From: Drouetiella sp.
GTDB taxonomy: Bacteria; Cyanobacteriota; Vampirovibrionia; Obscuribacterales; Obscuribacteraceae
Assembly: GCA_036702965.1 (NCBI GenBank)
Contig: DATNPZ010000001.1
Coordinates: 70,313 to 134,312, forward strand
Reading direction: 5' to 3'
Length of the DNA: 64,000 bases
Part shown: one piece after another, positions 1 through 64,000 of the stretch
How positions within the stretch are numbered: the stretch's first letter is position 1
Layout: each line of letters begins with the position of its first letter
The notes under the pieces: generated by a model
The model's database searches: none
What the model was told of the DNA's origin: nothing
What the model saw: only the letters and a program-made list of their open reading frames with translations
Translations under genes and position numbers: made by a program

Positions 1-408
1 GCGAAACATTTCGCGAGTCATGCCCGTGAGCTTGAGTCCAATCTGCTCTTCACCACCAGGTCCACGAAATTGCCTTGTCACATCTTTATTATTCTGATCT
101 CGGTCGACGACTTGGACCGCTCCATCATTGAAGTCGCGGATAATTTTCAGGCGCGTTCCATTGTTAGTAATATCGATACTGGCAATGTATGGCATTTTGG
201 AATTGGCATTTGGCCGACGCGCTTCACGTTCGCTCGGGCGACCTTCACGCTCTGGAAAATCATAAAGAATCGCCCAGACAGCGCTGGCGATTGTTGATTT
301 GCCGTACTCATTGCTTTCGACAACCAGATTCAGCTTGTTGTTTTTAAACTCGATTTTTTCACCGGAGATGTTTCCGAAACCGGCGAAGTCAATCCTTTCA
401 ATCCACAT
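1..408 (-). CDS. SbcC/YhaN-like AAA ATPase, N-terminal fragment (continues beyond window edge)
   Basis: My own minus-strand translation from the ATG at 408 gives MWIERIDFAGFGNISGEKIEFKNNKLNLVVESNEYGKSTIASAVW... The Walker A motif (NEYGKST) sits where SbcC/Rad50-type ATPases have it. The start overlaps the stop of the upstream phosphoesterase gene by 11 nt (ATGTGGATTGA). It is absent from the ORF track because there is no stop inside the window. Confidence 0.6.
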   Translation of the reverse strand, partial: MWIERIDFAGFGNISGEKIEFKNNKLNLVVESNEYGKSTIASAVWAILYDFPEREGRPSEREARRPNANSKMPYIASIDITNNGTRLKIIRDFNDGAVQVVDRDQNNKDVTRQFRGPGGEEQIGLKLTGMTREMFR

Positions 409-1669
409 CGCGAACAGTCACCCTCTTTTGTCTAAGCGCATCCAAACCGTAATATAGAGCATCTTCAATTAAGCTAGCAGTTTCATCGATGGTATCAGAA
501 GTAGTATCAAAGTTTTCCACGTTTCTCTTCAACCGCAAAAGTCTGTCGACAAATTTCGCTTCAGTCGTTCGCTCGTCAAAATCCTCAGAGAGATAATCAG
601 GTCGGGTATAGTCCATCACAGCGACATTGTAATAGCGTTCGCGCAAGGTTTCTATCACTTGCTCTCGATTACTGTCGACGCGATAGTTTCCTTCCAGTTG
701 CAAAAACACAAGATCCGTCTCAATGCGACCACCCTGATCCGCGATACTCATTGTGATCTCTTCCAACATTTCTTCCCCGGTTAGACCTGAAATATCAGCG
801 TGAACCATGACCATGCGGCGGTTATCCAGCTCCAAAGGTTCAATGGTACATTGCCAAACGCCAAATTCGTTGGTTTGTATCGAACCAAGTAAGGCAAACC
901 GCGGACCCAGTTCGTCGAAACTGCGACCGGCAAGGGACCCCGAATACGCTCCGAGAATCTCACCGCCGCCCGACAAGACCTCTGTGTAATCTTGATAATG
1001 TCCAAGTGCCGTGTAGGTGAATTGAGCTGCTTGCAGTTCTTCTGCAGTGAATGGGCTGTAAGGAGCTAGCTCGTGAGCGCGGTCGGGTCCGGTGTAGCCG
1101 TCGATCGAGCCACACAGAAGAAGGATATTAACGTCGGCGTCCGCATCTTTTGGAATTGCAAATTCAAGAGGATGATCCGGCTGCGGTTCAGGCGATTGCA
1201 ACGCACGTCCGGTAAAAGTCACCTCTTGTAGAGCGGGATGTTTGTAGTTTGAAAATTCCAGAGTTTTGAAAATGTGGACGTTCTTCGACCATGTCGGCAG
1301 TCCGTGCAGCTTGAGGAAATTATCGTTATAAAACGACTCTTCCGAGTAGCAATCCCTGTCGCCTGGGGCGATTAGAACTGGAATGTCGCCAAGTTCGGCG
1401 AATCCGGCAACAACCCTCTGCACAGTGTGCATTCGAATCGTTTCGTTATGCCATAGATCCCCTGGAACAAGAACAAAATCGACTTCTTCCTGCTTTGCTA
1501 CTTCCAGGGCGAGTAGAAAAACCTCGAGCAACTCTCGTCTCCGCACCTTCCTTTCGGGCAGAGATAGAGGCAACTTGAGAAAACTAAGCTGTGAATCCAG
1601 ATGAACATCTGAAAGCTGGAGAAACCTCAGTTGTCTGGATTCTTTCGACACGCTCTTCCTGATGCTCAA
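398..1669 (-). CDS. SbcD/Mre11/YhaO-like metallophosphoesterase (DNA repair exonuclease family)
   Basis: 423 aa. Calcineurin-like phosphoesterase motifs LSDVHLD, VLVPGDLWH and LIAPGDRD are in the N-terminal third. The gene is translationally coupled to a Walker-A ATPase gene downstream. Confidence 0.75.
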   Translation of the reverse strand: MSIRKSVSKESRQLRFLQLSDVHLDSQLSFLKLPLSLPERKVRRRELLEVFLLALEVAKQEEVDFVLVPGDLWHNETIRMHTVQRVVAGFAELGDIPVLIAPGDRDCYSEESFYNDNFLKLHGLPTWSKNVHIFKTLEFSNYKHPALQEVTFTGRALQSPEPQPDHPLEFAIPKDADADVNILLLCGSIDGYTGPDRAHELAPYSPFTAEELQAAQFTYTALGHYQDYTEVLSGGGEILGAYSGSLAGRSFDELGPRFALLGSIQTNEFGVWQCTIEPLELDNRRMVMVHADISGLTGEEMLEEITMSIADQGGRIETDLVFLQLEGNYRVDSNREQVIETLRERYYNVAVMDYTRPDYLSEDFDERTTEAKFVDRLLRLKRNVENFDTTSDTIDETASLIEDALYYGLDALRQKRVTVRDVD

Positions 1670-1679
1670 CGAGCGATTT

Positions 1680-1905
1680 GACTGCGTTTATCCCAGAATA
1701 GTGCAGGCACGTTACCCAGCGACCAGAGCTCGACGCCAGTGGCACTAACTTGCCTACGACCAGAGTTCGAGACAGTGGCACTGACTTGCCCTACGACCAG
1801 AGTTCGGCAAAAGTGGCACTGACCAGCCCTATGACTCGAGTTAGACGACAGTGGCACTGACTTGCCCTACGACTCGAGTTCGACAACAGTGGCAATGCCT
1901 TGCCC
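1680..1905. repeat. Tandem array, ~36-38 bp unit, ~5-6 copies, seeded from the thiolase 3' coding end plus stop
   Basis: The landmark AGTGGCA occurs at 1738, 1774, 1812, 1850 and 1888. The copy at 1867-1905 is the thiolase C-terminus ([12 protein letters not shown]) plus TAG. The outermost copy (~1680-1716) is degenerate. Confidence 0.85.
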
Positions 1906-3075
1906 TACGCCGATGCACATCGTCGCCAATCCATAGCGAGAACCGCGTCGTTTCATTTCGTGAATGAGCGTGCCGAGAATGCGCGAGCCGCTGCTTCCCA
2001 GAGGATGTCCTAGCGCGATAGCGCCACCATTCACGTTTACTTTCTTGCTATCCAATCCCAGTTCTCGCATGCAGCAGAGTACCTGCACAGCAAATGCTTC
2101 GTTCAATTCGATCAAATCGAGGTCTGAAATTTTCAGACCAGCTCGCTCGACAGCCTTACGGGTAGCTGGTATCGGTCCAGTGCCCATGATTGATGGATCG
2201 ACTCCAGCGACTGCAGAGCTGACAAATCTCGCGATAGGAATAAGACCAAGCTCTTTGCACTTCTCACGCGACATGATCAATAAGGCGCTTGCACCATCAT
2301 TGATACCAGAAGAATTGCCGGCAGTAACGGAGCCATTTTCACGAAACGCGGCTTTGAGCTTCTTCAAGTCTTCCAGCTTGGTTTCTGGACGAGGCTGTTC
2401 GTCAACAGAGAACAATTCAGGCTCAGCGCTTCCTTTTTTCTTCGGCAATTGAACAGGGACTATTTCATTCTCGAACTTACCAAGACGCGCAGCCTCAGCG
2501 TATCTCATCTGACTTTCAATCGCGTACTGATCTTGATCTTCGCGAGAAATCTTGAATCGTTCGGCGACATTCTCCGCAGTTTCACCCATCGAATCAGGTG
2601 GGAACATATCGGCAAGCTTCTTGTTCACGAAGCGCCAACCAAGCGTCGAATCGACGAGTTTCTGATTGCCGCGAGCAAAAGCTGTCGTATTTTTGAGCAC
2701 TACGTATGGTGCGCGAGTCATCGACTCGACGCCGCCAGCGATGTAAATGTCGCCATCGCCAACCTGGATCGCGCGACAAGCATCGTTGACTGCCATCAAA
2801 CCCGATCCGCAAAGTCGATTCACCGTGGCGCCAGGAACAGCGGCAGGCAAACCAGCAAGCAGCAAAGCCATTCTAGCCACGTTGCGATTATCCTCGCCAG
2901 CTTGATTGGTGCAACCGAGGATAACATCTTCGATCTGACCGGGGTTGACGAAGTTACGCTTGAGTATTTCTTCGATCACAACCGAGGCTAAATCGTCCGG
3001 TCGAATATCCTTCAACGCGCCACCGTAACGTCCTATCGGCGTACGTACAGCATCAACGATCACTGCTTCTTTCAT
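1867..3075 (-). CDS. Acetyl-CoA acetyltransferase (thiolase)
   Basis: 402 aa. Thiolase signatures are NRLCGSGL (active-site Cys), [15 protein letters not shown] and CIGVGQGIA. Confidence 0.95.
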
Positions 3076-3083
3076 GGCAACCT

Positions 3084-5054
3084 CTAATTGTATTGGCGCC
3101 GGCTAGGCGCTGCTATCCAAACTTCACTGTCACTGCTTAAAGCGCTTAGCACCGCCTCTGGTGCTGCAGAATTCGCAGCGACAGCTCTTCTAACTTCTGG
3201 TGTTTTGTCTTTTGCCAACTGCTCGAGCAGGTCACCTGGCATGTGAGGATTGCCTGCAGCAGCGATACGTACAACATCCTCATCTGATGCGAGTTTACGC
3301 AAGTCTTCAGGCGATGTAACTCGATTCATGGCGACCGTCGCACGAACCGAGGAGGAAGAATCAGACGCGAGCTTTGCAAGAGTCCCGACTGCAGTTGCTG
3401 GATTCAATGCCGCTGCCAAACGCACCGTGGCGTCATTGTCTCGTGCCAGAATATCCAGAACACCTGCGGTGGCTCTGTTGGTCTGCGCAAAAACAATTTT
3501 GAAAGCTGGGTCCTTGCAGTTTGCCAATTTTTCCAGAACTGAGTCTGCAGGCTTGTCACTGCGGGTGAGCAAGCGTTGCTGCACGTTCGAGTCGAGGTTG
3601 TCTGCGAGGGCAAGCAAAACAGCATCCGAGCTGTTCGGGTTGGAGGCAAGTGCTCGTTGCACAAGTACGGATCTGTCATTCGTCAAAGAAGAGAGAATGT
3701 TTGCATCTACTGACGGATTAGCGGCCAGGGCAAGACGAACATCTTCGTTAGTATCCTTAGCTAAGTTCGAGTAGATATTCGAACGCCAGGCTGGAGGTGT
3801 CGCATCTCTTTTGAAAGTATTGGTAGCAAGGGCGGTGCGGACTGTGGCGGCAGCGTCAGTCGATAGTTTCTTAGCCTCTGCTTCAGGTAGAGACTTGTTA
3901 GCAGCGACAGCAGTTCTCACAAGCGGCGAAACATCGCTTGCAAGTGCCGACCACATGGACGACGTTAAGGTCGGGCGAGCCGCAATCAGTTGAGACATGG
4001 CAGTCGAATTGGTCTTCAGCAGTTTAGCAACGATATCATCGGCGGTACCAACGTTGCGCGCCACGGCCTCTCGCACACGATAATCCTGATCAGCAGAAAG
4101 CTTTTCCACGACTGTGTTAGGAAGATTTTGATTTGTCGCCAGAGCCCAGCGTACTCGCATGTGTTTGTCCGCGGCGAGTTGCTCTATTAAGGAAGGATCT
4201 TCTTTTAATGCCGTCGGATTCTGAGCCACTTCCAACCGCACTTCCCATCGTGGGTCAGCAGACAGCTTCTTCAGCGCCGCAATCGGAGTAGCGCGATTCG
4301 AGGCGATGCCTTCACGCACGACTTCATTATTGTCGTGGGATAAAACTTCAAGTGCAGCAGAAGGTGTGTTTGGATTTTGCGCAACAAAAGTGCGAACTCC
4401 GAGATCACCATCCTGAGCCAATACGGCTAGAGCAGCAGGAGAAAGTTTTTGCTGTCGTGCCAAAAAAGTACGGACCAATCGATCTCCGACTTTTGACAGA
4501 CGCAAAACCTGATCCGGCGGAAGATGCGGATTGCGAGCGAGGGACAGAAGAAGATATTCAGTTTGAATTGGACCGAGTGCGAGTTTCGTCAGGACATCCG
4601 GCGAAGTCTTGGCGTTAGACGCGAGGGCTTCGACAATCTTCGGTTGCTTCGAACTGGCTAGAAAAGCCAGTGTTGCAGGGCTTACCCAGCGGGGATTGAT
4701 TAGAACGGCTTCGCTTACAAGATCGTTGTCGTCATGCGCGAGTCTATCCTTGTCCGCGTCCGCAGTATTGACGTTAGCAGCGACAGCACCGCGTATTTCG
4801 TCAGCGGAATCAGTAGAAAGCTTACTCAAAATTTGTGGTGGACAATGCGGATTCTGCGCGACAGCCAATCGAACTAGCATTGCAGGTCCAAAAAATTCTA
4901 TAGATGGAGCCGATGAACTGCCACCAAGAACATCCGCCGCAGGTGCTCCAACATTGCTGGATTCAGCCCCAAAAGCGGCTAATGGAGCCAGCACCACTGT
5001 TGATGCGACCAGGACATTTACCAATCGCAAATTCACATCTTTCTTGAACGACAT
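3084..5054 (-). CDS. Secreted HEAT / leucine-rich-repeat-variant-like repeat protein
   Basis: 656 aa. A signal-like N-terminus ([19 protein letters not shown]) is followed by roughly 20 degenerate ~30-aa repeats of the form VRxAVAxNPxxPxxxLxxLaxD. Confidence 0.6.
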
Positions 5055-5160
5055 GTCACTCTCCCGTTGCCCAAGATCACCAGAGCTTGATATCTCGGCG
5101 AACCACAGCCAATTTTAGCCTGTTCAGGCTTGCAAATTCAGCACAACATGAAAATGAATC

Positions 5161-5478
5161 ATCAAGAAGCCTGGTGGATTACTTGAATCGGAGCATGGGA
5201 TTAAGAGACCTGTTGAATTTCACGAATCAGAGCATGGGATTAAGAGTCCTTGGTGGATTTCTCGAATCAGAGCAAGGGATTAGGAGTCCTTGGTGGATTT
5301 CTCGAATCAGAGCAAGGGATTAAGAGTCCTTGGTGGATTTCTCGAATCAGAGCATGGGATTAAGAGTCCTTGGTGAATTTCTCGAATCGGAGCAAGGGAT
5401 TAAGAGGCCTGGTGAATTTCTCGAATCAGAGCAAGGGATTAAGAGGCCTGGTGGATTTCTCGAATCAGAGCAAGCAGG
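5161..5478. repeat. Tandem array, 39-40 bp unit, 8 copies, seeded from the 3' coding end plus stop of the 5439..7301 gene
   Basis: The landmark TTAAGAG/TTAGGAG occurs at 5201, 5240, 5280, 5320, 5360, 5400 and 5439, and there is a degenerate copy at 5161. The copy at 5439-5478 encodes LLALIREIHQAS plus TAA on the minus strand. Confidence 0.9.
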
Positions 5479-7301
5479 ATATCCCGATTCAATTCCTGAC
5501 TTACGTATTCGATGTACTTCACCTGCCAGTTTTCAATGTCTTTGATAATCACTGACAACGATGTCTGCGCAGACCGAGCTGCCGCCATATCGACTCCAAC
5601 TTCGCCACCAGCACCCATCGTGAAAATTCGCGCGCGACCAGAGTATCCAATACTGTCGCGCAGAGCCAGACGCAAAAACGCAAGACTGAGATTTGGGGTA
5701 ATTTTCTCTCCAACAGCGACAACAAGCTGCTGGAACTTGTCGAGAGGTCCGTGCAGATCCACTTTCGGCACCTTCAAAAGCTCGTGATGCAAAAGCAAAT
5801 TAACGGCAGTTGTCAGCTCAGATGTGGTGATATCACCCATGTACTTGATGGCAGTAGCTAGTGTCGTCAAACCATCCATTGCAGCCCAGACACGCTGTGC
5901 TCGCTCCATCTCCGCGGTGGAGACGGGCTTCTTCTCCTGTGGATCTTCCAACTGAGTTTCGAGTATCTCTTTTTCGTCAGGCACTTTCTCAAGAACAGAG
6001 TTCATTCCCTTCGGCAATTTCTTCAATACGGAATCCGTGTTGTCTTTTGCCAGCGCAGCATCGAGCAACAGCTTGTCCAGAGGCTTGCTCGTCTTACACG
6101 CTTCTTTGGCCAGATCGGCTGGTGGTGTGCGTTGAATGAATACGAAAATTCCTTCTGTCCACGACGACGCAAATTCAGTGACGGCCGAATTGCCAACAAC
6201 TTTTCCAACCTTTGCGTGCGTGATTCGACCAATCTCGAACATGGCTCGGAATTGCATATCTTTGTATTCAACAGAGAGCACGCCGGTTTCACGGTTGGTG
6301 GCAATATTTTGCAAAAGATTGGAAGGATCTGTTGTACCAAGGTGGCCGACAAGCGACTGCACTTGCGTCTCTTCGCCAGAGGTCTTGACCAACTTCACCT
6401 TTTCGGATTCAGATGATTGACCGTAGAACGAAAGATCCTGCAAAGCAATTTCGAGCTGCCGCGTGTTGAAAAATCCCTTCTTCACTGCAAGCGGACCGAT
6501 AGTGACGCGGTCTTTGACAGGAGTGGACTGGAGCTCAAACAGCAATTCGTCTAATTGATCTTGAGTCACCAGCCGTGATGCTAAAAGCAAATCCTTCAAA
6601 CTGAATGGAGTTTGATTGCGGAAGCAATTAACAAGAAACGGAACTTTGTTGAAAATCGGATAAATTGCTCGACTTTGCTCTAGTGCTTTCAACTCCTCGA
6701 TCAGCTCCTCTGCATCCATTTTCGATTGAGTTGTGAGTCGATGACTGATTGTGCTCAGTGGGGTGTAATTGTCGATAGCCGCGATAACGGCATTTCGTCG
6801 GCGAGGCTGATCCATCCCGGCTTTCAGTTTTATGCCGAGGTGAGTCAGGACTGGAACTGTTGACATCAACACCTGTTGTGACAGGTCCGTGCTCTCTTCG
6901 CTGAATCCGCCACTCTTTCCGAGGACGGATTGCACGTTGCGCGCGAGCGGTGCAGAGTAATCAAACAGCTCGGAATGATTTTCGAAAATGTGAAAGTTGA
7001 GCGAGCCCATCAAAGTATCTCGTACAATGGCGACCGCTTTATCAGACTTGAGAAAAACCAGGGCGCCCTGTACTTCAAGAAGCTGGTTTGCGAGGTGACC
7101 TGCTTCAATCAGAACTTCTGCGGGGAACAAGTATCCGCAGGCAGTCGCATCGATCAAGACCGCATCAAATAGATGCTTACCACCGGCGAGCCCTTGCAAT
7201 TCGGCGATCAAATCCGCCCCATATTTGAGAACAACAACGTTCTCCTGGGCCATCATGCGGCTTAACCGCTCGGTTATAACCTCGTTGGATTCGACTACCA
7301 T
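5439..7301 (-). CDS. DUF4388-like domain protein with receiver-like N-terminus
   Basis: The segment TGVLSVEYKDMQFRAMFEIGRITHAKVGKVVGNSAVTEFASSWTEGIFVF matches the DUF4388 pattern as I remember it. One GspE-N/MshEN-like helix pair is present (LVTQDQLDELLFELQ...GFFNTRQLEIALQ). The ORF track starts at TTG 7343, and the first ATG (MVVESNEV) is at 7301. Confidence 0.55.
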   Translation of the reverse strand: MVVESNEVITERLSRMMAQENVVVLKYGADLIAELQGLAGGKHLFDAVLIDATACGYLFPAEVLIEAGHLANQLLEVQGALVFLKSDKAVAIVRDTLMGSLNFHIFENHSELFDYSAPLARNVQSVLGKSGGFSEESTDLSQQVLMSTVPVLTHLGIKLKAGMDQPRRRNAVIAAIDNYTPLSTISHRLTTQSKMDAEELIEELKALEQSRAIYPIFNKVPFLVNCFRNQTPFSLKDLLLASRLVTQDQLDELLFELQSTPVKDRVTIGPLAVKKGFFNTRQLEIALQDLSFYGQSSESEKVKLVKTSGEETQVQSLVGHLGTTDPSNLLQNIATNRETGVLSVEYKDMQFRAMFEIGRITHAKVGKVVGNSAVTEFASSWTEGIFVFIQRTPPADLAKEACKTSKPLDKLLLDAALAKDNTDSVLKKLPKGMNSVLEKVPDEKEILETQLEDPQEKKPVSTAEMERAQRVWAAMDGLTTLATAIKYMGDITTSELTTAVNLLLHHELLKVPKVDLHGPLDKFQQLVVAVGEKITPNLSLAFLRLALRDSIGYSGRARIFTMGAGGEVGVDMAAARSAQTSLSVIIKDIENWQVKYIEYVSQELNRDILLALIREIHQAS

Positions 7302-7466
7302 CGCCCTCAGCTCAACAGCCGCCAGATTCGGACACCCCGCCAACAGGTAGTATGCCCAGGAAAGTACGATAGCAAATCCTTACGGTAAACTTCCGGTATT
7401 GGCTTTTGCGGAAGTTGCTTTGAATTGCCATAATCTAGACTTATCAGACGCAGAAAGTCGGAGCGG

Positions 7467-9242
7467 ATGTCGAATCGAATGAAAATTTCCGGTCTCCGAT
7501 TAGTCAAATCATTCTCAGTCGTAAGTTGCTGTAGTGTTCTTGGCGGGTTGTTGTGCGGCGCTGCTGTGGCGCAAAATCAAACGTGGACACAGTCGCCGAA
7601 TCCTATGCAAAACCAATATGGGATGCAGTCCTCAAATAACTCGCAAAATCAGTACGGGATGCAGTCCCCGAGTAACTCGCAAAATCGATATGGGATGCAG
7701 TCCCCGAGTAACTCGCAAAATCAACATGGGATGCAATCCCCGAATAACTCGCAAAATCAATATGGGATGCAGTCCCCAAATAACTTGCAAAATCGATATG
7801 GAATGCAGTCCCCAAACAACTCGCAAAATCAGTACGGGATGCAGTCCCCAAACAACTCGCAAAATCAGTATGGGCTGCAGTTTCCAAACAACTCGCAAAA
7901 TCAGTACGGGATGCAGTCCCCAAACAACTCGCAAAATCAATATGGGATGCAGTTCCCGAATAACTCGCAAAATCAATACGGGGTGCAGTCCCCAAATAAC
8001 TCGCAGAATCAATATGGGATGCAGTCCCCGAATAACTCGCAAAATCAATATGGGATGCAGTCCCCGAATAACTCGCAAAATCAATATGGAATGCAATCCC
8101 CGAATAGCTCACAAAATCAGTATGGAATGCAATCCCCGAATAGCTCACAAAATCAGTATGGAATGCAGTCCCCGAGTAACTCGCCCTTTAGTACTTCGAA
8201 TCTTCAGGACGAAGCAAACTTGAATCCCGAGGCTAAATCACTTTTTTCACAAGCTGTTCGACTCTTAAAGACCAACAAAGCTTATCAAGCCAGAGATCTA
8301 CTTGAACGCGCTTCGATGCTCGCTCCCAAGTCAGCGGAAATACACTGCAATCTTGGTTTGGCTTATCAAAATTCCGGCAATATGCAAAAAGCGTTGACTG
8401 AATTCAAAACAGCGCTGACACTCAATCCCAGCATGCCCGAAGCGAAACTGAACCTAGCTGGATGTTACCAGAGCATGGGTGCAAACAAAGATGCGATTAC
8501 ATGGTATTCAGCTTATTTACTGGATAGAGACGCAAACGATCCCCAGCGAAAGCAAATAGACGATATCATCACGGCGCTGAAGCAAACGAATCCAAAGACC
8601 GGCGGAGATGCAAATGCGGGCGACTATTTTACTAGTGTCACCGCCGACGGTGCATTTCGATGGACAAAAGAAAAGTTGCCAATCAAAGTTTACGTTCAAA
8701 ACGCGATTGTAAACTCTGCCGGGAATCCCGTTTCAGGATTTAAACAATCGTTTCGGACTTCCCTTCTCAGCGCATTCAAAGATTGGTGCGAAGCTTCCAA
8801 CAATCGCATAGCCTACGTTGTAGTTCCTGATAAAGAGCACGCTGATATTTACTGCACCTGGACGTCAGACCCGATAGAAGTAACTGATAATGGCACTTCC
8901 AGCGAGCGCGGAGCTGCGAAAGTAATAGTTAAAGGAAATAACATCGAGCGCGCTACTTTAAAAATCCTGACTCGCCCAGTACTCGAAGATGGCTTGCTGA
9001 GCGAGGATGATATGACCAAAGCATGTTTGCACGAAGTTGGACACGTTTTGGGACTTCAGGGTCACTCAACGAATAACCACGACGTTATGTTCTTCACGGT
9101 AGATACAGCAACCGTTTGGCCGGTTTTATCGAGAAGGGACAAATCAACGATTGCCAAGCTGTATAAAGACTATCCAGTCATGACAACGATGTCAGCAAAG
9201 AAGAAGGGTTCGACGAACGCGCGCGGAGCCCACCAGCGCTGA
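7467..9242 (+). CDS. Secreted Q/N-repeat - TPR - metzincin (matrixin-like) zinc metalloprotease
   Basis: 591 aa. The signal peptide ends ...GAAVA-Q. It is followed by 16 copies of QNQYGMQSPNNS, then TPR repeats (AEIHCNLGLAYQNSGNMQKALTEFKTALTLNP), then a C-terminal HEVGHVLGLQGH (HExxHxxGxxH) motif with a Met-turn candidate VMF. Confidence 0.75.
   Translation: MSNRMKISGLRLVKSFSVVSCCSVLGGLLCGAAVAQNQTWTQSPNPMQNQYGMQSSNNSQNQYGMQSPSNSQNRYGMQSPSNSQNQHGMQSPNNSQNQYGMQSPNNLQNRYGMQSPNNSQNQYGMQSPNNSQNQYGLQFPNNSQNQYGMQSPNNSQNQYGMQFPNNSQNQYGVQSPNNSQNQYGMQSPNNSQNQYGMQSPNNSQNQYGMQSPNSSQNQYGMQSPNSSQNQYGMQSPSNSPFSTSNLQDEANLNPEAKSLFSQAVRLLKTNKAYQARDLLERASMLAPKSAEIHCNLGLAYQNSGNMQKALTEFKTALTLNPSMPEAKLNLAGCYQSMGANKDAITWYSAYLLDRDANDPQRKQIDDIITALKQTNPKTGGDANAGDYFTSVTADGAFRWTKEKLPIKVYVQNAIVNSAGNPVSGFKQSFRTSLLSAFKDWCEASNNRIAYVVVPDKEHADIYCTWTSDPIEVTDNGTSSERGAAKVIVKGNNIERATLKILTRPVLEDGLLSEDDMTKACLHEVGHVLGLQGHSTNNHDVMFFTVDTATVWPVLSRRDKSTIAKLYKDYPVMTTMSAKKKGSTNARGAHQR
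7572..8183 (+). repeat. In-frame 36-nt coding tandem repeat (16 full copies plus 1 degenerate)
   Basis: The nucleotide unit caaaatcaatatgggatgcagtccccgaataactcg is repeated head-to-tail and encodes QNQYGMQSPNNS. All three frames on both strands give long spurious ORFs here. Confidence 0.95.
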
Positions 9243-9284
9243 TGGCTGAATCCACGACAGAGCCAAACTCTTGCGCCTGTCCGA

Positions 9285-9308
9285 AAATTTGTAGATATCT
9301 CTTAATTT
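9285..9308. repeat. Dispersed palindromic element copy (AAATTAAGnGATATCnCTTAATTT family)
   Basis: The sequence is aaatttgtaGATATCtcttaattt. The right half is perfect and the left half is degenerate. It is intergenic. Confidence 0.6.
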
Positions 9309-9402
9309 CCGAACCCAATCTCTTGGATACTTAATTGCCTGTAATTACTTGACAGCTCAATTTGACTTAAACTGCAGTGGTCTTTAGATAACGAAGGCTC
9401 TG

Positions 9403-10569
9403 ATGCGGAAACGATTTTTCGGAATAACTCAAGCTCTTGCTGTTTCAACAACTGTTGCATTACTGACAAGCAATTACGTAGCGGCATTTGCTGCTCCTGA
9501 AGCCGATTTAGAAGAAGCACCGCGTAATGTGTCGGCGAACGCTCAAACAGCCTCCGAGAAACCGAAGGCGAAAGGGCAAACGACGCAGCTCTTGAAGGGC
9601 TCCGTTGACTACGTTGTTCCGCAAGGCACCGAGTTCAAGCTGAAGTTAGCTTCTGTACCAAGCACCGGAATGCATCTGTTTGATCGCGATCTGGATGGAA
9701 ATTTATACCCGGCGGAAGTGGGTCAGGAAGTTACAGCCAAAACTTCCGAAGACATGTACATTGATGACAACAAAGTCATTCCAGAAGGCACGATTTTTCA
9801 TGGCACCGTCACGAAGATTGCGGACCCACGCAGGCTGCACAGAGATGGTTATCTCTCAATTTCTTTTGACCATTTAAAAACTCCAGACGGAAAAGTTTTC
9901 GCGTTCAAGGCTGATGCGAACAATTTCGTAAAATCAACGAACAAATCGAAGGCTCGTGAAGCAGGCCGAGTTGCAGCTCACGCGGCTGGTGGAGCCATTG
10001 TAGGAGCTTTAGTCGCTTATCAAATTTTCGGTTGGAGAGGCACGGTCGCCACCCACGGATATAACATCGCAGGTGGTGCCGCCGGCGGTGCGCTGATCGC
10101 CACTGGTTTTGCTTTGATGGACAAAGGCAAAAAAGCCGTGCTCGAACCAGGCGACAACTTGAATATGAAGATCGATACCGACTTGCTGATGCCTGCAGCC
10201 GTTGAGCCAACAGTCAAGGTAGGCTCGCAGAATTTGGACGGACTGGACGTTCAGGTGGAAAAGTCCAAGCTTGTGAAAGATGGATTGGATGGCCACCTGG
10301 TTCGCCTTGACGTCGTGATCGCCAACGATAGCGATAGGGAACTGAAGTCTATCGACCTCTACCTCGAAGACGGAAACGGCAACCGCAGCCCAATCTGTAA
10401 CGGCGTAGACATCGATTATGACAACACTGAATTTTTGTTTTCCATGAGACCTCACACTCGCCGGAAGGTGCGTCTAAACTTCGCAGTCGAATATCCGAAG
10501 CTACAGCGCCAGTTAGTATGGCTTGACCATAAAAGTCGGCAGGTTTGTTACCGACAAAAGCTTCCTTAA
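9403..10569 (+). CDS. Hypothetical secreted protein with glycine-zipper segment
   Basis: 388 aa. It has a signal-like N-terminus (ALAVSTTVALLTSNYVAAFAAPEA) and a Gly/Ala zipper (AAHAAGGAIVGALVAYQIFGW...GGAAGGALIATGFALM). No catalytic motif was recognised. Confidence 0.5.
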   Translation: MRKRFFGITQALAVSTTVALLTSNYVAAFAAPEADLEEAPRNVSANAQTASEKPKAKGQTTQLLKGSVDYVVPQGTEFKLKLASVPSTGMHLFDRDLDGNLYPAEVGQEVTAKTSEDMYIDDNKVIPEGTIFHGTVTKIADPRRLHRDGYLSISFDHLKTPDGKVFAFKADANNFVKSTNKSKAREAGRVAAHAAGGAIVGALVAYQIFGWRGTVATHGYNIAGGAAGGALIATGFALMDKGKKAVLEPGDNLNMKIDTDLLMPAAVEPTVKVGSQNLDGLDVQVEKSKLVKDGLDGHLVRLDVVIANDSDRELKSIDLYLEDGNGNRSPICNGVDIDYDNTEFLFSMRPHTRRKVRLNFAVEYPKLQRQLVWLDHKSRQVCYRQKLP

Positions 10570-10862
10570 TCGACAAACGTCCAATTCTGTGGGCTTTTCA
10601 GGAAAAGCAAAATTCTGTTTCGTGACTACGTATTTTCCCGTATTGACGAAAAGTTAGCCTGGTTTCATATTATATGCATCGACACGGTTAGATGTGCCTT
10701 CGATCCATCCTATAACCTTACTAGATGCATTGCGATGCACCGTCCGCGGTATCGCGCATCCAGTCCCCAGATCCTTTCGGGATTCGTTTTTCTGCGAATT
10801 CTGATGCGTTTTCACAAGTAGCAACGAGAAGAAGCCCTCTTGCCAGAATTAGGAGTCGCAAA

Positions 10863-12056
10863 ATGCGACCGGATATGACAATTAGTTCGATTGCATCAGA
10901 ATTGATTAGTTCAGCAGGTATATTGACCGGCGAAGTTTTAGTGCAAGCGCACATCCTGGCAAACCGTCATCACGTGCCTTTCGGGCGAGCGCTCGTAATG
11001 AGTGGGCACCTCGGTGAAGGCGACCTGACCTCGCTTCTGCAAGCTTCTCAGATGGTCAAACAGGGCGAAATAACCAAAGAAATGGCTGTTCCAGTAATCA
11101 AAAAAGCCATATCCGAGTGTCTACCATTTTTTAGCATCATCCATCGCGTGCAAGAAAAACCACGCAAGATGTTGGCTGAATTTTTACTGGATACGCACGT
11201 CCTGAACGAGGCGACGCTTGACTCATTCTTAGCGCAGGCAGAAGAGCGTGACTTGACTCTAGGTCGAGTCTTAATTCTCAGCGAAACTCTGACAGCAAAA
11301 CATGTAAAAGATGCAATCGATCTCTTAGTACTAACGAGAGGGAAGTGCATCACGCACGCTTGTTCGATTCGCGCATTCAAATTGATTTGGGCTTCGGAGA
11401 TAAGCCTTCTGGATGCTCTGGCAAAATGTGACGTAGAAATATTTGATGCGATGCCAAAATTAGGCGAGCTGCTCTGTGACGCCGGAGTGCTATCTGAAAC
11501 AGAAGCGCTGACTGCCGCAGAAATAGGACTGGAGCAGAACAAGCCAATTGGTGAAGTGCTTTTCGAAAGCGGATTGACACCACCGTTGGTGCTCAAAGCT
11601 GCACTTCGCCTGCAAAGCATGGTAATGAACGGTAAGTTGAATGACGCTCAGGCTCAAGTCTTGCTGAAGCAAGCACATGAACATCAGGTGCCTGTCGAAA
11701 AAGTTCTCGAAGAACTGGGAGAATTCAAAAAAGACATCGTAGATTTCTTGAGACGGTCAAGAAAAATCTCGGAAAAGGACCTAAGAACTGCAATCGAAAG
11801 ATTTCCATCTTTCCGCGACGATCACGCTCGAGCCCTGATGGCTAATGAAGCATTGCCACTGAAGACTCTTAAAACTGCCGTACACAGCCTTAACTTGGTG
11901 CGGGGCAGCGTCGCCAGCATGGACCAAGCGATTATGGTCTTCCACTATTGCTTGAGAACCGGAACATCGGTGAAAGAGGCTAGAAAAGAGTTGACCTGGA
12001 ACAGCAATATCGCTGACGCAAGTCGCATGATTCCCAGCGTCGCCATCGTAGCTTAA
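10863..12056 (+). CDS. Protein built of GspE-N/MshEN-like (T2SSE_N-like) helical repeats
   Basis: Recurrent modules include KLGELLCDAGVLSETEALTAAEIGLEQ, PIGEVLFESGLTPPLVLKAALRLQ, LAEFLLDTHVLNEATLDSFLAQAE and LGRVLILSETLTAKHVKDAIDL. The start was moved to ATG 10863 (MRPDMTISS), preceded by AGGAG 7 nt upstream. The ORF track extends to 10725. Confidence 0.5.
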   Translation: MRPDMTISSIASELISSAGILTGEVLVQAHILANRHHVPFGRALVMSGHLGEGDLTSLLQASQMVKQGEITKEMAVPVIKKAISECLPFFSIIHRVQEKPRKMLAEFLLDTHVLNEATLDSFLAQAEERDLTLGRVLILSETLTAKHVKDAIDLLVLTRGKCITHACSIRAFKLIWASEISLLDALAKCDVEIFDAMPKLGELLCDAGVLSETEALTAAEIGLEQNKPIGEVLFESGLTPPLVLKAALRLQSMVMNGKLNDAQAQVLLKQAHEHQVPVEKVLEELGEFKKDIVDFLRRSRKISEKDLRTAIERFPSFRDDHARALMANEALPLKTLKTAVHSLNLVRGSVASMDQAIMVFHYCLRTGTSVKEARKELTWNSNIADASRMIPSVAIVA

Positions 12057-12080
12057 AAACCCAACCACGACTCCATCTCC

Positions 12081-12104
12081 AATTTAAGAGATATCGCTTA
12101 TTTT
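12081..12104. repeat. Dispersed palindromic element copy
   Basis: The sequence is aattTAAGAGATATCGCTTAtttt. It lies between convergent genes. Confidence 0.75.
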
Positions 12105-12543
12105 ACAGAACCTCTTCCAGCTTGTCGCTGTGGACGTTCTCGTTATCACGATGGGTTGTCAGGTCTGTTCGATGGGCAGTCCATGAACCGTGCACCTGCA
12201 TAGTACTGTCGTAAATCGTCCATTTACCGCGCATCGTTTTTCCGTCATCACTCATCGTTCCAACATATTCGATCGGATGCATCCCGCGCCCGGACTGGAC
12301 GTACTGCTTTGTGAACTGAACGTGCGGGTAAGAGAAGGCTCCAGCACAAACGGCTGGACCAAGCTGTTCGTGGTCGATGATGTCACCGGAAATGGTGTTT
12401 TTATCGGCAACAAATTCCGCATCGAAACCGCTGCCCGAATCCGGAACAGAATGGTAAGTGTAGTGACCGCGCCACCGACCCTCTATGGTGTGAGACATCA
12501 AGCCACCTGCCAAGTCCTTCAAAACTAACATATCACGCCTCAA
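12103..12543 (-). CDS. Hypothetical protein
   Basis: 146-aa ORF that does not compete with a better ORF. The GRWRGHYTYH...GKTMRGKWTI pattern suggests a small beta-rich domain. No family was recognised. Confidence 0.45.
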   Translation of the reverse strand: MRRDMLVLKDLAGGLMSHTIEGRWRGHYTYHSVPDSGSGFDAEFVADKNTISGDIIDHEQLGPAVCAGAFSYPHVQFTKQYVQSGRGMHPIEYVGTMSDDGKTMRGKWTIYDSTMQVHGSWTAHRTDLTTHRDNENVHSDKLEEVL

Positions 12544-12584
12544 GAAGACGATTGTCGGCGCTTGTGGAGTAATCTGCTAATCTA

Positions 12585-13676
12585 ATGAGATGTCTGTTTG
12601 AAATACAGATTGGCAGTGCAGAGTTCAGACACGGTAAAGCTATGATCGTTCCTTGCCCAAAATGTGGCGGAGACTCCGATGACACCGGAAGCAAGTACGT
12701 TTGCGGTGAGTGCTATTGGGTATTCGATAAGGGAGCTCAGATGCAGCCCTCGGCTCCGGCAAGCGGCGGAGGAGGCATGTTCAAGACAGCGCCAGCAGCG
12801 CAGTCTGCGCCCGCTTACAACGGCCCCACGATGTGCCCTAAGTGCTCGGGGAAACTGCTCGATATCAGCGGAAAAATGGTTTGCGAAGACTGTTACCACG
12901 TCGTGGATCTACCGGCAGGAGCACGACCGGCGCCTCAGCCGATGGTCCAAGCTCCAGCCATGCAATCACCGCCGCAGCCTGCAGCAAGACCAGCGCAAGC
13001 AGCCACCGCGATGCCTTCTGCGTGCCCGAAATGCAATGGCAAATTAGTTGATATTGCAGGCAAGCCAGTCTGCGAAACTTGTTTTCACGTAGTTGATGGT
13101 CCCGGTGGTACTCCAGCGGTCCCGGCGAATGCGCCAGCACGTCCAGCTCAAGCTGCGGCACCTCAAGTAGGGGTCCCGACGCCAGCAATGCAGCCACAGC
13201 AAGGACAGCCGCAACAAGTACAACCACAGCAGGCACAGCCACAGCAAATGCCGCAGGCACCAGCCCAAGCGCAATCTCCTGGAGCGCAAAATCCCGCTCT
13301 CGCTCATACTCCAGCTCCTCAACCCACTTTGGTTCCAGCGGCACAACCGGCTGCGGTGCCAACTAACTGCCCGAAGTGCAATGGCAATCTAGTCAATATG
13401 GCCGGAGCCTACGTTTGCGAAAGTTGCTATCACACCGTCGACATTCCCGGAGCAACTCCACCGGCGCCGCCAAGTCCAACGCCATCGCCACTTCGACCGA
13501 CTGCGCCTTCTACACCCTCTAATTTTGCAATGCCGAATCCGGCACCACCGCCTACGTTGAGCCGAAACAGTTTCAAAACGCCAGAAGAAGGCGAGATGTC
13601 ACCGCAGATGATCGGCGGGATTTTGCTCATGGTCATGCTTGTTTTGATGATTGTTTTTCTTGCAATCAAACACTAG
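12585..13676 (+). CDS. Tail-anchored protein with four zinc-ribbon modules separated by Pro/Gln/Ala-rich linkers
   Basis: There are four modules: CPKCGG...YVCGECYWVFD, CPKCSGKLLDISGKMVCEDCYHVVD, CPKCNGKLVDIAGKPVCETCFHVVD and CPKCNGNLVNMAGAYVCESCYHTVD. A C-terminal TM helix is present (IGGILLMVMLVLMIVFLAIKH). An alternative start is ATG 12642 (MIVPCPKCGG). Confidence 0.65.
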   Translation: MRCLFEIQIGSAEFRHGKAMIVPCPKCGGDSDDTGSKYVCGECYWVFDKGAQMQPSAPASGGGGMFKTAPAAQSAPAYNGPTMCPKCSGKLLDISGKMVCEDCYHVVDLPAGARPAPQPMVQAPAMQSPPQPAARPAQAATAMPSACPKCNGKLVDIAGKPVCETCFHVVDGPGGTPAVPANAPARPAQAAAPQVGVPTPAMQPQQGQPQQVQPQQAQPQQMPQAPAQAQSPGAQNPALAHTPAPQPTLVPAAQPAAVPTNCPKCNGNLVNMAGAYVCESCYHTVDIPGATPPAPPSPTPSPLRPTAPSTPSNFAMPNPAPPPTLSRNSFKTPEEGEMSPQMIGGILLMVMLVLMIVFLAIKH

Positions 13677-13707
13677 CGTTACGACGTTGGCACTACATTT
13701 GGTGCGC

Positions 13708-14799
13708 TCAGAAACGCTCGGTTGTGAACGAAATTGGCGCATCTGGAATTTGCACTTTTGGCCAGCCTTCTGGATGGTCGCTCCAGAAGCCAGTCACAAG
13801 CTGAACGAGCTGCCCCGGCGTAAGTCCTTTGTCGTTGTTTTGACACATCACAGCAAGCGGATCACGCATTGAAACCTTACTCAAATTGACGTTCAAAGCC
13901 TTCTCAAACGCTTCCAAATTTACTACCCGAGAGAGATGCCCTGTGCTCAAGCGAATCACATTCGTCTGATCGATCAATCCCAACTTCAAGAGGCGCTCTG
14001 GCGTCGAATCAAGCCACTCGACGCTGCTATATTGGTTTCGCATGTTGGCGAAAAGTGCTAAGCCGTCTTTAAATGCATTATCCGAAAGGTAGACCCACTC
14101 TGCCACAACAAGTCGCCCCTTTTGTTGCGACCGCCCCAGATCCAAAATCATGTATCCATCTTCGTGTACAAGCGTTTGCCAAACAAAGTCTGGACCGAAA
14201 ATACTGGCCATACGCTGCCAGCGTTTCTCACTGCGGCGAATGCCTAAATTGCCGTTAGAGAGCCACTGCTCGCGCAATGCTGCTGCTTTTTCGTGACGAT
14301 TGCCGGGCACAATCGTGTAATTCTTCGCGCTTCCAAAGTTGCTCAAGTGCTCGAAGTAATCCAGGTTCAACTCAATTTGATAATGCCAATCCGAGACCGC
14401 CCATCCCATCGATTCGTAAATCGAAGGCTTCGACGCGCCCAGCATGGACAGCGGAATTTTTCGTCTGTGCGCTGACTTGAGGCACTCAGTCAGTAAAGCT
14501 TTTACCAGCCCCTGTCCTCGGCGCGTCGGAGTGCTCGCGACTGCAGCAATGCCAAGACAAGGAATCCATTTGCCGAAGGCACGAACTTCGAAGTCGTGCA
14601 TACCAACCACGGCCCCCAATTCTTCGCCGATGTAAGCGCCTAGAACCGAGTCCAACTCATTCTCGGCGTAGTCTCTCCAGAAAGCGCGGCGTAAATCGCC
14701 AAAAGATAGCACCCAGACATCAACCGCTTTTTCCAACTCAGGACGACTGATCGGTTTGACGGAAAAAGGCAGATGTTCGCGCGGGTCTTTCGTAGACAT
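13708..14799 (-). CDS. GNAT family N-acetyltransferase, Eis-like architecture
   Basis: The acetyl-CoA binding region is LGIAAVASTPTRRGQGLVKALLTECL, and the long C-terminal extension is typical of Eis-type enzymes. The start was moved to the ATG at 14799 (MSTKDPRE). The ORF track extends to 14880. Confidence 0.6.
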   Translation of the reverse strand: MSTKDPREHLPFSVKPISRPELEKAVDVWVLSFGDLRRAFWRDYAENELDSVLGAYIGEELGAVVGMHDFEVRAFGKWIPCLGIAAVASTPTRRGQGLVKALLTECLKSAHRRKIPLSMLGASKPSIYESMGWAVSDWHYQIELNLDYFEHLSNFGSAKNYTIVPGNRHEKAAALREQWLSNGNLGIRRSEKRWQRMASIFGPDFVWQTLVHEDGYMILDLGRSQQKGRLVVAEWVYLSDNAFKDGLALFANMRNQYSSVEWLDSTPERLLKLGLIDQTNVIRLSTGHLSRVVNLEAFEKALNVNLSKVSMRDPLAVMCQNNDKGLTPGQLVQLVTGFWSDHPEGWPKVQIPDAPISFTTERF

Positions 14800-14919
14800 A
14801 AGAGAAATACCAAAAGTTGCGGGCACATCATATCGCGATATGCAATCAATATTTTCCACACAACAATAAAATTGCACCACCGTTATCAGCCAGTCAGACC
14901 GGATTTGCGGTGGAACGAA

Positions 14920-14943
14920 TAATTAAGCGATATCGCTTAAAAA
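14920..14943. repeat. Dispersed palindromic element copy (perfect 18-bp palindrome)
   Basis: The sequence is ataaTTAAGCGATATCGCTTAAaaat. It lies between divergent genes. Confidence 0.85.
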
Positions 14944-15073
14944 TCCAGGTGCCTGAGGACGCCGGTTGCGCTTTTGCTTCCAGGAGAGGTGTCGCGTGAT
15001 TTACGTATTTGCGTGCGTGGATGTCACTGCTATCCTCTTCACAACTAGGGACAGCCTTTGAGGTCCGCGTGTA

Positions 15074-16561
15074 ATGAGCAATGAACAATTGCTTGGTTCG
15101 CGTCAGCGTCAGTTCATCGATGGACTGCCGGAACACTCGCCGACGAACCAGCTAGATCAACGGAATCCACTGTCTGAAGAGTATTCGAACCACGTGCTCA
15201 CGAACCGCGAGGGCACAACATCTGCACCGCTGCTGCGCGTTGAGAACAGCAATCCTGGCGCATCCATCTCAGCCCGCGACGCCAGCCAGCCGAAAAGCGA
15301 CGCGTCAGCACCCTCAACCTCGAGCGATGATAAAAGCGCATCGGGTCGTTCTGCAGGCGACACCACTGGTAGTGGCGACGCCTCAACGGGCAGCGGAGAA
15401 AAACTCTCTCTGCCTCAAGCTAAAATAGCATTTTCAGAAGAACACAAAATTAAAATTTCAACCGAGCACGACAAATTCGTCTATTCAATGCAGTACGGCG
15501 GCGCACAGCATAAGCTTTTCGAAACGAGCGCGGATCAAAAAGGTTTGGACAGCGCTTCAACTCAGCTCAAAAGTCTAGTCGCAGACGAAGAGAAAAGTCT
15601 CTCAGCAGCGTACAAAGTATCGTTTGCGAAAGCTGGCGAATTCGTCGCAAAACAGAAGGAGACATCAGAAAGTCCTGATTCTGCAAACGCAGTTGTGGCA
15701 AGAGATCCTGAGTTATTCGAATTGAAAGGTATTCGCGCTGCGCTAGAAAAAAGCGGACCAAGCAACGTTGCTGCGGACGGAAAAACTGGTGTCAAATTCT
15801 ACGAATTGACAGACCGTGTGATCACCGGCATCGATTCACTCGCAACCTTTCAGCAAGATAAGGACAACAAACCTTCCGTCTATCTCTGGCCAAAATTTCA
15901 ATCACTAGATTTTGCAACGGAAGCAGACAGAACGCCAGATCAAAGGCTCCCATTCACAGACGGCAATCGCCGAGAATCCGTTGAAGGCGCGGTTATCCAC
16001 GAACTAGGTCACCACCAATTCAGCAAACTCGGATATGACCCCAAAACAAACCCAAACGCACTTGCATCCGAGACAAAATTGTTCGAACGCATGGGTTGGA
16101 AAAAGCGATTGGACGAGAAAGACTCAGACTACAACTGGCTTTTGCAAGCGAAAGAAAAATCCGATAACGGGCAACCCGCCACCTACTTGCCCGAATTCAC
16201 TGGGATGTTTTTCTCGTTTGGACGTTGGCGACAAGTTGGCGGACCAGAAAACGAGCAAGGACACCTCGGACCTGCAGATAAAATGCAACGTTTGGGCGAA
16301 TCCGAAATGGAGGCTCATGCACGTGTAAAACCTCCGTCCTGGTATTTCGAATCACCAGAAGAAGAGTACGCAAAAGCGGTTCGAGCCTTTCGAACAAGCA
16401 CTGAATCGCGGGCTGCATTGCAAAAAAACAGCCCTGAATTGTTCACCTTGATGAAGGAAAACGATCAGAGGGAGATCAACCAACTATACGGTACAAATTC
16501 CGACGGCACGCCGAAAAAGACTCGCAACGAAAATGGCGAGATAGTGGATTCGAAAAGGTGA
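15074..16561 (+). CDS. Hypothetical protein with HExxH zinc-peptidase motif
   Basis: 495 aa. The N-terminal third is Ser-rich and looks disordered. A single AVIHELGHHQF motif is present. No signal peptide was seen. Confidence 0.45.
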   Translation: MSNEQLLGSRQRQFIDGLPEHSPTNQLDQRNPLSEEYSNHVLTNREGTTSAPLLRVENSNPGASISARDASQPKSDASAPSTSSDDKSASGRSAGDTTGSGDASTGSGEKLSLPQAKIAFSEEHKIKISTEHDKFVYSMQYGGAQHKLFETSADQKGLDSASTQLKSLVADEEKSLSAAYKVSFAKAGEFVAKQKETSESPDSANAVVARDPELFELKGIRAALEKSGPSNVAADGKTGVKFYELTDRVITGIDSLATFQQDKDNKPSVYLWPKFQSLDFATEADRTPDQRLPFTDGNRRESVEGAVIHELGHHQFSKLGYDPKTNPNALASETKLFERMGWKKRLDEKDSDYNWLLQAKEKSDNGQPATYLPEFTGMFFSFGRWRQVGGPENEQGHLGPADKMQRLGESEMEAHARVKPPSWYFESPEEEYAKAVRAFRTSTESRAALQKNSPELFTLMKENDQREINQLYGTNSDGTPKKTRNENGEIVDSKR

Positions 16562-16607
16562 CTGACACGTAAGTCCGACATCTAGTCTCCGAACTTCGAT
16601 CGACGGT

Positions 16608-16955
16608 TTAAGACTTGCCCTCGTCAGAAGAGGACTCAGCAGCGGCACTGGGATCGCCCTTGAAGTTGGCTTTCGCACTTACGAGCTGTTCTTCAATCGC
16701 TGAAATTTCATCTTCAAGCGCGCGGTATTTCTCGAAGTCTTCGCCGCAGGCCTTCAGAACTTCATCGCCCTTGAACGTCGAGTGCTCCTTATACAAGTCG
16801 AATACACTCTGCCCGATCTGCTTCAACAAGCGCTCTTTCTCTTGTTTCTTAGATTGGATTTCCAGCTTCAATTTTGTGAATTGAGTCGCAAAATTAGCCG
16901 TTTTTCCGATTACCTTTAAATCCGCTTTGGCCTTATCGAGAAAACTTTCTTTCAT
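16608..16955 (-). CDS. Small coiled-coil protein, function unknown
   Basis: 115 aa, heptad-rich and charged (KLKLEIQSKKQEKERLLKQIGQ...). It has a clean ORF. Confidence 0.45.
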   Translation of the reverse strand: MKESFLDKAKADLKVIGKTANFATQFTKLKLEIQSKKQEKERLLKQIGQSVFDLYKEHSTFKGDEVLKACGEDFEKYRALEDEISAIEEQLVSAKANFKGDPSAAAESSSDEGKS

Positions 16956-17057
16956 AACAATCCTTATTTAATTTGCGACGAACTGGCCCTAGATTACCTG
17001 AGCATAGCTCAAATCAGAAACCATAACAACGCTAACCTCAAACCTGAGAACGCTGGA

Positions 17058-18050
17058 CTAAAGATGCACAGCTTTCATCGCCTGTTCAGCATAACGGGGA
17101 CCAGATGTCGAACCCGCCGGTAGAATTTTATTCAACTCCTCAATCTCATCCACACTAATTTTTACGTTGACCGAATGCATATTGTCGAGCAGATATTTAA
17201 TTCTTTTGGTTCCGGGAATTGGAATCATATCCTTCCCTTGAGCCAACACCCAGGCTAATGCAAATTGGCTTGGTGTGCAGCTTTTAGCCTTTGCCATTTC
17301 TTCGATGCGCGCAACTAATTCCAGATTTTTTTGAAAATTTTTGCCCTGGAATCGAGGAGAGTTATGACGATAATCATTCGCCGGAATATCTGATGGTGTC
17401 TTGAACTGCCCCGTCAAGAAGCCGCGCCCGAGGGGACTATACGCAACAAATGCGACATCCAACGCTCGCGTAGTTTCAAGTAACGCACCTTCTGGATCGC
17501 GCGTCCACAAAGAGTACTCTGTCTGCAGTGCAGCAATCGGATGTACCTTTACTGCTTTCCGGATAGTCTCTGGAGCCGCCTCAGACAAGCCCAGGAAGCG
17601 AACCTTGCCCTCCTTGACTAAATCTTGCATCGCGCCCACAGTCTCTTCAATTGGAATTTTAGGATCAACCCTGTGCTGATAGTACAAATCGATCACATCC
17701 ACGTTCAATCGCTTCAAACTGGCTTCACAACACTCTTTCACGTACTGCCTGTCGCCACGAACGCCCATGAACTCGCCATTCGGTCCGCGAACGTTGCCGA
17801 ACTTAGTTGCGAGAATAGCTTTGTCTCGCTTCCCTGAAAGTGCCTTGCCGACAAGGATTTCGTTTCGTCCAGAACCATACATATCTGCCGTATCGAGAAA
17901 ATTCCCACCTTCATCGAAATATTTGTGGATAACTTTTATGGATTCGTCGTCATTCATATCCTCGGGTGAGTAGAACTCACTCATGCCCATACAACCGAGT
18001 CCAACTGCGGATACTTGTAAATCACTTGATCCTAGACGACGCTTTTCCAT
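17058..18050 (-). CDS. Aldo/keto reductase
   Basis: 330 aa. The N-terminus [27 protein letters not shown], plus DTADMYG and LYYQHRVD, are typical of AKR family members. Confidence 0.9.
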
Positions 18051-18236
18051 TCGACATACCTACGTTTCAAAGGTCACTGGTGCTCTTGATCGCAAACACT
18101 GTTACAACTATTGCGGAGAGATGATCGTAACCGACAGCTGAAAATATTCCTTAGAACCGCACGAACACAGCAATAACTGACAAGCATGTCAATTGGTTTA
18201 TGCTGATCACAAGAGCAATAATGGCGAGGAATTATC

Positions 18237-18722
18237 ATGCAAAAGGTAACACCGTTTTTGTGGTTTGATGAACAAGCAGAAGAAGCTGTCAACTTCTACA
18301 CGTCGATATTCAAGAATTCAAAAATCAAGCAAGTATCACGCTACGACAGAGACAGTGCTAAAGCTTCGGGGCGCGCGGAAGGCTCGGTCATGGTCATAAC
18401 TTTCGAACTGGATGGTCAGGACTACATGGCTTTAAATGGCGGTCCCGTGTTCAAATTCAATCCAGCGATCTCGTTTATGATCAACTGCGACACACAAGAA
18501 GAAATCGACAGAATGTGGGACGAGCTCAGCGATGGAGGCAGCATTCAAGGCTGCGGTTGGGTGACGGACAAGTTCGGAATTTCATGGCAAGTGGTGCCAA
18601 AAGTTTTCGGAACAATGATGAAAGATCCGGATGCTGCAAAAACACGTCGCGTCATGGCATCACTTTTGCAGATGCAAAAATTGGATATCGAGGCACTCGA
18701 AAAAGCATTCGCAGGCGTTTAA
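18237..18722 (+). CDS. VOC-superfamily protein, PhnB / 3-demethylubiquinone methyltransferase-like domain
   Basis: 161 aa. MQKVTPFLWFDEQAEEAVNFYTSIF...KFGISWQVVP is characteristic of this family. A GAGGAA RBS lies upstream. Confidence 0.85.
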   Translation: MQKVTPFLWFDEQAEEAVNFYTSIFKNSKIKQVSRYDRDSAKASGRAEGSVMVITFELDGQDYMALNGGPVFKFNPAISFMINCDTQEEIDRMWDELSDGGSIQGCGWVTDKFGISWQVVPKVFGTMMKDPDAAKTRRVMASLLQMQKLDIEALEKAFAGV

Positions 18723-18857
18723 TCACGCTTGTCGAGGGACAGCGCCTCGCAGGCGTTTAATCACGCTTGCCGAGAGACAGCACTCGCAGGCGTTTAATCA
18801 CGCTTGCCGAGGGACAGCACTCGCAGGCTTTTAATCACGCTTGCCGAGGGACAGAAT
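18709..18857. repeat. Tandem array, 37-38 bp unit, 4 copies, seeded from the 3' end plus stop of the VOC gene
   Basis: TCGCAGGCGTTTAA (TCGCAGGCTTTTAA in the last copy) starts at 18709, 18747, 18784 and 18821. The first copy contains the real FAGV codons plus the TAA at 18720-18722. Confidence 0.9.
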
Positions 18858-18936
18858 GCGCGTCCAGACAGAACCGTATTTAGTGCCACCGTATTAAGTG
18901 GCACAATCGCGAGCGTTCAGTTTCATAAACATAAAT

Positions 18937-19008
18937 CTGGGGTGCAAGGATTCGAACCTCGGAATGGCTGGATCAGAACCAGCTGCCTTACCACTTGGCG
19001 ACACCCCA
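18937..19008 (-). tRNA. tRNA-Gln (anticodon CUG)
   Basis: The minus-strand sequence is TGGGGTG TC GCCAAGTGGTAAGGC A GCTGG TTCTGAT CCAGC CATTC CGAGG TTCGAAT CCTTG CACCCCA G. It folds as a cloverleaf with a U1-A72 pair and G73 discriminator, as in bacterial tRNA-Gln. No CCA is encoded. Confidence 0.9.
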
Positions 19009-19024
19009 ATGTGCTTGTCTTAGC

Positions 19025-19053
19025 ATACTAGAAATCTTCCGAAGAAGTGTCAA
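19025..19053 (-). promoter_or_regulatory. Sigma70-like promoter for tRNA-Gln
   Basis: The minus strand reads TTGACA, a 17-nt spacer, then TAGTAT. The -10 element ends 16 nt upstream of the tRNA 5' end. Confidence 0.6.
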
Positions 19054-19072
19054 TAAGCTCAACGCAGTAAAG

Positions 19073-20170
19073 TTACTTTTGCGGCGGGAGCGCCACCACC
19101 AATCTCAACCAGCGCTTCATATCCGCTACCTCGTCACTTCTGTCAGTTGCGACGAGCAACTTCTCGAAATTAATCAACGTTCGTTGTGCCATGGGATGAA
19201 AAGGCTCATTCGCCCCGCTTCTGTAAGCAATATCCAGAAATTGCTCGCACAGGTCAAATTCTCCGCAATTGAAAAGCAACTCGCCTACTTCGTTGAATCT
19301 TTCTATCTCGGAAAGAGGCACAGCTGCTGCGCGATATCGAGCCAGATTGAGAAATTCCAGGCATGCGGATGTACCATGTGCTGGCTCGCCTTGCTTGAAG
19401 TAGTAAACGGCGGCGGCGGATAACATCGCGTATTTGTATTCGAACTGCCGAGAGATATCCGTGCTTTGAGCGACCCGAGAGTAGAATTCCTCGGTCATCT
19501 GAAAATAGGTTTGCGCCTCCAATAAATTGATGGGCTCGGAGTGCGTTTTCAAATACAACATAGAAAAAACAACAAACCAGCAGACGCTTGGACTGAAGCG
19601 ATCTGGAGTGTTGAGAACCGCTTGAACACATGGTTCAAGCAGCGTCGAAGCTTCATCGTAACGATGCAATCTAGACAGCGCGTTGGCAAGATTAGCTGTA
19701 ATCACGAATACAGAATCCAGTGATTTCGTTGCACCACCTCGATCCTGCACTTTTAGAGCTCGGCGAAAAAAATGTTCCGCTCTGTCGAAATTTGCAAGAG
19801 ATAACTCCCAGGTTCCGAGATTAGACAAACAAATAGCGTGAAATCTGTTGTTACGAAAAATACTGTACAAGGGCAGAAGCGACTGTTGCAAAAGAATTCG
19901 TCCACGCAAATTTTCTGGTTCGAATTTCTCGTAGGTAGCCACAACCATATGGATGAAGTAAGGGACAACAAACCATGAATAAATCGTCGCACAACTGAAA
20001 AGCAGACCCGCTGCGACCGGTGAATGCCCGATTGCACAGGCGATACCAAGCAATACCAGAGCAACCGGGATGGACACCATAACCACACAGATTATGATGC
20101 TTGGAATGGCCGCACGAGCAGCTTTAGAGCTTCCAACTGGAACGAGTGATGAATTGTCGGACTCGCTCAT
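19073..20170 (-). CDS. Membrane-anchored TPR repeat protein
   Basis: Two to three N-terminal TM helices (IIICVVMVSIPVALVLLGIACAIG...) are followed by TPR-like helical repeats. The start was moved to the ATG at 20170 (MSESDNSS). The ORF track extends to 20245. Confidence 0.5.
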   Translation of the reverse strand: MSESDNSSLVPVGSSKAARAAIPSIIICVVMVSIPVALVLLGIACAIGHSPVAAGLLFSCATIYSWFVVPYFIHMVVATYEKFEPENLRGRILLQQSLLPLYSIFRNNRFHAICLSNLGTWELSLANFDRAEHFFRRALKVQDRGGATKSLDSVFVITANLANALSRLHRYDEASTLLEPCVQAVLNTPDRFSPSVCWFVVFSMLYLKTHSEPINLLEAQTYFQMTEEFYSRVAQSTDISRQFEYKYAMLSAAAVYYFKQGEPAHGTSACLEFLNLARYRAAAVPLSEIERFNEVGELLFNCGEFDLCEQFLDIAYRSGANEPFHPMAQRTLINFEKLLVATDRSDEVADMKRWLRLVVALPPQK

Positions 20171-20314
20171 GAAATAGAACCTTTCAAAACATCTATTCTG
20201 CACGGACCCGGGATGTCGCATCCAGTGAGCTTTACGGTGTTGCAACTTCGGGCGGACTGGTGCCGGGGTAGTGGCATTTGCGCAGAAGGATAACTTGCGG
20301 CGACGAATATATTA

Positions 20315-20347
20315 TGACAAGAAAACGGGCACCATTTCTGGTGCCCG
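20315..20347 (-). terminator. Rho-independent terminator after the 20370..20615 gene
   Basis: The minus strand reads CGGGCACC-agaaat-GGTGCCCG followed by TTTTCTTGTC. Confidence 0.65.
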
Positions 20348-20369
20348 AATCGAATGCTTCAAATTCGTT

Positions 20370-20615
20370 TTAAGCGGCTTGCAACTGAACGTCGTAGATC
20401 AGTCTCACGAAATCATATTCAACGCGAATGGATACTGTATTTTCAGTTGCGAATTCCAGTCTGACGCGACCTAGAGTGCTTGTGCTGTATTCGCTCCAGT
20501 GTTCGGGAACGGAGACGATCACATTTTCTGGACCCCACTCTTCAACGTATGCCTTCAATACCTGACACAATTTGTCTTCGTCTTTAGGATCCTGAAACAT
20601 GCTCATTAAGTCCAC
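20370..20615 (-). CDS. Small hypothetical protein
   Basis: 81-aa ORF followed by an intrinsic terminator. No motif was recognised. Confidence 0.45.
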   Translation of the reverse strand: MDLMSMFQDPKDEDKLCQVLKAYVEEWGPENVIVSVPEHWSEYSTSTLGRVRLEFATENTVSIRVEYDFVRLIYDVQLQAA

Positions 20616-20748
20616 CTACGCTGAAGTCGCTGCTGCTTTGTGTGGAAATAATATGAAAACAAGCGGTCGGGGACAATTGGTGGAAATCCCACTGACTTCG
20701 TAGTTTTCCCACACCAGGATTAAACGCAAGCCTGTGGCGGTCTTTGGA

Positions 20749-20940
20749 CTACGACTTATAGCCTTTATCTATTCTGCATTCCATCGGCTCGACTTCGCCG
20801 GCGTCGGTATTCACGACTTGCAGCTTTCATCGGTTTGCATTCCATGTCTCGACTGCCCGGCGTCGATATTCTTGGTCACGACTTACAGCTTTTATCTGTT
20901 TTGCATTCCATCTGTTCGACCTGGATCGTCGTGTGATGGA
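20749..20940. repeat. Tandem array, 62-65 bp unit, 3 copies, seeded from the czcD-like 3' coding end plus stop
   Basis: ACGACTT starts at 20751, 20813 and 20878. The copy at 20876-20940 encodes TIQVEQMECKTDKSCKS plus TGA on the minus strand. Confidence 0.8.
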
Positions 20941-21805
20941 GGTCGAAATCGTCGTTGAGGATCTTCGTCACGGCTTTCAATACATCCTCTGATGGAACGC
21001 GGCTGTCGATGAGGATATGTCCAGACATGGAATCTAAACCTGCAGTGATAGTCCACACATGGATGTCGTGCACGTCGACTACGCCTTCGACTCCCGTGAT
21101 TGCCTTGCGTAAATTGGCCAGGTCAATGCGCCCAGGAGTTCCTTCCATGAGGATGTTCACGCACTCGGACAGCAAAAGCCAGGTGCGCGGAAGAATCGCA
21201 AATCCAATCAGTCCAGAGATGATCGGGTCGGCGGCATACCACCTGGTGAAGATGATGATTGTGCTGGAGACGATGACACCCAGCGAAGCAAGCGAGTCTC
21301 CGAGAATTTCGAGGTAGGCGGCGCGGACATTTATTGATGCATCTGCGCCCTGCTTAAGCATCTTCAGTGAGGCGAGCTGCATCGCCAGTCCGATGGCAGC
21401 GACGATTAAAACCGGCACGCCATGCACCTCTGGGGGATTGCTGATACGTCGATAAGCCTCCCAGACGATGAAGAGCGACAATCCGACCAGCGCTAGTGCG
21501 TTGAAAAATCCCGCCAGGATCTCACTGCGATAATAACCATAGGTTTTTCCTGGAGTTGCGGGTTTGCTCGAAAACCAGACAGCAAGCAATCCAAGGATTA
21601 ACGCAGCAACGTCGCTGAGCATGTGACCGGCGTCAGCGAACATTGCTAACGACCCTGTCAGGTAGCCGGTTATGACCTCTAAAACCATGAATGCCGCGGT
21701 TAAACCAAGGACTTTGAGCATTCCCTTTTTGCTCTCGTTGCGCACGTCGCCGTGGCTATGACCAGCACCATGACTGTGAGCACCTGAACCGTGACTATGT
21801 ACCAT
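20876..21805 (-). CDS. czcD: Cation diffusion facilitator (CDF) divalent-metal exporter
   Basis: It has a His-rich N-terminus (MVHSHGSGAHSHGAGHSHGD), six TM segments, and CDF motifs GSLAMFADAGHMLSD and HDIHVWTITAG. The ATG at 21805 overlaps the stop of the upstream metzincin gene by 11 nt. The ORF track extends to 21847. Confidence 0.85.
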   Translation of the reverse strand: MVHSHGSGAHSHGAGHSHGDVRNESKKGMLKVLGLTAAFMVLEVITGYLTGSLAMFADAGHMLSDVAALILGLLAVWFSSKPATPGKTYGYYRSEILAGFFNALALVGLSLFIVWEAYRRISNPPEVHGVPVLIVAAIGLAMQLASLKMLKQGADASINVRAAYLEILGDSLASLGVIVSSTIIIFTRWYAADPIISGLIGFAILPRTWLLLSECVNILMEGTPGRIDLANLRKAITGVEGVVDVHDIHVWTITAGLDSMSGHILIDSRVPSEDVLKAVTKILNDDFDLHHTTIQVEQMECKTDKSCKS

Positions 21806-22922
21806 CAGGCACCGCCGATTCGGCGTGGGTGGCAGCCGAGGGAGCATAGAGGCGCGTTATGGTGTGCGCATCGCGTTCGGTTAAATTGCGCCATTTGTCG
21901 GCGAGCAACGTCGAGTAAAACATTGCGTCATCAGGATTGGTTGTGTGACCGGTCAGACCCAGAGCGTGTCCAATCTCATGGAGAGAAATCATGCGTATGC
22001 GATTAGGCGTGATAGAAATACCGGGCATAAGCGGTACTGTGCAAAATTGAATCGTGCAGTGAACGATTCCGGCGCTATTGCTGGATAGGCGGGCTTCGCC
22101 AGCTTCGGCTCTGTTGGCTAATTTGGCCGGGTTATTGGTCCACGAAACTTCTACATCAGACTGTGCTGCTGCTGGAACGAACTTGAAACTGAGTTCGCCG
22201 CCAGAAGCCGCCGACCAATCCTTGAAAGACTGCTGCACGATCTCAGCGTATTTCGGTTGAAACCCAGGCACGCCGACACCCGCACGCATGTAGACCTTAA
22301 TCGGCAAACGTTCGCTCGGCCAGCGCATGGTGCCCTGACGTGTAACGTCGCCCAGATAGTCTTTAGGAGAAGGATTGGAAGGCGCCGTCATCCCAAGGGT
22401 GCGGACAGTGCTCGTTGTTTCCGCAGAGAACTCCTTTTGAAGCCCCTGGACGAGACTGCTGATTTTCGGTGCGTCTTTGCTTGTGGGAAAGCGTGTTAGA
22501 AAGCTCTTGTAGATTTTTATCGCCTCATCAACATTTCCGGATGATTGGTAGAGTCCACCGAGACTCAACCATCCGGTTTCAAGCGATGGCTTCAGCCTGA
22601 GAGCTTGATTGAGTTGGTCGATGGCATCAGGTGTGTCTCCAAGCTTAGCTAGAGCGAGAGCATAGTTGTGATGCGCTTCGGCGAAATCTGGAGCGATAGC
22701 TATTGCCTGTTTCAACTTTTCGGCAGCTTCCTGGTTGCGATTCGCGCGCAGCAGATTCGTGCCCTCGGTCAAGAATGGACCTGCCTCAAAATAGGAGCGC
22801 GGGACAGGTTTTCCATCCATCATGTAATGTTCGCCAGTCTGCGCGAAGGCACCACCCGTGATTGCGACGGATAGAAGTAACATCAGATTCGCGATGGAGA
22901 TTTTGCCGAGGGAAGAGTTCAT
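21795..22922 (-). CDS. Secreted TPR - metzincin (matrixin-like) zinc metalloprotease, paralogue of 7467..9242
   Basis: 375 aa with a signal peptide, TPR repeats and HEIGHALGLTGH plus AMF. MRWPSERLPIKVYMRAG aligns with FRWTKEKLPIKVYVQNA of the paralogue. Confidence 0.75.
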   Translation of the reverse strand: MNSSLGKISIANLMLLLSVAITGGAFAQTGEHYMMDGKPVPRSYFEAGPFLTEGTNLLRANRNQEAAEKLKQAIAIAPDFAEAHHNYALALAKLGDTPDAIDQLNQALRLKPSLETGWLSLGGLYQSSGNVDEAIKIYKSFLTRFPTSKDAPKISSLVQGLQKEFSAETTSTVRTLGMTAPSNPSPKDYLGDVTRQGTMRWPSERLPIKVYMRAGVGVPGFQPKYAEIVQQSFKDWSAASGGELSFKFVPAAAQSDVEVSWTNNPAKLANRAEAGEARLSSNSAGIVHCTIQFCTVPLMPGISITPNRIRMISLHEIGHALGLTGHTTNPDDAMFYSTLLADKWRNLTERDAHTITRLYAPSAATHAESAVPDGT

Positions 22923-22951
22923 ATCTACCCTAACTTTATCAAAGAATCAGC

Positions 22952-24175
22952 CTAGCGTTTTGCAGCAGCAGGTTCAGCTTCGTCCAGGCAAGAGACACCG
23001 GGAAGTTCCAGACCTTCGATAAACTCCAGCGACGCACCACCACCAGTACTTACGTGAGTAAGCTTCTCCGGGTCCACTCCTTTAGTTCCAAGAGCAGCAA
23101 CGGAGTCGCCTCCGCCGACTATCGTCTTGACACCATTGGCGGTGAGGTCGACGAGCGTGTCGATCAAATGATATGTGGCTTTTTCGAAACCTTTAGTCTC
23201 GAAAACACCAAGTGGACCGTTCCACAAAATTGTTTTGCAATTCGCTAACTCTTTATCGATCAATGCCGATGTCTTCGGACCAACGTCAAGTCCCATTTGG
23301 TCTGCGGGGATGCTGTCGACATCAACTGTCACGCTAGCGGCGCCTTCCTTGATTTCTTTGGCACAGATGACGTCGAGAGGAAGAACGATGGTCACACCTT
23401 TCGACTTTGCCTTTTCCAGAAGTTCACGACAATAGTCGACTCGATCTTCTTCAACTAGCGATTTACCAGTCTGCTTGCCCTGAGCTTTCAGGAAACTGAA
23501 AGCCATAGCGCCACCGATAACAATTACATTTGCTTTGCCCAGAAGATTTTCCAGCACGCCAATTTTGGACGAGACTTTGGCGCCACCGATGATAGTGGCA
23601 AACGGACGGACTGGATTGTCCAGAGCTTGCGAGAGATGTTGGATCTCTTTTTCCATCAAGAAGCCTGCCAATGCTGGTCTTACGACATGAGCCACACCTT
23701 CTGTACTGGCATGTGCTCTGTGCGCAGTGCCGAATGCGTCGTTGACATAAACATCGCCGAGCCAACCGAGTTTCTTCGCGAATTCTTTGTCGTTCTTCTC
23801 TTCCTCGGCATAAAACCGGAGATTTTCAAGCAAGCAGACATCGCCATCTTTCAATTCATTTACGACTTTTTCGGCTTCGGCGCCAACGCAATCTTTAGCA
23901 AAGAGAACTTTTGCGCCTATCAACTGACTGAGTTTTTCGGACACAGGACGCAGACTGAGCTTCTCAGAAGGACCTTTTGGTCGTCCGAGGTGGGACATGA
24001 GCACCACTCGAGCATTGCTCTCACGAAGGAAATTGATGGTTGGAATCGCAGCTTTGATACGCGAGTCGTCTGCGACCGAGCAATCTTCGTTCAAAGGAAC
24101 GTTGAAATCTACTCGAACCAATACTCGCTTTCCATCGAATGTTGATGGAGCAGCTTGTGCGATTGTTTTCTTCAT
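22952..24175 (-). CDS. pgk: Phosphoglycerate kinase
   Basis: 407 aa. RVDFNVPL, SHLGRPKG and the STGGGASLEF motifs are present. Confidence 0.97.
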   Translation of the reverse strand: MKKTIAQAAPSTFDGKRVLVRVDFNVPLNEDCSVADDSRIKAAIPTINFLRESNARVVLMSHLGRPKGPSEKLSLRPVSEKLSQLIGAKVLFAKDCVGAEAEKVVNELKDGDVCLLENLRFYAEEEKNDKEFAKKLGWLGDVYVNDAFGTAHRAHASTEGVAHVVRPALAGFLMEKEIQHLSQALDNPVRPFATIIGGAKVSSKIGVLENLLGKANVIVIGGAMAFSFLKAQGKQTGKSLVEEDRVDYCRELLEKAKSKGVTIVLPLDVICAKEIKEGAASVTVDVDSIPADQMGLDVGPKTSALIDKELANCKTILWNGPLGVFETKGFEKATYHLIDTLVDLTANGVKTIVGGGDSVAALGTKGVDPEKLTHVSTGGGASLEFIEGLELPGVSCLDEAEPAAAKR

Positions 24176-24306
24176 CAGTTCTTCCTCGAGAGTTGCACGG
24201 TCGGCGTACTAAAAATCGCCAACGCGACTAAGTTTGAATAAGTTATGCGCGGAGTCAATCTGGTGCTTTCGAAAACTCCGAAATAGTTGAATGTATCACC
24301 TGAGTA

Positions 24307-24336
24307 AAACACCTGCCTCTTGCGAAGCAGGTGTTT
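24307..24336 (-). terminator. Hairpin between gap and pgk (possible intrinsic terminator/attenuator)
   Basis: AAACACCTGC, a 10-nt loop, then GCAGGTGTTT give a 10-bp perfect stem. The A/T flanks make it potentially bidirectional. The U-tract is weak. Confidence 0.4.
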
Positions 24337-24353
24337 ATCAGATTCTTCGTGGA

Positions 24354-25376
24354 CTAGACTTTAACAGCCATCTTGTTGGCGACGATACCAGCAAGTTCGA
24401 TCAGTCTGTTGCTGTAGCCCCATTCATTGTCGTACCAGGCTAGAACTTTGACCATCTTATTTTCAACGATCATAGTCAACTCTGAGTCAACGATTGACGA
24501 GTTCTTGTTGCCGCCGAAGTCAGACGAAACCAGTGGAACGTCAGTAACCTGAAGCAAACCTTTCAATTTGCCGCCGGCTGCATCTTTCAGTGCCTGGTTG
24601 ACTGATTCTACAGTTACGTCTTTTTTGACGTTCACAACGAGGTCGACAACACTCACGTTTGGAGTTGGGACGCGCATTGCGAAACCGTTCAACTTGCCTT
24701 TCAAGTGAGGCAAGACAAGACCGATCGCTTTTGCAGCGCCAGTGCTTGATGGGATCATCGAGACAGCGGCTGCACGAGCGCGGCGCATGTCGCTATGGGC
24801 TGTGTCCAACAAGCGTTGGTCGAGAGTGTAGCTGTGGATGGTGGTCATCAAACCGTGCTCGATGCCGAAAGCTTCATCGAGAACTTTAGCTACTGGAGCC
24901 AAACAGTTTGTTGTGCATGAAGCATTAGAGATGATGTTGTGCTTCTCTGGGTCGTACAAGTTGTCGTTGACGCCGATAACGATGGTGATGTCTTCGCCCT
25001 TAGCTGGAGCAGAGATCAGCACCTTCTTAGCGCCTGCGTTGATGTGACCTTTTGCTTTTTCAGCATCAGTGAAAACGCCGCTGCACTCGAGAACGATGTC
25101 GATATTCAACTTACCCCAAGGGCAGTTGCCTGGTTCGCGTTCTTTCGAAACTTGGATTTCTTTGCCGTTGATGATCAACGATGTTTCGTTGTGGTCGACG
25201 GTATGCTTCAACTCACCAAGTACGGTATCGTACTTAAGTAAGTGAGCGGATGTTTTGATATCTTGCAATGGATCGTTGATTGCAACGATTTCTACGCCCT
25301 TTGGTTGGGCATCGAGAAACGCGCGCATTGCATTGCGACCAATGCGTCCGAATCCGTTAATTGCTACTCTAGCCAT
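24354..25376 (-). CDS. gap: Glyceraldehyde-3-phosphate dehydrogenase
   Basis: 340 aa. It has INGFGRIGR, the active site [12 protein letters not shown], and WYDNEWGYS. Confidence 0.97.
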
Positions 25377-25697
25377 AACTGCTTGAACTCCTCACGGTGT
25401 CTGACCTAGCTGCCTGAAACTACGCTGAATTTGACTGCACGAATGGCGCAAACAGGCGCAGGGCACAGATTTTTCTTTGCCAGAGTAGAGGATACTGCGA
25501 ATCCAGGCGGATCTCGATATGTTTTACTTACTCTTAAAAGTATTGCCTACAATTCTTCATTTTTGCTGAATCGCAGGGGTGATGAGCTGGCAAAGCGATA
25601 AGCTTATAAGTAGAGATGTGGATAAATGGCTTGCTGCAAAGGAATTCCTGAGCTAAGCTGGAGAAGGCAAGTCCACGTCAGAAATAGAGGTTTAACC

Positions 25698-25916
25698 ATG
25701 CACGAACAAGTTGAAGCAGTCCTGGACAAGCTGCGTCCAATGCTGATGATGGACGGCGGCAACATTGAATTGGTGGATGTCAAAGATAACGAAGTGTTCG
25801 TTCATCTCGTAGGCGCATGCGGCATGTGCCCAAGCTCCACAATGACGCTTAAAATGGGTGTCGAGCGTGCTTTGAAAGAAGCGATGCCGGAGATCATCCG
25901 AGTCGTAGCGGTTTAA
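25698..25916 (+). CDS. NifU-like (Nfu C-terminal domain) Fe-S scaffold protein
   Basis: [26 protein letters not shown]...GACGMCPSS contains a CxxC motif. An AGAGG RBS lies 7 nt upstream of the ATG at 25698. The ORF track extends to 25626. Confidence 0.85.
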
Positions 25917-25940
25917 GCAACCGTCAGTCAAATCAGTACC

Positions 25941-25978
25941 GAGCCGGACGCGCGAAAGAGCGTCCGGCTCTTTGCTTT
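25941..25978 (+). terminator. Rho-independent terminator after nfu-like gene
   Basis: GAGCCGGACG, a 10-nt loop, then CGTCCGGCTC, followed by TTTGCTTT. Confidence 0.8.
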
Positions 25979-25990
25979 AGCTCCCTCTAA

Positions 25991-26014
25991 AAATTAAGAG
26001 ATATCTGTTTATTA
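25991..26014. repeat. Dispersed palindromic element copy
   Basis: The sequence is aaaTTAAGAGATATCTGTTTAtta. The left half is perfect and the right half is partly degenerate. It is intergenic. Confidence 0.65.
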
Positions 26015-26133
26015 TCAGAGCCAGTCCTGACCCGACTCTTTGTCGAAGACTCGACACGCCCAACACTTGACTTCATGGATTATCCACAATGATCAGCCAT
26101 GCTCAAAAAAACAGCAGCCACAGGGGCATTGTC

Positions 26134-27738
26134 ATGATTAAGTCCACCCGGATCTGGTGCACCATTCTCGCCGCTCTCGGCAGCATGGGTGCCGCTGTGG
26201 CTCACGGGCACGGCGGTGGAGGCGGGCACATGTCGATGGGGCACTCATCGTTCCACGCAAGCTCCTTTCACTCATCTCCATCATTCCATTCGTTTCACTC
26301 GTCATCATCGTTTCACTCGACGCCTTCGTTTCATTCTTCGTCTTTCAGCTCTTCCCCATCCTTTCACTCGTCGTCGTTCAGTTCCTCGCCCTCTTACCAT
26401 TCGTCCTCTTTTGGTTCTTCAGATTTTGGAAGCTCGAGCCACACGAGCTCTGTATACTTTCCAAACCATACGAGTTTCGGAGAGAACGGCTTGAATAACG
26501 GCTCATCTGAGTCGCACCATCACGGCTTTCTCTTTTTTGGCGGACACCACAATCACAACACCATGGAAAATGCGCAGGGTGCATCATCCGTGGCTGGTGG
26601 CGGATTACAAAATGTCAGTACGATTCCGGGAAGCACAGGCGCGCAGAACGTGAACGCGCTGTCGGGCATGCAAGAGCATCACGGCGGCTTTTTGTTTTTC
26701 GGACATCATCACCACAATTCGATGGAAGATGCGAATGGAAATCCAGTGGCCTACTCGCATCACCATCATTCCAATTACAGCAATTTCAACAGCAACGTTT
26801 ATTCGAGCCAACTTCCGCCATCAGGCATGGTGATAAACATGGCGACACCACCAGCGGTGCAGCCTGTGCCGATCAATCTCTCAGTCGCGAAGTACTTCTA
26901 TAACTCGACTCCTCGCATTTACTATAATCCAGCCCGATACTACAACAGCTACACGAACTACAATCCGGGATATTTTGGCTCTTATGGCTCGAATTACAGC
27001 GGCTACGGCTATTCACCGACCGGTGGCATGACCTATCTTTTCTTCCGGCTGCTATCTCTGATTGGAATGGGTCCGAGTTATTACGGATACGGCTCGACAG
27101 CCGGTTATGGATACTCGCCGAATGCATTCCTTGGCACCTGGGGACCAGCTTCAAGCCTCGCTGGACCAGATATGGACCAGAATGCGAATGCAACGAATTT
27201 CGTCAATAACTACGACAACTTCAACTACGCTGGCGGACCGGTAGCACCATTCGCGAATATGGGACCAGCAAATGGCACTGCCGATGATGGCACGACACAT
27301 AATTTCTACGATCAAAACGGCGATCCTCAGATTGGGCAAGACCCCAATCTACAGGGACTCAGTGCTACAAGTGCAGGCAGTTTAGACGCCCAGCAAAATT
27401 TGACTGCAATGTTGGGACCGAACGCCGCGCCTGGATACCAGAATTTTGGTCAGCAAAATTATTCGCAGTCTATAGATAGTGCCGATTCGAACTCGATTCA
27501 ATCTGGAGATAGCGCAAATGAACCACCGCCGTTCAATCAGATTGCGCCTCAAACTTACGGATACCATAACCGCGGTGTGCTGGGCAGCGCTTTCGTGCAT
27601 TCCCGCGAGCTGCCTAAAGGTTCATATCAAGCTCCTGAGCTGCTTGGCATAGTGTTCACCCATCAATTTTGGAATCAGCAAAATGAGTCGCAAACTGACG
27701 ATAACGACCAAACTGATTCAATGACGGCTCAGAATTGA
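26134..27738 (+). CDS. Secreted low-complexity His/Ser/Phe- and Tyr/Gly/Asn-rich protein
   Basis: The signal peptide is MIKSTRIWCTILAALGSMGAAVA-HG. It is followed by (S/P)SFHS-type repeats, then two copies of a HHHGFLFFG(G)HH(H)HN(T/S)ME(N/D)A module, then a Y/G/N/S-rich region. An AGGGG RBS precedes the ATG at 26134. The ORF track extends to 26089. Confidence 0.6.
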   Translation: MIKSTRIWCTILAALGSMGAAVAHGHGGGGGHMSMGHSSFHASSFHSSPSFHSFHSSSSFHSTPSFHSSSFSSSPSFHSSSFSSSPSYHSSSFGSSDFGSSSHTSSVYFPNHTSFGENGLNNGSSESHHHGFLFFGGHHNHNTMENAQGASSVAGGGLQNVSTIPGSTGAQNVNALSGMQEHHGGFLFFGHHHHNSMEDANGNPVAYSHHHHSNYSNFNSNVYSSQLPPSGMVINMATPPAVQPVPINLSVAKYFYNSTPRIYYNPARYYNSYTNYNPGYFGSYGSNYSGYGYSPTGGMTYLFFRLLSLIGMGPSYYGYGSTAGYGYSPNAFLGTWGPASSLAGPDMDQNANATNFVNNYDNFNYAGGPVAPFANMGPANGTADDGTTHNFYDQNGDPQIGQDPNLQGLSATSAGSLDAQQNLTAMLGPNAAPGYQNFGQQNYSQSIDSADSNSIQSGDSANEPPPFNQIAPQTYGYHNRGVLGSAFVHSRELPKGSYQAPELLGIVFTHQFWNQQNESQTDDNDQTDSMTAQN

Positions 27739-27783
27739 TCCTAAATAAATGAATGAATAAATGAGTCTCAGCAAGCTGGAAAC

Positions 27784-28053
27784 TCACTTCGGCTGATTCT
27801 TCTCTCTCGGCTTCACCTGCGATTGCTTGTCCGAAATTGCCGGAAGATGCACTGTCGAGTTTTTTTCGTTCGACTCGATATGCTCATTTTTAGCCTGGCG
27901 CATCAGGAACGCATTATAGGCAGACTGGCGCCGTTCCTCATTCAAGTCGTGTATGCGGACACTGATCGCGTATTGAAGTAACAAGCAACCGACTCCAATC
28001 ACAAAGAAAAATATCGCGGCTTTGCCGTAGAACGCGGTCATATTCTTTCGCAT
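27784..28053 (-). CDS. Small single-pass membrane protein
   Basis: 89 aa with one TM helix (AAIFFFVIGVGCLLLQYAISV) and a charged tail. Confidence 0.4.
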   Translation of the reverse strand: MRKNMTAFYGKAAIFFFVIGVGCLLLQYAISVRIHDLNEERRQSAYNAFLMRQAKNEHIESNEKNSTVHLPAISDKQSQVKPREKNQPK

Positions 28054-28079
28054 AGTTTTCTCATCGTAGTTTGATTTGC

Positions 28080-28340
28080 TTATTGGTCTTCCTCCATTTT
28101 AACGAGACCAAACAAATCCAGATATGAATACATGCCCTCAGGCGACTCGTTTAGGACTTCGAGCATTTTGGAAACAGATGAACATGGAAACAGATGAACA
28201 GGGAAGAATCCAATAAGCACTGTATTTTTCAAAGCTGCGGTGATTGAAGAAAGAGCCGTCTGCTCAACCGTCTTGCAAATAGAATAATTTTTGGAGAAAA
28301 AACCGATTGAATCGTCTGAAAACAGAAAGGACGATATCAT
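28080..28340 (-). CDS. Hypothetical ORF (weak)
   Basis: 86-aa ORF only, with no motif. It lies 50 nt downstream of another short ORF in a different frame. Confidence 0.25.
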   Translation of the reverse strand: MISSFLFSDDSIGFFSKNYSICKTVEQTALSSITAALKNTVLIGFFPVHLFPCSSVSKMLEVLNESPEGMYSYLDLFGLVKMEEDQ

Positions 28341-28390
28341 CTGTCTGGCATCGTCCCCGTCGGTGGTTATTTTGTTCTACTGGGCGGCGA

Positions 28391-28609
28391 TCAAGCTATC
28401 TCTTTTTTTGTGAAAAGATCGATGATGCGAATCGCAGCCCGTCCAAAAAAATTGGTTCGCTGTATGCGTCGAAGATGCCTCATGTCGCGGCGTTTCCGGG
28501 CGACAGCAAGTTCGTCGCAAACAAAAGGTTGCGCGTCATCTGAAAGCACAGACAGATAAACCTTGTTCGGATCTACGCGACGAAGTGGATTAGCTTGACT
28601 GGATAACAT
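28391..28609 (-). CDS. Hypothetical ORF (weak)
   Basis: 72-aa basic ORF only, with no motif. Confidence 0.25.
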   Translation of the reverse strand: MLSSQANPLRRVDPNKVYLSVLSDDAQPFVCDELAVARKRRDMRHLRRIQRTNFFGRAAIRIIDLFTKKEIA

Positions 28610-28855
28610 GGTGCTGTACCTTTTCCGGGAACCACAGCAACAATAGAACTTTTACAGAGAACTTAAATCCAGCACGTGCGGTATCCCCCGAAAACATTTT
28701 TGAACAATTACTCGAGACACGAAACGCTGTAGACGCCCTTAACATGGGGCATTAGCAGCTCACTCAACCAACACGGCTCGAAAAATTTTCATCGCTGAAA
28801 TTCAAGATAATCACTCGCGAGAATTTTTTTTATTGTTTTCTGGTTGTTCTTCGCT

Positions 28856-29485
28856 TTATCGGACAGCGAGTTCTTGCGCTTTCTGGCTATAGCTTTGCAT
28901 CAAATTAGCATAGGCCGGAAGATGGTTCGACAATAACGCACCAAGTCCTTCGATATCATTACGCCAGTCACGGTGCAACTCACAAGCAACGCTAAACCAG
29001 TTCATCAGCTGCGCTCCGGCAGCACTCATACGCTCCCAGGCTGCATCTCGCACGGTGGTGTTGAAAGTGCCTGACGCGTCCGTCACCACGAAAACTTCGA
29101 ATCCTTCTTCGAGTGCAGACAGCGTTGGGAACGCTACACAAACGTCAGTTACAACTCCGGCAACAATCAACTGTTTCCGCCCAGTCTTTTTGACTGCTGC
29201 AACGAAGTCTGCGTTATCCCAGGCGTTGATCTGACCAGGTCTCGCGATATAAGGGGCATCCGGAAACTTAGCTTTCAACTCTGGAACGAGCGGACCGTTT
29301 GGACCCTGCTCGAAACTAGTAGTCAAAATTGTAGGTAGTTTGAAAAATTCCGCGATATCAGCCAGGGCCAGAACATTGTTTTTAAATTCGTCTGGACCGA
29401 AGTCACGCACTAAAGAGAGTAGTCCAGCCTGATGATCGATCATCAAAACGACGGCTTTATCTTTATCCAACTTGTTATATTTCAT
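28856..29485 (-). CDS. ycaC: Isochorismatase-family hydrolase, YcaC-like
   Basis: 209 aa. Long stretches are collinear with my recollection of E. coli YcaC, including VDHQAGLLSLVRD, PTILTTSFE.GPNGPLVPELKA.FPD.PYIARPG.INAWDN and CELHRDWRNDIEGL. Confidence 0.9.
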   Translation of the reverse strand: MKYNKLDKDKAVVLMIDHQAGLLSLVRDFGPDEFKNNVLALADIAEFFKLPTILTTSFEQGPNGPLVPELKAKFPDAPYIARPGQINAWDNADFVAAVKKTGRKQLIVAGVVTDVCVAFPTLSALEEGFEVFVVTDASGTFNTTVRDAAWERMSAAGAQLMNWFSVACELHRDWRNDIEGLGALLSNHLPAYANLMQSYSQKAQELAVR

Positions 29486-29533
29486 GGGATCTCCAATGTG
29501 AACGGTGTTTCCAAAAGCAGGTGAAACGAAGTA

Positions 29534-30103
29534 TCAAACGATCCGCAGAGTTGTCTGCGTCAAGGATTCAAGCAAACTGCTTTTGTTCTCTGTGTAGTTA
29601 TCCATTGCTTCTTTCAGCGCAGAGATAGCCATCTCAGGGCCGAGAAAGTCTTCAACAGTAACCGATTTATGCTCGAGTATTTTGTAATCCTCGAAAAAAC
29701 GTTTGACTTGCAACAACCGATGCGGCGGTAATTCACGAATAGAATCATAGTGAGCAAATTCAGCATCATCGACGTGAACCGCGATGATTTTGTCATCGAG
29801 TTCACCTTGATCGATCATTTTCATCAAACCGATAGGTTTGGCACGCACAAGGCAGAGTGGCATGAGAGGCTCCTGTCCGAGGACCAAGACATCCAGAGGA
29901 TCGTGATCGTCGCCTAGAGTTTGCGGAATGAATCCATAGTTTGCCGGATAGTGAACCGAACTGAACAGAATGCGATCGACGCGCAACAAGCCGCTTTTCT
30001 TATCCAATTCGTACTTCACATTCGAGCCCATCGGCACTTCAATTACAGCCGTAAATCTCGATGGTGCGTCTCGTCCTAACTCAACGTCATGCCAGGGGTG
30101 CAT
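29534..30103 (-). CDS. ppa: Inorganic pyrophosphatase
   Basis: MHPWHDV...[55 protein letters not shown] is the family I PPase signature. The ORF track extends to 30148. Confidence 0.9.
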
Positions 30104-30192
30104 GCAATTCTCCTCGTCGTGCCTAATACCAACAACCCAAAAGAGCACCGCTCACATCGGTGCTCCTCAAGGTACAAAACTGTCGCTCGAAA

Positions 30193-30588
30193 CTATTTGG
30201 CTACCCATCCGAACAACGAAATCATGTTTCCATCGGGATCTCTTAATTCGGCTGACATCCCGGTTTTATCAGGTCCGGCTTCACAGACCTCTTTAGGTTC
30301 CGTGACAAACTTAATGCCGGCGGATTTCAACTCTTTTACAGTTTCTTCAAATTTTTCCACTGTAAACACAGGTGTCGGCATGTTTTCAGCGGCAGAAACT
30401 TTGCCCTCTTTGATGCTATGAAGCGCCAGTGTCGCGGCTCCGGTTTCGAATTCAACCCAGCCCTGGTCATCTACTTTCAGAGTCAGACCGAGAGTGTCTC
30501 TGTAGAATGGGACTGCGGCTGCAGTGTCCTTGACATACAAAATCACATAGCCAAGGGTTCCGATATTGACATTGGTCTTAACGGGCAT
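30193..30588 (-). CDS. VOC / glyoxalase-family protein
   Basis: GYVILYVKDTAAAVPFYRDTLGL...DPDGNMISL is a VOC pattern. A GGAGG RBS lies 6 nt upstream of the ATG at 30588. The ORF track extends to 30633. Confidence 0.75.
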   Translation of the reverse strand: MPVKTNVNIGTLGYVILYVKDTAAAVPFYRDTLGLTLKVDDQGWVEFETGAATLALHSIKEGKVSAAENMPTPVFTVEKFEETVKELKSAGIKFVTEPKEVCEAGPDKTGMSAELRDPDGNMISLFGWVAK

Positions 30589-30726
30589 GACTGTTCCTCC
30601 AGCAATTGAGCAAAGATCATAGATCTTTTGCACAAGCCAAACATGAAACGTCCAGATGCACTGTTAATCTGCGTTACAGCCTGTCGAATATCGCGTGCAA
30701 CTTCACAATTCCATCGAAAGGTTTCC

Positions 30727-31482
30727 TCAGGACTTGTCCGACCGTCTACTCTTTAACTTGTCCTGGAAAACTTGACTGATGAAGGCTGAAACGACCTCTT
30801 TATCATTGTCTTCGGGGCAGAAAGCTTCTTTGCACGCTATACGGTTGATCGACTTCTTACATGAAATAACAGAGGACGACACGTTAGCACAAATACGTTT
30901 TGCATAAGTATCCGTCGTAGTCTTCAAGTTCGCAGCGGGCACCACTGTGTTGACGAGTCCCATATGGTACGCCTCAGAGGCGTTGATGGAGTCGCCGAGA
31001 AGAAGCAATTTTTTTGCGTTTGCGGGTCCCACAAGCTCAACTAAACGTGCCACTGTTGTGTCGTCGAGAGCTAAACCAAGCCTTGCTACAGGCACAGCGA
31101 AGTTGGATTCTTCCGATGCAACACGCAAATCGCAAGCGCTTGCAAGTAAACATCCACCACCGAAGCAGACTCCGTGGATCATCGCTATCGTCGGAAGCTC
31201 GAAGTTGTAGACGGCGCAAAGCGAATCACGAATCGCGTGCCAATGCTCTCGAGCCTCATCAAAACTGGTCAATTTCGCGGCTTCTGCAGTGTTTGCTCCA
31301 GACGAGAAATCATCGCCTTCTCCACTAATAACGACACAACGCGCACCTTCCTGCTGAAGTTGTGCCATCGCCTGTGGTAGCGCCTGCCACATCTCCTTGT
31401 TAATCGCATTGTGCTGTTCCGGTCGGTTCAGCAGAATATGCCCAATATGATCATTTAGAGACGGAATGATTCCAGGATTCAC
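30727..31482 (-). CDS. Enoyl-CoA hydratase/isomerase (crotonase) family protein
   Basis: 251 aa. LNRPEQHNAI...VVISGEGDDFSSGAN...AMIHGVCFGGG is a crotonase fold signature. Confidence 0.85.
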   Translation of the reverse strand: MNPGIIPSLNDHIGHILLNRPEQHNAINKEMWQALPQAMAQLQQEGARCVVISGEGDDFSSGANTAEAAKLTSFDEAREHWHAIRDSLCAVYNFELPTIAMIHGVCFGGGCLLASACDLRVASEESNFAVPVARLGLALDDTTVARLVELVGPANAKKLLLLGDSINASEAYHMGLVNTVVPAANLKTTTDTYAKRICANVSSSVISCKKSINRIACKEAFCPEDNDKEVVSAFISQVFQDKLKSRRSDKS

Positions 31483-31584
31483 TTAAGCTCCTCGCTATCG
31501 ACCAAACATTTTTGCACCGCAGTCAATATTACTACAACCAAGTCCAGGCTCAGCCTCCAGCCCTGAGTCTAACCTCCCCTCAGC

Positions 31585-31608
31585 GAATTTAGCGATATCT
31601 CCTAATTT
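31585..31608. repeat. Dispersed palindromic element copy (upstream flank of the IS1595-derived gene)
   Basis: The sequence is gaaTTTAGCGATATCTCCTAAttt. It lies 84 nt upstream of the ATG at 31692. Confidence 0.7.
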
Positions 31609-31691
31609 ATTGGCGTCTCAAATCAACGTCGTTTTCTTTGAACTTTTTACAGGCTTGCTGCGTAGTTGTTTATACGTATGGAGAACTGCCT

Positions 31692-32789
31692 ATGAAAAAT
31701 TCTAATTCCAACCCCAAGACCCAAAACAAAGGCACCAGAAAGGAGAAAATCAAATTAGGAAAAAGAGCTCAGTTCAACCAAAAACAACAGCGTAAATTTT
31801 TCGCTGCAATGCGACGGCTCGAGAGAGAATTTCCAACAGACGCGTCTTGCATAGATAAAATCTACCAGATGGTGATAAAGAAAAAGAGCTGCAAACGCTG
31901 TCACGGAAAACAATTCAACCATCAATCGGGCTCCCGAAAAGCCTACTGTAAAGGGTGTGATGAAGGAATGAGCTTCACAGCAGGTGACACTATTTTTTCT
32001 CACATGAAAAAAGTGCGACCATTCTTTTCAATGGTGATGCTGACCTTGCGCGGAGTGCCATTCAATCCATATCAAATACACAAGTATTTAAAAACCAAAT
32101 CTTATTCACCAAATTGGAAAGCACATCGGCGCATTATGGGCGCTGCACTTGAAGAACTGAAGAAAAAGAGCAAGAAAGTTTCGTCTTTTCTCTTTAACGC
32201 AGTTATCCAGAGACGCAGCGTGGAGACCGCGGCACGGCAACATCCAACTACTGAGCAAGTTAGCGAATTACGCTCTCAGTTTAAGAAAAAGGGGAAGCAT
32301 TGGTTCGAGAAAAAGATCATGGAATTCTGGGGCGAAACAGATTTGGATGCCGAGCACGCACGAGAAATAGCTGACTACCGCAAGGTTTATGACCTATTGG
32401 CAGATGGCCCATTGTCGCTTGAACAGATTATCGAAAAAAGTGATTTGCCGGTCGCAACACCGTTAATTGCGGTGAATATTCTGCTCGTGTGTAATTTGCT
32501 CCGAAAGACAAACAATGGACTATACGAGCACAATGACACAGCCACAGATGCACTAGATCTTCAAGATACGACACTGATTGTGAAGGTATCCGGTGCAATC
32601 GAGTTCATCGATTTTTTGTTTCAAGGCGTTAGCCGCAGATACATTCAGCTTTATACAGCTTCGTACTGGTGTTTTTCTGAACATTCAAGGAAGAAGAGGG
32701 CGAATCTTTTAAATCAATTTTGCACCAATAAATACAACGTCGCGAACATAGAAAATTATGTATCTCCACTATTGATCGATGTTGCTTAA
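31692..32789 (+). CDS. IS1595-type transposase N-terminal (Zn-ribbon + HTH) homologue without DDE domain; C-terminal winged-helix-like segment
   Basis: FPTDASCIDKIYQ...CKRCHGKQFNHQSGSRKAYCKGCDEGMSFTAGDTIFSHMKKVRPFF...SYSPNWKAHRRI follows the Zn_Tnp_IS1595 pattern (CxxC...YxCxxC..S.TAGTIF...K...WF...Y.TAW). No DDE-type acidic triad region (DExYxGG) follows. GGAGA lies upstream of the ATG at 31692. The ORF track starts at TTG 31638. Confidence 0.6.
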   Translation: MKNSNSNPKTQNKGTRKEKIKLGKRAQFNQKQQRKFFAAMRRLEREFPTDASCIDKIYQMVIKKKSCKRCHGKQFNHQSGSRKAYCKGCDEGMSFTAGDTIFSHMKKVRPFFSMVMLTLRGVPFNPYQIHKYLKTKSYSPNWKAHRRIMGAALEELKKKSKKVSSFLFNAVIQRRSVETAARQHPTTEQVSELRSQFKKKGKHWFEKKIMEFWGETDLDAEHAREIADYRKVYDLLADGPLSLEQIIEKSDLPVATPLIAVNILLVCNLLRKTNNGLYEHNDTATDALDLQDTTLIVKVSGAIEFIDFLFQGVSRRYIQLYTASYWCFSEHSRKKRANLLNQFCTNKYNVANIENYVSPLLIDVA

Positions 32790-32825
32790 AACCGCGGGTG
32801 ATAGTGGCATGCACGCATTGCTTGC

Positions 32826-32849
32826 AAATTAAGAGATATCACTTAATTT
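32826..32849. repeat. Dispersed palindromic element copy (downstream flank of the IS1595-derived gene)
   Basis: The sequence is aaaTTAAGAGATATCACTTAAttt. It lies 37 nt after the stop at 32789. Confidence 0.8.
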
Positions 32850-32909
32850 AGCCGATCTGTACAGGGAGGTCGAAAGGCAGATTGCAGAGTGGATTCGAAT
32901 CATTACTTG

Positions 32910-34682
32910 CTATCGTCTCGCGATAGCGCGCAGCTCTTCTGCTTTATTCAAATCACCCTGTCCAGCGCAAATATCTGCCAGAGACAAATATGTCCCAGTC
33001 AACAAAGGATCATGTGGATAACACTTTGTTTGGCGAATAGCCAGTGCCTGTTCCAACTCAACTCTTGCAGCTCGAAGGTCGTTCTTTTCTCTAAACATCC
33101 ATGAGAGATTCTCATAGGCAAAAGCAACGCCGAGGTCTGCCTCTCCGAGCTTACTGACCTTATTTGCCAGACTCATCCGGAAATACTTTTCGGACTTTGC
33201 AAAATCTTTGGACAGCTTGAAGTGGAAAGCTAAATCGTTGTACGTGTCTGCAAGTTCAACTGAATCTACACCAAATATAGTGGCACGCTTTTCAATCACT
33301 TGTTGATAGAGAACCTCAGCCTCATCATAACGACCCAAGTGCGTCAACAAACAGGCATAGACGTTTTCGGCATAAAGACATTTTGGGTCGTTTGCAGGCA
33401 AATTGTTGCCATAAATAGCGCGCGCTTCCAGAAGAAGCGCTTCAGCTTGCTGGTACATTTGCATGACATCGTAGAGAGTGCCCAAATCAAGAAGACTTTC
33501 AGCAAGAGTAAGCGGCTCAAAGTTATTGAGTCTTTTCGACTCAACGACGCGCTCATACAGAGCCATCGCCGACTTAGTGTCGCCACTCCACCTAGTTGAA
33601 TAAGCCATTCCGCTAAGCACAGGCAAAACTCGCAAAGGTTGAGCATCTGAATTCGCTTCGATCAATTTCAAGTACGCGCTCAATATTCGAAGCGCTTGCG
33701 CATGAAGTTGTTTGTCCTGCAACCTGCGGACGGCGACAGAGACGACGTAATCAAGCTGTGCGTCATCAATGCCTTTGTCAGTTACCAACATTGCTTTGCA
33801 AAACCACCGAACCGCTCCATCAAAATCTTGCTGCAGTTCAGACTGCTCACCTTGATTCCACAAATCCTTGAACGTCTCGTTTTCGAGTGGCGCATTTGCA
33901 TCCGACCACGACTTGAAGTGTGGACAAACAGGACGCTGATCCGGCAGCACTCCGCGAAGATAGTCCATGTTTCTACCGTTGTATATCTCAGGTCGGCGAC
34001 GCTCGTACCACTCATCCCAAAGAGGCGGGCGTCCGTCGACTGCTCTCAAATCGTAGCCGGCCTGATCGCTGTTCATGACGAACATTTGTGCAATAGGTTC
34101 GCCTTTTTGAATAGTAAATTTTCCGGGCTTATTAGCCAAACAAACAATGCCAAACTCAGAAGGCGACCACCATGATTCGATCATCGCCTCTAGCACAGTG
34201 AACGGCTGCCTGAGCTGGTTTGCGACACCTTTGATGTAAACGAAATCACCCAGTCTTTTTGTTCTTGCAATAAATTTGGTCTGCACTGTAAAACTACCGT
34301 GCGCAGAGTGAGTATCGATTACACAGTGACTAGCAGCATCGCTTATCGTGACTACACAATCATGCGTTTGCTCACCATCCCACTCAACTGTAAAAGTAGC
34401 CGGCGAAAGGATGTAGTAGCCTAATCCGCTCGCCATCGTCAACGGCAAACAGAATCTAGCGTGCATCTTCGTTTTCTCGTCAGCTTCCCACCACTGACGC
34501 AACATCTTTGCTTTAGTTGGCAGAAGCGACTTGTCATAGTTCGGCGGGAGAAAAAGCGTTATCGCTTGATCTAGCAACTCTTGGTTCATCTGAGCAATTT
34601 GCTCGGGACCAAATTTGGGCTTCTCCGACGTCTCTGCTTCATCGCGAGCCGGACATTTTCTTTTATCGTTATCGCTTCGCAT
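32910..34682 (-). CDS. Hypothetical protein: N-terminal ~270-aa globular domain of unknown function fused to C-terminal TPR repeats
   Basis: 590 aa. The C-terminal half has kinesin-light-chain-like TPRs (LAESLLDLGTLYDVMQMYQQAEALLLEA..., LADTYNDLAFHFKL...). The N-terminal domain (FCLPLTMASGLGYYILSP...) may be DUF6065-like, but I cannot verify that. Confidence 0.5.
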   Translation of the reverse strand: MRSDNDKRKCPARDEAETSEKPKFGPEQIAQMNQELLDQAITLFLPPNYDKSLLPTKAKMLRQWWEADEKTKMHARFCLPLTMASGLGYYILSPATFTVEWDGEQTHDCVVTISDAASHCVIDTHSAHGSFTVQTKFIARTKRLGDFVYIKGVANQLRQPFTVLEAMIESWWSPSEFGIVCLANKPGKFTIQKGEPIAQMFVMNSDQAGYDLRAVDGRPPLWDEWYERRRPEIYNGRNMDYLRGVLPDQRPVCPHFKSWSDANAPLENETFKDLWNQGEQSELQQDFDGAVRWFCKAMLVTDKGIDDAQLDYVVSVAVRRLQDKQLHAQALRILSAYLKLIEANSDAQPLRVLPVLSGMAYSTRWSGDTKSAMALYERVVESKRLNNFEPLTLAESLLDLGTLYDVMQMYQQAEALLLEARAIYGNNLPANDPKCLYAENVYACLLTHLGRYDEAEVLYQQVIEKRATIFGVDSVELADTYNDLAFHFKLSKDFAKSEKYFRMSLANKVSKLGEADLGVAFAYENLSWMFREKNDLRAARVELEQALAIRQTKCYPHDPLLTGTYLSLADICAGQGDLNKAEELRAIARR

Positions 34683-34762
34683 TCATTCCTTCAACACGCG
34701 GCACGGCGCTATTTCACGCGATGCGGCACGGGCTCCTTCACCACGATGCAGCCCAGCGTAAA

Positions 34763-35245
34763 TTACTTTGGCAAATCAAATGAAACTGGGTCGCCAACTT
34801 TGACGTTGTGTCTCTTCGCAAAACCTGCAGACACCTCGACTACTTGATTGACTTCAAGACCGGCTCCCTCTGGATATGTCGGGCAATCGCGTTCACTCTG
34901 AGCGCGGCAAGGTGGAACATTCTCGAACACCTTGATCACTTTTCCGTTTTTGACGAAAACCATGTCTAAAGAGATGAAGCAGTGCGCCATCCAAAAATTG
35001 ACTGGACGCGGCGGCTGGAAGAGAAAAACCATTCCCTGGTCTTCTGGCAGCGAAGTGCGATACATCAAACCGCGCTCGATCTCGGCCTCGCTTGCAGCTA
35101 CTTCTAACTTCACCTCAGTGTCACCCAGTTTCACCGTAGGCGCCTTGGCCTGAGCGGCTTGAGCCAGGGGCAACGCCGTCAAAATTGCTAACGCAGACAG
35201 AATAGCAACTTGACGCAAGAGATTTAGACGTTTCATAACCACCAC
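34763..35245 (-). CDS. DUF192 domain protein (secreted)
   Basis: Signal peptide plus GLMYRTSLPEDQGMVFLF...FWMAHCFISLDMVFV, the characteristic DUF192 core. Confidence 0.75.
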   Translation of the reverse strand: MVVMKRLNLLRQVAILSALAILTALPLAQAAQAKAPTVKLGDTEVKLEVAASEAEIERGLMYRTSLPEDQGMVFLFQPPRPVNFWMAHCFISLDMVFVKNGKVIKVFENVPPCRAQSERDCPTYPEGAGLEVNQVVEVSAGFAKRHNVKVGDPVSFDLPK

Positions 35246-36861
35246 ATTTTACTGAAAGGAGTGTGACCGTAGAGGAATTGTACCGTGTCAGTAAGCGTCC
35301 CACGCTTGCCAGGATAAGAGACGCTAGTGACGATACCAGAAGGGTCGATAACCGCAGAGATACCGGTGTTGGTAGAGAGTACGAGAAACCGCCCGTTCTC
35401 GACAGCTCGGAAGATTCCAGCCGCAAGAATTTGACGATCCAGCCTTGATTTGTGGAACCACCCAAGGTTCGACACATTGATAAGCAAATTGGCTCCGTGA
35501 CGAACCTCGTTCGAAATCAAGTGAGGATAAATCAACTCCACACAAATGGAAGTTCCAATTCCACCAAAAATACTGCGCAAAGGTCGAGCCGATTTGCTTT
35601 TCAAAAATCCTTCCGAAGTTAACGGTAAGCGGTTATTGATCTGCGCACCAATCGGACCAAGCGGCGCAAACTCACCAAACGGAACAAGGCGCTGTTTGAC
35701 GTACAAATTATCTTTTTGAGTTGGCGACCCAATCAGTCGTGCACCGTTTACGAGCCCATTTTGCATGGTCTCGATAGAACCAACCAGAATTTCCTTTTTC
35801 TCCCGGGTAGCGGCACCTTTAAGCCGAGCAGCGAGAAGACCAGGTGCCATCTGTCCGGGATTGATCAAGCCCTCCGGAAGCGCAATCACTGGGGCACCGA
35901 GGTTGGTTGCAAGTTTCGAGTAACGGTTCGCAATTTCAGTCGGAGTCGATGTCTTCAATCGATCCTCTTCTATTGTCACGTTTCCCTGCAACAATGAAAC
36001 TGGAACAGTCGGTGTTTGCTTGTAGAAGTTAGATTCGCTGCTTGGTCGGGTCGTCAGTGCAGTTTCTTCAATCTGAGAGGATCCCCAGGTAACAGCTCCT
36101 ACCACCACCACCAGTACCACTAAAGCATCAACAAAGCATCCCGCCTTCGGCGAAATCTGATCGACCCGTCCTTGAATTTTTTGAGCAAGACCGCTCAATT
36201 CCAAAAATATTTCGGCAGTCACACAGTTGGCTAATATCAGCAAGAAATCCACTAGCCCGCTGCCACCAAGCTTGGCGATTTGAATCAATTCAGTTTGCTT
36301 AGACTGAGAGTAAGCAAGCTGACTGACAGGCATACCAATGAAGAGTTCCGACGTCCCAATCGCCCACTGTAAAAATACCCAGAGTAGTGGAACACTCAAG
36401 AGATACGGAAAAAATGGACGTTTAAAATGTGGAAAGTAACCCGCCCTTAGTGGCAAACAAAAAACCATCAGAGCGAAGGCACCGATCAACAGAGCCTCAT
36501 GCACAGACTCAACCAACCAGACTAATCCTGCTGCTTGAATGGCGAGCCAGTCATCGAGCCCCAACCATCGCAGCGGAAACAGTCCAAGAAACCAGCTCAA
36601 AGAGACAAGATAGTATCCGACACCAAAACTCAATCCTGTGAGAAATGCTTCCATTCTGGTGGCACATCCGCGTAGTAGCACCAGAAGTGGTGCTACAGCG
36701 AACCACGCCAGCCACCAGTGATCGAAGCCCGGACTGCTCAATCCGAGCAGACATCCGAAAGCAAAAGAGAACGGCAACTTCTCATACGAGGTGAAACGTT
36801 GAAGCCAGGCCGTCGTTGAGGTCGGCCCGAGATTCTCAATCAGAGTCTCACTAGTTTGCAT
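35233..36861 (-). CDS. lnt: Apolipoprotein N-acyltransferase
   Basis: 542 aa. A multi-TM N-terminal half is followed by a CN-hydrolase domain with ICVELIYP (catalytic Cys) and LLINVSNLGWF. Confidence 0.85.
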   Translation of the reverse strand: MQTSETLIENLGPTSTTAWLQRFTSYEKLPFSFAFGCLLGLSSPGFDHWWLAWFAVAPLLVLLRGCATRMEAFLTGLSFGVGYYLVSLSWFLGLFPLRWLGLDDWLAIQAAGLVWLVESVHEALLIGAFALMVFCLPLRAGYFPHFKRPFFPYLLSVPLLWVFLQWAIGTSELFIGMPVSQLAYSQSKQTELIQIAKLGGSGLVDFLLILANCVTAEIFLELSGLAQKIQGRVDQISPKAGCFVDALVVLVVVVGAVTWGSSQIEETALTTRPSSESNFYKQTPTVPVSLLQGNVTIEEDRLKTSTPTEIANRYSKLATNLGAPVIALPEGLINPGQMAPGLLAARLKGAATREKKEILVGSIETMQNGLVNGARLIGSPTQKDNLYVKQRLVPFGEFAPLGPIGAQINNRLPLTSEGFLKSKSARPLRSIFGGIGTSICVELIYPHLISNEVRHGANLLINVSNLGWFHKSRLDRQILAAGIFRAVENGRFLVLSTNTGISAVIDPSGIVTSVSYPGKRGTLTDTVQFLYGHTPFSKMWWL

Positions 36862-36975
36862 TGAAGTCGCTCATGATGCCAAAGACAATGTTACACTTTG
36901 TTTGCGTGTAGGTGATTTGTGGACGTTTAGTTTCCGGTTAGAAAGGCGATCATTCTGAAAAGTGAATCACATGGT

Positions 36976-37548
36976 TTGCGCATTCTCGGAATAGACCCTG
37001 GCACAGCCACAGTCGGATATGGCGTAGTGCAATCGTTTGGTGGCGGAGGCAAATCCTCGCTGCGTTATGTCACCTCTGGCATCATAAAGACAACGAATCG
37101 AGACACCACTGGCGACAGGCTCTCTATTATACGAGCAGATATGCTCGAACTTATCAGTCTATATAATCCTGATGTAGTTTCAGTCGAAGCAATTTTCTTT
37201 TTCAAAAATGCCAAAACTTTGGTGCCGGTTGCGCAAGCTCGAGGCGTAATTCTCGAAGCTGCCGCCAGCAGGAAGCTTCCGACATTCGAATATACGCCGA
37301 TGCAAGTCAAGCTGCATTTAACCGGATACGGTCGAGCCGAAAAATTGAGCGTGCAAACGATGATCGCTGAGCTCTTAAATTTGCCAGAAATAATCAAGCC
37401 CGACGATGCATCTGACGCGCTTGCCATCGCAGTATGTCATGCACGTATGTGTCCGATCCCTTATGTTGCAGAGGCTCCGGCAAAAGTGGACGAAGGACCA
37501 ATCAATGTCGCCGAAGCACCAATCAATGTCGCAGAAGCACCAATCTGA
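36976..37548 (+). CDS. ruvC: Crossover junction endodeoxyribonuclease RuvC with repeat-containing C-terminal tail
   Basis: (M)RILGIDPGTATVGYGVV and DASDALAIAVCHA are present. The start is a TTG at 36976. The tail ends GPINVAEAPINVAEAPI, encoded by a 21-nt tandem repeat. Confidence 0.9.
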   Translation: MRILGIDPGTATVGYGVVQSFGGGGKSSLRYVTSGIIKTTNRDTTGDRLSIIRADMLELISLYNPDVVSVEAIFFFKNAKTLVPVAQARGVILEAAASRKLPTFEYTPMQVKLHLTGYGRAEKLSVQTMIAELLNLPEIIKPDDASDALAIAVCHARMCPIPYVAEAPAKVDEGPINVAEAPINVAEAPI

Positions 37549-37645
37549 ATTCCGAAACAACAACAAACAACGATCGATGTCGCGGACTGCAGTTCGAACC
37601 AATCCAGCCCATGCTGTTAGTGTCTGAGCAACAATATTTCGCGGG

Positions 37646-38569
37646 CTATGCTTCGTAGCGAATCCAACCCGTGCCTTCGTGCCCGAATTTGAAATTTGTT
37701 GGGTCAAAGATTTCTGCAAGAATCTCCAGGGATTCGACCACTCTTGGTCCAGGACGATTGAAATACTGGTTGCCGTCAGCGACATATATGGACTTGCTTG
37801 TTACCGCTTTCAACGATGCAAAGTTCGGCTTCTCTTTCAAGATAAACATCTCTTCCATTGTTCGTTTTATATCAAACCCGCACGGGCTAACAATGATGAT
37901 GTCCGGGTCATCATTGACGAGTTGCTCCCACGCCATCCACGGTGAGTGTTTGCCAGCCTCACCGTACAAATTTTTGCCGCCAGCCAACTCGATCAACTCC
38001 GGCATCCAGTTACCTGCAGCCATGAGCGGATCAATCCACTCAATACAGGCGACAGTCGGCGTCCTGGTTCTGCCTTCAGCTTTAAGCGATATCGCTTTAA
38101 TTCGAGATTGCAGTTTCTCGATCGTCGCATCGCCCTGCCCTTTAATACAAAGTCCACGCGCGACGCGTCTGATGTCATCCCAAATGTCGTCCAAACAGTT
38201 TGGCTCGAGAGAGATTATCTTCGGCTGTGATTTGATCATCTCGCAAGCTGCTGCTTCGACATCTTTCAAACTCACGGCACAAACTTCGCATTGAGCTTGA
38301 GTGATGATATGGGTGGGTGAAAGCCCATCAAGCAGCGCAGCATCGACGCGATAGACGCTAACAGCCTCCTGCAAGATAGCTTTGACCCGCTGGTCTATTT
38401 CGTAGCTCGTGCCGTCGGGGCTAAACTTTGGGGACGTGCATTGAGGCAGCTCTTTTACGAATTCAGGATAGTCACATTCGTGCGAACGCCCAACTAAATC
38501 TGATTCGAGACCAAGCGCACAAACGATTTCAGTGGCACTGGCGATTAACGAGACAATTCTGTTGGACAT
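37646..38569 (-). CDS. Periplasmic-binding-protein family 2 (BtuF / Fe-siderophore-binding-like) protein
   Basis: MSNRIVSLIASATEIVCALGLESDLVGRSHECDYP... is a typical Peripla_BP_2 N-terminus. The start was moved to the ATG at 38569, 24 nt after the stop of the upstream gene. The ORF track extends to 38746 and overlaps that gene. Confidence 0.7.
   Translation of the reverse strand: MSNRIVSLIASATEIVCALGLESDLVGRSHECDYPEFVKELPQCTSPKFSPDGTSYEIDQRVKAILQEAVSVYRVDAALLDGLSPTHIITQAQCEVCAVSLKDVEAAACEMIKSQPKIISLEPNCLDDIWDDIRRVARGLCIKGQGDATIEKLQSRIKAISLKAEGRTRTPTVACIEWIDPLMAAGNWMPELIELAGGKNLYGEAGKHSPWMAWEQLVNDDPDIIIVSPCGFDIKRTMEEMFILKEKPNFASLKAVTSKSIYVADGNQYFNRPGPRVVESLEILAEIFDPTNFKFGHEGTGWIRYEA
38082..38099. 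repeat. Intragenic near-perfect copy of the dispersed palindrome
   Basis: TTAAGCGATATCGCTTTA matches 17 of 18 positions of the perfect copy at 14923-14940. It lies inside the binding-protein CDS, at codons KAISLKA. Confidence 0.6.
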
Positions 38570-38592
38570 CGAAAGTTCCGCTCCGCCGCAAA

Positions 38593-39705
38593 TTACCGAG
38601 ACTGTTTGTACGTACGATCGACCAAATCCGGCGTGATATCGCCGATGGTTGCGCATCCACTCAGAGCCATGGCTAGATCGAACTCCGAACGCAACATCTC
38701 CAGAACGGTCGACACTCCACTTTGCCCGGCAACAGCCAACCCCCACAAAAACGGACGACCAATCAAAACTGCTCGCGCTCCCAGTGCGAGTGCCTTCAGC
38801 ACATCGGTACCTCGACGTATGCCACCATCCAGATACACCTCAACGCGTCCGCCGACTGCCGATACAACCTCCGGCAATGCATGAATTGTAGGAATAGTCG
38901 TATCCAACTGGCGACCACCATGATTTGAAACGACGATCGCACCGGCACCATATTCGATGGCACGGTTGGCGTCATCTCCTCGCAAAATTCCTTTGACGAC
39001 CACTGGAAGTTTTGTGATCGACTTGAACCACTCCAGGTCTTTCCAGGTCAATGAAGTGTCATACAAAGAAGCAATGTAGGATGCAAGACCAGAATCGGGA
39101 CCGCCGGGAGGAAGTTGTTCCAGATAATTTCCAATCAAATTTTTGCAAACAAGCCCCGCCGGTAAATTGAATTTGTTTCGCACGTCACGCTCACGGCGTC
39201 CCAGAAGCGGGGAATCTACAGTCAGGACAAGAGCAGTGTAACCTGCAGCCTCGGCGCGCTCTATCAAACTTCGCGTCACGCTTTTATCTTTGTATACGTA
39301 AAGCTGAAACCAGAGATTCCCTTTCGATGCATCGCGCACTTCTTCAATTGAAAAATTCGCAAGCGTGCTCAGACACATCGTCGTGCCGAATTTTTGCGCA
39401 GCCCTTGCGGACGCACGCTCACCTTCGGCATCTGCCAATCCCTGAAAGGCAGCAGGAGCGAGGATTATAGGCGCAGATATAGAATTGCCCAAAATGGTTG
39501 TTTCCATGCTCCGTTGACTAACATCGACGAGCATGCGCGGACGCAACCACACATCCTGAAATGCAGCGATATTTGCCGCCAATGTCTTCTCATCGCAGGC
39601 ACCGCTGGAATAATAATCGTAAGCAAGCGTGGAGAGCTTTGTTTTGGCAACAGCTTCGAGATCAAAAATATTGATCGAGCTATTCGGCATCTCTAAATTT
39701 TTCAT
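38593..39705 (-). CDS. FMN-dependent alpha-hydroxy-acid dehydrogenase/oxidase (lactate/glycolate oxidising)
   Basis: 370 aa. LTVDSPLLGRRERDVRN, VKGIL and VSNHGGRQLD are signatures of the family. Confidence 0.9.
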   Translation of the reverse strand: MKNLEMPNSSINIFDLEAVAKTKLSTLAYDYYSSGACDEKTLAANIAAFQDVWLRPRMLVDVSQRSMETTILGNSISAPIILAPAAFQGLADAEGERASARAAQKFGTTMCLSTLANFSIEEVRDASKGNLWFQLYVYKDKSVTRSLIERAEAAGYTALVLTVDSPLLGRRERDVRNKFNLPAGLVCKNLIGNYLEQLPPGGPDSGLASYIASLYDTSLTWKDLEWFKSITKLPVVVKGILRGDDANRAIEYGAGAIVVSNHGGRQLDTTIPTIHALPEVVSAVGGRVEVYLDGGIRRGTDVLKALALGARAVLIGRPFLWGLAVAGQSGVSTVLEMLRSEFDLAMALSGCATIGDITPDLVDRTYKQSR

Positions 39706-39884
39706 CGCCCACGCGCCTCAAAATCAGCACAAGTAGTTTACCGTGTTTGCATTGAAAGCAGACAAGCCAACACCCGTAAGGTGCTGGCTAATCTGTTGAC
39801 GCGGGGAAAAACTCTTTACCTTTCTAACTTAGCAATGAAGTTTGGCATTTTTATGGCAAATCCAAGAACAAGAAAAATCTTTCG

Positions 39885-40067
39885 CTAGCGCTTGAAGGCT
39901 TCGTAATTACTACGAACGTGGGCGATTGCGACTTCAAGTTCGGCCATCTCACGTTTAAACCGACGCTTTTGAAAAATTGCTGACATGCACTCTTGCTCTA
40001 AATAGATAAGAACAATGCCGACCAGAGGAAGAAAGACGATGGATAAAAGGATTACGTAACTGCTCAT
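39885..40067 (-). CDS. Small single-pass membrane protein (weak)
   Basis: MSSYVILLSIVFLPLVGIVLIYL... followed by a basic tail. ORF evidence only. Confidence 0.3.
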   Translation of the reverse strand: MSSYVILLSIVFLPLVGIVLIYLEQECMSAIFQKRRFKREMAELEVAIAHVRSNYEAFKR

Positions 40068-40243
40068 TTTTATTGACTCCTCGAATAAGGGTTTCCGTTT
40101 TCGCGACACTTGTCGCAGCGAGGACCGTCTAATTACAAAACATCTCTGTTAAGCCTTTGTGTTGACAAACCAGGCTTCTTTAAAGATTTTGTAAAGACGC
40201 AAAAGCTTGATATGATGCGCTTGATGGAGGACGAGCGACAAAC

Positions 40244-40969
40244 ATGCAGACACCGAACACTCTCACGCGTTTACTACTTGTTGATGATGACCAAAAGTTC
40301 TGCCGGTTAATTTCGGATTATCTTTCACGGTTCGGCTACGAAGTGCACGCGGTGCACAGCGGTACTGAAGGCATACAGAAGGGCACCGAGGACTCATGGC
40401 ACGCAATCATTCTGGACGTTATGCTGCCGGGGATGGACGGATTCGAAGTATTGCAAAAACTTCGAGAGCACATCGCAACACCAGTGTTGATGCTGACCTC
40501 GCTCGGGGAAGAGACAGACCGCATCGTTGGTCTGGAATTAGGAGCCGATGATTATCTGCCAAAGACTTCATCACCAAGAGAGCTTTTAGCGCGATTGAGA
40601 GCTGTTTTGCGAAGGACGGCAAGACCAGTGCCCGAGGGCAACGATCAACCAGCACAAGAAATTGTCATCGGTCCGCTGCGAATCAACCTTGGTGCCAGAG
40701 TTGCATTCCTCGAGGAGGAGACTCTGCCGCTAACTCCCGTTGAGTTCGATATCCTCGTTGTGCTTGCGCAATCAAAAGGGCGTGTAAAGTCGCGAGAAGA
40801 GTTGATCAACGAAATTCGTGACAGGAACTATGACGTATACGATCGTTCAATCGACGTACACGTTTCAGCATTGCGAAAAAAATTGCACGATGATCCCAAA
40901 TCTCCTCGCTTTATTCGTACTGTCCGAGCTGCGGGATACATGCTGATTCCGCCTAACGAGAAACTGTGA
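40244..40969 (+). CDS. OmpR-family response regulator
   Basis: It has a receiver domain (LLVDDD, ILDVMLPGMDG, KTSSPREL) and a winged-helix output domain (LTPVEFDILVVLA...IRTVRAAGYML). Confidence 0.92.
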   Translation: MQTPNTLTRLLLVDDDQKFCRLISDYLSRFGYEVHAVHSGTEGIQKGTEDSWHAIILDVMLPGMDGFEVLQKLREHIATPVLMLTSLGEETDRIVGLELGADDYLPKTSSPRELLARLRAVLRRTARPVPEGNDQPAQEIVIGPLRINLGARVAFLEEETLPLTPVEFDILVVLAQSKGRVKSREELINEIRDRNYDVYDRSIDVHVSALRKKLHDDPKSPRFIRTVRAAGYMLIPPNEKL

Positions 40970-42714
40970 TGAGAGTGCGATTTCCATTGTATGCGCAGAC
41001 AATAAGCTTTCTGCTTATTCATCTGATACTACTATTGGTGCTATTTCTAACGCTCTTCAATACCAAATTTGGACCGGGATGGGATGCTGTTTTATCGAGT
41101 CCCATAGGCGATCGGGTAGAAGCGATTGGTTGGGTAATTCAGAAGCAGCTCGAGGTGAATCCGAGAGCAGAGTGGAGCAATGTTCTAGACGAATTCGGAA
41201 AGTTCTACGGAGTGGATTTCTATCTATTCGACTTTGCCGGTAGACAACTTGCCGGCGAAACTATCAAATTGCCCGATGCAGTGGCAAAAGAAGTCGTCAG
41301 ACATCGCCATCCGCAACGAGAAAACGGCCGCGCCCCTGGAGCACAACAACCAGGTGTACAAAATGAGAGAGCACCAGCAGTGGGGCTACAATCAGATGAT
41401 AATTCAGGGCACGCACCAGCAATCGGCGGGCCCGAATCCAATGGAGAGAGTGACAGAGCTCCTGCGCTCAGGTCAGAATCCACTGGACAGGGTGACAGAG
41501 CTCCTGCGCTCAGGTCAGAATCCGATAGTCAGGACGTCGGTCCAGATGAAAAACCACAACAGGTTGATGTGCCACAACCATCAACTTTTCCGCCAACCAC
41601 AGGCGCGCCACCAGGGGCGATGCGCAGACATTTCCGTGGAAGGTACGTAATTCACACAACATCACCTGACAAATTTTGGATTGGCATTCGCATTCCAACT
41701 TTAAGGAACGGTCGATTAGTTCCAAGCACACTGCTCGCAGCAGCAGACAATCTCTGGCAAACGGGCGTTTTCTTCGACTTCAAACCAATTCTCGTTTTGG
41801 TCGGAGGAGTGCTATTGCTCTCGGTTATATTCTGGTGGCCATTTGCTTACCGCATAACTCGAGCATTGGCAGAGATGACAAAAGTGACTGAACGTATCGC
41901 AGAAGGAAGATTCGAATCGCGAGTCAAAGTCAACAAATGGGATGAAATCGGCTCGATGGGTGAAGCCGTGAATCAACTAGCATCGAGGCTTAACACCTTC
42001 GTGACCGGCGAGAAAAGATTTCTTGGAGACATCGCTCACGAATTATCCTCACCGCTGGCAAGACTGCAAATCGGGTTGGAATTGCTTGAGACTTCAGCAA
42101 CGAGCGAACAAGAATCGATGATTTCAGACATACGCGAAGAAGTGGAAGAGATGACACATCTAGTCAATGAATTGCTTGCATTTTCTAAGGCTGGATTGCA
42201 AGGAAAAGAGATAGAGTTGGTGCCGCTCAACCTTTCAAACTTACTCACGAATGTGACGCTCAAGACAGCTTCTGAACAGCTAGTGAAACTAAATATCGAC
42301 AAAGATCTGACAGTGTTGGGTGATCAGCTTTTGCTTGAACGTGCATTTGGAAACGTCTTCAGAAACGCTGTCCGTTATGCCTCCGCGGATGGTGACATTA
42401 AGGTGAAAGCGGTTCGCACAGGCGACACGATATGCGTCACCACGTCCGACAATGGGCCAGGAGTGCCCGCTGCAGCGATAGAACATCTAACAGAACCGTT
42501 TTTCCGCCCCGAGCCTTCACGCAGTCGCAGCTCTGGAGGAGTCGGACTCGGTCTAGCCATCGTACAAACTTGCATCGAGTCATGTGATGGCGCTCTTTCA
42601 ATCAGGAACAAGCAACCCAAAGGCTTAGAAGTCGAGATCCGATTAAAAGCGGCTACAAGTGTGCCAAAACCCAGCGATCGCCCACCGACCGCCAAAGAAG
42701 CGAAGCAAGTGTAA
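40966..42714 (+). CDS. Sensor histidine kinase (HAMP-HisKA-HATPase) with low-complexity extracytoplasmic region
   Basis: The H-box is IAHELSSPLARL, the N-box is NVFRNAVRYA and the G-boxes are DNGPGV / GGVGLGLAIV. The start overlaps the response-regulator stop (GTGATGA). Confidence 0.9.
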   Translation: MMRVRFPLYAQTISFLLIHLILLLVLFLTLFNTKFGPGWDAVLSSPIGDRVEAIGWVIQKQLEVNPRAEWSNVLDEFGKFYGVDFYLFDFAGRQLAGETIKLPDAVAKEVVRHRHPQRENGRAPGAQQPGVQNERAPAVGLQSDDNSGHAPAIGGPESNGESDRAPALRSESTGQGDRAPALRSESDSQDVGPDEKPQQVDVPQPSTFPPTTGAPPGAMRRHFRGRYVIHTTSPDKFWIGIRIPTLRNGRLVPSTLLAAADNLWQTGVFFDFKPILVLVGGVLLLSVIFWWPFAYRITRALAEMTKVTERIAEGRFESRVKVNKWDEIGSMGEAVNQLASRLNTFVTGEKRFLGDIAHELSSPLARLQIGLELLETSATSEQESMISDIREEVEEMTHLVNELLAFSKAGLQGKEIELVPLNLSNLLTNVTLKTASEQLVKLNIDKDLTVLGDQLLLERAFGNVFRNAVRYASADGDIKVKAVRTGDTICVTTSDNGPGVPAAAIEHLTEPFFRPEPSRSRSSGGVGLGLAIVQTCIESCDGALSIRNKQPKGLEVEIRLKAATSVPKPSDRPPTAKEAKQV

Positions 42715-42947
42715 ACTCTGCCAATTCCCTGAGGTGCGGTAATTGAATGCCAGCTCCTCTTGGAATGCGGCTATTGACACCCTCCAGCCGATCGCAATCC
42801 CAGTGAAAAACAAAACGATATTCAATTCTATTCTTCAAAACAATCGAAGATTGAGTTGGACGGAAAGAATGGTTTGACAGGGACAGCCTCTGCTACCGAA
42901 AACTCAACGCCTGCAACGGGTTCCAGTAGAGCCCAGTCAGGCTTGAA

Positions 42948-42971
42948 AAACTAAGCAATATCGCTTAATTT
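42948..42971. repeat. Dispersed palindromic element copy
   Basis: The sequence is aaaCTAAGCAATATCGCTTAAttt. It lies between convergent genes. Confidence 0.7.
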
Positions 42972-43027
42972 CCCAGAGGAATTTGAGGGGGTCGTTTAAG
43001 AATTGACCCGAACTGGCGCTTTGCAAC

Positions 43028-44530
43028 CTAGTGCTTGTTGCCCTGTTGGTCTGTTGCTGACGCGCCGGTTTCTTGCAACTTTTTGTCTGATGGTTTGATT
43101 TCGCTTGGCTCGTTCGACTCATTGTTCTTGTCATGCGGACGACGCGATTCCAGGAATTTCACGACATCCTCGAGTTCTTTCGGCGAAATATTTCCAGCAT
43201 ATGCAGGCATGTTCACGCCACCATTGACGATTCGCACCGTTAACTGGTCGTGCGTGAGACGCTCTCCGACGTCAGTCAGGTCTGGACCACGTCTGCCACC
43301 ATGTCCCGAGATTGCGTGGCAGAACAGACAACCACGATCGTTGAAGACTTTCGCACCAGCTGCAATTGGACCTGTAGTTGCCCCGATCGCTGCAGGTGGA
43401 ACAGGCTTCGCGGCAAATTTCGGTGTCCAGTATTCGTTGATACCTTCTTGCCATAACGCAAGAACAGAGCCAACTACGACAACAACGATCGCTACAGCCC
43501 ACGGACGTCTGCGCGCACTACGCTCACCCGAGTTGGACAGGAACGGTGGCGTCAACATCCCAACTACTAGAAATACAGGGAAGAGAAGAATGAACCAGTC
43601 TTCGATTCCAGCAGGCACCAGCGCCAGCAACGCAAAGTACCAGGTCAGATACCAATCCGGTTTCGGCTCAGCATTGATCAATGATGGGTCTGGAGGATTT
43701 TCGATCATTGGCGGACCGAAATACAGAGCGCAAGCGCAAATTCCCAAAACTACGATGACACTAAATACGGCATCACGCCAAGCTGCATCCGGCCAGAATG
43801 GAGCACCATCTGTCTTCAGAAGCTCGTGATACTCTTCACGATAAGTGTCCTTGTTTACCGGTTTTCCAGGTGTTGGAGGTTCAGAAATTCCATGATGAAG
43901 CACAAGCCACACATGCAATCCGATCAAGCCGATTAGTAAAACAGGGAAGATGAAAACATGCATCGCATAAAAATGGCTCAGCGACGCAGAACTGACGTTG
44001 TCACCGGAACACAGAACGCGAACCAAGATAGGACCGACAAACGGCGCGCGCAGAGCCTGCTCAGCACCCACCGCTACAGTCCACACGGCAGTCTGGTCCC
44101 AGCGCAATACCTGTCCTGTGAATGCAATCGATACGCTCAGGAACAAGAGGAAGACGCCAGTGATCCAATTCAACTCACGCGGAAACTTGAATGCACCATA
44201 AAGATAAGTTTGAATCGCGTGACAGCCAACGAAAATGATCATCGCCGAAGCGCCAAAGTAGTGGGTTGCACGCAACCACGCTCCAAACGGCACTTTCTCA
44301 GTTATCCATTTGACAGATTCCCAGGCTTCACCACCACTGGGAACATACATTGTGGAAAGCGCCACACCACTGGCTAGTTGCACGATGAACGCCGTCATGA
44401 TCGCTGTGCCGAAGACATACGCCCAGGTGGATTTTCTCGGCACAGGATGCAACATCACGTGCATGAACGGCTTAACCAAGCCTGTTCTATCCTGCAACCA
44501 ATCGAGAGCTGTGTCTAATACCTTTTCCAT
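43028..44530 (-). CDS. Cytochrome b (bc1/b6f-type, b plus subunit-IV-like helices) fused to a C-terminal mono-haem cytochrome c domain
   Basis: 500 aa. The N-terminal cytochrome b pattern is WAYVFGTAIM...ATHYFGASAMIIFVGCHAIQ...FYAMHVFIFP. The C-terminal segment GCLFCHAISG...NMPAY carries a CxxCH motif. Confidence 0.85.
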   Translation of the reverse strand: MEKVLDTALDWLQDRTGLVKPFMHVMLHPVPRKSTWAYVFGTAIMTAFIVQLASGVALSTMYVPSGGEAWESVKWITEKVPFGAWLRATHYFGASAMIIFVGCHAIQTYLYGAFKFPRELNWITGVFLLFLSVSIAFTGQVLRWDQTAVWTVAVGAEQALRAPFVGPILVRVLCSGDNVSSASLSHFYAMHVFIFPVLLIGLIGLHVWLVLHHGISEPPTPGKPVNKDTYREEYHELLKTDGAPFWPDAAWRDAVFSVIVVLGICACALYFGPPMIENPPDPSLINAEPKPDWYLTWYFALLALVPAGIEDWFILLFPVFLVVGMLTPPFLSNSGERSARRRPWAVAIVVVVVGSVLALWQEGINEYWTPKFAAKPVPPAAIGATTGPIAAGAKVFNDRGCLFCHAISGHGGRRGPDLTDVGERLTHDQLTVRIVNGGVNMPAYAGNISPKELEDVVKFLESRRPHDKNNESNEPSEIKPSDKKLQETGASATDQQGNKH

Positions 44531-44544
44531 TATCAGTTCTTCTT

Positions 44545-45084
44545 CTAACCTTCGGCCAGCACCGGACCAACTTTGATTTCAACTTGACCGTTCGCGATGC
44601 GGGTCGGGTATTTATGCAACGGACGCGGAGGCGGACCACCTGCGACGTGACCGTCACTGTAGTAAACGCCACCATGACACGGACACATAAAGAGTTCTGC
44701 GCCTGCTTCCCAACGAACCGGGCAGCCCAAGTGCGTGCAGTTCACGGCGAAAGCTTCGAAGTTACCATCTTCCATACGACGCAACCAGGCGCTTCTCTTA
44801 GCGCACACGCCATCCCAGGGAGTTCCCGTCGTGTCGGTGAAGACGATGTCTACGGTCTTTCCAGGCTCATATTTATCGACTGGACCAACTTTTATCCAAT
44901 CTTCTTGTCGCGGAACGAGGAAATATCCAAAGGCAAATCCAATACCTGGAATCGCCACAACAAGCCCGATAAAGGCTGCGGAAACAGCAGCGACAACCTT
45001 GAAAAATTCGTCGCGACTGACAAGAACCCGAGACCAATCTACCGAGATTTTCGGTTCTTCTTTTTGTGGATCACTGCAACACAT
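44545..45084 (-). CDS. Rieske [2Fe-2S] protein
   Basis: 179 aa with an N-terminal TM helix, and the motifs CTHLGCPV and CPCHGGVY. Confidence 0.9.
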   Translation of the reverse strand: MCCSDPQKEEPKISVDWSRVLVSRDEFFKVVAAVSAAFIGLVVAIPGIGFAFGYFLVPRQEDWIKVGPVDKYEPGKTVDIVFTDTTGTPWDGVCAKRSAWLRRMEDGNFEAFAVNCTHLGCPVRWEAGAELFMCPCHGGVYYSDGHVAGGPPPRPLHKYPTRIANGQVEIKVGPVLAEG

Positions 45085-45475
45085 CTTTCCTCAAATCCTC
45101 AATCCAACCTGCTGCTCCCAACAGGAAAAGGAATAATCCAGCCACTGACAAAATCCAGTGGGTAACGACACCAAATGCGATACCAGTAACACCGAGTGCC
45201 AGAGTTGCCGGCCAAATTGTCGGCGGCGGAATCTTGATCAACTCCAGATGCTCGCCCGGAATCCACTCTGTCTCGAACTTATCTGGGCTTATGGCTACTG
45301 ACTTTGCAGGCTCTGGCTTGGACGGAAGCATCTCGTCTTTGACAGCATCTACTTTGGCCGGCAACAAACGCTCGCTCGATTGCTCAGTTATTTCAGCCGC
45401 AGAAGTCTTTTTCGATTCAGCTTCTTGTGCTAACACAGGCTCTTTTTCCTGGTCAGAATCACGCTGTTCGGACAT
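45071..45475 (-). CDS. Small two-TM membrane protein within the respiratory operon
   Basis: 134 aa. An acidic N-terminal half is followed by two TM helices (WPATLALGVTGIAFGVV, ILSVAGLFLFLLGAAGW). Both ends overlap the neighbouring genes, which is consistent with co-translation. Confidence 0.55.
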   Translation of the reverse strand: MSEQRDSDQEKEPVLAQEAESKKTSAAEITEQSSERLLPAKVDAVKDEMLPSKPEPAKSVAISPDKFETEWIPGEHLELIKIPPPTIWPATLALGVTGIAFGVVTHWILSVAGLFLFLLGAAGWIEDLRKDVLQ

Positions 45476-46274
45476 CGTTGCCTCCCCCGTCTGTCTCTCT
45501 CAGCCACTCGATCATTACTGCCATCAATGCCCAGAAGAAATTGAGCGTACAGATAACCCACATGATCGCACCGCCGAGTTTCTGATCCTCCAGATGTGTC
45601 AAACCCCATTGCTCGCGGATAAGCGGCAAGAGATTGTGATGATCGTCTGGGTTTGCGTAAGCCGCATAAAAAGGAAATTCTGCAATGGTGTAGACAATTC
45701 CCAAAATCGAGGCGAGGAACATCGCCACAGTCAAATAGATAACCGCCGGTAGTGGCTTCAAACGACCTTCTGGAATCGGTTTGAATACCGGCCACCACAA
45801 CATCGTACCGGACACCATAAAGGTGAGATGCTCGATGATATGGACAGTTTCGTTCTCCAAAGTGATGTTGTAAATCGGTGGAACATGCCAGATCAACATC
45901 ACGATCGTCGCTATCGTCAGCGCAAATACTGGATTACCTAAAAATCGCTCTGCTGCTCGAACGCCAGGAATTTTCATCCAGCTCTGCACCATCTCTTCAG
46001 GTAGAGCAGCAACTAACAGAACCGGTCCAATGAACTCGAGGATCATGTGTTGCGCCATATGAGCGCTGAAAAGGTACTCGTCACCAAGCTCATCCAGCGG
46101 CGACATCAAACCGATCCACAAGATCGCGATTCCTGTAAGGAAAGAGAGCGTCTTCCAGTTGAACTTCAATTTGGTGCCCCAGAGGTAGCCAACCGTCAAT
46201 GCGACCAATCCTACTGCAATGGATGGAACGGGCTCCCAGTGGGACTTGAGCATTGCCATCAATTCTGGTGTCAT
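45459..46274 (-). CDS. ctaG: Cytochrome c oxidase assembly factor CtaG (caa3-type)
   Basis: It is a multi-TM protein with SPLDELGDEYLFSAHMAQHMILEFIGPVLLVAALP, as in Caa3_CtaG proteins. The ATG at 46274 overlaps the subunit III stop (ATGA). Confidence 0.7.
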   Translation of the reverse strand: MTPELMAMLKSHWEPVPSIAVGLVALTVGYLWGTKLKFNWKTLSFLTGIAILWIGLMSPLDELGDEYLFSAHMAQHMILEFIGPVLLVAALPEEMVQSWMKIPGVRAAERFLGNPVFALTIATIVMLIWHVPPIYNITLENETVHIIEHLTFMVSGTMLWWPVFKPIPEGRLKPLPAVIYLTVAMFLASILGIVYTIAEFPFYAAYANPDDHHNLLPLIREQWGLTHLEDQKLGGAIMWVICTLNFFWALMAVMIEWLRETDGGGNDVRTA

Positions 46275-46885
46275 TGAACAAATCTCCATAAATACACAAC
46301 GGAGAAAACTGCTACCCAGACAACGTCAACAAAGTGCCAGTACAAGGACACGCATGTCAAGCCGGCTTCAGTAATCTCGTGCTCTTTCCCACGTGCCATC
46401 ACCCACAGTGCGACACAGAGAAGAATCAATCCAACAATGACGTGGAATCCGTGGAATCCAGTCAAAGTGAAAAATGTCGTGCCGAATAGATCTCGGCTGA
46501 TTGTCAGGTTTTCCTTGATCAACTCAGTGTACTCAAGCGCCTGACCAGCGATAAAGACAGCTCCCAATCCAATCGTCACAAGCATCCAGACAATGGCCAT
46601 GCCACTATTTTTTGCGTGTGCTTTTTCTGCCAACCAGAGCGTAAAGCTGCTGGAGAAAAGGGCAATCGAGAACATGCCTGTCTTGAAGACATCTAGATGC
46701 CACGCGGCCATGGAACCGGTTCCATATTGATTGTGGAAGTTGACGTAAGCCAAAATCAACAAAAGGAAGAACATCGATTCAGAGCCGATGAAAAGCAACA
46801 TCCCCATGATGTTTCTGTTCATTTTCAAGTTGGAATCAAGTGGGTGCGGTGGGGGTGGAGCCACTGCAGTCGAATGATTATGCAT
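46271..46885 (-). CDS. ctaE: Cytochrome c oxidase subunit III
   Basis: FFTLTGFHGFHVIVGLILL and WHFVDVVWV motifs are present. The ATG at 46885 (MHNHS) overlaps the subunit I stop by 8 nt. The ORF track extends to 46951. Confidence 0.85.
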   Translation of the reverse strand: MHNHSTAVAPPPPHPLDSNLKMNRNIMGMLLFIGSESMFFLLLILAYVNFHNQYGTGSMAAWHLDVFKTGMFSIALFSSSFTLWLAEKAHAKNSGMAIVWMLVTIGLGAVFIAGQALEYTELIKENLTISRDLFGTTFFTLTGFHGFHVIVGLILLCVALWVMARGKEHEITEAGLTCVSLYWHFVDVVWVAVFSVVYLWRFVQ

Positions 46886-48551
46886 GGTAGTTTTCTCCGT
46901 CTCCGCCACTGCCGAATTGCAAATCCCACAACGGTCTTCGGCTGCGTACAACCGGCACGCGCTCGAAGTTTTCAGCTATTGGCGGCGATTCGCAAAGCCA
47001 TTCCAAAGTCCATGCGTTCCAGGGATTTGGACCAGCAATCTGCCCGTGATAAAAACTCCAGATCAAGTTGTAGACGAAAAGCAAAATTGAAAAAACAAGG
47101 ATAAAAGAGCAGCATGACGAGAAGAAATTCAACTCAGCCCAGCCTGGCATTCCCAGCGGATAAGTGTAAACACGTCGTGGCATTCCCAAAATTCCAAGAA
47201 TATGGAGAACGAAGAAAGTGCCATTGAATCCGACAGTCATCAACCAGAACTGCCATTTGCCCAGGGTCTCGGACATCATTCTGCCCGTGGCTTTCGGATA
47301 CCAGTAATAGACACCGGCAATAAGTGAGAACAACATGCCGCCGACAAGAACATAATGGAAGTGTGCAACGACGAAGTAGCTGTCTGTGAGCTGCCAGTCC
47401 AGCGGAATGACCGCAAACATAACGCCGCTCAATCCACCGATTGTGAACTGGATCAAAAACGCCATCGAATGCAACATGGCTGTCGTGAACTTCAGTTTGC
47501 CACCCCACATGGTGGCAAGCCACGACCAGACTTTGATCCCAGTCGGTACTGCAATCAACAAGCTGGTTACAGCGAAGATGTAGAGCGGAGCGAATCCAAG
47601 ACCCGTCGCAAACATATGGTGGACCCAGACGCCGAAGCTCAAAAAGGTGATAGCTACGGTGGATGCGGCCATCACGCCGGCTCCGAAAAGCAGCTTACGA
47701 GAGAAGACAGGGATGATTTCAGAAATTGCCCCCCACCCTGGAAGAATCAAGATGTAGACTTCAGGATGACCGAAGAACCAGAAGAAGTGCTGCCACAGAA
47801 GCGGTGAACCACCAACGGTTGCATCGAAGAAGTGAGTGTTCAAAATTCGGTCGAAGAGGATCATCACAAGCGCAGCGTTCAGTGCAGGCAGTGAGAAGAT
47901 GACGAGGAAGGCATCCATCAAGATCATCCAGACGAAAAGCGGAACACGCTTCAAAGTCATGCCAGGAGCGCGCATCGTCAAAATTGTGACGACCAGATTG
48001 ACCCCTGTTGCCACCGAACCAATACCGGTGACAAAAAGGCTGAGTGCCCAGTAATTCTGTCCACTATTAAAGAGATATCCCTTTTCGCTCAAAGGCGGAT
48101 AGGCGAACCATCCCGCTGCCGGCGCTCCACCAGCTAAGAAGCTGAAGAACATCATGATTGCGCCGAAAACGTAAACCCAGTATCCAAATGAGTTTAAACG
48201 CGGAAACGCCATATCGCGAGCGCCGATCATCAATGGAGTAAGGTAGACAGCGAAGCCGAAAAGTAAAGGCATCCCGACGAAGAAAACCATAGTGGTACCG
48301 TGGACGGTGAACACCTGGTTGTAAGCTTCTTGCGAAATGACGTGGTTCATCGGGAACATCAACTGAATACGAATCAGCAGTCCAAGAAACGCACCAACCA
48401 CGAGAAAAGCAAACGCCGAAAGGATATAAAGGATACCGAGTTGCTTGTGGTCGATCGATGTCAACCAGCTCAGGATGCCCTGATACTCAGGTACATCACG
48501 TAACCAATTCACTGGTTTGTGCGAGTGTGGATGCAACGCACTGTCGGTCAT
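46878..48551 (-). CDS. ctaD: Cytochrome c oxidase subunit I
   Basis: 557 aa. HGTTMVFF, WFFGHPEVYILILP and HHMF...VAHFHYV are haem-copper oxidase signatures. Confidence 0.97.
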   Translation of the reverse strand: MTDSALHPHSHKPVNWLRDVPEYQGILSWLTSIDHKQLGILYILSAFAFLVVGAFLGLLIRIQLMFPMNHVISQEAYNQVFTVHGTTMVFFVGMPLLFGFAVYLTPLMIGARDMAFPRLNSFGYWVYVFGAIMMFFSFLAGGAPAAGWFAYPPLSEKGYLFNSGQNYWALSLFVTGIGSVATGVNLVVTILTMRAPGMTLKRVPLFVWMILMDAFLVIFSLPALNAALVMILFDRILNTHFFDATVGGSPLLWQHFFWFFGHPEVYILILPGWGAISEIIPVFSRKLLFGAGVMAASTVAITFLSFGVWVHHMFATGLGFAPLYIFAVTSLLIAVPTGIKVWSWLATMWGGKLKFTTAMLHSMAFLIQFTIGGLSGVMFAVIPLDWQLTDSYFVVAHFHYVLVGGMLFSLIAGVYYWYPKATGRMMSETLGKWQFWLMTVGFNGTFFVLHILGILGMPRRVYTYPLGMPGWAELNFFSSCCSFILVFSILLFVYNLIWSFYHGQIAGPNPWNAWTLEWLCESPPIAENFERVPVVRSRRPLWDLQFGSGGDGENYHA

Positions 48552-49504
48552 TTCAAGTTCTCCAGATAAACAGCGATGTCATGCGCTTCTTCGTTGGTCA
48601 AGCGCATATTAGGCATGTTGCAGCCTGGTTTAAATTGTTGTGGATTCTGCATCCACTTCGCGAGATTGTCAGTGGTGTTCTCCAACACTCCGGCACCGAG
48701 AGTTCCTCTCGTTGCGATGTGAGTCAAATCAGGACCAATCCGCGCGGTCGCTTCGGCATCACCAGCGATGCGATGACACTGCACGCAAGTAGCAGAGTTG
48801 AAGAGCTCTTTGCCTTTTACTGCAGCCGGATCGGTTGATTGCTGCGGCAACGCAGCTTGCTGTTTGATCCAATCATCGAATTCAGGTTTGGATACGACAT
48901 GGGCAATGATTCTCATCAATCCGTGCTGCGCGCCGCAATACTCAGAGCACGTACCAAGGAAGAGTCCTGTTTTAGTTGGATGGACAAACATATTTGTTGG
49001 ATGTCCGGGAATCGCATCCATCTTCTGTCCGAACGCCACAACCCAGAAGGAGTGCACTACGTCGGCGGCGCGAATTTCAAAGAGAGCGTTCTCACCGACT
49101 GGTAAATAAAGTTCATTCGCTGTCGTGACACCGTATTTGGGGTATTGATACTCCCACCACCACTGGTGCCCTACAACAATCACGTCAGGCTTTTTAGTTC
49201 CCACTGCTGGATTGACCATGATCATGGTGACCGCAGTCAGCACGCCAAGAACAGTGACGATAAGCATTGGTATCGCCGTCCAAATTATCTCGAGCCTGGT
49301 GTTGCCGTGAATCTGTTTCGGTTCGCTGCCATCATCGTTTTCAGGCGTTCTGAACTTCGCAATGATTGCCACCATCAATCCTGTGACAACGAATGCGATC
49401 ACAAGACAGATGCCGAGCGTGAACCAGTGCAAGTCGACAAGCAGCTTGTTCTGCGCAGTTGCGACATTGAATATGCTAGTAAAATCCGCGTTCTTTAAAT
49501 CCAT
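48548..49504 (-). CDS. ctaC: Cytochrome c oxidase subunit II with fused cytochrome c domain (caa3-type)
   Basis: The CuA site is HSFWV...CSEYCGAQHGLM. A C-terminal CVQCH haem c motif is present. Confidence 0.92.
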   Translation of the reverse strand: MDLKNADFTSIFNVATAQNKLLVDLHWFTLGICLVIAFVVTGLMVAIIAKFRTPENDDGSEPKQIHGNTRLEIIWTAIPMLIVTVLGVLTAVTMIMVNPAVGTKKPDVIVVGHQWWWEYQYPKYGVTTANELYLPVGENALFEIRAADVVHSFWVVAFGQKMDAIPGHPTNMFVHPTKTGLFLGTCSEYCGAQHGLMRIIAHVVSKPEFDDWIKQQAALPQQSTDPAAVKGKELFNSATCVQCHRIAGDAEATARIGPDLTHIATRGTLGAGVLENTTDNLAKWMQNPQQFKPGCNMPNMRLTNEEAHDIAVYLENLK

Positions 49505-50439
49505 CGCAACATCCGATCTATGATTACCGCCGCAAAGATTGCCGGCAAATAGAGGAGACTGAAAAGCAGCACCCTACGCGCGCCTTCACGCGTACGATTT
49601 TTCCACCATTGCACCGAGCTTGCCACCAATGTTAAGCCGCCAACAACTGAAGCGACACAATATGCAGGTCCAGCAAACGGATTGCCGGTCCAATAGAGCA
49701 TCACCGAGAGTGGCAACAAGAGAATTGCCGTGAACACGGTCAATCCGAATGTTTTTTCACCGCTTTCTTCCAACACCGGCAACATCTTGAAACCGGCTGC
49801 GGCATAGTCGCTTCGATACATCCAGGCAATCGGCAAGAAGTGCGTGTGTTGCCAGATGAAGAGAACTGCAAAAAGGATCCAACCACCTGGGTTCATGGTG
49901 CCCGAGGCCGCAGCCCAACCGATCATCGGAGGAATGGCTCCAGGTACTGCACCGATAGATGTGTTCAACCAGGTCCAGCGTTTAGATGGTGTGTACATAA
50001 AGAGGTAGATTGCACTGGCGGCAACACCAAGCCCAGCACACAACGTATTGACGGATAAAAGGAATAACGCACCTGTGGCAATCAAAAATACGCCATACGT
50101 CAAGGCTAACTGCGGAGAGATGACGCCTGCAGGAATCGGCCGATTTGCAGTTCGAGGCATAAGCGCATCGAGGTCGCGTTCGATGTAGCAATTAAGCGCG
50201 CATGAACCGCCGCTAAGCAAGCCAGTCCCAATCAAAGCACATGCAAAGCGGATGCAATCAAATCTTCCGTTGTAAGCAAGCACAAATCCAACTGCACATG
50301 AGATCACCACCATGAATGCAATTCGAGTGCGAGCTAAATCCCAAAACGCTGCGAGTGTCCCCTGAAGGCGATTCGTATGTAATATTTGACCGCTGCTCAA
50401 CACAAGCAGTACTCCAAACACCAGTGCTTCCGCCGTCAA
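49495..50439 (-). CDS. ctaB: Protoheme IX farnesyltransferase (heme O synthase)
   Basis: 314 aa, UbiA-family multi-TM protein with DRDLDALMPRTANRPIP. The start is a TTG at 50439 according to the ORF track. The stop overlaps the ctaC start by 10 nt. Confidence 0.9.
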   Translation of the reverse strand: MTAEALVFGVLLVLSSGQILHTNRLQGTLAAFWDLARTRIAFMVVISCAVGFVLAYNGRFDCIRFACALIGTGLLSGGSCALNCYIERDLDALMPRTANRPIPAGVISPQLALTYGVFLIATGALFLLSVNTLCAGLGVAASAIYLFMYTPSKRWTWLNTSIGAVPGAIPPMIGWAAASGTMNPGGWILFAVLFIWQHTHFLPIAWMYRSDYAAAGFKMLPVLEESGEKTFGLTVFTAILLLPLSVMLYWTGNPFAGPAYCVASVVGGLTLVASSVQWWKNRTREGARRVLLFSLLYLPAIFAAVIIDRMLRWI

Positions 50440-50705
50440 TTCTTACGTACTTGAGCGCCATTCTTCGACAATGTAACGATTAGTTTGCACAAAACCTGCT
50501 TAAGAAGCCGGTCTCAGCAGTCAAAATTGGACACTTCAAAACGATGCGCATGAGAAAGCGATCAGAAAGAAACGATTGATCATCAAAATCAATGACGCCG
50601 ACGCTAAAACTTCCTTCAATCTTTGTTGGCAACTGCAACAAGCGCGATAAGCTTTACCAGATGCAAGATCTGACACAACGTATTTTTGTTTAGCGGTGAT
50701 ACACG

Positions 50706-51989
50706 ATGGCGAAAGCTAAAGAGAAGGCAGATAAGAACAGCGAGAAGTACAAGATGCATATGGCGCTCGGCCTTATGTTTCTTACGGTCTTCATCGACTT
50801 AATCGGTTTTGGAATCATCATTCCGGTTCTGCCACTTTATGCGAAACAGTTTGGCGCAGACGGATTCACAGTCGGACTGCTGCTCACATCCTATTCATTA
50901 ATGCAGTTCTTTTTTGCGCCGATGTGGGGTCGGTTGTCCGACAAAATTGGTCGCCGTCCGGTGCTTTTGATTAGTCTTTGCACATCAGCAATCGGTTACA
51001 CCATCTGGGGATTTTCAAATTCCTTACCGATGCTTTTTCTCTCGCGAATCGTTGCCGGATTTGGAAATGCGAACTTAGCCGTTGCACAAGCATTCATATC
51101 CGACGTTACGCCTGAAGACTACAGGTCGCAGGGCATGGGAATGATCGGTGCGGCGTTCGGTCTTGGCTTCGTACTCGGACCCGCTATCGCTGGTATTTCG
51201 ACGAGTTTCGGTGTTCACCCGAATACACTTGGATTCGTCGCAGCAGTTTTCAGCGTCATCGATTTGATCTTCACTGCAATCTATCTGCCGGAACCGAAAA
51301 GCCGCTCGGAAAGTTCACACAATCCATTTGCTAACGGCGCATCCTTTTATTTCAGCACGGTCACAGACAAGCGTTTCTTTCTGTCGATGTTCATCATCTT
51401 CATCTCGACATTTGCATTTGCAAACATGGAAACAACGTTGGTCCTTTTAACCGCACAGTACTACAACTTCAATTACAGAGAGAACAGCTCCCTCTTTGTC
51501 GGATTGGGGATTGTCATGGTCTTCATTCAGGGATTTTTGATCCGCAAGATCGGAAAGAAGTATCCGGATCAGCCGCTGATCGCAGTGGGCACAGCATTGA
51601 TCGCAGTCGGTCTTGTAATGGTCCCGATTACACACAACCTGGTTGTGCTGTGCATCGGATTGATTCTGCTTGCGACAGGTTCGGGCATCAACAATCCATC
51701 GAGCAGCAGTTTATTGTCCAAGCTCGCACCGAAAGAACACACCGGTGGAATCATGGGTGTTGGTCAATCGATGTCTACACTGGGACGAATTCTTGGTCCC
51801 GTTGTCGGCGGGTACCTGTTCGATAAGGGCGCAAGCGTTCCTTATTGGCTGGGAGCAGCATGCATGTTGGTGGCTTGCGGACTGAGTTTCAAACTACCAG
51901 TTATCCAAAAGATTCAGCCGACCAAGGAAACAGACGCGTCTTCATCCGCGCCGGAACCAGAATTGCATGCCACTGAACGTGGTGCTTAA
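50706..51989 (+). CDS. MFS transporter (DHA1 / Tet-like efflux family)
   Basis: 427 aa with 12 TM segments and motif A, MWGRLSDKIGRRPVLL. Confidence 0.85.
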   Translation: MAKAKEKADKNSEKYKMHMALGLMFLTVFIDLIGFGIIIPVLPLYAKQFGADGFTVGLLLTSYSLMQFFFAPMWGRLSDKIGRRPVLLISLCTSAIGYTIWGFSNSLPMLFLSRIVAGFGNANLAVAQAFISDVTPEDYRSQGMGMIGAAFGLGFVLGPAIAGISTSFGVHPNTLGFVAAVFSVIDLIFTAIYLPEPKSRSESSHNPFANGASFYFSTVTDKRFFLSMFIIFISTFAFANMETTLVLLTAQYYNFNYRENSSLFVGLGIVMVFIQGFLIRKIGKKYPDQPLIAVGTALIAVGLVMVPITHNLVVLCIGLILLATGSGINNPSSSSLLSKLAPKEHTGGIMGVGQSMSTLGRILGPVVGGYLFDKGASVPYWLGAACMLVACGLSFKLPVIQKIQPTKETDASSSAPEPELHATERGA

Positions 51990-52009
51990 GTCTACAAAAC
52001 TGCGTCGTT

Positions 52010-52306
52010 CTAGAACGGTCGCCGTTTAGTAATCAAATTACCGATCACAATAAACATGGAGACAAGTCCTGCCGCTTGTCCGACGCGCTGCGCTTGCCAG
52101 GCACCCGAACCGATTGTGTGCCGTTCAGGTTCTTTCACGAGCTCGACTTTCGGAATCACCTTGCCGTTGGCACAGGTATTGACGATATCGCGCACTCCAT
52201 CGATTGGACCCTGGATCAGAGTATGGGCAAAGGATTGAGTGAATCCGCCGACAATGTCATTGTCTCGGCTTTCATCTCTGCATCCGTCAAATGTCTCGTC
52301 CATCAT
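52010..52306 (-). CDS. Small hypothetical protein with C-terminal TM helix
   Basis: 98-aa ORF with a C-terminal AAGLVSMFIVIGNLI. No motif was recognised. Confidence 0.35.
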   Translation of the reverse strand: MMDETFDGCRDESRDNDIVGGFTQSFAHTLIQGPIDGVRDIVNTCANGKVIPKVELVKEPERHTIGSGAWQAQRVGQAAGLVSMFIVIGNLITKRRPF

Positions 52307-52432
52307 TCACCTCACAAGTCACTTGCTTCACTTTACATGCCCACCATCTTAGTGAAACTAGGTAAAACCCAAGTCAAGAGAAAGATAAAATCACGGGCTT
52401 TTCGGGGGACCCTGCTAGATACAGGGTGCTGA

Positions 52433-52456
52433 GAATAAAGAGATATCTCTTAAATT
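52433..52456. repeat. Dispersed palindromic element copy
   Basis: The sequence is gaaTAAAGAGATATCTCTTAAatt. It lies between divergent genes. Confidence 0.75.
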
Positions 52457-52575
52457 GCCAACTGAGTAAGGGTGGCGGTTTTAATGCGGTTGTGGAACCG
52501 CTAAATCCATTTTGGATGGAGCTGTTAAGATGCCTTATCGGCCTTTGTTCGATTTAGCCAGTCAAGGAGTAATTA

Positions 52576-55074
52576 ATGAAACTCGTCAGGTCTGCTGTTG
52601 CGACTGGGTCCGTTGCGACGCTTTTGGTAGCGCTGTCGATGCAAGGGGCGCCAACCCAGGCCATCTCGACTAGAAGGATGACTCAAGCAGACCTTGAACG
52701 CCAGGAAGCTCTGAAAAAGCACCGCGACGGTAGCGGAACACTTGAATTGATTGATGCTACCGGCAAGAATCTCGGTCAGGCCGTTCTGCAACATACCGAT
52801 TTCCATGCCAGCGTCGCAGGCTACGTCAATCGCGTCAAAGTCGAACAGACATTTTCCAATCCATACGACCAGACAGTTGAAGCGGTTTACACATTTCCAC
52901 TGTCGGATACTGGTGCTGTAGATCAGATGGTGATGAAGATTGGTAGTCGCACCATTACCGGTATCATCAAGAAAAAAGAAGAAGCCAGAGCAACATACGA
53001 AAAAGCAAAGCAAGAAGGCAAAACCGCGGCATTGCTGGATCAAGAACGCCCCAACGTATTCACTCAATCTGTCGCAAACATTCCTGCGCACGGAACGGTA
53101 AAAATTCAGATTCAGTACGTTGAATATTTGTCGTTCGAAAATGGCACTTATTCGTTGGTACTGCCAATGGTGGTAGCACCCAGATACATGCCCGGAGATA
53201 AGACTGGCAAAACTCAAGGCACTGGCTGGTCAGAGGATACGACAAGAGTGCCGGATGCATCGAAAATCTCACCACCAGTAATGCCTAAGGATACGAGAGC
53301 CGGTCATGATGTCTCTGTTATGGTCGATCTGGATGCTGGAGTTCCAATCCAATCGATCGAATCCAAACTGCACAAAGTTGAAGTAAAAAGAACAGGAGAA
53401 CAACTCGCTCAGATCACTCTGGTGCCATCAGATTCGATACCAAATCGGGATTTCGTTCTAGACTGGAAAGTAGCAACTGCAAATTTGCAATCCGGCTATC
53501 TCGTCCACAAGACTGGGAACACCGGTTACTTCAGCGTCATGCTCGTACCGCCGACGAAGCCGACTGCGGCTCAAATCAGTCCTCGCGAGCTCAATTTCAT
53601 AATCGACAGGTCCGGCTCTCAGAACGGACTTCCTTTGCAGAAAGCGAAGGAAACGATGTTATACATTCTCGACCGACTGAATCCGAACGATACCTTTCAG
53701 ATCATTAGCTTCAGCAGCGATACCGAAAAACTATTCGATAAACCTGAACTAGCAACACAGCGAAATATCAACGACGCGAAATTCTATATCGCCGACATGG
53801 ATGCTAATGGTGGAACAGAAATGCGTCCAGCAGTCGAAGAAGCAACCAAACTACCAGCTCCTGAACATCGACTGCGGCTCTTCATCCCCATGACAGATGG
53901 ATTGATAGGCAACGATAACGAATTGATTGGACTCGTACAAAAGACGCGGGGAGTTTCGAGATGGTTCACCTTTGGCACCGGTGATAGTGTCAATAGATAC
54001 TTGCTGGACGGAATGGCAAAAGCCGGTGGCGGTGAGGCTGAGTACGTTCTTTTGAAATCTAACGGAGAAACAATAGCGAAAAGCTTCTTCGACAAAATTT
54101 CGAGCCCAGTTCTGACAGACATAAAAGTGAAAGTATCAGGAAACGACCTGACAGATCTCGAACCGAAAGTAATCAATGATGTATGGGCACAGCGACCAGT
54201 CTACATTCTGGGTCGATACAAGCATGCCGGCAAAGCGACACTTACCATAACCGGGTATTCCGCCGGGAAACCTTACACACACTCTGTTAACATCGACCGG
54301 CCCGAGAACGATGCGAAAAACGACGTACTTCCGTCGATATGGGCTCGAAAAAGAGTCGACGAGCTGACCGATACGATCAATATGCAAGCACCAAATGCGC
54401 TACCACAAGATGCAATACCTGCAGAAGTAAAAGCGGCAAAAGAGGAGGTCGAGGGCTTAGGGCTCGAGTATCACATCCTCACCAATTACACTTCGTTCGT
54501 CGCTGTTGATGATTCGGAAAAACATCAACCAGCTACACAGCAAATCGTTGTACCGAGTGAAGCTCCTGAGGGCATGGATATGGGAGCAGTGTTCCCAGGT
54601 GCTGCGCCGCGGGGAAGGAGAGCATCACACAATAGTACTGCATCAATAGTGCCGCCACCACCCGCTGCACCACTAACACTACAAGCAGCTCAAGCTCCAG
54701 CGAAAGGTTTCAATGTGCCCGCGCCGTCACCATATATGATGGCTCAGTCCCAGGGAAATCACATGCGAATGGTCAAAATGAGAGGAACCATGACTGGAGG
54801 ATACTCTGCGTCAGACTCCTATTTAAAGGCTCGAACAAAATTGTCTGCCGAGCTTTTGAATAAACTGCTAACTACACCGGCAGATAGCAAAAAGATTCTG
54901 ACTCTAGAATTGACTTTGAGCAAAGCTGATGAGCAGGCAATCCAAATGATCAAAGATATTGCAACTATCGAAATCATTACAAAGGAAACCAGCAAGGTGA
55001 TAGTTAAAGTACCATTGGATCTCGTCTTGTCGTTAGCGAAACTGCAGTTCGTGCAGCACCTGTCCGAGAAGTAA
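52576..55074 (+). CDS. Secreted VIT - von Willebrand factor A domain protein
   Basis: 832 aa. It has a signal peptide and a VIT domain (VKVEQTFSNPYDQTVEAVYTFPL...GTVKIQIQY). The vWA domain has MIDAS-like DRSGS (LNFIIDRSGSQNG...FQIISFSSD). An AGGAG RBS is present. Confidence 0.8.
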   Translation: MKLVRSAVATGSVATLLVALSMQGAPTQAISTRRMTQADLERQEALKKHRDGSGTLELIDATGKNLGQAVLQHTDFHASVAGYVNRVKVEQTFSNPYDQTVEAVYTFPLSDTGAVDQMVMKIGSRTITGIIKKKEEARATYEKAKQEGKTAALLDQERPNVFTQSVANIPAHGTVKIQIQYVEYLSFENGTYSLVLPMVVAPRYMPGDKTGKTQGTGWSEDTTRVPDASKISPPVMPKDTRAGHDVSVMVDLDAGVPIQSIESKLHKVEVKRTGEQLAQITLVPSDSIPNRDFVLDWKVATANLQSGYLVHKTGNTGYFSVMLVPPTKPTAAQISPRELNFIIDRSGSQNGLPLQKAKETMLYILDRLNPNDTFQIISFSSDTEKLFDKPELATQRNINDAKFYIADMDANGGTEMRPAVEEATKLPAPEHRLRLFIPMTDGLIGNDNELIGLVQKTRGVSRWFTFGTGDSVNRYLLDGMAKAGGGEAEYVLLKSNGETIAKSFFDKISSPVLTDIKVKVSGNDLTDLEPKVINDVWAQRPVYILGRYKHAGKATLTITGYSAGKPYTHSVNIDRPENDAKNDVLPSIWARKRVDELTDTINMQAPNALPQDAIPAEVKAAKEEVEGLGLEYHILTNYTSFVAVDDSEKHQPATQQIVVPSEAPEGMDMGAVFPGAAPRGRRASHNSTASIVPPPPAAPLTLQAAQAPAKGFNVPAPSPYMMAQSQGNHMRMVKMRGTMTGGYSASDSYLKARTKLSAELLNKLLTTPADSKKILTLELTLSKADEQAIQMIKDIATIEIITKETSKVIVKVPLDLVLSLAKLQFVQHLSEK

Positions 55075-55197
55075 ATCCATTGCTACTCCGGCAGCCCGAA
55101 ACGCGCTCTGGATGACGAGTCGGCTCGAAATCGGTCGATCTCGTTAATCCGCTAAAAACTTTGATACCCTCAAATCATTAGAAGCGAGGGTACGAAA

Positions 55198-56211
55198 ATG
55201 TTATTAGAAAATTACGACTTCGACGTGGAGGAGAACAGTTCTCCAACGACCGAAGAGACAACCTCCAGCGATGGAGATCTTCTTGATGCATACTCTCGCG
55301 CAGTCATTCAAGCGACGGACAAGGCATCCCCTTCAGTAGTCAACGTCGAGATTGCACGAGTTGCAAAAAATTCCAAGCAACGCACAAGACAACCCGCAGG
55401 CTCGGGTAGCGGATTCATCTTCACTCCTGACGGTTATGTTTTCACGAACGCGCACGTCGTCGAATCCGCAGACGAAATCATTGTCACATCAGCGGATGGA
55501 CACAAATCAACAGCCAGACTAGTAGGTATCGATCCGCATACCGATCTGGCTGTTGTTCAAATTTGGGCACCACATATGGTAGCAGCCAGACTGGGCAATT
55601 CCGAACAACTTCGAGTGGGACAATTAGTCGTAGCAATCGGTAGCCCGTTTGGATTCCAATCGACTGTCACAGCAGGCGTGGTCAGCGCTCTGGGGCGCTC
55701 GATGCGAGCGCAGACTGGACGTTTAATCGACAACGTCATACAAACCGATGCAGCATTGAATCCCGGAAATTCTGGCGGACCACTCGTAAACACGAGAGGT
55801 GAAGTAGTCGGCGTCAACACAGCAATCATTCTTCCAGCGCAAGGCATCTGCTTAGCGGTCCCCGTCAACACCGCTTCCTCCGTTGCAGTCTCGCTAATGC
55901 GCGACGGTTTCGTTCGTCGCGCCTGGCTCGGAGTTATGGCTCAAAATCTTCCGCTAAATCGAAGGTTGGTTCGCTCCCACAACTTGCCGAACTACGGATC
56001 CGTACTTGTGACCGGCTTTGACAATGACGGAGCAGCCAGGAAATCTTCATTGAGAGAGGGCGACGCGATCGTGTCGATTGACGGTCAGACGATAAATAAC
56101 GTGGATGATTTGCACCGTCAACTGATCGATAAACACGCTAGTTCAGTGGATTTGAAAGTGATTCGCCACTCAGAACTGTTGGACATCAACTGCAAGATAG
56201 AAATGCGATAA
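55198..56211 (+). CDS. HtrA/DegP-family trypsin-like serine protease with PDZ domain
   Basis: GSGSGFIFTPDGYVFTNAHVV contains the catalytic His. DLAVVQI contains the Asp. GNSGGPLVN contains the Ser. A C-terminal PDZ-like segment is present. Confidence 0.9.
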   Translation: MLLENYDFDVEENSSPTTEETTSSDGDLLDAYSRAVIQATDKASPSVVNVEIARVAKNSKQRTRQPAGSGSGFIFTPDGYVFTNAHVVESADEIIVTSADGHKSTARLVGIDPHTDLAVVQIWAPHMVAARLGNSEQLRVGQLVVAIGSPFGFQSTVTAGVVSALGRSMRAQTGRLIDNVIQTDAALNPGNSGGPLVNTRGEVVGVNTAIILPAQGICLAVPVNTASSVAVSLMRDGFVRRAWLGVMAQNLPLNRRLVRSHNLPNYGSVLVTGFDNDGAARKSSLREGDAIVSIDGQTINNVDDLHRQLIDKHASSVDLKVIRHSELLDINCKIEMR

Positions 56212-56315
56212 CCGACCGCACATCCAATTGGGAGCACCCGGGTTTGTCAACGGTGAAAGCGTTGATCCGCCCGGTTTCTTCTTCGATTCGCTTAGCTGAT
56301 TGCCGGGTCCGCACT

Positions 56316-56686
56316 GTCCATCCAGCTCTTCCAAATCCTCACGCTCTCAGGATATCCAGCTCTCTCAATCCTTAATGCCTCTGGATATCCAGCTCTCTCA
56401 AGCCTTACTGCCTCTGGATATCCGGCTCTTTCAGAATCCTCACGCTCTCAGGATATCCAGGTCTTCCAAATCCCCACGCTCTCAGGACATCCAGCTCTTC
56501 CAAATCCTCACGTTCTCAGGATATCCAGCTCTTTCAATCCTTACGGCCTCAGGATATCCAGCTCTTTCAATCCTTACGGACTCAGGATATCCAGCTCTTT
56601 CAATCCTTACGGACTCTGGATATCCGGCTCTTTCAGAATCCTCACGCTCTCAGGATATCCAGCTCTTCAAAATCCTCACTGTCCTC
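56316..56686. repeat. Intergenic tandem array, 33-35 bp unit, 11 copies
   Basis: The unit is GGATATCCAGCTCTTTCAATCCTTACGGACTCA with variants. Every unit starts with the 8-bp palindrome GGATATCC (GGACATCC in one copy, and degenerate GTCCATCC in the first). There are no unique spacers. Confidence 0.9.
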
Positions 56687-56752
56687 GGACATGTGAAAAC
56701 GGCGAACTCTTCCCTGACCAGCGGGTGAGTCGTACCGCCCGGCTCCACACCG

Positions 56753-56868
56753 CCCCTCGGACATGACGCCCCTCGGACATACGGACGGTCCCTCTGATAC
56801 ACGGTCCCTCTGATACACAGTCCCTCGGACACATAATCCCTCGAATACACAGTCCCTCGGGCACACAA
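56753..56868. repeat. Intergenic tandem array, 16 bp unit (one 20-bp copy), 7 copies
   Basis: The copies read CCCCTCGGACATGACG, CCCCTCGGACATACGGACGG, TCCCTCTGATACACGG, TCCCTCTGATACACAG, TCCCTCGGACACATAA, TCCCTCGAATACACAG, TCCCTCGGGCACACAA. Confidence 0.85.
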
Positions 56869-57108
56869 TCAATGGACCCCACGAAGCGAAAAGCCCTCGC
56901 GCTTCCGCACCCCCGACATCAGAAACAACAACCCGAGAGCGTCGCTTGCTTATAGAAGCCCACCAGTGGACGTTTTCCAGCCTTTACAATTCCTTTGCAA
57001 AAAAACCTCCAAAAAACATAAGTGCTTTACGCGGTTGCGATTAGATAAATAGTGTCAGCAGTTGGACTGTTGATTCATAAAACAAAGCGACGTTAAACCG
57101 GAGCTGAA

Positions 57109-57258
57109 ATGTACAAAGAGGAGCACACTGAACAAAAAGGCAAAAAGCCAGTTGAGGCATTCAAAATTGCACTGATTGTTCTGGTCCTAGTTCTCCTGAT
57201 TTTAATTGCAGTTTCGGTAGCGACTGTCACCTCGACCAACCATCCAGGAGTTTTGTGA
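57109..57258 (+). CDS. Small single-pass membrane protein (49 aa; below ORF-track cutoff)
   Basis: My own translation gives MYKEEHTEQKGKKPVEAFKIALIVLVLVLLILIAVSVATVTSTNHPGVL. GGAG lies 5 nt upstream of the ATG. Confidence 0.4.
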   Translation: MYKEEHTEQKGKKPVEAFKIALIVLVLVLLILIAVSVATVTSTNHPGVL

Positions 57259-57329
57259 TTTAGGATTCAACTGCTAAGTCTTTCCGTGAAATATTCACAT
57301 TAATCGACGCAATAAATGGAGTTCAACAA

Positions 57330-57986
57330 ATGAAATTATTTAACGCACTATTAGCCAACGTTCTTTTGGCCGGCGGTCTATTGGCAGTTCCTGCACTTGC
57401 GGCCGACAAAACTGACACCATTTCCAGTGGCACTCGCACAGACGTAATCGCTGAAGGTCCTGGCGGCGGAGAAGGTCATGGAGACTGGCACAAACCACAC
57501 TTCACCGATGACCAATTGATTCAGATGGCTGCTTTGAAAGATAAATACTTCTCGTCAACTGCATCCCAGAAGACTCAATTAATGAGTTTGCATCGCCAGT
57601 TACGTGGTGCTCTCGCAAAATCTGACATCAATCGCAGCGAAGTACTCTCGCTCCAAAGTCAAATGAACACTATCCACGATGACCTGGCAAACAAGAAGAT
57701 GAATGAAAAACTCGACTTCATCGCACTTCTAACACCAGAACAGAAAGAGCACTTCCGTCACCACATGCTTGTAGCTAACGCATTCGGCGGACACAAGATG
57801 GGACATCATGGCGGTGGATGCGGCGGCGGCGGCGGAATGCGCGGCGGTCACCACCACCACCACAAAATGGGTCAAGGTGGACCTGGCGTTGAACAGCCAA
57901 GAGTTGGATTCGAAGGAGACGGTCCTGGACCAGTAGCCTTTGATGGACCAGGTCAAATGGGTCCAGAAGCGCCAGACGCAGAATAA
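57330..57986 (+). CDS. Spy/CpxP/ZraP-family periplasmic protein with Gly/His-rich tail
   Basis: It has a signal peptide (LLAGGLLAVPALAADK), LTPEQKEHFRHH (an LTxxQ-type motif) and a tail GHHGGGCGGGGGMRGGHHHHHKMGQGGPG. Confidence 0.65.
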   Translation: MKLFNALLANVLLAGGLLAVPALAADKTDTISSGTRTDVIAEGPGGGEGHGDWHKPHFTDDQLIQMAALKDKYFSSTASQKTQLMSLHRQLRGALAKSDINRSEVLSLQSQMNTIHDDLANKKMNEKLDFIALLTPEQKEHFRHHMLVANAFGGHKMGHHGGGCGGGGGMRGGHHHHHKMGQGGPGVEQPRVGFEGDGPGPVAFDGPGQMGPEAPDAE

Positions 57987-58007
57987 AACTCTGAGTTTCC
58001 CACAAGC

Positions 58008-58044
58008 AAGAAGCCGAGCCTTTAGTGCTCGGCTTCTTCGCTTT
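58008..58044 (+). terminator. Rho-independent terminator
   Basis: AAGAAGCCGAGC, a 7-nt loop, then GCTCGGCTTCTT, followed by CGCTTT. Confidence 0.75.
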
Positions 58045-58155
58045 AATCCAAAAGTTTTAATTGCAAGCTAGCCACCTCGAGCAAAAAGTGTGCGAAATTA
58101 TTCAGTTGAATTTGCATAATCACATTAGAAACTCGTACGTAACAGGAACCCAGCT

Positions 58156-58728
58156 ATGCAGCGCTTTCTCAAGATGCTAACCATCATCGCAATGTGCTCG
58201 TCCATCCAACCGGCATTTAGTGCGAAATCTGACAAAGACATGATTGCCACTTTCAAAAGCTCCAAAAAGTTTGCATATCTTTCAGACTCATTGGCTCGCA
58301 TCGACAAAACAAAATTGCTGAGAGGTCCGGGTCCATTCACATTCTTCGTTCCAGAAAACGACGCGTTTGATGATCTCGAATATGGAAAGTGGGTCGAGGT
58401 TTGGAACAACAAACCCCTACTCAACAAAATCCTAATGCGCGGATTGGTGAAGGGTCGATTCGACAAAAAAAGCTTCGAAGACGGAAGCAGCTTGAGCACT
58501 GCAAACGGTGGCATGCTGAAAATCGAAAAACGCGATGGTCGCCTCTGGATCGGGAACTCACGCATAGTCGATACAGACATCGAATGCTCCAACGGGATCG
58601 TGCATGTCTTGTCGAAATTCTTAAGCAAAGACACGGATCCGAAAAACGCTGCGGACTTCACACGACATTCAAAATTACTGCACCCGGTTAGCCAGTCACG
58701 TAAATCCAATCCAGCTACGCAGAAATAA
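58156..58728 (+). CDS. Fasciclin (FAS1) domain protein, secreted
   Basis: Signal peptide plus GPGPFTFFVPENDAF...NGIVHVLSKFL, which match the FAS1 H1/H2 motifs. Confidence 0.85.
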   Translation: MQRFLKMLTIIAMCSSIQPAFSAKSDKDMIATFKSSKKFAYLSDSLARIDKTKLLRGPGPFTFFVPENDAFDDLEYGKWVEVWNNKPLLNKILMRGLVKGRFDKKSFEDGSSLSTANGGMLKIEKRDGRLWIGNSRIVDTDIECSNGIVHVLSKFLSKDTDPKNAADFTRHSKLLHPVSQSRKSNPATQK

Positions 58729-59077
58729 AAGTAAATGCAGCACACAGTGAGGATGACTTCAGTCGACATGCGATGAGTTTTCTATCGTCGCTACGGACAG
58801 TCTTTAACAGACAACTAGTAACGTTTTTCTGACACTAATTTGAGCGCATCGCACAAAATCCGATCAAAAAATTAGTTATCGATGTGCGTTTAACCTTTCT
58901 GGGCATGCAACTTTCGAGATTTTATCTACTCTATCAATCTCAATTTTTTCTGTTCCAAGAAGGTCAACTGGTGGCTCTCTTGAACACGGTGAGTGAGCAC
59001 CACATTTGATGCCTGACGCGCGCAAAGCCGAATTTCGTAGTCTAACAACATAGCAAAAAGCTGAGTTAAGGAGCATA

Positions 59078-59362
59078 GTGAGAGCAAGCAGCTGTTTTTT
59101 TCTTGTTATCACGGGTTACCATCGGATGCCTAGAGTCATAGGTTCACTAGTAGTGAGCCAAAAAGATACAGCAGCTAAATTCGTCCTCCATGAGCCCACA
59201 ACCACAGAATTGCCCTGGCAGAAACTGCGCGACAGGGAGCTTATCCGCGCATTCCTCGAGAAATTCTCACCGGCGTGCAGCGTGCAAACCGAAGGAATGA
59301 CGATCTACTCGGTCGATTGTGATGCGGCCGAATTAGAAGCTTGGTTTAAGAATCTTCCGTAA
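59078..59362 (+). CDS. Hypothetical protein
   Basis: 94-aa ORF with a GTG start preceded by AAGGAG 5 nt upstream. No motif was recognised. Confidence 0.4.
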   Translation: MRASSCFFLVITGYHRMPRVIGSLVVSQKDTAAKFVLHEPTTTELPWQKLRDRELIRAFLEKFSPACSVQTEGMTIYSVDCDAAELEAWFKNLP

Positions 59363-59377
59363 GAAGACAATCAATTG

Positions 59378-59557
59378 TCACTGTTTCGCGTCGCGAACAT
59401 AAGTCAATGGTTTGGCATCGCGAACATAAGTCATGGTTTGGCATCACGAACATAAGTCACGGTTTGGCATCACGAACATTCACGGTTTGGCATCACGAAG
59501 ATAAGTCATGGTTTGGCATCGCGAAGATAAGTCATGGTTTGGCATCGCGAACATAAA
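59378..59557. repeat. Tandem array, 23-27 bp unit, 7 copies, seeded from the 3' coding end plus stop of the GT-C gene
   Basis: Units start with TCA (TGA on the minus strand) at 59378, 59404, 59431, 59457, 59480, 59506 and 59532. The last unit, TCATGGTTTGGCATCGCGAACATAAA, encodes YVRDAKP plus stop. Confidence 0.9.
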
Positions 59558-61202
59558 CGCGATACTTCCACGGAACGACGTCAGGAGATTCGGAAAACGA
59601 ATCTACTTCACGGAATCCAGATAACAACCGCTGGGAAAAATTTGACTGCGCGCGACAGGAATCCAACTCTTTCGACTCTTGCTTGAGAAAAATGATCCGC
59701 GGCTGGCGAGCACTCGCGTCGTCCAAAATCTTTCCGATCTCCTCGCCAACACGTTCATGAAATTTGGCAGCACTCGTAGAATTATTGCTGGAGATCGCCT
59801 GAAACTCGGCGAGTTTGTTGATACCCATCAAGAATGGAAAAGGGTATCGACTGCCCAACTGCACACCGTACTGTAAAATCGCCGGGTACTCGGGCAGCAG
59901 AATCTCACTGATCATAAGCTCTCTATCGCCCGGTTTAACCTCTCGCATTAAAGTGGCAAGCATTGGACTGACTTTTGCTTTTTCATCGAGTGCCTCTTTC
60001 AAGCGAGCGCTCAGCGCACGACCCGCTGTCGGTTCTTCTAAACTAAAAGCATTAATTGCTGGCAAAATTTTTGCACTGTCCATCCCAAAGAATCCCAGAC
60101 CAGCTACCGCCAGAGTGACCATCACCAATTTCTCGTAAAAGCCTTCGGACGTTCCGGACTGCTTCAACTTGAACCCCGCGCCACGGATTAGCGCGGCGAC
60201 GACAATGCCAGCAAGCATGAGAATGCCTAGCCACATCGGGATCTTGTAGTAGTCCCACCACTTCCGCTGAATCACCACACTCAAGTATCCAGCAATCGTG
60301 AATACAATTAGTGGCGGGATGATGGGATGTTTTTTCCGCAAAAAGGACGCAGTCAAAACACTGCCTAAAAAGGCTACGAATATCTGAGGCCAGTATCTTC
60401 CGCCCAGAACCAAACTGAGTAACCAGCTACATCCATAGAAATTTTGGAAAAGCGGATATTCAACAATGATTTGTTTGAATGCGTCCCGCATCGCATGTGG
60501 TACCAGTAAAAAATGCACCGGATACGACACCAACGCAATCAAGCAAGTGATTGTTTCTGGAGTGAAAAGCGTGCGCCACTTTCTGAACCTGAACAACCAG
60601 TAGAGTTCGCACAGAATCGGCATCGTCAGAAACTGAGGTTTTAAACACAATCCGATCGCTGCAAACAATCCAGCGATGATTGCAATGGTGCGATTTGGTG
60701 TTTGTCCTTCCCATCGAGACCAGCGCACAAAGAAGAACGGTAAGTAAGAGAGTAAGAAAATATGTTCCCGCTGACCAAATTCGCGGCCGATGACAGAACC
60801 CGTGCAGGCAATCACCGCCAGAACACAAGCCAGATACAGCCATTTCTCGTCGTCTAAAAATCTTCGTTTAACCGTTGCCAGGATCAGACAAAAGGAGAAG
60901 ATGGCAAACAATTCAATCACAAACTTGAAGATGACAATTATGTGCACGTTGATCAGGTGAGCGACAAATGCCGGAATGACACTCAAGTAGATGATCAGTG
61001 GTGGATTGATGTCCACAAAGTCCACATACGGAACGCCTCCGTTCAACAACATTTGCGCGAAATGCAAATACATCGAAGGGTCCCAGTTCAACTGCAAAGG
61101 ATCAGCAAGTTGCACAACGGTGGAATGCGCGAAACAAAAAACATAGACAGCGATCAAACACAAAAATGCGCTGCGACTGATCGTGTTCTGAGGAGTGTTC
61201 AT
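59532..61202 (-). CDS. Polytopic membrane glycosyltransferase, GT-C fold (GT39/83/87-like)
   Basis: 556 aa with about 12 TM helices. An N-terminal loop GGVPYVDFVDINPPL resembles the acidic first-loop motif of polyprenyl-phosphate-sugar dependent transferases. There is a soluble C-terminal domain. Confidence 0.5.
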   Translation of the reverse strand: MNTPQNTISRSAFLCLIAVYVFCFAHSTVVQLADPLQLNWDPSMYLHFAQMLLNGGVPYVDFVDINPPLIIYLSVIPAFVAHLINVHIIVIFKFVIELFAIFSFCLILATVKRRFLDDEKWLYLACVLAVIACTGSVIGREFGQREHIFLLSYLPFFFVRWSRWEGQTPNRTIAIIAGLFAAIGLCLKPQFLTMPILCELYWLFRFRKWRTLFTPETITCLIALVSYPVHFLLVPHAMRDAFKQIIVEYPLFQNFYGCSWLLSLVLGGRYWPQIFVAFLGSVLTASFLRKKHPIIPPLIVFTIAGYLSVVIQRKWWDYYKIPMWLGILMLAGIVVAALIRGAGFKLKQSGTSEGFYEKLVMVTLAVAGLGFFGMDSAKILPAINAFSLEEPTAGRALSARLKEALDEKAKVSPMLATLMREVKPGDRELMISEILLPEYPAILQYGVQLGSRYPFPFLMGINKLAEFQAISSNNSTSAAKFHERVGEEIGKILDDASARQPRIIFLKQESKELDSCRAQSNFSQRLLSGFREVDSFSESPDVVPWKYRVYVRDAKP

Positions 61203-61314
61203 TTAGGCACTAATCCGGCGAATTGCAAGGTCAATTCCGGAACTGTGATAACATGCATGTTACGACTTTTGCCCATGTATTTTACCAGAGAGCTTTGCGC
61301 GGAAAGACTACTGA

Positions 61315-62349
61315 ATGAAGCATTTAGTAACCGGTGGTAGTGGTTACCTTGGTAATCTGATTGCGCGCAGATTTGCGGCACGTGGCGATCAAGTCATAGC
61401 ACTTGATTTGTGGAAAGACGACTCGGTACCGGCAGGCATTCAATTCGTTCACGGAGACGTGACGGACCGCGACATGGTGCGACAGGTGATGCAAGGTGTA
61501 GACATCGTGCACCACACTGCCGCGCTTGTACCACTGACAAAATCCGGCGGAAAATTCGATCATGTCAATGCCGAGGGCAGTCGCATAGTAGCTGAAGAGG
61601 CAGCGGCGGCGAAGGTCGAAGCATTTATCCACCTCAGCTCCTCCGCGATTTTTGGCACACCCGATTGCCCTGCCGATAACTCCAGTCCACTCGGTCCAAA
61701 AGAGATTTACGGCAAGAGCAAACTCGAAGGCGAACGTGCAGTTCAAGCAGTCGCTGAGAAGTCGGGCATGAAGCTGATTTCGGTTCGGCCGCGAACAATT
61801 ATCGGCAAGGAACGGCTGGGTATATTCCAAATTCTCTTTGATTGGATCAAAGACAACGCCAACATTTTTGTTATCGGCGACGGCTCTAACAAAATCCAAT
61901 TCGTCCACACAGATGATTTGATCGATGCCTACATGCTCGTCCACGATGTCGGAAAACCCGGTCTGTACAACATGGGAACCGATCGATTCGGCACGTTGAG
62001 AGATGACCTGGAAGCACTTTGCCGCCACGCCGGTTCGAACAGTCACGTGCGCTCGCTGCCAAAGGGGCTGACCATCTCCACGCTTTCACTACTCGATCAA
62101 TTGGGACTGAGCCCGCTCGCTCCCTGGCATTATCTGACGTACGGCGAACCGTTCTACTTCGACGTGAGCGAGCTGAAGCAACTGGGATGGCAACCCAAGT
62201 ACTCGAATTTGGAAATGCTGCAAGAATCTTACGACTCCTTCGTTGCGGGGCATGACGAGCTCATGAAACAGAAGGGCGGGTCGGCACATAGAAAACCTGT
62301 AAAGCAAAGCGTGCTGGCAGTCGCCAAGATAATGTCCAGATTGATATAA
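61315..62349 (+). CDS. NAD-dependent epimerase/dehydratase (extended SDR)
   Basis: The MKHLVTGGSGYLGNLI Rossmann motif and the YGKSK catalytic YxxxK are present. Confidence 0.88.
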   Translation: MKHLVTGGSGYLGNLIARRFAARGDQVIALDLWKDDSVPAGIQFVHGDVTDRDMVRQVMQGVDIVHHTAALVPLTKSGGKFDHVNAEGSRIVAEEAAAAKVEAFIHLSSSAIFGTPDCPADNSSPLGPKEIYGKSKLEGERAVQAVAEKSGMKLISVRPRTIIGKERLGIFQILFDWIKDNANIFVIGDGSNKIQFVHTDDLIDAYMLVHDVGKPGLYNMGTDRFGTLRDDLEALCRHAGSNSHVRSLPKGLTISTLSLLDQLGLSPLAPWHYLTYGEPFYFDVSELKQLGWQPKYSNLEMLQESYDSFVAGHDELMKQKGGSAHRKPVKQSVLAVAKIMSRLI

Positions 62350-62394
62350 GCGACCCAGGGTCGGGAAAAAAATACTGGGCGACCGCTTCGAGAC

Positions 62395-63918
62395 ATGAGC
62401 GAAACTAAAAGACCTACTACTTTTGTGCGCTGGCAAACTGCAACTTTGACCTGCGTTGTTGCTGCGTTGCTCGTCAAACTGGTTTTCTACAACTTTGATA
62501 CAAAACAGCTAGAAACGTTGAGTTCAACGAGTCATCTCGTGGAGTGGATGGCAATCGCGGTTTTCGTTTATATCGGGGGATTTATCCTCCGAGGCATGAG
62601 ATTGCGCTGGCTCATCGAACTTGATTGCCAATGTAATTTATTGACGGCGATGAACGTCATCATGATTGGACATGCACTGAATTGCATCGCTCCTTTCAGA
62701 CTTGGCGAGCCAGTTCAAGCGGGAGTGTTGAGTGAACGGACTGGATTGAGCTTTGTGCAGTCACTGAGTGTGGTGGCACTGCAACGATTGTTTGATCTGC
62801 TGGCGATCGTTGTTATTCTGCTGATTGCAACAAGCAGCATCCCCCTGCAGGGATTTATGGTGGAGTGGCGTGAGCGCAGTATCGAATTTTGTCTTATGTT
62901 CAGTGTGGCGGCGATCGCGATGGCGTCCGTACCGAGGTGGGCGCTGAACGTCACATCCATGCTCACTTACAAAGTAACACCTAGCGTACACAAGTATCTC
63001 ATTGTGGCACTACACGATATCCTGCGCGCATTGAGACCATTCAATTCTTTGAGCAAAACAACCAGGATTTTTGCGCTAAGCATAGCGGTTTGGTCCACAG
63101 AAGCTCTGTTCTTCGGATGTGTAATGGTGGCTCTGTCACTGCCATTTTCGCCAAGGGTCGCGGCCGCTGTTATGAGTTACACGAATTTGTCGATTGCATT
63201 TCCGACCGCTCCAGCATTTTCCGGACAATATCAACTTTCAAGCGTACATTCGCTACTCACTCTGTTTGCGACTTCACAACAGATCAATGTGGATGCGCTC
63301 ACTGCGAGCCATTTCGCCGCACTCGTTCACATCACTTTCTTAACTGTCACTTCTACATGGGGACTGACCGCACTAGCATCATATGTGGTGCGCAAAGGTA
63401 ACGTAGTTTTATCCAAACTTGAAACGCAACCACTGGTAATCAGCCCCGAAGAACCAATTGTGCCCCTGGAAGTTTTGGCTTCAACACAAGGTCCGGGGAA
63501 TCAGCTTTTCCAACCAGCACCATTCTGGTACGCGCTAGCTGAGAGCCTGGTCGGTGAGAATCATGTACAGATGGTCAATGCCGAGAGAACGGAGATCTTT
63601 GGAGAAACAGTTCGTTTCATGCTCGAAACGTTATCAGCCTTGCCAATGCTCCTGCGTTTGCAGCTATGGGTGGGGATAGCAGGCTTTCGATGCATTACAG
63701 GCGTAATGCACCTGCGCCGATTCACAGGAATGACACTCGAACAACGATGTGGAATCGTCAGAAATTGGGCGGAGGGTCCGATTCCAGTTTTCAGAAAATT
63801 GTTTCGCCCGCTAAGGAGCCTGGCGCTGCTTGGATTTTTCGAAAGTACCAAAGTGCAAGAAGCTTTACGCGAAAGCGTGAAGCGAGAAGCCATTTCCGAG
63901 ATTCCTCGCAATGGATGA
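62395..63918 (+). CDS. Flippase-like (LPG-synthase-TM family) membrane protein with extra C-terminal domain
   Basis: FILRGMRLRWLI...CIAPFRLGEPVQAGVL matches the RxxRW...P.RxGE pattern of the family. It has about 8 TM helices and then ~170 aa of unknown function. Confidence 0.55.
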   Translation: MSETKRPTTFVRWQTATLTCVVAALLVKLVFYNFDTKQLETLSSTSHLVEWMAIAVFVYIGGFILRGMRLRWLIELDCQCNLLTAMNVIMIGHALNCIAPFRLGEPVQAGVLSERTGLSFVQSLSVVALQRLFDLLAIVVILLIATSSIPLQGFMVEWRERSIEFCLMFSVAAIAMASVPRWALNVTSMLTYKVTPSVHKYLIVALHDILRALRPFNSLSKTTRIFALSIAVWSTEALFFGCVMVALSLPFSPRVAAAVMSYTNLSIAFPTAPAFSGQYQLSSVHSLLTLFATSQQINVDALTASHFAALVHITFLTVTSTWGLTALASYVVRKGNVVLSKLETQPLVISPEEPIVPLEVLASTQGPGNQLFQPAPFWYALAESLVGENHVQMVNAERTEIFGETVRFMLETLSALPMLLRLQLWVGIAGFRCITGVMHLRRFTGMTLEQRCGIVRNWAEGPIPVFRKLFRPLRSLALLGFFESTKVQEALRESVKREAISEIPRNG

Positions 63919-64000
63919 AACAACTACTAAACCGATATCGGCTCAAGTACTAATCATTGGATCGGGTGCCGGCGGAGCCACTACAGCAGCGATTCTAGCT
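63911..64000 (+). CDS. FAD/NAD(P)-binding oxidoreductase, N-terminal fragment (continues beyond window)
   Basis: My own translation gives MDETTTKPISAQVLIIGSGAGGATTAAILA, a GxGxxG dinucleotide-binding motif. The ATG overlaps the upstream stop (ATGGATGA). Confidence 0.55.
   Translation, partial: MDETTTKPISAQVLIIGSGAGGATTAAILA

Follow-up and report, generated by a model that had tools for sequence, protein, structure and literature searches.

A three-copy repeat behind a Drouetiella cation exporter gene, probably a decayed tandem duplication of the gene's own end

The repeat at positions 20749–20940 of the window (the whole 64,000-nt stretch analysed, C7:70313–134312 of the assembly) is real: on the minus strand, the sense strand of the gene concerned, it comprises three head-to-tail copies of the 3′ end of a CDF exporter gene, with a period of 61–66 nt. 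The array is probably a fossil minisatellite, a local tandem duplication that arose in one Obscuribacterales lineage, has since decayed and has no function of its own. A segment of about 62–66 nt, made up of the last ~14 codons and stop of the exporter gene and about 20 nt of adjoining sequence, would have been duplicated head-to-tail twice in the lineage of a single Obscuribacterales species, adding 127 nt, probably in two steps and likely through replication slippage or unequal recombination. The first copy, still joined to the gene and ending at its own stop, would leave the protein unchanged; the two extra copies, lying in the spacer before the promoter-like block of the next gene, would be harmless and would have drifted by point changes and indels. 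They most likely survive because neither the protein nor the neighbour's promoter was changed. The array's own weight is small, the exporter protein being the same and the added DNA seemingly inert; what it offers is a clear polarised case, in which a gene's own end appears as the starting point of an array and not the reverse.

The repeat, its core and its spacers

An earlier, sequence-only reading had placed three units of ~64 bp at 20876–20940, 20811–20875 and 20749–20810 (minus strand). Global pairwise alignment of these units gave 51/70, 48/67 and 48/68 identical columns (71–73%), with z = 7.9–8.3 (1000 shuffles per pair). The units hold, and the reading's own suggestion of how it might fail, that they align no better than random, is answered by z of about 8. 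The shared ACGACTT..., TGCATTCCAT and TCGAC blocks that it described were recovered by a repeat search, at spacings of 61–66 nt, and the middle and outer copies do begin with TCA (TGA) and CTA (TAG), respectively. The coding copy translates to ...TIQVEQMECKTDKSCKS-TGA. In gene sense, the sequence straight after the exporter stop reads GTCGAGAC-ATGGAATGCAAAC-CGATGAAAGCTGCAAGTCGTGA, then ...GTCGAGCCGATGGAATGCAGAATAGATAAAGGCTATAAGTCGTAG, constituting two repetitions. The last 40 nt of the gene matched its own downstream 260 nt with a score of 50, a comparison in which 0/3360 permuted gene/flank pairs reached 30 or more. The array was absent from the calls of TRF run with a minimum score of 30, because its copies are too diverged. 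It nevertheless has what defines a minisatellite, or local tandem duplication: at least two head-to-tail units of about 10–100 bp with similarity beyond chance, a unit derived from local sequence, and a single-copy ancestral state. The parts of the array, all on the minus strand, are as follows.

20921–20940, minus: HHTTIQ coding stretch, the 5′ part of the unit as first delimited; z 0.16 and 1.86 against the inter-core spacers
20876–20920, minus: core copy c (coding), GTCGAACAG...AAGTCGTGA; codons VEQMECKTDKSCKS plus TGA; tail ancestral judging by homologues
20854–20875, minus: spacer S1, 22 nt (CCAAGAATATCGACGCCGGGCA), separating cores c and b; significantly similar to S2 alone
20811–20853, minus: core copy b, 43 nt, non-coding; ATGGAATGCA and AAGTCGTGA retained; 1-nt deletion, tail frame broken
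20794–20810, minus: spacer S2, 17 nt (ATACCGACGCCGGCGAA), separating cores b and a; aligns to S1
20749–20793, minus: core copy a, 45 nt, non-coding; would read MECRIDKGYKS-TAG; 86% ungapped match over 43 nt to copy c

The part that is demonstrably triplicated is only a 45-nt core covering the final 14 codons and the stop (GTCGAA...TGA), with a pairwise identity of 73–84% and indels. Spacers S1 and S2 resembled one another (z 4.7), but had no significant match to the coding sequence that precedes the core (z 0.2 and 1.9) or to the 3′ flank that follows the last copy (z −0.4 and 0.75). The unit had been read as the last 17 codons plus TGA; 14 codons plus the stop are borne out, and 17 is an upper estimate (z 0.2 and 1.9). 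Its description as the longest unit among stop-anchored arrays stands within the window but not genome-wide, where TRF arrays spanning 3′ ends reach a period of 76 nt. The three short, diverged copies differ from one another in a star-like pattern, with copy c closest to its centre. No recognisable direct repeat was found as microhomology at the duplication junctions, which are too diverged and whose spacers have no significant match to either flank.

The assembly is a metagenome-assembled draft (16 contigs, 4.26 Mb, 75% complete), and such drafts can prompt the thought that mis-assembled reads made false tandem copies. That the array is such an artefact has next to no probability. The copies differ from one another by 16–27%, and so are not collapsed or expanded copies of one sequence, and an independent Logan contig (run SRR12844117) is identical over 420 nt that include the whole array. 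This contig is the sole other assembly of the locus and has the same copy number.

The exporter tail and the origin of the copies

The repeat begins at the end of the following gene.

20876–21805, minus: gene for a CDF metal exporter (ZitB/CzcD-like); ATG at 21805, 309 aa; stop TGA at 20876–20878

The longest open reading frame begins at 21847 (20876–21847, 323 aa), although the ATG at 21805 is the likeliest start, and the 309-aa product was also called on the Logan contig. The protein is a cation diffusion facilitator, with both the membrane and the C-terminal ZT_dimer domains above curated cut-offs (Pfam Cation_efflux PF01545, 1e-44, 153 bits, cutoff 26.6; ZT_dimer PF16916, 1e-10, 41.9 bits, cutoff 26.7); NCBIfam TIGR01297 CDF scored 270 bits (cutoff 82), and the ZitB equivalog of NCBIfam 259 bits, under its cutoff of 408. 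Among solved structures, ZnT8 and other SLC30 transporters come closest.

Which came first, the gene's tail or the array, was decided by comparison of C-termini. The protein ends in ...HHTTIQVEQMECKTDKSCKS-TGA. Four congeners (80–83% protein identity) end in ...TIQVEQL[EVA]CKGT[GS]ESC[SR]A, and other genera have variants such as QAECKAPASESCRT, QVECKGTDRCGGESRH and AVRCSKLSDPCHG. Among the best 120 database homologues, 105 had a recognisable C-terminal motif, and about 95 of these 105 carried the tail TIQVEQxxC-x(3-8)-C. Such breadth shows that the Cys...Cys tail is ancestral, and its conservation in about 95/105 homologues therefore makes the coding copy the source of the array. The opposite order, in which the array is older and the exporter frame lost its stop and ran into it, so that the ECKTDKSCKS tail is repeat-derived, draws on a sole point: the Pfam ZT_dimer match stops at residue 312 of the 323-aa frame, short of the tail. 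The sequence-only reading had itself raised this possibility, should orthologues lack the tail; with the Cys-x(3-8)-Cys present after TIQVEQ in the congeners, in other genera and in most motif-bearing homologues, and with 12 related loci having no downstream repeat, extension into a pre-existing repeat is refuted by the orthologues and is very improbable. The gene tail was copied downstream, as that reading held: the tail is ancestral, and all 12 orthologous loci (three congeners and nine further loci) have one tail copy each.

In an alignment with three congeners, the two extra copies appear as a clean 127-nt insertion in the window, between the exporter stop and the promoter-like block. The spacer from exporter to next gene is accordingly 269 nt (142 + 127). 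The nine further loci, fetched using the 78-aa product of the next gene as a handle, encode an identical 78-aa neighbour, have the exporter upstream in each case, and have spacers of 133–159 nt with no tail repeat; the tail-versus-spacer score was 8–16 in these loci and 56 in the window. Tail traits peculiar to the window's lineage (ATGGAATGCA, the shorter Cys spacing and AAGTCGT) are common to all three copies, so the duplications should be younger than the split from the sampled congeners. They would also be old enough for the 16–27% divergence among copies to have built up. The nearest other protein is 84% identical (the best among 5.8 billion searched).

Decay of the non-coding copies is visible in detail. 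Copy b has lost 1 nt and with it the frame of the tail; in copy a, the second Cys codon has changed from TGT to TAT (Tyr) and the stop from TGA to TAG. Taken together with the absence of the copies from relatives, this decay suggests that the array is neutral.

Two further observations concern the exporter's end. Exporters of this clade have a conserved Cys-x(3-8)-Cys tail directly after the ZT_dimer motif TIQVE, and this tail may form an extra C-terminal metal site; the C-x5-C version in the window (CKTDKSC; 20876–20911, minus) is the most divergent in a genus where C-x6-C (CKGTGESC) is found. Read-through of the stop codon, which would add 36 residues (PRISTPGSRDMECKPMKAASREYRRRRSRADGMQNR), was judged meaningless, since TAA, TAG or TGA ends the gene at this same point in relatives.

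The spacer, the next gene and the search for a function

Downstream of the array lie the following features, again on the minus strand.

20607–20748, minus: ancestral 142-nt spacer from exporter to next gene, from the congener alignment; holds the conserved block and a small hairpin (GTGGGAnnnCCAC)
about 20648–20714, minus: promoter-like block conserved across genera; −35/−10-like pair, promoter-like match at 20676–20648
20370–20606, minus: 78-aa gene (MSMFQDPKDEDKLCQVLKAYVEEWGPENV...), downstream of the exporter
20326–20347, minus: intrinsic-terminator-like hairpin and T-run after the 78-aa gene; the sole gene-sense terminator-like site here

The block at about 20648–20714 (GGGAAnAnTACGAAGTCAGTGGGAnnnCCACCAATTGTCCC ... 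TTTTCATAnTAT) is also present in the nine further loci and was left intact by the insertion. It contains a hairpin, GTGG-GAnnn-CCAC, the stem of which differs among relatives (TGGG/CCCA, GTGAG/CTCAC). Rfam gave no match for the block, which may be a promoter with an operator, or a leader RNA. Congeners with only 80–84% identity in the CDF gene have the 78-aa protein (MSMFQDPKDEDKLCQVLKAYVEEWGPENVIVSVPEHWSEYSTSTLGRVRLEFATENTVSIRVEYDFVRLIYDVQLQAA) at 100% identity, and the exact protein sequence occurs in 132 index blocks of a public collection, in many assemblies. This identity across congeners, in its usual place just behind the CDF gene, implies extreme purifying selection; neither Pfam nor NCBIfam gave a match for the protein. 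It is commonly, but not invariably, paired with the exporter: in one assembly (Logan SRR7877889 contig, 1–937) the 78-aa gene has no CDF gene upstream and is abutted by a 50-aa ORF. Upstream of the exporter, a TPR-metzincin gene (21795–22922, Peptidase_M10 7.6e-10) shares 11 nt (21795–21805) with the start of the CDF gene, and the order of metzincin, CDF and 78-aa genes, with the single terminator at 20326–20347, suggests one operon.

The position of the array, directly upstream of a conserved promoter-like block, invites a functional account, in which the copies serve as repeated binding sites, as an insulator or spacer, or as an RNA element. Such a cis-element would tune exporter read-through into the 78-aa gene, or that gene's promoter, and the 10-nt block ATGGAATGCA, unchanged in all three copies at a spacing of 61–66 nt (about six helical turns), is of the kind that it would employ. 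One intact 10-mer in three copies of 73–84% identity would, however, be about what chance allows. The array is moreover missing at 12/12 related loci, even though conservation there is high in both the neighbouring gene and the block upstream of it. Searches for structure agreed: the fold of the array RNA was unremarkable (z −1.04), single units gave folds all different from each other (z −2.0, 0.1 and 0.5), and an Rfam scan of the array at E≤10 returned no match. No gene-sense intrinsic terminator was found inside the array, the one hairpin match there being on the opposite strand. The array is thus neither an intrinsic terminator nor a structured RNA element (riboswitch, attenuator or sRNA). 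Nor does the unit occur at any other place in the genome, blastn-short of the array against the whole 4.26-Mb assembly having returned only self-matches and chance 14–16-mers; it is not a dispersed extragenic repeat (REP/BIME, MITE or MIRU). A functional cis-element is accordingly a distinctly unlikely reading, and a decayed duplication with no function of its own is preferred.

Coding potential in the array was also considered. Small peptides from copies a and b were rejected, there being no visible ribosome-binding site for either. On the plus strand, a 74-aa antisense ORF (20734–20958) is open through all three copies. The repeat accounts for it, relatives, which lack the insertion, have no equivalent, and it almost certainly does not represent a gene.

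Tandem arrays at gene ends across the genome and in relatives

The exporter array was set against all tandem arrays of the assembly, using a gene set of 3380 long ORFs, a call that is crude but symmetric with respect to gene starts and ends. TRF found 838 array loci, 659 of them with a period of at least 15 nt. For the latter class, counts observed and expected under random placement were as follows.

Arrays spanning a 3′ end: 98 observed, 33 expected
Arrays spanning a 5′ end: 15 observed, 35 expected
Intergenic arrays: 133 observed, 46 expected
Genic arrays: 404 observed, 521 expected

Over the whole genome, about 100 arrays straddle gene 3′ ends, the exporter array being one such, and 15–21 straddle 5′ ends. 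The excess of 3′ over 5′ ends is real, and held in a TRF-free test: the last 40 nt recurred within 260 nt downstream in 69/3360 genes (null 1), against 9 in the mirror test at gene 5′ ends (null 2). Fourteen of the 69 tail-duplicated genes, the exporter included, had no TRF call at score 40, so event counts based on TRF are underestimates. Diverged or two-copy tail duplications missed by TRF include C4:807381-808607(-), C1:311845-315990(+) and C4:1037931-1039052(+). The genic arrays concealed no pile-up close to ORF starts.

The sequence-only reading had treated stop-anchoring as a phenomenon in its own right, and correctly observed that it is not limited to one unit size (stop-spanning arrays have periods of 15–76 nt). 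The phenomenon itself does not survive the genome-wide counts. Among TRF arrays spanning 3′ ends, the position of the stop within the first unit is uniform (14, 23, 17, 18 and 25 per fifth of the period); in convergent gaps with a single array, 63 stop-spanning arrays were observed, compared with 76.9 from uniformly placed seeds; and the same bias is seen in relatives. Stop-anchoring is therefore survival plus geometry rather than mechanism, and nothing specific to stop codons is needed. Short intergenic gaps and random placement of seeds would set where the stop falls, and arrays would be removed where they upset a coding frame, a gene start or a promoter; selection that protects gene starts and promoters would give the excess of 3′ over 5′ ends. 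For claims of a stop-codon mechanism in this genome, the 98 against 15, the uniform stop position and the lack of an excess in convergent gaps provide a null model. Reading frame shows a similar imprint: the period is divisible by three in 90% of genic arrays, 37% of spanning arrays and 43% of intergenic arrays, and the genic excess is the signature, described also for Borg repeats, of selection on a frame-blind process.

Density nonetheless varies strongly with the type of gap, from 1.45 arrays per kb in convergent gaps and 0.41–0.50 per kb in tandem gaps to 0.10 per kb in divergent gaps (~14-fold under convergent), and the density of array starts is highest 0–20 nt past stops. These figures, together with a convergent-gap density about 4x that of pooled relatives and a short GC hairpin with a T-run that relatives have right after the exporter stop, would fit a mutational hot spot, by which the DNA just behind genes in this lineage is prone to tandem duplication and does not merely preserve it better. 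Terminator hairpins, convergent transcription or transcription–replication conflict, and topological stress or supercoiling are candidate causes. Were this so, the roughly 100 gene-tail arrays would be its footprint and not the survivors of a uniform process. Against it stand the uniform stop position, the lack of a stop-spanning excess within convergent gaps, and the lack of any sign of a hairpin-defined junction at the exporter array; in addition, the ordering of gap types is the same in relatives, and selection at promoters and starts predicts that ordering too. Selection alone may or may not explain the ~14-fold contrast between convergent and divergent gaps, but a hot spot is on present figures unlikely, and survival plus geometry is the reading carried forward.

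Among known systems, the closest are bacterial minisatellites or VNTRs, tandem repeats of 10–100 bp in intergenic DNA such as the MIRU-VNTR loci of Mycobacterium tuberculosis. The exporter array resembles them in its head-to-tail units of a few tens of bases, placed in a spacer between co-oriented genes where they touch the end of the upstream gene, and in the slippage or unequal recombination presumed to have formed it. MIRUs form a family of related units scattered over many loci, with copy number that varies among strains; the exporter unit, in contrast, is unique to its locus, comes from the gene's own tail and, at 73–84% identity, is too diverged to be slipping still. In microhomology-mediated tandem duplication, a short stretch of DNA is copied next to itself and the array can grow from there, so that units are local sequence. 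The exporter units, likewise copied from local sequence with the gene end included, differ in that the defining junction microhomology is unrecognisable, copies and junctions having diverged.

Borg genomes also contain many locally unique arrays of tandem direct repeats each, nearly perfect and recently formed, with unit lengths almost always divisible by three in genes and in 14–38% of cases between them (Schoelmerich et al. 2023, PMC9879509). This genome is similar in its division between genic (90%) and non-genic (37–43%) periods. The exporter array, unlike Borg repeats, is old and decayed (core 73–84%, indels, TRF-negative), and the density in this genome (0.15/kb) falls within the range of its relatives (0.05–0.17/kb), with no counterpart to the contrast between Borg and host. 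A survey of 5374 prokaryotes describes, in the part available, tandem repeats as rarer in coding sequence and commoner upstream of starts and downstream of stops (PMC12418385); the exporter array is one diverged example of the latter. Here the contrasts are 98 against 15 between ends and 1.45 against 0.10/kb between gap types, whereas the same part of the survey reports no 3′/5′ or gap-type contrast.

Relatives place the genome within a wider pattern. A sample of 80 kb each from two relatives had shown ~4-fold fewer arrays and had raised the idea of a uniquely repeat-rich genome; that idea was dropped when 1.04 Mb from six relatives overlapped it. Total array density is 0.149 loci/kb here and 0.054–0.167/kb in the six relatives, and only non-genic arrays are denser here (0.06/kb, compared with 0.008–0.044/kb). 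In the pooled relatives, 10 arrays span 3′ ends as against 2 at 5′ ends, and densities per kb are 0.34 in convergent, 0.24 in tandem and 0.05 in divergent gaps. The array pattern in this genome is thus a quantitative extreme of something general, and not a new phenomenon.

Follow-up and report, generated by a model that had tools for sequence, protein, structure and literature searches.

Gene A, in the 64,000-nucleotide stretch of DNA analysed here (the window), probably encodes a palindrome-specific DNA-binding protein that was domesticated from an IS1595-family transposase and that belongs to a competence-type regulon; binding to the palindromes is predicted from sequence. The position of a palindrome upstream of the gene throughout the gene A family is strong evidence that gene and palindrome are linked. 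The features of the locus are as follows.

31588..31605, no strand: upstream palindrome, degenerate variant-1, TTTAGCGATATCTCCTAA, with GATATC at 31594-31599
31638..31664, + strand: ECF-sigma-type promoter, TTGAACTTTTT, then N12, then GCGTA
31692..32789, + strand: gene A, 365 aa, IS1595-transposase derivative without the DDE core
31881..32171, + strand: transposase-inherited Zn ribbon and HTH region (invariant Cys, PF12760, NF033547, hhalign)
32172..32261, + strand: remnant of the first catalytic strand/loop, RRSVETAARQHPTTEQ in gene A, family consensus KRSRETPARxHPxAEQ
32346..32537, + strand: DprA-type winged helix, aa 219-282 (PF17782), diverged in gene A
32568..32786, + strand: C-terminal helical domain, homologous to the IS1595 transposase end, GVSRRYIQLY..YWC
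32829..32846, no strand: downstream palindrome, perfect variant-1, TTAAGAGATATCACTTAA, exact match

Ancestry and domain architecture of the gene A family

The gene A ORF runs from an ATG at 31692 to a TAA at 32787-32789, and its product carries the motifs CKRC...YCKGC, SFTAGDTIF and LSLEQIIEKSDLPVATPLIAVNILLVCNLLRK. A sequence-only reading of this DNA had proposed descent from IS1595 transposases. Searched alone against Pfam and NCBIfam, the gene A protein does not make this relationship visible; at the level of the family it is clear. NF033547 matches 63 of the 84 family members and PF12760 matches nine, and hhalign aligns the family with both ends of a bona fide IS1595 transposase (probability 99.2%, E 1.6e-19). 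NF033547 is matched solely at profile positions 6-62, the Zn ribbon/HTH region, and 171-215, the C-terminal helices, and positions 62-171 are unmatched. The DDE domain, which the same reading had failed to see, is indeed absent: PF12762 matches none of the 84 members, and transposase L042, the positive control, matches it with an E of 8.9e-19.

The N-terminal Zn ribbon and HTH were likewise correctly read as kept. The ribbon spans aa 64-95, with C67, C70, C86 and C89 invariant, and the HTH region spans aa 96-160. Homology to IS1595-family transposases (ISXO2-like; PF12760 plus PF12762; NF033547) extends to an N-terminal helix, FPTE.DC..EL, and to the C-terminal helices, G.S.KYLQ.YL..YW, beside the CxxC...CxxC ribbon and the HTH. 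Sequence homology thus shows that the protein retains the N-terminal helix, Zn ribbon, HTH and C-terminal helices of the transposase. What stands between these ends, in place of the RNase-H-like DDE core, is a short conserved remnant together with a winged helix of DprA type. The remnant aligns in hhalign with ELDEAFFGGRNKKPGPKSP of a true transposase and has lost its aspartates; DNA cutting by DDE chemistry is impossible for such a protein. It is nevertheless the best conserved block of the family, in which R175, T179 and E188 are invariant. We had expected the winged helix to be the most conserved domain, but this expectation failed, as its mean identity within the family is 0.30, against a mean pairwise identity of 0.48 for the remnant.

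The winged-helix-like segment noticed in the earlier reading can be given a name, as PF17782 (DprA_WH) matches 83 of the 84 members; gene A itself scores below the cut-off (18 bits, E 0.003). When the winged helices of the family are compared with the C-terminus of DprA from the same bacterial family, identity is 45-67%, with ELSATLTMLELAG and LPGDWY shared. Unlike in DprA, the winged helix of the gene A family is internal rather than C-terminal, and the Rossmann-like DNA_processg_A domain (PF02481), which the true DprA of relative G014 matches with an E of 5.7e-74, is matched neither by gene A nor by any of the 84 members. In Vibrio cholerae, the DprA winged helix recruits ComM. Its counterpart in Helicobacter pylori likewise recruits ComM, and lacks dsDNA binding (10.1101/2024.10.21.619469). 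ComM and YraN work as a pair (PMC13663708). The winged helix of the gene A family has diverged in paralogues A and B, where its LELxG helix, canonically LTMLELAG, is changed; a conserved partner interface is therefore not assured, and ComM is a candidate partner.

The AF2 model of the gene A product is confident (pLDDT 89.7, pTM 0.80). A structure search gave generic winged-helix matches, none at E<=0.001. Because PADLOC models matched neither the gene A product nor three other family members, we dropped a reading as a defence system.

The family is large (505 clusters at E<=1e-30) and restricted to a single GTDB family of Obscuribacterales, within which genomes hold intact full-length copies as 2-11 divergent paralogues. 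Outside that GTDB family, matches are confined to the winged-helix region and lie in DprA-length ORFs, and in the f1 relatives such ORFs are DprA. Gene A is single-copy, its paralogues are ~25% identical, and the C-type paralogue is the sole duplicated one (97% identity). The best match to gene A within the genus is 30-32% identical, so that there is no close orthologue. Synteny of the genes around gene A was not found in relatives, nor was a clean empty site; in a search for near-identical strains, the contigs that carry the neighbouring gene all proved identical to the window. The listed family ORFs carry no stops in any genome. In contrast to IS1595 elements, the family lacks terminal inverted repeats with 8-bp duplications as well as the DDE core, has the DprA winged helix inserted, and consists of divergent single-copy host genes with an ECF promoter; in common with them, it has an end sequence upstream of the gene. 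Mobilization in trans by a true IS1595 transposase was dropped because none occurs in our own assembly, an uncultured MAG that is 75% complete. The contig ends carry a repeat, which belongs to an IS110-family element.

The promoter motif and its regulon

The gene A promoter has a -35 element, TTGAAC, at 31638-31643 and a -10 element, CGTA, at 31661-31664, which ends 27 nt before the ATG; no sigma-70-like promoter was found in this region. We defined the regulon motif as TGAACTTTTT, then N12-13, then CGT(A/T), 25-45 nt upstream of a start codon. In its strict form, it has 23 genome matches versus 2 in the control. It stands 25-45 nt before the start at 21 of 21 family loci and at paralogue B, and it is conserved across genera. 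The motif also precedes the gene of the ECF sigma factor, which is apparently autoregulated, and comM, yraN, comEC, radC, priA, recJ, xseA and dnaE (downstream genes identified by Pfam). The sigma factor gene lies at C4:1269548-1270186, comM at C6:25405-26946 and yraN at C11:550557-551039. For comM, it was seen in four of six relatives; dprA lacked the ECF promoter in the eight relatives tested. The motif thus places gene A, together with comM, in an ECF-sigma regulon of competence type, in which its transcription is predicted.

Private palindromes and their chromosomal neighbourhoods

The two palindromes at gene A lie where the sequence-only reading had put them. The upstream copy departs from the consensus at two positions and, in its extended form, stops 84 nt short of the ATG; as single-stranded DNA it scarcely folds (-2.1 kcal/mol, z -0.3). 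The exact downstream copy, whose extended form begins 37 nt past the stop, lies where gene A and a TPR gene converge, between their 3′ ends, and has a weak hairpin (-5.1 kcal/mol) and no terminator flag. At up to three mismatches, the window contains 10 occurrences of the variant-1 motif versus 0.18 expected, and the dispersed copies include the following.

9288..9305, no strand: dispersed variant-1 palindrome, 3 mismatches
12084..12101, no strand: dispersed variant-1 palindrome
14923..14940, no strand: dispersed variant-1 palindrome, exact
25994..26011, no strand: dispersed variant-1 palindrome
38082..38099, no strand: dispersed variant-1 palindrome, inside an ORF by crude gene calls
42951..42968, no strand: dispersed variant-1 palindrome, core AATATC
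52436..52453, no strand: dispersed variant-1 palindrome

The double bracket of gene A is by itself only mildly improbable (~0.02, an estimate) because palindromes are frequent in the intergenic DNA of contig C7, where 23 of 27 are intergenic. The link comes from the family. At all 21 loci a GATATC-type palindrome with private arms, in the position of the upstream copy at gene A, is followed by a TGAAC-N17-CGT ECF promoter and then by the gene. The distance from palindrome to promoter ranges from 16 to ~130 nt and is therefore a poor fit to a fixed operator. That paralogues are flanked by the palindrome holds, then, for the upstream side; the downstream copy is missing from most loci.

In our own genome, each paralogue has a neighbourhood of 150-230 kb carrying its own palindrome variant. 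Of the 28 sites of variant 1 (v1), TTAAG(A/C)GATATC(G/T)CTTAA, 21 fall on C7, a contig with 3.6% of the genome, and variant 2 (v2), ACGAACCGATATCGGTTCGT, belonging to paralogue B, has 93 of 105 sites around that gene, on C11 at 421 kb and beyond plus the end of C10, or 5.4% of the genome; the core CGATATCG is invariant. Variant-3 palindromes, on C4, C6 and C15, have no paralogue in this 75%-complete assembly. The regional pattern is repeated in four relatives, and private variants are replicated in G003 and G005. The pattern AACCGATATCGGTT has 2, 19, 11 and 5 sites in four genomes versus no control matches. The 19 sites of G010 are all confined to two regions. Three paralogues reside there, every one of which has a sub-variant of its own, and two of the three, separated by 153 kb on a single contig, differ in sub-variant. 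In G017, 8 of the 11 such palindromes genome-wide stand directly in front of a paralogue, with no control matches, and nearly all palindromes of G017, G014 and G007 are those that precede paralogues. Protein identity and arm identity are weakly correlated (Mantel r 0.26, p 0.03). The suggestion that a domesticated DNA-binding protein has these palindromes as its cognate sites thus gains comparative support from the upstream position at 21 of 21 loci, from G017 and from the private regional variants, with binding still a prediction.

Dispersed copies are found in the intergenic DNA of the 50-230 kb around each paralogue, for the most part at gene 3′ ends and often in tandem clusters. They are near-identical over 30 nt, and the proteins are only ~25% identical; the multiplication of such palindromes is hard to account for without a nuclease domain. 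Numbers differ among species of one genus, from 230 versus 20 in the control (G000) to 49-114 versus 34-60 in the others. The earlier idea of a regulator is weakened because dispersed sites prefer convergent, promoter-free intergenic regions (14 of 49) over divergent ones (7 of 59), and for the same reason, with one dispersed site only near an ECF promoter, a promoter-linked regulon of these sites was dropped. We also dropped a reading as terminators: the v1 palindromes fold weakly (-5.1 and -5.6 kcal/mol), a terminator scan flags none, and the L031 and G003 variants have a T-tract 5′ and an A-tract 3′, the wrong order for a terminator. A reading as foreign DNA or an island was abandoned on GC, skew and tRNA genes, as the palindrome domains do not differ in GC or skew and the C11 edge of the v2 domain has no tRNA gene, tRNA genes occurring only at the C10-C11 join; the domain edges may still harbour an integrase. 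No target-site duplications were found outside the palindromes, at any offset or length, among 93 v2 and 21 v1 sites (114 in all).

Explanations of the pairing and related systems

If gene A encodes a domesticated, palindrome-specific binding protein, as seems probable, a dimer of the protein would bind each private palindrome by means of the end-binding module inherited from the transposase. Invariant parts of the protein would read the invariant core of the palindrome and variable parts its private arms, and the protein would, like bacterial transposases, act preferentially near its own gene. Once bound, it could bring a competence or recombination partner to the sites. Foremost among the candidates is ComM, given its recruitment by the winged helix of DprA in other bacteria, and by this analogy its recruitment by the gene A protein is possible. 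A more elaborate version would make the paralogues orthogonal address-tag adaptors of transformation, which bind private palindromes across 50-230 kb and load ComM and YraN through the winged helix, so that recombination or branch migration of incoming DNA would come under region-specific control; local copying of the palindromes could be the work of this recombination machinery too. We consider this version as a whole unlikely.

Several other explanations have to be weighed. First, gene and palindromes may be a selfish pair of the REP/RAYT kind, a reading we hold to be doubtful. The palindromes would be tiny mobile elements, each made of two abutted IS ends, which the protein copies or maintains with recruited host enzymes instead of the lost DDE core, and their spread would be local because the protein acts in cis. 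RAYT genes are domesticated IS200/IS605 TnpA genes paired with REP sequences; like the gene A family, they descend from transposases, are mostly present in single copy and are flanked by short palindromes of their own, with a palindrome family private to each paralogue, and REPs share with the sites here their intergenic placement at 3′ ends, frequent clustering and lack of target duplications. The strong differences in copy number between species of one genus, the near-identity of dispersed copies beside such divergent proteins and the lack of a close gene A orthologue within the genus fit this reading as well, and nuclease and helicase genes that are co-regulated by motif (YraN, RecJ, XseA, ComM) would be available. 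However, the HUH-Y1 catalytic domain of RAYTs is retained and still active. The gene A protein, of DDE IS1595 ancestry, has no catalytic domain, and no HUH-Y1 (IS200/IS605-type) Pfam match occurs in gene A or the 84 members. REPs are spread genome-wide; the gene A family does have its own dispersed extragenic palindromes, but their dispersal is regional, within 50-230 kb of the gene. Mobile elements would also sit poorly with the lack of target-site duplications, with an assembly devoid of a true IS1595 transposase to act in trans, and with G017, G014 and G007, where palindromes stand almost solely in front of genes.

Second, the protein could be a plain autoregulator, with the palindrome as operator of its own ECF promoter and the dispersed copies as unrelated REP- or terminator-like hairpins in regional concerted evolution. 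The invariant order of palindrome, promoter and gene is what such a protein would need, and the 3′-end preference of dispersed sites and the likeness of some variants, such as those of L010 and L017, to bidirectional terminators (A-tract, stem, T-tract) suit unrelated hairpins. Yet the palindromes of G017, G007 and G014 mostly precede paralogues, with no control matches, which sets them apart from a general class of repeats; the tract order is wrong in L031 and G003, the v1 hairpins are weak (about -5 kcal/mol) and unflagged as terminators, two paralogues of G010 keep distinct sub-variants across 153 kb, and the distance to the -35 element varies. This explanation appears improbable to us. Third, that gene A is a functionless decayed IS1595 remnant, or a minimal element of 1.26 kb whose palindromic ends seeded the others, agrees with its transposase ancestry and with palindromes on both sides, but is very hard to credit and already contradicted by the present results: every genome has intact ORFs, the family keeps invariant residues of its own, the AF2 model is confident, the host promoter is conserved across genera, gene A has no second copy, target-site duplications are absent and most loci lack the downstream palindrome.

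The preferred reading, of a domesticated and palindrome-specific binding protein, also invites comparison with proteins that bind palindromes to mark a chromosomal region, such as ParB with parS, Noc with NBS and MatP with matS. The analogy lies in site geography alone: tens of 16-30 bp palindromes are confined to a region that, as with parB, contains the protein's own gene. In sequence the gene A family is unrelated to them, and Pfam and NCBIfam gave no match to the ParB family, which is marked by an N-terminal CTPase domain and an HTH, for gene A or the family members. Unlike these systems, the gene A family forms several orthogonal pairs of paralogue and site per genome, its orthologues are not conserved even within the genus, and it belongs by motif to a competence-type regulon.

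Domesticated transposases reduced to a DNA-binding module are well known in eukaryotes. SETMAR, CENP-B and others retain an end-binding domain, fused to a host domain, and their binding sites resemble relics of element ends, as appears to be the case here; the gene A family differs in being bacterial, in its IS1595/Merlin lineage and in having its catalytic domain deleted, not mutated. In bacteria, the case known to us is REP/RAYT, where the enzyme is still active. What sets the gene A family apart is a catalytic core cleanly deleted, a domain captured from the host transformation protein DprA, a promoter motif shared with comM, yraN, comEC and radC, and private palindromes that tile only their own neighbourhood. 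In the literature searched, we found no description of the family or its palindromes, nor of adaptor-type recruitment of the transformation recombination machinery.

If the proteins bind their sites, nature would provide in this family a set of orthogonal protein/site pairs. The loading of ComM at defined chromosomal sequences also becomes a directly testable question. Finally, the genes that share the promoter motif may amount to the first sketch of an ECF regulon of competence type in these uncultured, non-photosynthetic relatives of cyanobacteria.

Domain history of the protein family

Searched alone against Pfam and NCBIfam, protein A (the product of gene A) gives no IS1595 signal and a single match, a sub-threshold one to DprA_WH; a word-indexed search with it returns one relative. 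A three-sequence profile run against 1.84 billion representatives retrieved 505 clusters (E≤1e-30), almost all 330–420 aa long and matched end to end. Among 84 aligned members, DprA_WH is matched by 83, Zn_ribbon_IS1595 by 9 and the DDE domain by none; 63 match NCBIfam transpos_IS1595, only at profile positions 6–62 and 171–215. In hhalign, the family aligns with a bona fide IS1595 transposase of a relative, one that carries PF12760 and PF12762, at a probability of 99.2% (E 1.6e-19); the confident alignment covers ~150 residues at the N-terminus and ~60 at the C-terminus and leaves out the middle. The best-conserved block of the family, KRSRETPARxHPxAEQ (mean pairwise identity 0.48), is aligned with the strand and loop that follow the first catalytic aspartate; the aspartates are absent. 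The AlphaFold model of protein A is confident (pLDDT 89.7, pTM 0.80), and Foldseek against the PDB gave generic winged-helix matches only.

The profile matches, hhalign, conservation, and structure together bear out the sequence-only reading, which had described an IS1595-type N-terminus, a winged helix, and no DDE region: profile searching found no intact DDE domain and placed the IS1595 relationship at the family level. The domain history of the protein is firmly shown, as is domestication across the whole family.

The winged helix has 45–67% identity with that at the C-terminus of DprA from the same bacterial family, with shared stretches that include ELSATLTMLELAG and LPGDWY. Given this identity, the two share a recent origin, and the family's copy would most simply have been captured from the host dprA.

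Genomes of the same GTDB family hold 2–11 full-length, stop-free paralogues each. Outside it, profile matches covered only the winged-helix region and fell in ORFs roughly as long as DprA; the winged-helix-only ORFs of relatives within it are DprA, one by Pfam and seven by a shared C-terminal motif. Family records are labeled Melainabacteria or Obscuribacterales. Two NCBI MAG records, "Drouetiella sp." (L003, G001:C33) and "Planktothrix sp." (P0060, G011:C13), appear to belong to the same GTDB family, and their cyanobacterial names look wrong. Within the genus, the closest match to A is only 30–32% identical, and no synteny of its neighborhood was found. The paralogues of the own genome are as follows.

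C7: paralogue A
C11:523601-524650, - strand: paralogue B, 25% identical to A
Contig ends (broken across them): third type, two copies, 97% identical

Gene A and the palindrome–promoter–gene cassette

Gene A is intact and lies between two palindromes.

Window 31588-31605: upstream palindrome 18-mer, 2 mismatches against the sequence-only consensus; extended form ends 84 nt 5' of the ATG
Window 31638-31664: gene A ECF promoter, motif common to family loci
Window 31692-32789, + strand: gene A ORF, 365 aa, intact
Window 32829-32846: downstream palindrome 18-mer, exact copy; extended form begins 37 nt past the stop

The palindrome occurs 10 times in the window (≤3 mismatches) versus 0.18 expected, and no sigma-70-like promoter was present upstream of gene A. 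The adjoining 590-aa gene (window 32910-34682, - strand) encodes DUF6065 and TPR repeats, by precomputed Pfam on an identical Logan contig; in relatives, a second gene with its N-terminal domain stands at gene A's place.

The own-genome assembly comprises 4.26 Mb in 16 contigs and is 75% complete; the window corresponds to C7:70313-134312. The assembly has no true IS1595 transposase; the repeat that breaks contigs is an IS110-family element of ~1.3 kb (DEDD_Tnp_IS110 and Transposase_20), with several copies, at C9:72637-73931 and the ends of C4, C6, C7, and C16, which interrupts the assembly at both C7 ends. C7 looks like core chromosome rather than plasmid because of its tRNA genes: an array of 10 before the window (C7:28129-29533), tRNA-Gln at window 18936-19009, and tRNA-Pro and tRNA-SeC elsewhere.

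A palindrome stood upstream at each of the 21 family loci that were oriented, and the order palindrome, ECF motif, start codon was the same in all of them. This invariant order is firmly shown. The palindrome core is CCGATATCGG or GCGATATCGC, in a few loci GTTAAC, GATGAC, or GTTGAC, and the promoter reads TGAACTTTTT-N12/13-CGT(A/T). Across the 21 loci, the palindrome stands 16 to ~130 nt from the promoter, and the start codon follows the motif by 25–45 nt. Palindrome arms vary by locus, yet are often perfectly symmetric across 36–64 nt (loci L005, L031, L004, L007). At paralogue B the local variant is represented by two half-degenerate copies, and the promoter is the same. In the duplicated third type, about five AAAGTGATATC half-sites in 200 nt make up an array, not one palindrome (C1:335376-335560, C4:440-620), 250–330 nt upstream of the ECF promoter.

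Palindrome domains around the paralogues

The pattern W-N4-AACCGATATCGGTT-N4-W has 2, 19, 11, and 5 sites in four relatives and none in the control. In G017, 8 of the 11 sites immediately precede paralogues, and two of the three solo sites match the C9 paralogue's variant, lying 36.7 kb and 35.6 kb from that paralogue on opposite sides. All 19 sites of G010 fall within two regions holding three paralogues; on its contig C2, two paralogues 153 kb apart each sit amid their own sub-variant. The G003 paralogue is surrounded by six copies of variant AAATTTTTACCGATATCGGTAAAAATTT across 52 kb, and the G005 paralogue by a GATAAC-core variant spread over 72 kb.

Within the genus, expansion is greatest in the own genome (230 sites versus 20 in the control; others 49–114 versus 34–60). 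Of its 28 sites of variant 1, TTAAG[AC]GATATC[GT]CTTAA, 21 are on C7; variant 2, ACGAACCGATATCGGTTCGT, has 93 of 105 in C11 from 421 kb onward and the final 4 kb of C10, a domain that contains paralogue B. Variant 3 clusters on C4:1251-1294 kb, C6, and C15, and the assembly shows no paralogue close to it.

C4:1286509-1294145, C6:20705-33084, C15:7812-7895: variant 3, ACT[GC]AAGCGATATCGCTT[CG]AGT, also TCAACCGATATCGCTTCA

Variant 3 includes tandem arrays of period 26/52 (C4:1289438-1289721), and the ECF sigma gene and comM fall within its patches. Outside the main variant-2 domain, C11:337133-337491 holds six tandem copies of CATGTACCGATATCGGTACG (period ~72 nt). In G010, dprA (C2:1142700-1144500) is 15 kb away from a paralogue and 7 kb away from the first palindrome in that paralogue's domain (C2:1151083-1160744); G014 does not share this arrangement, and it may be chance.

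Both the exclusive association of the palindromes with the gene family and their regional, paralogue-specific dispersal are firmly shown. The correlation between protein and arm identity is weak (Mantel r 0.26, p 0.03).

On C7, 23 of 27 sites are intergenic, though the contig is 87% coding. Across both domains, sites occupy 14/49 convergent versus 7/59 divergent regions and therefore avoid promoter regions rather than mark them. A terminator reading of variant 1 fails because its hairpins are weak and not terminator-like. Conservation spans just ~26–34 nt around the sites, no target-site duplication was found at them, and the domains match the rest of the genome in GC and skew. The near-identical palindromes have multiplied locally with neither a nuclease domain nor target duplications.

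The putative shared regulon and a possible mode of action

The strict promoter motif has 23 matches in the genome versus 2 in the control. All four own-genome paralogues are among the genes it precedes, with genes that Pfam identifies as an ECF sigma factor, ComM, YraN (UPF0102), ComEC, RadC, PriA, RecJ, the ExoVII large subunit, and DnaE; the sigma factor's own gene thus carries the motif.

Motif-preceded genes (comM to dnaE in the order reported)
C4:1269548-1270186, - strand: ECF sigma gene, own motif TGAACTTTTT-N12/13-CGTA
C6:25405-26946: comM
C11:456713-459337: priA
C11:550557-551039: yraN
C13:30468-30959: radC
C14:165333-167564: comEC
C14:182293-183585: xseA
C4:842653-845646: recJ
C16:38977-42429: dnaE

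The motif recurs at comM in 4 of 6 relatives tested and was absent at dprA in 8. That family genes and competence/recombination genes have this promoter motif in common is firmly shown. ComEC, ComM, RadC, and YraN are typical natural-transformation genes. YraN and ComM act as the helicase/nuclease pair in resolving the transformation D-loop (PMC13663708). The set has the look of an ECF-controlled regulon for competence or recombination in an Obscuribacterales MAG.

In Helicobacter pylori and Vibrio cholerae, the DprA winged helix does not bind dsDNA and recruits ComM (10.1101/2024.10.21.619469), which makes ComM recruitment by the family, through its own winged helix, a concrete hypothesis by analogy. 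Against it, conservation in the family is not highest in the winged helix (0.30 identity), which has also diverged in A and B.

The nearest analogues are REP/RAYT in the logic of a gene with its private palindrome and ParB/parS or MatP/matS in regional geography; protein A is a member of neither. In the mechanism we propose, the transposase-derived module would bind the palindromes sequence-specifically, the protein would act preferentially near its own gene, and the winged helix would recruit a partner.

Follow-up and report, generated by a model that had tools for sequence, protein, structure and literature searches.

Positions 59378-59557 of the window (the whole stretch of 64,000 nucleotides analysed here) hold a tandem array, named array F, in which the tail of a minus-strand gene, stop codon included, stands seven times in a row next to a convergent gene. 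With a probability of roughly 0.7, we read this array as a young, locus-specific minisatellite, that is a VNTR-type tandem duplication, which arose from slipped-strand duplication and whose extra copies are neutral.

Seven copies of a gene tail between two convergent genes

We looked at the layout of the repeat both with TRF and by hand. TRF detected a tandem array at 59383-59556 with a period of 26, 6.8 copies, 90% matches, 4% indels, and a score of 255. The manual parse gave seven head-to-tail units without spacers over 59378-59557, reproducing exactly the unit starts from 59378 to 59532 that the sequence-only reading had listed. On the minus strand, the unit reads CTTATGTTCGCGATGCCAAACCATGA, with a few variants between units. 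Unit 7 (59532..59557, minus strand, 26 bp) is the gene-borne founder unit; its composition is A7 C6 G6 T7 and its codons, (G)TT TAT GTT CGC GAT GCC AAA CCA TGA, encode ...VYVRDAKP*. As had been proposed, it corresponds to the last 8 codons plus the TGA of the minus-strand ORF 59532..61202, which ends ...YRVYVRDAKP-TGA with the stop at 59532-59534. The six further copies (units 6 to 1, 59378..59531, minus strand) are non-coding, and each of them still ends in TGA. They start at 59506 (unit 6, 26 bp), 59480 (unit 5, 26 bp), 59457 (unit 4, 23 bp, without CTT), 59431 (unit 3, 26 bp), 59404 (unit 2, 27 bp), and 59378 (unit 1, 26 bp). The extra base of unit 2 turns ...CCATGA into ...CCATTGA, so that the TGA is retained, and the greatest degeneracy is found in unit 1, the most distal one. 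Each unit had also been said to begin with the stop triplet: the TGA is present in the units, but its place at the beginning is merely a choice of phase. Independently of phase, the periodicity sets in one period, or 25-26 nt, before the end of the stop.

A 20-mer search over the whole window gave 6 matches to the unit at <=3 mismatches, all of them in the array, while 0.00 were expected from shuffles (n=100); no copy was found elsewhere in the window. In public metagenome contigs, 4 isolated single matches were obtained and no array. Copies at many unrelated loci, a case that the sequence-only reading had raised against itself, were thus found neither in the window nor in the metagenome scan, and these results indicate that the unit is not a dispersed element. 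Within the array, some variants are common to neighbouring units: a C at position 6 (units 6-5), a T at position 11 (units 5-3), and a G at position 23 (units 5-4). Such overlapping variant blocks among neighbours are expected, being the pattern predicted by unequal exchange with breakpoints inside units.

The gene that bears the founder unit (59532..61202, minus strand) encodes a 556-aa polytopic membrane protein, assigned from its ORF, an AlphaFold2 model, and Foldseek as a GT-C fold glycosyltransferase. Pfam, NCBIfam, and PDB sequence and profile searches gave no match for this protein, so the earlier naming as a membrane glycosyltransferase holds at the level of the fold and finds no support in those searches. 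The AlphaFold2 model, for which 40 homologues were used as input, reached a pLDDT of 87.5 and a pTM of 0.90. Its best Foldseek matches were STT3, ArnT, PglB, AftA, DPY19, and PMTs, all at probability 1.0, with TM values of 0.42-0.49 against the first five. Residue D41 is invariant in the 40 homologues. With its polytopic fold and a conserved acidic residue in the first periplasmic loop, the modelled product qualifies as a GT-C protein; homologues were found in Obscuribacterales MAGs. The closest relatives, at 46% identity, end FRVYVRQHDGR or FRVYLRQPEGR, and the last beta-strand in the AlphaFold model is KYRVYVRD (residues 545-552), so that the gene-borne unit is predicted to encode a buried terminal beta-strand. 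The orthologue C-termini together with this strand indicate that the array F unit is native coding sequence copied outward. The reverse case, a repeat invading the gene, is ruled out by the native C-terminus, as judged from the orthologue alignment and the strand in the model.

The neighbours of the GT-C gene (window 61315-63918, L001 4686-7292) encode an NAD-dependent epimerase, a membrane protein of the LPG_synthase_TM family, and a fused GMC-oxidoreductase/epimerase of 868 aa; the neighbourhood looks like an envelope glycoconjugate cluster. At this locus, relatives carry two paralogous GT-C gene copies. The content of the window is that of an ordinary chromosome (PGK, GAPDH, pyrophosphatase, cox, bc1, RuvC, Lnt, and a two-component system), and the window proteins that were scanned include neither a reverse transcriptase nor a transposase.

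On the other side of the array lies a small convergent gene (59078..59362, plus strand) with its TAA stop at 59360-59362. Homologues and gene calls in independent assemblies indicate that it is a real gene. Its homologues (P0361, 80% identity, 81 aa; P0362 and P0363, 45% and 43%) align from residue Met17 on, and the true start is probably this Met17, at 59126. The array had been described as filling the gap up to the stop at 59362, which it nearly does: 15 nt (59363..59377) are left over, and this residual spacer is likely the original gap between the two stop codons. The 80% homologue did not serve to establish the ancestral state of the spacer, since it adjoins a different gene, convergent and encoding a MEDS-domain protein, and offers only a similar spacer of 20 nt.

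Stop-containing arrays at other genes of the same organism

The other long-unit arrays were printed in phase with the nearest stop, and TRF results were combined with ORF positions by script. Arrays made of a gene tail with its own stop, in units of 26-51 bp, were found at four genes of the window and at a fifth gene that lies 6 kb outside it, past the window end. Array A (1720..1909, minus strand, 38 bp x 5) repeats the last 12 codons plus the TAG of a thiolase gene (1867..3075). The C-terminus of this thiolase is native, positions 1-399 of the 401 of the NCBIfam profile being covered. Array A is flanked by CGTAG, and array F is without visible flanking microhomology, a point that speaks against the slippage reading. 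Array B (5172..5474, minus strand, 39-40 bp x 7.7) repeats the tail plus the TAA of a DUF4388/PatA_N gene (5439..7343). The unit of array D (18704..18854, plus strand, 37 bp x 4.1) is composed of the last 19 nt of gene 18237..18722, TAA included, and of 18 nt of downstream hairpin sequence. Array F, at 26 bp x 6.8 and on the TGA of the GT-C gene, is the fourth. Array G (51 bp x 4.2; L001 1049-1259, about window coordinate 69944-70154 and thus past the window end) has as its unit the last 16 codons plus the TAA of gene L001 1213..1779, which encodes a 188-aa protein without Pfam hit; it ends with a 12-nt partial unit beside a convergent gene. The five arrays have five unrelated units. Array F had been taken for one of several stop-anchored arrays, and the one with the shortest unit. 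The same build was recovered at the three other window arrays, and 26 bp is the shortest unit within the window, the others being 37, 38, and 40 bp. The array D unit (18723-18854) forms a strong hairpin with a stem of ~11 bp (z = -3.2), followed by TTTAA; in array D, a terminator-like stem-loop has thus been multiplied in tandem, and its 3' arm overlaps the gene end.

Altogether, over 71 kb with 57 genes, about 5 of the genes have a stop-containing tail array, and none was found at start codons. Three stop-overlapping arrays, all weak, were found in 1.19 Mb of other genomes (67 loci, many of them Obscuribacterales), which corresponds to ~2.5 per Mb as against ~70 per Mb here. In closer relatives (~150 kb), two stop arrays were seen, one of 16 bp x 4.6 in L086 and one of 43 bp x 2 in L097. 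The first (L086/L088 381-454) runs from the GTGA of the gene's stop, and every unit closes with TGA; the second (L097 20483-20569) is a duplication that includes the last 17 nt of the gene. We found no description of stop-containing gene-tail arrays in the literature on Obscuribacter-like or other bacteria.

Other repeats of the window were also observed. In the RuvC gene (36976..37548, plus strand), an in-frame repeat of 21 bp x 2.6 (EAPINVA) at 37491-37548 terminates exactly at the TGA; it lies within a C-terminal extension, the Pfam domain covering residues 3-155 of 190. Two arrays, at 56320-56667 (33 bp x 10) and 56788-56870 (16/32 bp), occupy the 1.1-kb gap between an HtrA-like protease gene (stop 56211) and an LTXXQ gene. 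The 33-bp array begins ~110 nt past the HtrA-like stop, is unrelated to the gene tail, and is not stop-anchored. A duplication of 25 bp x 2.1 at 34698-34749 is fully intergenic, in an 80-nt gap between co-directional genes, and its end lies 14 nt past the stop of gene 34763..35245.

The age of the arrays was approached by comparison with relatives. The organism is a member of the Melainabacteria/Obscuribacterales. Its thiolase is ~90% identical to proteins of 'Candidatus Melainabacteria bacterium' and 'Cyanobacteria bacterium SZAS-4', and three relatives with such a thiolase keep the gene order TPR-peptidase / PatA_N / LRV / thiolase / metallophosphoesterase. Neither array A nor array B is present in these three relatives, whose flanking proteins are ~90% identical and whose gene order is conserved. 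The thiolase is followed there by a spacer of 39-54 nt and PatA_N by one of 111-113 nt, as compared to 197 and 384 nt in the window, and the window spacers minus the extra units equal those of the relatives. The distal unit of array B keeps the relatives' ...GCTTCTTGA gene ending with the ancestral TGA, the flank following directly, while the functional gene end at this array has since changed to ...GCCTCTTAA. For the GT-C gene, a 46% orthologue for which DNA was at hand has no array in its 71-nt downstream gap. The best reading of these comparisons is that the arrays are young and lineage-specific.

Repeat tracts inside genes were seen in the same comparisons. The ORF 7467..9242 (plus strand) contains, at 7570-8184, an in-frame array of 36 bp x 17 encoding (QNQYGMQSPNNS)x17, directly after the signal-peptide-like N-terminus of a TPR + M10-peptidase protein. 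The orthologues of the three relatives are without this array and measure 384-415 aa, as against 591 aa here. In a related species (CoxA ~89-90% identical to that of the window), samples differ by 63 nt in the stretch of the cytochrome b gene that encodes the S/T/P-rich C-terminal tail (513 vs 534 aa). This difference lies in an in-frame tandem repeat of the 36-bp type (L079 15437-15513 and L080 9506-9582 vs L076 and L078; gene 14005..15546/15609) and is a true strain-level copy-number polymorphism in the lineage.

Origin of the array and competing explanations

In the origin that we favour, a first duplication, by replication slippage or unequal exchange, would have covered the final ~26 nt of the glycosyltransferase ORF, including the TGA. 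Further slippage would then have led to seven units, with breakpoints inside units giving rise to chimeric ones. The first unit would supply the complete native C-terminus and the stop, leaving the protein unchanged, and the six extra units would drift neutrally in the untranslated gap between the convergent genes. The array may thus persist because its first unit keeps the gene intact. More generally, purifying selection would act as a filter, under which duplications persist only in ORFs with units that are a multiple of 3, with the stop included, or fully between genes; such a filter would account for the stop-containing arrangement. We infer both the slippage mechanism and the filter. The six in-ORF arrays of the window all have units divisible by 3 (15, 18, 21, 33, 36, and 42 bp), and our tally counts none of the five stop-containing arrays (26, 37, 38, 40, and 51 bp) as such. 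Hairpin-promoted slippage was rejected as a shared cause, a strong unit fold being present in array D alone (z = -3.2) and not in F, A, or B.

The variation between units was then considered. In array F, the variants are G>C, C>T, A>G, T>C, and C>G, and 4 of the 6 unit variants alter a third codon position synonymously in the gene frame, which taken alone hinted at coding constraint on the downstream units. This bias was gone when arrays A, B, F, and G were pooled: the unique unit variants fell 8/14/15 on codon positions 1/2/3 (15/37 on the third, p = 0.26). The pooled variants include nonsense changes, and the units differ by indels. Altogether, the lack of codon-position bias, the nonsense changes, and the indels indicate that the downstream copies are not under coding constraint.

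The phasing of the units with the stop codon is left unexplained by slippage and the filter. Five of the eight non-coding arrays contain a stop, as compared to ~20% expected under a model of uniform placement among tolerated positions (p = 0.012), and five arrays stand at stops and none at starts (p = 0.03), both being post hoc figures on a small sample that go against the plain filter model. In arrays A, B, F, and G, four out of the five, the periodicity sets in one unit length before the end of the stop, so that the end of each unit falls 0-4 nt past a stop codon (p ~ 0.002, post hoc and on five arrays). This phase, together with the presence of five arrays at stops and none at starts among ~57 genes, speaks for a lineage-specific process that sets one breakpoint at the end of the translated region. 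The in-frame RuvC repeat that likewise ends exactly at its stop, the density of ~70 as against ~2.5 per Mb, and the array B distal unit, closed by the ancestral TGA with flank sequence right after it, point in the same direction. One possibility would be that the replisome or polymerase stalls at a barrier just past the stop and then slips back. The barrier might be RNA polymerase, either uncoupled or convergent, or else a small hairpin; an example at this array is GACAA-TTGA-TTGTC, which begins within the last TGA. A second possibility would be an RNA- or ribosome-linked step. We nevertheless hold a process of this kind to be unlikely. The statistics are post hoc and cover five arrays only, among which array D departs from the rule with 19 of its 37 nt in the gene, and stop-adjacent arrays of relatives and other genomes (L086, L097, L046, and L055) are without such a phase. 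No consistent hairpin or motif follows the arrays, and neither a reverse transcriptase nor another candidate enzyme was found in the window. Moreover, the spacer is only ~15 nt in the convergent pairs F and G, so that any intergenic breakpoint sits near a stop. The general statement, that an Obscuribacterales-like lineage has a mutational process seeding tandem duplications at the stop by re-copying the last 8-16 codons plus the stop right after it, seems to us quite doubtful. If true, it would mean that the termination of translation or transcription is coupled to DNA slippage, or that an RNA-templated step is involved. To our knowledge, there is no mechanism that 'sees' stop codons in DNA.

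It is very improbable that the array is a functional 3'-UTR or intergenic element, be it a series of binding sites, an element that governs transcript stability, or a spacer that sets the convergent units 169 nt apart in place of 15 nt. The array does lie in the 3' region of both convergent genes, and enrichment downstream of stop codons is a general trait of tandem repeats in prokaryotes (PMC12418385), for which a regulatory role has been suggested (PMC12418385, PMC9879509). RNA structure in array F is that of shuffled sequence (fold z = -0.34), however, and DNA folds of two units are unremarkable (z = -0.6 to -0.9). The terminator scan detected none inside the array, promoter-like sites are not enriched, and the Rfam 15 covariance models gave no match to 59378-59557 at E <= 1. 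The sole palindrome of the unit, TCGCGA, is disrupted in three units. The unit is just the local coding tail, different at each locus; the sister arrays are missing from close relatives, and units decay by indels.

We give next to no weight to the idea that the array is a reservoir of C-terminal variation, in which recombination of the gene-borne with downstream units would swap tails, giving for instance ...AYLRDAKP. The synonymous third-position variants of array F would fit such a reservoir, but the loss of this bias on pooling, the indels, and the nonsense changes go against it. The differences that the units encode are trivial, and the gene-borne unit would specify a buried terminal beta-strand.

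Finally, the chance that the array is a mis-assembled or inflated repeat of a metagenome-assembled contig is negligible. Every short-read contig does break within the array; still, at least five read sets enter it from both sides at 100% identity. Contigs from the short-read assemblies SRR12844110, SRR12844112, and SRR12844117 contain the whole GT-C gene and 82 nt of the array, identical to the window, and then stop. From the far side, contigs of SRR12844117, SRR12844120, and two other samples match the window at 100% as far as 59464. The two sets share 15 nt at the junction of units 3 and 4, and once the contigs, drawn from at least five read sets, are put together, each of the seven distinguishable units appears in unchanged order, which is as far as short reads can support the copy number. 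That independent short-read assemblies reproduce the seven units indicates that array F is not an assembly artefact; its reality, for which the sequence-only reading had named long reads as the check, is supported here by short ones. The sequence of the array was identical in all read sets carrying the gene, and no variation between samples was seen. Short-read contigs also break at the arrays of 56320-56870 (L091 starts at window 56633).

Relation to known repeat systems and significance

Several known types of repeat were considered and set aside. REP/BIME elements have a stable stem-loop in each unit, as do intrinsic terminators with an additional U-tract; there is no stable stem-loop per unit and no terminator in array F. 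In CRISPR arrays, the repeats are parted by unique spacers of similar lengths, and the units of array F are contiguous, without unique spacers. A DGR is made of two VR/TR repeats of ~100 bp with adenine-specific mismatches and a reverse transcriptase nearby. Array F resembles a DGR in that a copy of the 3' end of an ORF stands just downstream of this ORF, but it is not a pair of ~100-bp repeats, its mismatches are not adenine-specific, and no reverse transcriptase was present among the window proteins scanned, so that it was rejected as a DGR target.

As a probably neutral minisatellite, array F shares with bacterial minisatellites and VNTRs the head-to-tail contiguous units in the 10-100 bp range and the locus-specific unit. 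A close parallel is VNTR3239 of M. tuberculosis, a lineage-specific array between rnc and fpg1 that abuts the codon boundary of a flanking gene (PMC2734929). Both are lineage-specific, touch a codon boundary of a neighbouring gene, have a unit of 10-100 bp in a short intergenic gap, and are presumed to have arisen by slippage, and species related to the carrier of VNTR3239 have only a few bp at that place. They differ in that the array F unit consists wholly of the last codons and stop of the flanking gene, and in that the read sets compared for array F are identical. The MIRU are one dispersed family with units of 40-100 bp at ~40-50 loci, within operons, between co-transcribed genes whose stop and start they overlap, and possibly transposed (PMC3184786, summarising Supply et al. 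1997). Like them, the arrays described here are intergenic direct repeats with ends overlapping adjacent genes. Unlike them, each locus has its own unit, and array F has a 26-bp unit and convergent flanking genes. Membership of array F in the MIRU was rejected on these grounds, namely the five unrelated units, the uniqueness of unit F, its length of 26 bp, and the convergent genes.

The tandem repeats of Borgs, which are perfect and A-rich, lie on an archaeal extrachromosomal element; their units are unique to each locus, always divisible by 3 in ORFs and mostly not in non-coding DNA, and a selection filter has been described for them (PMC9879509). The likeness to the present window consists in the many independent arrays with locus-unique units, divisible by 3 in ORFs and mostly not in non-coding DNA, and in in-frame arrays that put disordered Q/N- or S/P-rich segments into secreted proteins (compare the Borg-type 'aaTR' with the array at 7570-8184). 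In contrast to the Borg repeats, the arrays here have 83-92% matches (90% with indels for array F), are not A-rich, and lie on a bacterial chromosome, Obscuribacterales-like.

Altogether, array F is probably one of a lineage-specific burst of gene-tail arrays that arose by tandem duplication and are neutral. The array shows that tandem repeats are tolerated when they arise from gene tails with their stops, and such tails may even be a preferred source. Arrays of this kind systematically break short-read assemblies right after stop codons. The organism is a non-photosynthetic relative of cyanobacteria in which young repeats of 26-51 bp are unusually abundant; they touch ~9% of the genes in 71 kb and are reminiscent of Borgs. 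Should the stop phasing prove to be genome-wide, it would suggest that replication slippage is tied to the end of translation or transcription by a link not recognised so far.
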